From Myxococcota bacterium (GTDB taxonomy: Bacteria; Myxococcota_A; SURF-8; G963663525), in the NCBI GenBank assembly GCA_963676915.2, contig CAXXVK010000058.1, forward strand, positions 1 to 15,066: 15,066 bases of DNA. Reading direction: 5' to 3'. Below, piece after piece: positions 1 to 15,066 of this stretch (position 1 is its first letter; each line of letters opens with the position of its first letter). The notes beneath the pieces are model-generated. The model saw only the letters and a list, made by a program, of their open reading frames with translations, searched no databases and was not told the origin of the DNA. Both the position numbers and the translations under genes were made by a program.

Positions 1-58
1 GAGTGTCGTCTCGGGTTATTTAATACCATTTCGCTATCAAGTATCGAAAACATCTCGC

Positions 59-123
59 GTAGGTCGGGCAAATTTCTTGCCCGACAATGCCAAGGTGTCG
101 GGCTAAAAATTAGCCCGACCTAC
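59..123. repeat. GTAG-type REP doublet (REPIN-like), family A
   Basis: Arms 59-86 (GTAGGTCGGGCAAATTTCTTGCCCGACA) and 96-123 are inverted copies matching at 25/28, with a 9-nt spacer. Each arm is a GTAG tetranucleotide plus its own hairpin (GTCGGGCW-loop-WGCCCGAC). Confidence 0.8.
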
Positions 124-471
124 TTGCTGCTTGATCGTTGATTTGCCCGAACTGGGTGAATACAACCGGCGCCAAATCGCCGCTCTCGTCGGCGTCGCTC
201 CGTTCAATCGAGATAGCGGCGCGTTCAAAGGCAAACGCATGACCGGTGGTGGAAGAAGGCAAGTGCGCACCCAACTGTACATGCCCACTTTGTCCGCCAT
301 CCAGCACAACCCTGTAATTCGAGCCTTCAATCAAAGGCACGTCACTATGGGTAAACCCAAAATGACCACCGTCATCGCATCTATGCGGAAACTCCTCGTT
401 ATCATGAATACTATGCTTAAAAATAGGGAGGAGTGGAAACCAAAATTTGCTTGACTTCAATCACAGTCGCT
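120..471 (+). mobile_element. IS110-family insertion sequence remnant with probable right end near 471
   Basis: The transposase fragment is followed by TTGACT (451-456, -35-like) and ...CAGTCGCT ending in CT (470-471), which resembles IS110 right ends. Boundaries are inferred. Confidence 0.6.
122..454 (+). pseudogene. IS110-family transposase, C-terminal fragment only
   Basis: LIVDLPELGEYNRRQIAALVGVAPFNRDSG...GGR..VR..LYM...MRKLL is the typical IS110 C-terminal region including the SG motif. The frame is closed upstream by TAA at 104-106 inside the REP doublet, and no N-terminal DEDD domain is present. Confidence 0.88.
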
Positions 472-507
472 ACTTGCTTTCTTCAATCAACCATCCGTTC
501 GCCAACT

Positions 508-540
508 AAAAACGCCGCGTTCGATTTCGAACGCGGCGTT
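508..540 (-). terminator. Intrinsic terminator of the DsbA-like gene
   Basis: Perfect inverted repeat AACGCCGCGTTCGA/TCGAACGCGGCGTT (511-540) with a T-run on the minus strand, about 23 nt after the stop at 564. Confidence 0.8.
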
Positions 541-563
541 GAAGAGTTTCCGAAAGAATTCGG

Positions 564-2536
564 TTATTTCTTCTTGGCTTTCAAGGCTTCGTCGATGGCT
601 TTCTTGAAGGCTTCGATGGGCTGAGCGCCACGAAGTTTTTTGCCGTTGATGAAGCTGGTGGGCGTGCCGCGAGCACCGACCTTGTTGGCCTGCGTCTGCT
701 CGGCTTTGATCTGGGAAGCGATGGCGTCGCTTTCCATGGCGGCTTTCCACTTGCTGACGTTCAAGCCCAGTTCCTTGGCGTAGGCTTCCAAGTCGGCGTC
801 TTCCAGTTTTTGTTGTTGTCGAACAGTTTCTTGTGCATTTCCCAGAACTTGCCCTGCTCACCGGCGGCCATGACGGCTTTCGCGGCAGGCATTGCACGCT
901 TGTGGAAGCTCAGAGGCTGGTTTTTCCAGACGATTTTCAGCTTGTCGCCGTACTCTTCTTTCAGCTTGTCGATGGTCGGCTCCAGGCGCTTGCAGAAGGG
1001 GCATTGGAAATCGCTGAAGTATATGAGTTCGACCGGGGCGTTTTTGCCACCCGCGAAGTACGATTTTCCGGCAGTCACGTCGTAGACTTTGTTCGGGTCT
1101 TCCTGCGGACGCTTGGGTTTTTGCACGGCCTGGGTCGCACCGTTTTTGATCAACTCGGCATAAAGTTTATCACCTTTGAGTCCTTTTTCCTTCGCCAGTT
1201 TTTCGGCGGCGGGCAGGATGTCTTTGTCGATGAAGGATTTGAACATCTCGAAGGGACGAGCGCCGGAGAAGCTACGACCGTTGATGAAGAAACCGGGGGT
1301 TCCGCGAGCACCGAATTTCTGGAGCAGCTTGGAGTCGGATTCGACTTTGGCTACGGTCTTGGGATCTTTCATGTCCTTTTCGAACTTGGCCATGTTCAAG
1401 CCCAGCTCTTGGGCGAATTTCTTGAGGTTATCCTCTTTGAGAGCTTTCTGGTTGGCGAAGCATTTGTCATGGAATTCCCAGAATTTACCCTGCAAATGGG
1501 CGGCATGGGCAGCCTGCGAAGCCAGCTTGGCATCTTTGTGGAAGGGCAGAGGATTGTGCACGAAGAAGACGCGGATTTTTCCGGGGTAGGCTTCTTCCAG
1601 CAGTTTTTTCATCGTGGGGTTGACGCGGCTGCAGAAGGGGCATTGGAACTCGGAACCTTCGATGATAGTGATCAGAGCGTCCTTGTCGCCTTTCATCGGG
1701 GTGTTCGCGGGAACTTCGATTTTGTACACCGTGGTGTCTTCTTTACGTTCACGCGCTTTGGGAGCATCGGCCTTGGTTTTGGCGTTCTTGATGACTTCCG
1801 CATACACGTTTTTCACGCCTTTGGCCTTGATGGCTTTCGCGGCGGCCATTTCTTTGTCGATGACAGCTTTGAACTTTTCGAACGGCTGAGCGCCGGAAAG
1901 GCGAATACCGTTGATGAAGAAGTGAGGTGTTCCACGCGCCTGGAAACGCTGCGCAACGGCTTTGTCCTTCTGGATTTTGGCGTTGGTTTTGGGGTCTTTG
2001 AGGACTTCCTGGTACTTGGCCATATCCAAGCCGAGTTCTTTGGCGTATTTTTCAACGTCTTCCGGGCTCAACGCTTTGCGGTTTTCGAACAGCTTTTTGT
2101 GCATTTCCCAGAATTTGCCCTGGGCTTGAGCGGCGATGGATCCCAGGTGGCCGTTCATCGCGTTTTTATGGAAAGGAAGCGGGTTGTGCTTCCACACGAC
2201 GCGCACGTCTTTTCCGTAGGTTTCCAGAATTTTGTCCATGGTACCTTCCACGCGACCGCAGAAGGGGCATTCGAAGTCGGAAATTTCGATGATCGTGACG
2301 AGGGCGTCTTCTCCGCCGCCTTTAATCGGATCGTCATCGGCTACTTCGACCTTGAAACGTTCTTCATCTGTCTCGGTCTTTTTGACGGCTTTTTTCTCGG
2401 CTTTGTCGGCGACTTTCTTGGCGGGAGCTTCTTTTTTGGCCTCTTTGTCTCCGGCAGGCTGGCCGCACCCGGCAGCCAAAGCAAAGAAAAACAGTACGGT
2501 GGTCAGCATCGACCACTTCAAAATCACTTTACTCAT
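564..2536 (-). CDS. Lipoprotein with three tandem DsbA-like thioredoxin domains; 1-nt frameshift near 807-811
   Basis: Signal peptide with lipobox LAAG-C and a GGAGG RBS. Three CPFC motifs (codons at 2258-2269, 1631-1642, 992-1003) and three RGTP cis-Pro motifs. The third RGTP lies in ORF 564..791, a different frame. Adding one A to the A5 run joins ORFs 761..2536 and 564..791 into a 657-aa protein. Confidence 0.9.
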
Positions 2537-2747
2537 TCGATAACCTCCATTTTGACGATAAAAGGTTCCTTGGGTTTCACTAATGAACCATATCGAAAAC
2601 TAAACGAACCAAACCTTTCGTTTATTCCGGATTTTTTGGGATTTTTTCATCCCATTCGACGATTTCACGGCAAAGGGTTGAATATCAGCCGAATTTCTTG
2701 GCCTAATCCCGTATTTCCAAACCCCAATCCAATGTTCGGGTAGGGCG

Positions 2748-2776
2748 ACCCTAACAGAATCCCGGAAGTGGTGCAA
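2748..2776 (-). promoter_or_regulatory. Putative sigma70-type promoter for the DsbA-like gene
   Basis: Minus strand reads TTGCAC-N17-TAGGGT with a TG extended -10 motif. Confidence 0.4.
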
Positions 2777-2888
2777 GAGATTTTGACTCTATAAGTAGTA
2801 TAACGCTGGGAAGGGTCGTATTTATAGAAACTCTCGATGGAATCGATTAAAAAACCTAGAAATCACACAAGAATTCCCAGGTGCCGAT

Positions 2889-3698
2889 TCATTGAAAACC
2901 ACCTCGCGGCTTTCGTTTCGATTCCGGAATCCAGCGATATAATTCCTCAGGAGGCGGGCGGTCGTCGTAAAAGACCGATTCAAGACTCAGCCCGGAGGCC
3001 GGAGCGGTTTGCGCCGCCTCACGTCGGTCGCGAGCCTCCAGGATTCTCAAAACATCCTGCTCGTCGAGGCGACCTCGTCCGACGTCCACCAGCACGCCGA
3101 CGAGATTCCGAACCATCTGCTTTAAAAACGCCGTGGCGAAAACCCGGATCGTGACGGTGTCGTCCATCCGCCGGGTTTCGAGAAAATACAGGGTGCGAAC
3201 CGGGTGCGCTGCCTGGCAGTCCGCCGCCCGGAACGAAGAAAAATCATGCTCGCCGATCAGAAGTTGACCTGCGCGCTGCATCGCCTGATCGTCGAGAAGG
3301 CGGGGGACATGCCAGACCCGCCCGCGCTCCAGTGTCGGTTTTCCTGGCCGGTTCAAAATGCTGTAACAGTAGATTTTTCCAGCAGAATGCTTTCGTGGGT
3401 CGAAGGTTTCGGGCACTTCGTCGGCATGAACCACGGCCAGGTCTTCGGGAGTATGCGCATTCAAGGCCAGTACAAGTTTTTTCGGCGGCATCTTCGATTC
3501 GGCATCGAAGCAGGCGACCTGTCCTCTGGCGTGAACGCCTGCATCGGTTCGTCCCGCAACGAACACCCGGATATCCCGCTGAAAAATCGCCGCAACAGCC
3601 TGTTCCAGCGCTTGTTGAATCGTGCGCCGGTTGGGTTGGACTTGCCAACCGCTGAACTGTTCTCCGTCGTATTCGAGCGTCAATCGATAGCGAGTCAT
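2889..3698 (-). CDS. truA: tRNA pseudouridine(38-40) synthase
   Basis: N-terminal LTLEYDG..FSGWQ.QP, catalytic AGRTDAGVHA.GQV, GEHDFSSFR, FLKQMVR and TAPASGL.L motifs; 269 aa. Confidence 0.97.
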   Translation of the reverse strand: MTRYRLTLEYDGEQFSGWQVQPNRRTIQQALEQAVAAIFQRDIRVFVAGRTDAGVHARGQVACFDAESKMPPKKLVLALNAHTPEDLAVVHADEVPETFDPRKHSAGKIYCYSILNRPGKPTLERGRVWHVPRLLDDQAMQRAGQLLIGEHDFSSFRAADCQAAHPVRTLYFLETRRMDDTVTIRVFATAFLKQMVRNLVGVLVDVGRGRLDEQDVLRILEARDRREAAQTAPASGLSLESVFYDDRPPPEELYRWIPESKRKPRGGFQ

Positions 3699-3803
3699 TT
3701 TCCAACTTTCAAGGGTGAAAATTCACGACATCCTGAATCAAGACGTCAAAATAGCCGTCTTTTTCATCGTTTTCAATCTTTCGTTCATTCCAAATCCAAA
3801 ATA

Positions 3804-3830
3804 GAAAAGCCCCCCATTTCGGGAGGCTTC
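3804..3830 (-). terminator. Intrinsic terminator downstream of hcp
   Basis: Minus strand reads AAGCCTCCC-GAAAT-GGGGGGCTT followed by TTCTATTTT. Confidence 0.65.
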
Positions 3831-3858
3831 GTTTCAAAGAGATTGAAACCGGGTCGAA

Positions 3859-5499
3859 CTAGCCGACCATGGCTTTCAAATCGTCTTCCACGGTGGTGGT
3901 GGGTTTGATGTCGAATTTCTCGACGAGCACGTTGAGCACCGGTTCGGTAACGAAAGACGGCAGCGTCGGTCCGAGGCGGATGTTTTTGATTCCAAGGTGC
4001 AGCAGCGTCAGCAGGATCGCCACGGCTTTTTGTTCGTACCAACTCAACACCATCGACAACGGCAAGCTGTTGACATCGGTTTCAAAGGCATTGGCCAGCG
4101 CCACGGCGATTTGAATGGCGGAGTAGGCATCGTTGCATTGTCCGATGTCCAACAGGCGGGGAATACCTTCGATATCGCCGAACTCCAGCTTGTTGAACCG
4201 GTATTTTCCGCAAGCGAGCGTCAGAATCACCGAATCCTGCGGTACGGATTGGGCGAGATCGGTGAAGTAATTGCGTCCGGACTTCGCGCCGTCACAGCCG
4301 CCGATAAGGAAGAAGTGTTTGATTTTACCGGCTTTTACACCTTCGATCACCTTGTCCGCCACCGACAGCACGCTGTTACGGGCGAATCCGACCAGGATGG
4401 TTTTCTCTTCCTCGTCTTCGGCAAAACCTTCCGCAGCCAACGCCGCTTCGATCACCGGTGAAAAGTCCTGTCCGACGAGATGCCGAACTTCCGGCCAGGC
4501 AACGAGATTGGTGGTGAAAATCCTGGGGAAATAACTGGGCTGAGGACGTTGAATGCAGTTGGTGGTCATCAGAATCGCACCGGGGAAGGCATCGAATTCC
4601 TTGCGTTGATCCTGCCAGGCGCCTCCGTAATTGCCGACGAGATGGGAATACTTTTTCAACTCCGGGTAGCCGTGCGCCGGGAGCATTTCTCCATGCGTGT
4701 AAATGTTGATGCCCTTACCTTCGGTTTGTTTCAGCAACTCTTCCAAATCCTTCAGGTCGTGGCCGCTGACCAGGATCGCTTTGCCTTTGACCGGTGTGAC
4801 ACGAACCGGAGTGGGCACCGGATGTCCATAGGTGCCGGTGTTGGCGAAATCGAGCAGTTCCATGGTTTTGAGATTCATTTCCCCGACTTTGAGCGCCATG
4901 CCGAGGTAGTCGTTTACGTCATGCGTCGTGGCGAGAAAGTCCATTGCCTCGTGCACGAAGGCATAAACGCTTTCGTCTTCCTGCCCTAAAATCTGCGCAT
5001 GGTCGGCGTATGCGGCCAGACCTTTCAGGCCATAGGTGATCAACTCTTCCAACCCGGTAATATCCTCGCCTTTTTCCTTTTTCCGCAACTCGATGCCGAT
5101 CAGGGACGACAAATGCAGCCAGCCTTCGGGCGTCATAGCAAGATCCCAGGAAATGCCGTCACCGAGGTTTTCCGGTTCCTGTCCGGCGGCACGGCACTGG
5201 GTTTCATAGTCGTTTTGGGCTTTTTCTTTCAGTCGAAGAAGTTTTGCAAGCAAACCTTGCAAACGCTTGGGATCAAAATTGACGTTGGTAATCGTCGTAA
5301 ACAACCCTTCGATCATGAAGATATCGGTTTCATGGTCTTTGATTCCGAAGCCTCGCAAACGATGGGTGTAGCGAGCCAGGGATTTCAAGCCCTGAATCAT
5401 CAGATCCTGCAATGTGGCGGTTTGTGCGTCTTTGCCGCAGACTCCCACTTTGGTGCAGCCGGTTCCCTGAGCGCGCTGTTCACATTGGTAACAAAACAT
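3859..5499 (-). CDS. hcp: Hybrid cluster protein (hydroxylamine reductase / prismane protein)
   Basis: Starts MFCYQCEQ with C-x2-C-x8-C-x5-C; motifs SGHDL, YTHGEMLPAH, TTNC, GGCDG, LACGKYR, GQCND, SWYEQKA. The start is placed at 5499 (AAGGAG RBS) rather than 5547; 546 aa. Confidence 0.97.
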   Translation of the reverse strand: MFCYQCEQRAQGTGCTKVGVCGKDAQTATLQDLMIQGLKSLARYTHRLRGFGIKDHETDIFMIEGLFTTITNVNFDPKRLQGLLAKLLRLKEKAQNDYETQCRAAGQEPENLGDGISWDLAMTPEGWLHLSSLIGIELRKKEKGEDITGLEELITYGLKGLAAYADHAQILGQEDESVYAFVHEAMDFLATTHDVNDYLGMALKVGEMNLKTMELLDFANTGTYGHPVPTPVRVTPVKGKAILVSGHDLKDLEELLKQTEGKGINIYTHGEMLPAHGYPELKKYSHLVGNYGGAWQDQRKEFDAFPGAILMTTNCIQRPQPSYFPRIFTTNLVAWPEVRHLVGQDFSPVIEAALAAEGFAEDEEEKTILVGFARNSVLSVADKVIEGVKAGKIKHFFLIGGCDGAKSGRNYFTDLAQSVPQDSVILTLACGKYRFNKLEFGDIEGIPRLLDIGQCNDAYSAIQIAVALANAFETDVNSLPLSMVLSWYEQKAVAILLTLLHLGIKNIRLGPTLPSFVTEPVLNVLVEKFDIKPTTTVEDDLKAMVG

Positions 5500-5593
5500 G
5501 TCGTTCTCCTTTTCCATGGTTAAAATTCCAAACGTTGCGACATCCATTTCGTTGTTGTTCTTTGTCCAGCCTACGAGTTTGAGAATTTCTCGC

Positions 5594-5609
5594 CTTGACT
5601 CCGGTCAAG
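5594..5609. promoter_or_regulatory. Crp/Fnr-family (HcpR-like) binding palindrome upstream of hcp
   Basis: CTTGAC-TCCG-GTCAAG is a perfect palindrome with FNR-like spacing. A -10-like TAGGCT on the minus strand at 5573-5568 places the site centre near -41. Confidence 0.7.
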
Positions 5610-5807
5610 CTTTTGAAAAAGAGTGAAACTTTTTTAATGGGAAATTTTTCGTGCAGATCTGCCATGGAACCGCAGGATTCCATGGCTCTCACCAATCCGT
5701 TGAGTCCGGCAGCCATCAGGTTCCAGTAAAGCGGCTGGGAAACTTCCGCCAACGAGTGTTCATTTTCGCAGGCGAGAAATGATCGGGTGAAACAACCTTC
5801 AGGTCAT

Positions 5808-5841
5808 AAAAAACCCCGTATCTCCTGGGAGATACGGGGTT
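5808..5841 (-). terminator. Intrinsic terminator downstream of the carboxyltransferase gene
   Basis: Stem AACCCCGTATCTCC/GGAGATACGGGGTT with a T6 run on the minus strand, 20 nt after the stop. Confidence 0.85.
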
Positions 5842-5861
5842 GGAACGTTTGCGGTCGCGGT

Positions 5862-7352
5862 TTATAATGGCGCGTTGCGGTGCTTGCGGGGGAAGGTCAT
5901 TTCGGTCTTGTTCCCGATGGTTTTGAGTGCGTTGGTCAGCACTTTGCGGGTGCTTTCCGGGGCGATGATATCGTCGATGAACCCGTGTTCGGCTGCCATG
6001 TAAGGAGTCATGTAGGTGGTTTCGTAGTCGGCGATGGTTTTGCTGAGGAACTCGTTGAGTTCTTCGTCTTGACCTTCGGCTTTGAAGCCTTTGATCGTGC
6101 GGTAATGGAGAATTCCGACAGCTCCCTGCGCGCCCATCACGGCGATTTCGGCGTTAGGCCAGGCGAAATTGTAGTCTGCACCGATATGCTTGGAACTCAT
6201 CACGTCGTAGGCTCCACCGTAGGCTTTGCGGAGAATCACGGTCAGTTTCGGTACCGTGGCTTCGGCGAAAGCGTACAGGATTTTCGCGCCGTTCATGATG
6301 ATGCCGTTATGTTCCTGATTTACTCCGGGCAGATAACCGGGAACATCCACGAAAGTGATCAACGGCACGTTGTAGGCGTCGCAGGTTCGAATGAAGCGTC
6401 CGCCCTTGCGCGAGGCGTTGACATCCAGCGTACCGGCCAGATAGGCGGGCTGGTTGGCCACCACACCCACGGCGTGACCGTCGAGTCGAGCGAATCCGAC
6501 CACAAGGTTTTTGGCCCAGTCTTTGTGAATTTCGAAGAACGTGTTCTTGTCCATCACCTCTTTGATGACTTTGCGCACGTCGTAGCCGCGTTTCGTGTTG
6601 CGCGGCACGATCTCTTCGAGAGTCGGACAGGAACGCCAAGGATCGTCGTCGGGCTCGATCACCGGAGGCTTTTCGTTGCAGTTTTGCGGAAGATAGGACA
6701 ACACTTTGCGAATGTTGTGAATCGCATCCAGATCGCTTTTGAACGTACGGTGGCAGACACCCGATTTCGTGGCGTGTGCTTTGGGGCCGCCGAGCTGTGT
6801 CTGATCGACATCTTCGCCGGTGACGGCTTTAAGCACTTTCGGACCGGTGATGAACATGAAGCTCTGGTTTTCGACCATGAAGATGAAGTCGGTCAGCGCC
6901 GGAGAATATACCGCGCCGCCCGCGCAATGGCCGTTGATACAGCTGATTTGCGGAATCACGCCGGAGGAGCGCACGTTGCGATAAAAGATGTCGCCGTACC
7001 CGGCCAGGGAAATCACGCCTTCTTGCAAACGTGCTCCGCCTGAGTCGTTGAAACCGACCACCGGGGCTTGTTCTTTAATGGCCAGATCCATGATTTTACA
7101 GACTTTTTTGGCGTGTGCCTCGCCAAGGCTGCCACCCATGAAACTGGAATCCTGACTGAAGGCGAACACGGGACGGCCATTGACGAGACCATACCCGGTA
7201 ATTACGCTGTCACCCGCCACTCGCTTTTTTTCCATACCGTATCCGGTAATGTGGTGCATGACGTGACGGTCCATTTCGTGAAACGTGTCTTTATCGAAAA
7301 ATTCGATCAGTCGGTCTCTTGCGGACAATCGTTCCGGTTTTTCGTTGCTCAT
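5862..7352 (-). CDS. pccB: Acyl-CoA carboxylase carboxyltransferase subunit (PccB/MmdA-like)
   Basis: Motifs SARDR, GGSLGE, DSGGARLQEG, CAGGAVYSPALTD, DVPGYLPG..QE, RKAYGGAYDVMSSK and C-terminal RKH.N.PL. Substrate (propionyl-CoA carboxylase vs methylmalonyl-CoA decarboxylase) cannot be determined from sequence. Confidence 0.9.
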   Translation of the reverse strand: MSNEKPERLSARDRLIEFFDKDTFHEMDRHVMHHITGYGMEKKRVAGDSVITGYGLVNGRPVFAFSQDSSFMGGSLGEAHAKKVCKIMDLAIKEQAPVVGFNDSGGARLQEGVISLAGYGDIFYRNVRSSGVIPQISCINGHCAGGAVYSPALTDFIFMVENQSFMFITGPKVLKAVTGEDVDQTQLGGPKAHATKSGVCHRTFKSDLDAIHNIRKVLSYLPQNCNEKPPVIEPDDDPWRSCPTLEEIVPRNTKRGYDVRKVIKEVMDKNTFFEIHKDWAKNLVVGFARLDGHAVGVVANQPAYLAGTLDVNASRKGGRFIRTCDAYNVPLITFVDVPGYLPGVNQEHNGIIMNGAKILYAFAEATVPKLTVILRKAYGGAYDVMSSKHIGADYNFAWPNAEIAVMGAQGAVGILHYRTIKGFKAEGQDEELNEFLSKTIADYETTYMTPYMAAEHGFIDDIIAPESTRKVLTNALKTIGNKTEMTFPRKHRNAPL

Positions 7353-7640
7353 GTGCTTCCTGTTCGTCGCTGGAGATTATCTATCTCGTTGAATCGTTGG
7401 GGATATCCATCGTTCGAGTGTCGGGCCGACCAAAGGCCATTAACTCTATAGAAACGTTGAAAAGGCTCTCAAGTTGCCCACGGGTTGTCGATCGAACGAA
7501 AGTTACGCTTTTATAATCCAGTATTTTTACCCCACATTTGCAAGGATTACAAACAAATTCTGTGGGGAAGCGCTCCTTGGGGTGCATCACAAAATGGTGC
7601 GAATTGACCCAATAACATTGAAGCATTCATTCATTGGGTT

Positions 7641-7735
7641 GTAGCGGCGAGGCGTAAGCCCGCCGAAAAGGGAGATTGGGGGTATAAAAGCAACTTTCAA
7701 AAGGCAAAAACGGCGGGCTTACGCCTCGCCGCTAC
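7641..7735. repeat. GTAG-type REP doublet (REPIN-like), family B, intact
   Basis: Perfect 25-bp inverted repeat GTAGCGGCGAGGCGTAAGCCCGCCG (7641-7665 and 7711-7735) with a 45-nt spacer. Each arm has an internal hairpin CGGCG-a-GGC-GTAA-GCC-CGCCG. Confidence 0.85.
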
Positions 7736-7840
7736 TACGAAAAAAGAGGATTTTACGAAAGTCGCTATATTTTGTGATGCACCCCGCTCCTTGAGAGCGC
7801 ATCGAAAAATGGTGCGAGTGTAGAAATTCTTCCTTTTTTC

Positions 7841-7926
7841 GTAGCTGCGAGACGTTCGCCTGCCATCGTTGTCGTTTGAAAATCGTTTTTATTTCCTCTT
7901 TCGATGGGCTTATGCCTCTTCGCTAC
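7841..7926. repeat. Degenerate copy of the family B REP doublet
   Basis: 7841-7865 matches the left arm at 19/25 and 7902-7926 matches the right arm at 20/25. GTAG/CTAC termini are retained. Confidence 0.7.
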
Positions 7927-8083
7927 AGCCAATCGACCGGCCGCTTTCACTTTATCGAATCTATTTGCTGCGTCTTATGGTGTGCCACGGCGAATCGTAA
8001 AACATTCCTTCCGAAAAGGACTAGCCCGAAAGATAAAAATCGCCTAAAATGAATTATTACTTCATTAAGCGCGGGAAACGTCG

Positions 8084-8632
8084 ATGGCGGATCTTTTTTC
8101 GTTTTTATCCAAGCTGCGATTGTTCAAGGATTTTTCGAAAGAGGAAATCCATACGGTGATGCGCTCGCTCAACCGTATTCGATTCAAGGCTGACGAAATT
8201 CTGGCCTACGAAGGCAAAAAAGGCGACTCCATGTTCGTTATCGCCGAGGGAGTCGTAAAGGTCATGAGCGAAACCCACAAGGGTGTTGCAGTAACGTTGG
8301 CTCGTCTGGGTGAAGGGGAAGTGGTTGGCGAAATGGCACTGATCGACAACGGCGAACGCTCGGCCACCCTCGTCGCCGAAACCGACGGACGGGTCTATAA
8401 ATTGACTCGCAAAGACTTCAACGAGCTGATTCGCAAACTGGACCCGGCGGCATTCAAACTGCTCTGGGCCGTTACGATTGCCGGATGCGAACGCCTTCGG
8501 GAGGTGGACCGCCAAGTGGAACATTACCTGAAGAATCCCGAAACGCTCTACGAACCGGAAGTCAAAGACGGCATGGACCGTTCGGTGGTTACTCAGGCGG
8601 TTCATAAAATGATGAAGCTGTTCCGCAAGTAA
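8084..8632 (+). CDS. Stand-alone cyclic nucleotide-binding domain protein
   Basis: LF..F..EE, EG..GDSMFVIAEG.V.V and phosphate-binding cassette GEVVGEMALID...RSATLVA. No recognisable Crp HTH; 182 aa. Confidence 0.9.
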   Translation: MADLFSFLSKLRLFKDFSKEEIHTVMRSLNRIRFKADEILAYEGKKGDSMFVIAEGVVKVMSETHKGVAVTLARLGEGEVVGEMALIDNGERSATLVAETDGRVYKLTRKDFNELIRKLDPAAFKLLWAVTIAGCERLREVDRQVEHYLKNPETLYEPEVKDGMDRSVVTQAVHKMMKLFRK

Positions 8633-8662
8633 TTCCGGATCCGGCACGAAACGAGGCATGGT

Positions 8663-9316
8663 ATGACAGAAACGGCAGAAGATCGACAACGCATGGCCCA
8701 CCATGTGGAATTGTTGAAGAAATTCCCGGCGTTGAAACGTTTTCCAGAGAATGAGCTTCGGGTGTTGGCTCAAAACATGGAGGAATCCCGCTACAAAGCC
8801 GGACGTACTATCGTTCGGCAGGGTTCCGAAGGCTCCACCTGCTTTTTCGTTTTGTTCGGTAAAGTACAGGTTTTGAAAGAACTGGAGAGTGGCGGAGATA
8901 TTCTGCTGGCAACGGTCGGTCCCGGCTCTGTGCTGGGTCAGGTTTCCTTGCTGGACGGCGAACCGCGGTCGGCCACCTGTAAAGCCCTTGAAAACACCAT
9001 CGTTCTGGAATTGAGACGCGAGCGTTACCTGGAATTGTACCAAAACCGGGAACTGGTCGCATTACGGTTTCAACACCTGTTGTCCGTCTCGGTATTCAAG
9101 CAGATCCGTGAAGCCAACGAACGGGTTCGCAAAACCATACGTCTCGTCGGTGAAGACCACGAAGCGGAAGATATTTTCGAAAGCATGAAAGGCGCGTTGC
9201 AGGCGGTCGAGGAAATGGGAATCGATCTGGACGACGTGACCTACACCATCCTGGAAGGCCAGAAAAACGACCAGATGCGTGCTCGTCACGAGCGGATGAG
9301 ACGGGAAGGCAGCTAG
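8663..9316 (+). CDS. Stand-alone cyclic nucleotide-binding domain protein
   Basis: QG.EG..CFFVLFGKVQV and GSVLGQVSLLDGEPRSATCKA, followed by a helical acidic tail with no clear HTH. GAGG RBS; 30 nt after the previous gene. Confidence 0.9.
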   Translation: MTETAEDRQRMAHHVELLKKFPALKRFPENELRVLAQNMEESRYKAGRTIVRQGSEGSTCFFVLFGKVQVLKELESGGDILLATVGPGSVLGQVSLLDGEPRSATCKALENTIVLELRRERYLELYQNRELVALRFQHLLSVSVFKQIREANERVRKTIRLVGEDHEAEDIFESMKGALQAVEEMGIDLDDVTYTILEGQKNDQMRARHERMRREGS

Positions 9317-9664
9317 CTGAAGTTTTCGAACGACGCTCACGTTTTCATGTGTTTGGAATGATAGGCACAATAAAAATCTGCTCATCCGAAGATGTGGTCC
9401 GTTGTTTTGAACCGTTGTCAGATTGTAAAGTTCTTTACGTTTTTCAGAGGAAGAGCTTGCATAGATCCTTAGATGTACAGAATTTTTAATGACTCATGGC
9501 TCTCGTTCCGCGCCCCGTATTTGTCTTTTTTTCAATCGTAGAAGCCAATCTCCATCAGGTTCATGTCATCGAGTTGGATACCCGATAGAAAGCGTTTCGT
9601 TCAGGAAAACCCCAGAACCAACGGGAAAAATCATGATTTTCCCAAGAACTTGCGAGGGCATCGG

Positions 9665-9692
9665 TTGTCATCTAGATTCTAAATCATACACT
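9665..9692 (+). promoter_or_regulatory. Possible sigma70 promoter for the ttcA operon
   Basis: TTGTCA-N16-TACACT in AT-rich intergenic DNA. An alternative TTGACT lies at 9709. Confidence 0.25.
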
Positions 9693-9780
9693 ATCTACTT
9701 GAATAGCATTGACTGAATATTAAGCGTGTGTTAAGAATCTTAAAAGGTCAACCGATATTACTGAGGGGTTTTCCGATTGA

Positions 9781-10590
9781 ATGGGGAATGGAACGAATCA
9801 TAAGGGAAAGACCGAAAACCGACTGATGCGCCGTGCCGGGAAGGCAGTAAAGCGTTTTCAGCTTATCGAAGCGGGTGACCGGGTGATGGTTGCCGTTTCC
9901 GGGGGTAAGGACAGTCTTAGTCTGCTATGGATTTTGCGAAATTTGCAGCGAAGGGCACCCGTGCATTTTGATTTGCTAGTCATTCATGTCGATCAACATA
10001 CTGGAGCTTATCCCAAAGATCGCCTGATTTCCTTTTTCGAAAACGAGGGGTTTGACTACCTTGTCGTGGACGAACCCGCCGGTGGTGCCATCGAACGTTT
10101 GACGAAGGAGGGAGCGAATCCCTGTTCGGTCTGTGCACGTTTGCGCCGGGGAATCCTCTACACACAAATGAAAAAACATGGATGCACCAAGCTGGCGTTG
10201 GGGCATCATCGCAACGATCTTGCTGCCACATTGTTGATGAATTTGCTGTTTACATCTCAAATCAAATCCATGCCGCCGAAATTGTTATCGGACGATGGTG
10301 CATGTATGGTCATTCGGCCATTGATTTATTGCGATGAATCGGATACAAGGATTTTCGCGAGAGAAATGGGGTTTCCGATCATCAAAGTGAATTGCCCGTA
10401 CGAACACCATCTGGAACATGGTGAACGTGCGGCTGCCGAACGGCTACTTGGCGAACTGGATAAAAAATATGGGGAAGCAACCGCCCACATTGCGGCGGCA
10501 TTGGGACGGGTAGTACCATCACATCTGACGGATGAACAACTTTTTGATTTTTCAGGGCTTTCTGCTCGAAAGTCTTCGGATCACGATTGA
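9781..10590 (+). CDS. ttcA: tRNA 2-thiocytidine(32) synthetase TtcA-like PP-loop ATPase
   Basis: PP-loop SGGKDS, CSVCARLRRGILY, LALGHH, IKSMPPKL.SDDG...VIRPL and VVPSHL.D..LFDF. Confidence 0.9.
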   Translation: MGNGTNHKGKTENRLMRRAGKAVKRFQLIEAGDRVMVAVSGGKDSLSLLWILRNLQRRAPVHFDLLVIHVDQHTGAYPKDRLISFFENEGFDYLVVDEPAGGAIERLTKEGANPCSVCARLRRGILYTQMKKHGCTKLALGHHRNDLAATLLMNLLFTSQIKSMPPKLLSDDGACMVIRPLIYCDESDTRIFAREMGFPIIKVNCPYEHHLEHGERAAAERLLGELDKKYGEATAHIAAALGRVVPSHLTDEQLFDFSGLSARKSSDHD

Positions 10591-10602
10591 AGGAACAACA
10601 CC

Positions 10603-13197
10603 ATGACGGATACTACGGTACGAAAAGAACCTCAAAAAGAGACCCGAACGGAGGAAAAAGTCGTTCGTAAACGAAAAAAGGTTCGGCGCAAACGAAAAAG
10701 CGAGGTGCAACCACGGATACAAATCGAGAAGGTTATCGGATATTTGTTTGCAGGATTGATGTTTTTTACACCATTTCTTGCAGGAACCTTCGATACTACC
10801 GCTCACCGTGAAACCGCATTGACGCTACTTCGGGCGTGTTGTGTCAGTATTTTCATTTTGCTCGGCATATCTTTGATTATTCGTAAAAAACCGGTCAAAA
10901 TTTCTTTGTTTTTCGGATTGCTGGTTGTGTTTTCTTCCTGGCTGCTGTTTCAGCTTCTGCCCCTTCCCGGTTTTCTTCTGAAAATGTTTTCCTGGACCGC
11001 TCACGATCTCTATCAGGCGAATCTGGCTGATCTGGGGCCGATCCTGGCTACGGCCTGGCGACCGATTTCTTTGGACGTATCGGTCAGCGGGTCATATTTC
11101 GCCAATATTTCCTGCTTCTTGGGAATATTCTTCGTTACCGCTGTTTTAATGCCACGAGAACGCCGTTTTCGTGAAATTCTCAATGTCCTATGGGTTACCG
11201 CTGGCGTACTCGGTATTTTGGGACTGGTGCATTTCGTCATGGGTGCATCCCGCATGTATGGTGTTATTCCACTTGCGGAAAACACGCCGCGTTTTTTCTC
11301 GACCTTTCATTCTCCCGAAGAACTTGCGGCTTTTATCGGAATTTCGATTCTTGTGCTGTTAAGTATGTCGGCCGAAGAGTTGAGCAAGGAAAGCCGCAAA
11401 CGTAACAAGCGGTATTTCTTGATGTTTCTGTATCTCGTCGTAGTTTTCATGTTGAATGCCAGCCATTCCGCCAACATTGCTTTGGTGCTTGCTTCGGCCT
11501 TTCTTCTCTGGAAATTTCTCAAGCGTAACAAAGAACGGTTGGGAGTGCTGGCCTGGGGGCAGTTCGCCATCATCGCCACGGCAAGCCTTCTCGTTTTCGT
11601 TGTACGTTTTTTGCTCAACATCCTCGGAAAAACCTCGATTCCGACCACTTCGTTGGGACAACAGGGAGAAATCTGGGGCGATTCTCTACGGGTTCTTGGG
11701 AATTTTCCGTTCTCGGGAATGGGATTCGGGAACTTCTCCATCGCCCACGGGATCTTCCGTTCTTCGGCGCAGACCGATATCGTGAATCATCCGGATAATT
11801 TCATTTTTCAGTTGTTTGCAGAACTCGGGATTCCGGCAGGGGTGCTGCTGCTGCTGCTCGTTCTTTGGGTGGTTATCGATATTCTTCGCAACAAGCAAAT
11901 GCGGCGAATCGAAATGGGTATGGCGTCGTCGTTGATCTTCTTGTTGGTGTTCAATCTTTGGGATTCCAATCTGAATTCGTTCGCCATTGCCTTACCATTT
12001 ACATTTATACTTGCCGTCATGGCTCGGCGAAGGGGGGAGAGATCACACGGAACGAAGTTTTTACGAAAAAAACTTGAGCTTCCCGTGGGGCTTGCAGTTG
12101 CGATGCTTGGGTTGCTGTCGTTTTTCGTACTGTTCGGTACTGCGAAAGCTTTCCTCAATAATCCGGAAAAAGCGCGGATATTCCTGGCCTTGCACGCCGC
12201 AGAAAAAACGCCCGCCCGCTCCGTGGCGGATATCGCCATTCGACAGGCTTTGCATCCACATCCTCTGGATTGGCGGTTGTACCGACTGGCAGCCCAGACC
12301 TATTCGGACCGTTCCGAAAACGAGCGGAAGCAAAAAATCGCGTTTCTCGAAAAAGCGATTCATCTGAACCCGCTTCATTCTCCGTTGCATCTCCAATTGG
12401 GTATTGTTTCCCTGAAACAGCAGGATCGAAAAAAAGCGCTTGCCGCGTTTAGGAAAGCTTGTGCTTACTCGAAAGGCAAAGGGTCGCTCCGAACCATCTG
12501 GAACGCCATGCTCGAAAATGGGCTAAACGCAGAAGCCTTGGTCGAAGTAACACCGGACCAGGCCAAAGCCCATAGAAATCTCGTGTTTTATCTGGTGGAT
12601 CTTGGATTGACGAATGGACTTGAAGCGTTGCTTCGAGAAACTTCCGAGGGAGCATTGTCCAATGACCGGGCCGTTTTGCTCGCCAAAGCACTGATTGCTG
12701 AAAAGAACGGGGATTTCAACACCCTGAAAATGCTTGCGAATCGTTTATCGGCAGAGTTCTCGGGTTATCAATACGGCTACGCCCTGAAAGCCATGGTTTT
12801 TCTTGAAGAAAACGATCTGGAAGCCGCAAAAACACAGTTGGAAAAAGGCGAAAAGAAGCGGGGAAGAAGCTCGCTGTACCTGACTGCAAAATACCGCTAC
12901 CTGTTGAAGCAAAACGACGATCAAGCGGCGGAATCCACTCTCAAGCGCATGGAAGCCATTTATTTCAGGAACGAGGTGTTCAAACCCCGAAGAGACGAAC
13001 TGGCGGCGGAAGTGGCGGAAGCTCGCGGCGATGTCGATTCTGCGGTGCAACTCTTGCGCGACGCGCTGAAAGCCGGTAGAAATCAGAAACGGCTTTTGAA
13101 CAAAATCCGGGAACTGGAAACTCGAAAAACCGAAGGAGAACCGCCATCTCCCCCGACAACACAACCCGCCGAGAAAGACGTTCCACCGGTCCCGTAA
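10603..13197 (+). CDS. O-antigen ligase (Wzy_C/WaaL-like) family membrane protein with C-terminal TPR-like region
   Basis: About 12 hydrophobic segments; IW.DSL......P.SG.GFGNF and NHPDN...QLFAELG..G signatures; helical TPR-like tail (EKAIHLNP...LG....A...FRKA). AAGGA RBS; 12 nt after ttcA. Confidence 0.8.
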   Translation: MTDTTVRKEPQKETRTEEKVVRKRKKVRRKRKSEVQPRIQIEKVIGYLFAGLMFFTPFLAGTFDTTAHRETALTLLRACCVSIFILLGISLIIRKKPVKISLFFGLLVVFSSWLLFQLLPLPGFLLKMFSWTAHDLYQANLADLGPILATAWRPISLDVSVSGSYFANISCFLGIFFVTAVLMPRERRFREILNVLWVTAGVLGILGLVHFVMGASRMYGVIPLAENTPRFFSTFHSPEELAAFIGISILVLLSMSAEELSKESRKRNKRYFLMFLYLVVVFMLNASHSANIALVLASAFLLWKFLKRNKERLGVLAWGQFAIIATASLLVFVVRFLLNILGKTSIPTTSLGQQGEIWGDSLRVLGNFPFSGMGFGNFSIAHGIFRSSAQTDIVNHPDNFIFQLFAELGIPAGVLLLLLVLWVVIDILRNKQMRRIEMGMASSLIFLLVFNLWDSNLNSFAIALPFTFILAVMARRRGERSHGTKFLRKKLELPVGLAVAMLGLLSFFVLFGTAKAFLNNPEKARIFLALHAAEKTPARSVADIAIRQALHPHPLDWRLYRLAAQTYSDRSENERKQKIAFLEKAIHLNPLHSPLHLQLGIVSLKQQDRKKALAAFRKACAYSKGKGSLRTIWNAMLENGLNAEALVEVTPDQAKAHRNLVFYLVDLGLTNGLEALLRETSEGALSNDRAVLLAKALIAEKNGDFNTLKMLANRLSAEFSGYQYGYALKAMVFLEENDLEAAKTQLEKGEKKRGRSSLYLTAKYRYLLKQNDDQAAESTLKRMEAIYFRNEVFKPRRDELAAEVAEARGDVDSAVQLLRDALKAGRNQKRLLNKIRELETRKTEGEPPSPPTTQPAEKDVPPVP

Positions 13198-15066
13198 AAC
13201 GCGGAAACCGCATTGCCGTATTCGATTCCGGGGTGGGCGGAATCGAACTGTATCGTTTGTTGCGCACGCTTTTGCCAAACGAACGCTTTTTCTATTTCGC
13301 CGATACGCGCAACAATCCGTATGGGGAAAAATCTCCCGACATCATCGCCGGATACCTGGATTCGATCTTGAAGGGGTTTTGTCTGCGCGGTGCGAAACTG
13401 ATCCTCGTGGCCTGCAATACGGCTTCGGCGGTCTGGCTCGACCTGGATTCCCACCACCCTCTGAAAACCTTCATGCGCGAGGAAGGGGTTGACGTCGTTC
13501 CGATGCTCCACCCGCAGGTGCTGGCGGAACTCGTTTCGAATCCCCCTAAACGGCTGTTGGTCGCCGCTACGTCTTTGACCGTGGCTTCCGGCCATTATCT
13601 GCGGCTGGTCAAACGATATCTGCCCGAAACCGACGTTCGGCAGGTCGCGGCACCTCAATGGGTGCGAGTCGTCGAAACCATGGGTGACGCCAACGAGCGG
13701 CAAGCAGCCGTCGATGATGTTTTAGCCCAGGTGGAAGGGTGGAAACCCGATACTTTGCTGCTAGGCTGCACGCATTTTTCCCGCCTGACGGCGGAATTGC
13801 AAAACCGTTTGGACAAGTCCTGCCGGATCGTCAACCCCGTCCACGCACTGGCGCATTTCGTGGCGGGATATCTCGATGTTCGTGGCCTTTCGGCTGCCGG
13901 TCCGAACCCTGCAACCGAGAACGTCCCAACGCTGTTCACCAACGGAGATCCCGACGCGCTTCGGAATCATCTGGCACTCTGGAAGGAATCCGAACAATTT
14001 CAGGTGCGTTTATTGGACGTGCGCGACGAGCTGGCCGGGAAACGGATCGATATCGTGGGCTTGGGAATGACGGGACAAAGTCTGTTTCGCCACGTCATGA
14101 ACCGTGGTGCATTGCGAGTCATTCTGAGAGATAAAGGGAAAACTCTCGAACAATTTCAACACCTTTCCGACCATCGCCTTGCCGATGACGACCTGCGCTT
14201 CGGTGACGCCTATTTGCAGGGATTGGAACATTCCGACCTGATTTTGCGCTCTCCGGGCGTTCCCAACGATCTTCCCGAATTCGACAAGGCTAGGGAGAAG
14301 AACATTCCGATTCTGGGCGATGTCGAGTTGTTTCTTCAGGAAGCCCGAGGCGATATCGGCCTGGTGACCGGTACCAACGGAAAAACCACAACCACCTTGT
14401 TATTGCACGAGTTTTTCAATAACGACCGGCCTGGACAAGCGATGCTGATCGGCAACGTGGGACAACCGGTGCTCGACCGGCTCGACGAAACCCGTAAGGA
14501 AAGCCGCATTGCCTTGGAGTTGTCCTCCTTCCAGATCGAAACCCTCAACCGTGCCCGAGCCGATGTTGCGATCTTGCTGAATCTCACGCCCGACCATCTC
14601 GACCGACACGGCGATTTCGCCGGGTACGCCGAAGCCAAGGGACGCTTGATCACCTTGCTGGATGCTTCCTCCTACGTGGTGTACAATCTCGAAGATCCCG
14701 AAATCGTCAACCGTATTCTTCCGATGGGCACGAAAGCCCGGACGGTTCCGTTTTCGACCCGCCGTGTCCTTCCGTATGGAGGAATGCTGGACGGATCGGA
14801 TCTCGTACTGAAACTTGAAGGAAAATCGCCGTTCGTCTTAGAAAACTACCTGAACCGAAAACGGTTTACCGGTGACCATAACCTGGAAAACATGTTGGCG
14901 GCGCTGCTGGGAGCCTGGTTGATCGGCGTACGCCCGGAGATTCTCGCGGAGGTGGCTTTAGCCTTTTCCGGAGTGGAATATCGCATCGAACCGTTTGCGT
15001 TGCGCCATGGGGTCACGTATTTCGACGACTCGAAGGGTACCAACCCGGATGCAACCATCAAAGCGC
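13146..15066 (+). CDS. murI-murD: Glutamate racemase fused in frame to UDP-N-acetylmuramoyl-L-alanine--D-glutamate ligase (runs off the window; start uncertain)
   Basis: Manual translation of the frame containing ATT at 13212 shows no stop from 13080 to 15066. MurI motifs: IAVFDSGVGG, PYGEKS, VACNTAS (Cys 13413), LLGCTHF (Cys 13767). MurD motifs: IVGLGMTG (14058), SPGVP, TGTNGKTTT (14370), GNVG, ELSSFQ, NLTPDHLDRH, GDHNLEN, DDSKGTN (15024). Confidence 0.93.
   Translation, partial: MSPDNTTRRERRSTGPVKRGNRIAVFDSGVGGIELYRLLRTLLPNERFFYFADTRNNPYGEKSPDIIAGYLDSILKGFCLRGAKLILVACNTASAVWLDLDSHHPLKTFMREEGVDVVPMLHPQVLAELVSNPPKRLLVAATSLTVASGHYLRLVKRYLPETDVRQVAAPQWVRVVETMGDANERQAAVDDVLAQVEGWKPDTLLLGCTHFSRLTAELQNRLDKSCRIVNPVHALAHFVAGYLDVRGLSAAGPNPATENVPTLFTNGDPDALRNHLALWKESEQFQVRLLDVRDELAGKRIDIVGLGMTGQSLFRHVMNRGALRVILRDKGKTLEQFQHLSDHRLADDDLRFGDAYLQGLEHSDLILRSPGVPNDLPEFDKAREKNIPILGDVELFLQEARGDIGLVTGTNGKTTTTLLLHEFFNNDRPGQAMLIGNVGQPVLDRLDETRKESRIALELSSFQIETLNRARADVAILLNLTPDHLDRHGDFAGYAEAKGRLITLLDASSYVVYNLEDPEIVNRILPMGTKARTVPFSTRRVLPYGGMLDGSDLVLKLEGKSPFVLENYLNRKRFTGDHNLENMLAALLGAWLIGVRPEILAEVALAFSGVEYRIEPFALRHGVTYFDDSKGTNPDATIKA

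What the first reader, a model, noticed from the sequence alone, without database searches (positions are those of the whole stretch)
13146..15066. Single-ORF fusion of glutamate racemase (MurI) with MurD
Seen: one uninterrupted reading frame, absent from the ORF track because it leaves the window. It carries a complete MurI domain (about 13209-14010, both catalytic Cys in CNT and GCTH) joined through ...WKESEQFQVRLLDVRDELAGKRIDIVGLG... to a MurD with intact P-loop, ELSSFQ, DHLDRH and DSKGTN motifs. Known: MurI makes the D-Glu that MurD adds to UDP-MurNAc-L-Ala; the genes are normally separate, with murD in the dcw cluster; E. coli MurI is activated by UDP-MurNAc-L-Ala to couple the two steps. 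Inference: a bifunctional enzyme that physically couples or channels D-Glu supply to peptidoglycan precursor synthesis. I do not know of a characterised MurI-MurD fusion but cannot search to confirm novelty.
Basis: partly seen in the sequence, partly recalled or inferred. Interest (0 to 1): 0.85.

Follow-up and report, generated by a model that had tools for sequence, protein, structure and literature searches.

The report
Fused glutamate racemase–MurD cell-wall enzyme
One gene here joins the enzyme that makes D-glutamate to the enzyme that adds it to the cell-wall precursor; this rare natural fusion is kept across a small group of uncultured bacteria and has apparently not been described.

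Summary
One frame is open from 13080 to the contig end at 15066. It encodes a complete MurI (glutamate racemase) domain joined by about five residues to MurD, which the contig end cuts at profile position 334 of 441.

It is not an assembly artefact. Full-length orthologues of 754-765 aa (804 aa in the same-genus G001, from a doubtful start) occur in 9 of 10 genomes of the order, two of them single-contig. In a 401-genome sample of the phylum, only those 9 have it. Contigs from another study bridge the junction without indels.

It is the only murI and the only murD found in the genome, and murD is missing from its usual dcw slot. Catalytic residues of both halves are invariant.

About 1.84 billion representative proteins gave only four such fused representatives. 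A MurD tree needs three gains or losses of the fused state.

No paper found describes it; databases call it plain MurD. Channelling is untested.

In this genus the gene has no ATG/GTG/TTG start; ATT at 13212 is the likely one.

Verdict: a real, moderately interesting new Mur chimera.

The parts
13212..15066 (+). murI-murD fused ORF, from the probable ATT start to the contig end; the 3' end is missing
   Evidence: Uninterrupted frame. Domain hits. Full-length orthologues of 754-765 aa, plus 804 aa in G001 from a doubtful TTG start.
13212..14024 (+). MurI (glutamate racemase) domain, P0001 residues 23-293
   Evidence: TIGR00067 profile 1-223 at 13212-13898. NF002035 profile 5-265/267. Aligns to solved MurI chains with FDSG, ACNTA and GCTH in register.
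13413..13415 (+). Codon of the first catalytic Cys (Cys90 of P0001, in ACNTAS)
   Evidence: Invariant in 9 of 9 and 19 of 19 fused proteins. Aligned to the Cys of 2jfu and 5ijw.
13767..13769 (+). Codon of the second catalytic Cys (Cys208, in GCTHF)
   Evidence: Invariant. Aligned to the Cys of 2jfu and 5ijw.
14004..14042 (+). Junction: the last MurI strand (VRLLDV) runs straight into the MurD N-terminus (RDELAGK); the linker is about 5 residues
   Evidence: Alignment A1 has V287, R288, D291, R293, G298 and K299 invariant. The AF2 model of the orthologue is ordered here, with 10-residue block means of pLDDT 82 on either side of the junction. Contigs of runs X1 and X3 cross it without indels.
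14025..15065 (+). MurD N-terminal and central domains and the start of the C-terminal domain
   Evidence: TIGR01087 profile 2-334/441 at 14046-15065, 226 bits, over the cut-off. PDB MurD chains match at E 8e-44.
14370..14396 (+). MurD ATP-binding P-loop GTNGKTTTT
   Evidence: Invariant G409-T417.
13199..13214 (+). 13 nt (ACGCGGAAACCGC) identical to the same-genus genome, followed by ATT (ATC there); the probable non-canonical start, 14 nt after the upstream stop
   Evidence: The next 7 codons differ at 5 sites between the two genomes, and all 5 changes are synonymous.
13077..13079 (+). In-frame TAG that opens the frame; no ATG/GTG/TTG between it and 13233
   Evidence: Read.
10603..13197 (+). 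Upstream gene: 864-aa membrane protein with a Wzy_C (O-antigen ligase-like) domain and C-terminal TPR repeats
   Evidence: Pfam. The same gene lies directly upstream of the fusion in G001 and G007.
9781..10590 (+). ttcA (tRNA 2-thiocytidine synthetase), 12 nt upstream of the Wzy_C-TPR gene; probably the same operon
   Evidence: NF007972 at 294 bits, over the cut-off. A PP-loop gene sits in the same place in G001.

Best explanation
The ORF encodes one polypeptide with two active enzymes of peptidoglycan precursor synthesis. The N-terminal ~270 residues are a cofactor-independent, two-cysteine glutamate racemase (MurI) that converts L-Glu to D-Glu. [quoted passage not shown] The two are joined head to tail with almost no linker. 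The fusion arose once in the ancestor of three of the four families of this order, when murD left the dcw cluster and joined murI. It is now the organism's only murI and only murD. What the fusion achieves is inferred, not shown: fixed 1:1 expression of the D-Glu supplier and its consumer, and D-Glu produced beside the site that uses it. That is a hard-wired way to match D-Glu supply to demand, which E. coli achieves by activating MurI with UDP-MurNAc-L-Ala. In this genus translation most likely starts at a non-canonical ATT/ATC codon just after the stop of the upstream gene.
For: Shown: the frame is continuous and both domains are recognised.

Nine of 10 genomes of the order, including two single-contig genomes, carry a match across both domains. 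For the 8 relatives, full-length ORFs run to 754-765 aa (804 aa in G001 from a doubtful TTG start) without stop or frameshift, at 45-48% identity to the window, 78% in the same genus.

In a 401-genome sample of the phylum, only those 9 have a match spanning both domains. Logan contigs from a second study (X3, 13908-14185) cross the junction with substitutions only.

In the own genome this is the only TIGR01087 hit over the cut-off and the only TIGR00067 hit. The dcw cluster runs mraY-ftsW with no murD between them. In G001, G003, G004 and G007 the fused gene is the only MurI hit.

FDSG, both Cys, the P-loop, ELSSFQ, DHLDRH and DDSKGTNPDA are invariant in 9 of 9 sequences. The two Cys align to those of solved MurI.

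The residues aligned to E. coli MurD Asp182, Lys198, Lys319 and Lys348 are Asp, Lys, Lys and Lys in the G001 orthologue. Asp182 and Lys348 are the D-Glu determinants according to PMC8788868.

The AF2 model of the G001 orthologue has pLDDT 89 and pTM 0.77 with an ordered junction. Foldseek gives MurD at TMt 0.86 (4uag) and MurI at TMt 0.87 (3hfr). No D-amino-acid transaminase hit exceeds its cut-off in 5 of 5 genomes tested.
Against: No activity, protein or RNA data exist. No RNA run was listed.

The window copy lacks its 3' end, so the C-terminal domain of this particular gene is unseen.

The window's MurI domain scores 136-139 bits, below the TIGR00067 cut-off of 146.65. G001 is also below it at 123.6. 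G003, G004 and G007 are above.

The gene has no canonical start codon in this genus.

The same MAG has several frameshifted dcw genes. Its sequence quality, or the state of its peptidoglycan pathway, is therefore uncertain.

Class IV aminotransferase homologues below the Dat cut-off exist and could supply some D-Glu.
Confidence: 0.8

Rival explanations
1. One reading frame but two proteins. An internal start near the junction (for example GTG 14019) yields a free MurD, and the fused form is minor or absent.
For: An in-frame GTG codon (Val292) lies at 14019-14021. Nothing I could run excludes internal initiation.
Against: That position is Val only in the two genomes of this genus and Ile in the other 7 orthologues. 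No Met or other start-capable residue is conserved near the junction. The junction is among the best conserved stretches and has no spacer. Frame continuity has been kept across ~46% identity in 9 of 9 genomes.
Confidence: 0.08
2. The MurI half is no longer a racemase. It acts as a regulatory or structural module of MurD, as proposed for the MurF-like half of the MurF'-Alr chimera, and D-Glu comes from another enzyme.
For: The window's MurI domain is below the TIGR00067 cut-off. Class IV aminotransferase homologues exist in G000, G001, G002 and G007. A precedent for a modulating half in a Mur-racemase chimera is PMC13726279 (abstract and passages).
Against: Both catalytic Cys, the FDSG motif and the CTH His are invariant in 19 of 19 fused proteins. 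The model superposes on solved MurI at TMt 0.87. No other MurI hit exists in 5 fused-gene genomes. No Dat hit exceeds its cut-off, and G003 (single contig) has no hit at all at E <= 1e-5.
Confidence: 0.07
3. Artefact: a chimeric contig or a sequencing error removed the stop between two adjacent genes.
For: The MAG has frameshift-like breaks in mraY, murG and murC, and coverage in the runs found is low.
Against: The same fusion occurs in 8 other genomes, including two closed ones, and in 14 protein clusters from several sources. Independent contigs span the junction without gaps.
Confidence: 0.02

Closest known systems
Natural Mur chimeras (MurE-MurF, MurC-Ddl, MurC-MurB, MurG-MurC, MurD-FtsW, MraY-MurG), surveyed in PMC10214165 (passages read); MurB/C of Verrucomicrobium in PMC4803751 (passages)
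   Same: Two peptidoglycan-precursor enzymes in one polypeptide, lineage-restricted, some with no linker. The proposed benefits are stoichiometry, stability and passing on of intermediates.
   Different: The partner here is MurI, which does not occur in that survey's text ('MurI' and 'racemase' each occur 0 times). The racemase's product is a co-substrate of the ligase rather than the nucleotide intermediate.
MurF'-Alr chimeric alanine racemase of Bacteroidota and Chloroflexota (PMC13726279; abstract and passages); NCBIfam NF008897 bifunctional MurF/alanine racemase (seen as a hit name)
   Same: A Mur ligase-type module fused to the racemase that supplies a D-amino acid for the stem peptide.
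   Different: The domain order is reversed (ligase at the N-terminus). The racemase is PLP-dependent. The two steps are not consecutive, and the ligase-like half is thought to modulate rather than ligate. Here both halves keep their catalytic residues and the steps are consecutive.
E. coli MurI, whose activity rises about 100-fold with UDP-MurNAc-L-Ala (review PMC3037491, passage read)
   Same: The same biological problem: tie D-Glu production to the availability of MurD's other substrate.
   Different: In E. coli the coupling is allosteric between separate proteins. Here the two enzymes are covalently joined. Whether the fused racemase also responds to UDP-MurNAc-L-Ala is unknown.
MurD2/MurL alternative route of Xanthomonas (PMC8788868; passages)
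   Same: Another lineage-specific solution for placing D-Glu at position 2 of the stem peptide.
   Different: MurD2 ligates L-Glu and MurL epimerises it afterwards. The fused protein has the canonical Asp and Lys (not the Glu and Arg of MurD2) at the two stereospecificity positions, and it carries its own MurI.
Independent MurI-MurD fusions P0130 (761 aa, labelled Limnochordales MAG, 5 cluster members) and P0131 (718 aa)
   Same: The same N-to-C order of Asp_Glu_race, MurD-like_N, Mur_ligase_M and Mur_ligase_C.
   Different: Only 28-31% identical to the G001 orthologue. Their MurD halves nest among unfused MurDs elsewhere in the tree. P0130 has a ~40-residue linker.

Membership tests
[quoted passage not shown] | Score over the curated equivalog cut-off | tested here: met
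   223.6-226 bits against a cut-off of 211.95, although only profile positions 2-334 of 441 are present.
[quoted passage not shown] | ATP P-loop and catalytic residues aligned to E. coli Asp182/His183, Lys198 and Lys319 | tested here: met
   GTNGKTTTT, DHLDRH, YAEAKG and DDSKGTN are present in the window and invariant in 9 of 9. Register with E. coli MurD (2jff) was checked on the G001 orthologue. Residue numbers are from PMC8788868; the role of Lys198 is recalled.
[quoted passage not shown] | C-terminal domain with the D-Glu-binding Lys348 equivalent | not testable with these tools
   It lies beyond the contig end in the window and was not found elsewhere in the assembly. It is met in the G001 orthologue (GGDNK aligned to GGDGK) and is a Lys in at least 90% of 19 fused proteins.
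[quoted passage not shown] | Three-domain Mur ligase fold | tested here: met
   AF2 model of the G001 orthologue against E. coli MurD 4uag: TMt 0.86, E 2.5e-23. This was tested on the orthologue, not on the truncated window protein.
MurI, glutamate racemase (NCBIfam TIGR00067; Pfam PF01177) | Score over the curated cut-off | tested here: inconclusive
   TIGR00067 gives 136.3-139 bits against a cut-off of 146.65 in the window. G001 scores 123.6 (below). G003, G004 and G007 score 148.6-166.4 (above). Pfam Asp_Glu_race gives 40.7 bits, above its gathering score of 31.
MurI, glutamate racemase (NCBIfam TIGR00067; Pfam PF01177) | Two catalytic cysteines (ACNTA and GCTH motifs) and the N-terminal DSG substrate motif | tested here: met
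   Cys90, Cys208, Asp27, Ser28 and His210 are invariant and aligned to the same residues in solved MurI 2jfu and 5ijw. The two-cysteine mechanism is stated in PMC3037491. Assigning it to these motifs is recalled.
MurI, glutamate racemase (NCBIfam TIGR00067; Pfam PF01177) | MurI fold over its full length | tested here: met
   Foldseek against 3hfr gives TMt 0.87, rmsd 2.5 over 270 columns. NF002035 covers profile 5-265 of 267.
Natural Mur chimera (fused peptidoglycan-precursor enzymes) | Both enzymes in one conserved ORF in several genomes, not a one-off | tested here: met
   9 of 10 genomes of the order; 14 clusters at 90% identity.
Natural Mur chimera (fused peptidoglycan-precursor enzymes) | Made and active as one polypeptide | not testable with these tools
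   Needs protein work. No RNA run was listed.
MurD2 (L-Glu-adding ligase of the MurD2/MurL route) | Glu and Arg at the positions of E. coli Asp182 and Lys348 | tested here: not met
   Asp and Lys are found there, so it is not filed as MurD2.

The most novel reading that the evidence does not exclude
The fusion is a gated two-step machine rather than mere co-expression. The racemase is switched on, or its D-Glu is handed over without mixing with the cytoplasmic pool, only when the MurD half holds UDP-MurNAc-L-Ala and ATP. The cell would then keep almost no free D-Glu. That would be a covalent replacement for the E. coli-type activation of MurI. It would also be the first Mur chimera in which an amino-acid racemase feeds its ligase directly.
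Probability: 0.2. Interest if true: 0.65.

Novelty: new variant of a known kind. Interest (0 to 1): 0.45.

Why it matters
Natural fusions are used as evidence that peptidoglycan precursor enzymes work as a complex. A MurI-MurD chimera extends that idea to the supply of the D-amino acid itself. It offers a compact, expressible system to ask whether D-Glu is channelled or its production gated. It also shows a second evolutionary answer to the need to match D-Glu synthesis to demand. Practically, public annotation calls these proteins plain MurD, so such genomes look as if they lack MurI. Pathway reconstructions for these lineages would wrongly infer a missing D-Glu source.

Tried and rejected
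Complex prediction, with the MurI half (residues 1-270) against the MurD half (271-751) of alignment A3, returned 'no answer' (score 0.01, mark 0.32). It says nothing either way about a domain interface.

No RNA holder was listed for the stretch.

Logan contigs left most of 14400-15066 uncovered. A 'joint' 14386->14583 in run X1 comes from 20-26-nt pieces of a 6.8-kb contig with unrelated flanks, i.e. another organism's conserved motifs. Neither was used.

It gave no fused relatives and no usable taxonomy.

The phylum was not named. The only label on a close orthologue is a submitter's 'Myxococcales bacterium', which I did not verify.

The search 'murI + murD + gene fusion' was swamped by 'murine' and is uninformative. 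PMC5885031 had none of the terms I looked for.

The search of earlier findings was not open.

A start at GTG 13233 (the gene callers' choice; P0002 starts at the equivalent Val) was rejected. The 7 codons before it carry 5 synonymous and 0 non-synonymous differences between the two genomes of the genus, and they encode the invariant IAVFDSG.

A longer N-terminus overlapping the upstream gene was rejected. G001 has a TTG at -56 but G000 has none, and the peptide there is not conserved.

The '1 TGA' reported for G005 lies upstream of its ATG start, not inside the gene.
Full report
**1. The observation**

The window is a whole contig (C58, 15,066 bp) of a 74-contig, 90.8%-complete assembly. Frame 3 of the + strand is open from 13080, after TAG at 13077-13079, to the last base.

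The translation (P0001, 640 aa from 13146) matches three Pfam families above their gathering scores:
- Asp_Glu_race
- MurD-like_N
- Mur_ligase_M

The NCBIfam results are:
- murD TIGR01087 at 223.6 bits (cut-off 211.95), although the contig end stops the match at profile position 334 of 441.
- glut_race TIGR00067 at 136.3 bits (cut-off 146.65).
- The glutamate racemase model NF002035 over positions 5-265 of 267, at residues 22-292.

MurD therefore starts about seven residues after MurI ends. Two corrections concern where the frame opens and where it starts (section 4).

**2. It is real and conserved**

A six-frame search of 40 relatives plus the own genome found matches spanning both domains in G001 (same genus, 78% identity) and in G003-G009 (same order, 46-48%). 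The 31 same-phylum genomes scored had no match spanning both halves. Where both halves were listed, they lay at separate places.

- All 10 genomes of the order were searched. Nine carry the fusion. G002 (another family) matched only with the MurD part, and it had no MurI family hit at 95% completeness.
- In an even sample of 401 genomes of the phylum, 13 had a match at E <= 1e-50. Nine of these (the same nine) spanned both domains and four covered MurD only.
- The orthologous ORFs are 754-765 aa from ATG or GTG starts. G001's is 804 aa from a doubtful TTG. None has an internal stop.
- G003 and G007 are single-contig genomes.

Logan contigs were laid on 12900-15066:
- A contig of run X1 (possibly the source sample) covers 12900-14030 with no difference.
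- A contig of X3, from a different study and a ~95% strain, covers 13908-14185 with 10 substitutions and no gap.
- No indel was reported anywhere. Most of 14400-15066 was not covered.

An assembly artefact is excluded.

**3. Both halves look catalytically competent**

The following are invariant in the 9-sequence alignment:
- R-I-x-x-FDSG-x-GG
- ACxTAS (Cys90)
- CTHF (Cys208, His210)
- GTNGKTTTT
- ELSSFQ
- PDHLDRHG
- DDSKGTNPDA

The two Cys, the DSG motif, His210, the G..GK.TT core of the P-loop and His484 remain invariant when the alignment grows to 19 fused proteins, including the two distant ones.

The window's MurI domain aligns to solved racemases with FDSGVGG, ACNTA and GCTH in register.

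The MurD half of the G001 orthologue aligns to E. coli MurD. The Asp-His of DHLDRH falls on Asp182-His183, and Lys residues fall on Lys198, Lys319 and Lys348. Asp182 and Lys348 decide D-Glu versus L-Glu use, and MurD2 has Glu and Arg there (PMC8788868, passages). The ligase is therefore of the canonical D-Glu type.

An AlphaFold2 model of the G001 orthologue (751 aa, 19-row alignment) has mean pLDDT 89 and pTM 0.77, and it is ordered through the junction. Foldseek matches MurD (4uag, TMt 0.86) and MurI (3hfr, TMt 0.87). No solved chain covers both halves.

**4. The start codon**

Orthologues in the other families start with ATG or GTG 9-13 codons before the Phe of FDSG. In this genus there is no ATG, GTG or TTG between the opening stop and GTG 13233, which lies inside FDSGVGG.

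- The seven codons before that GTG (ATT GCC GTA TTC GAT TCC GGG) differ from G001 at five sites, all synonymous. They encode the invariant IAVFDSG, so they are translated.
- The 13 nt before the ATT (ATC in G001) are identical in the two genomes, while the sequence further upstream is not conserved.
- The ATT lies 14 nt after the stop of the upstream gene (23 nt in G001).

I infer initiation at ATT 13212, possibly coupled to termination of the upstream gene. This is inference only. Contigs from three runs cover this region without indels, so it is not an obvious sequencing error.

**5. Genomic role**

In the own genome the fused gene is the only MurD hit over the cut-off and the only MurI hit.

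The dcw cluster on contig C11 reads rsmH-ftsL-ftsI-murE-murF-mraY-ftsW-murG-murC-ddl-ftsA-ftsZ. mraY abuts ftsW, so murD is missing from its usual slot.

In G001, G003, G004 and G007 the fused gene is again the only MurI hit. In G003 and G007 it lies more than 1 Mb from the dcw cluster.

No D-amino-acid transaminase hit exceeds its cut-off in G000, G001, G002, G003 or G007. Weaker class IV aminotransferase hits exist in four of the five.

The gene sits in a tight + strand row: ttcA, then an 864-aa Wzy_C-TPR membrane protein, then murI-murD. The Wzy_C-TPR gene is also the immediate upstream neighbour in G001 and G007. G003 has an IS110 transposase there instead.

**6. How widespread, and is it known?**

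Among 5.8 billion clustered proteins, 2,190 scored E <= 1e-20 and the best 120 were listed. Of those, 14 (P0002-P0015, 744-765 aa) carry both Asp_Glu_race and Mur ligase domains and cover 95-98% of the query. The rest are ordinary MurDs of 375-485 aa. Where a source names them, the name is only 'UDP-N-acetylmuramoylalanine--D-glutamate ligase'.

A profile of the nine fused sequences was run against 1.84 billion representatives. Of the best 150 listed, four are MurI-MurD. Two represent this clade. The others are P0130 (761 aa) and P0131 (718 aa), confirmed by Pfam.

- P0130's cluster has five members on five contigs from three sources. One is labelled a Limnochordales MAG.
- P0131 is seen on two contigs.

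I built a tree of MurD halves with 77 rows. These were 19 fused sequences, 50 of the unfused 440-500-aa representatives (the top 25 plus 25 drawn at random), and 8 unfused sequences. All other hits were left out.

The tree puts the 17 fused proteins of this clade in one branch (SH-aLRT 100). P0130 and P0131 each sit among unfused MurDs. Well-supported branches force at least three changes of state. That is most simply three separate fusions, though gains followed by losses are not excluded.

Literature:
- 'glutamate racemase + MurD + fusion' returned 13 papers, none on this fusion.
- Six phrasings of MurI-MurD returned 0 papers.
- 'glutamate racemase + D-glutamate ligase + bifunctional' returned 13 papers, none relevant by title or abstract.
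- The systematic survey of Mur chimeras (PMC10214165, passages read) lists MurE-MurF, MurC-Ddl, MurC-MurB, MurG-MurC, MurD-FtsW and MraY-MurG. It contains 'MurI' and 'racemase' zero times. It excluded unidentified species, and its supplements could not be opened.

So the architecture is present but unflagged in databases. I found no description of it in print.

**7. Mechanism and rivals**

The best reading (0.8) is a bifunctional enzyme doing two consecutive steps. The benefit of fusion is inferred. It would give fixed stoichiometry and local supply of D-Glu, by analogy with the UDP-MurNAc-L-Ala activation of E. coli MurI (PMC3037491, passage).

The very short, conserved junction and the fairly high pTM suggest a defined arrangement of the halves. 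No coordinates were available, and the complex job gave no verdict.

The rivals are:
- separate products from internal initiation (0.08)
- a non-catalytic MurI half (0.07)
- an artefact (0.02)

**8. Verdict**

This is a genuine, conserved and apparently undescribed member of the class of natural Mur chimeras, with a new partner. It is a neat 'Rosetta stone' link between D-Glu supply and use, and it is easy to test by heterologous expression.

It is not a new kind of system, and channelling remains speculation. Interest 0.45. Novelty: new variant of a known kind.

Noticed in passing
G000:C11:~91500-96100 (L102:7492-12199, minus strand): In the own genome's dcw cluster, mraY is in 2 pieces, murG in 2 and murC in 4, and ddl lacks its first ~50 profile positions. 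G001, G003 and G007 have intact mraY and murC. This is either frameshift errors in this MAG or recent decay of the pathway.
   Followed up: partly
G000:C60:118625-119989 (L005:349-2892): An 848-aa ORF joins an N-terminal PBP4B/beta-lactamase-like serine hydrolase (residues 46-343) to a C-terminal Mpl-like murein peptide ligase (385-843, 353.8 bits, just under the Mpl cut-off). ORFs of 862-905 aa with the same ligase match occur in G001, G003 and G007. This may be a second peptidoglycan-related fusion of the order.
   Followed up: partly
window 10603-13197: An 864-aa Wzy_C (O-antigen ligase-like) plus TPR membrane protein lies directly upstream of murI-murD. The pairing is conserved in G001 and G007 but not G003, which has IS110 there. 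No NCBIfam match. A functional link to the fused gene is unknown.
   Followed up: partly
L102:4318-6435 (minus strand): The FtsA ORF is 706 aa. The FtsA profile covers only residues 314-682, leaving a ~300-aa N-terminal extension that is unannotated and sits where ftsQ would be expected.
   Followed up: no
Orthologues, last ~25 residues (A1 columns 800-828): All 8 full-length fused orthologues end in a conserved tail (...LGxxE...[LI]xDPLA...) beyond where the solved MurD chains end in the alignments. Its function is unknown, and this part is missing from the window.
   Followed up: no
G002 (same order, family f2): The one genome of the order without the fusion has a stand-alone MurD and no MurI family hit at 95% completeness. 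It also has the two strongest class IV aminotransferase hits (150.7 and 115.3 bits, below the Dat cut-off), so it may use a different D-Glu source.
   Followed up: partly
Proteins P0140, P0149, P0266, P0241, P0200: Other rare MurD architectures appear among the representatives. Three are double Mur ligases of 912-941 aa, with another ligase N-terminal to MurD. One has a tRNA_Me_trans HUP domain in front of a MurD lacking its N domain (569 aa). One is a 746-aa MurD with a ~300-aa C-terminal extension that has no Pfam hit.
   Followed up: partly
window 764-2536 (-), 3862-5547 (-), 8084-9313 (+): The rest of the window holds a 591-aa protein with three DsbA/thioredoxin-type repeats, a hybrid-cluster (prismane) protein, a carboxyltransferase, truA, and two adjacent cNMP-binding-domain proteins. 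Nothing links them to the finding.
   Followed up: no
L103:9499-14493 (G001, downstream of the fusion): A 1,665-aa ORF with at least 11 Kazal-type protease-inhibitor domains follows the fused gene in G001. This is unusual in bacteria. Whether it also follows in G000 cannot be seen, because the contig ends.
   Followed up: no
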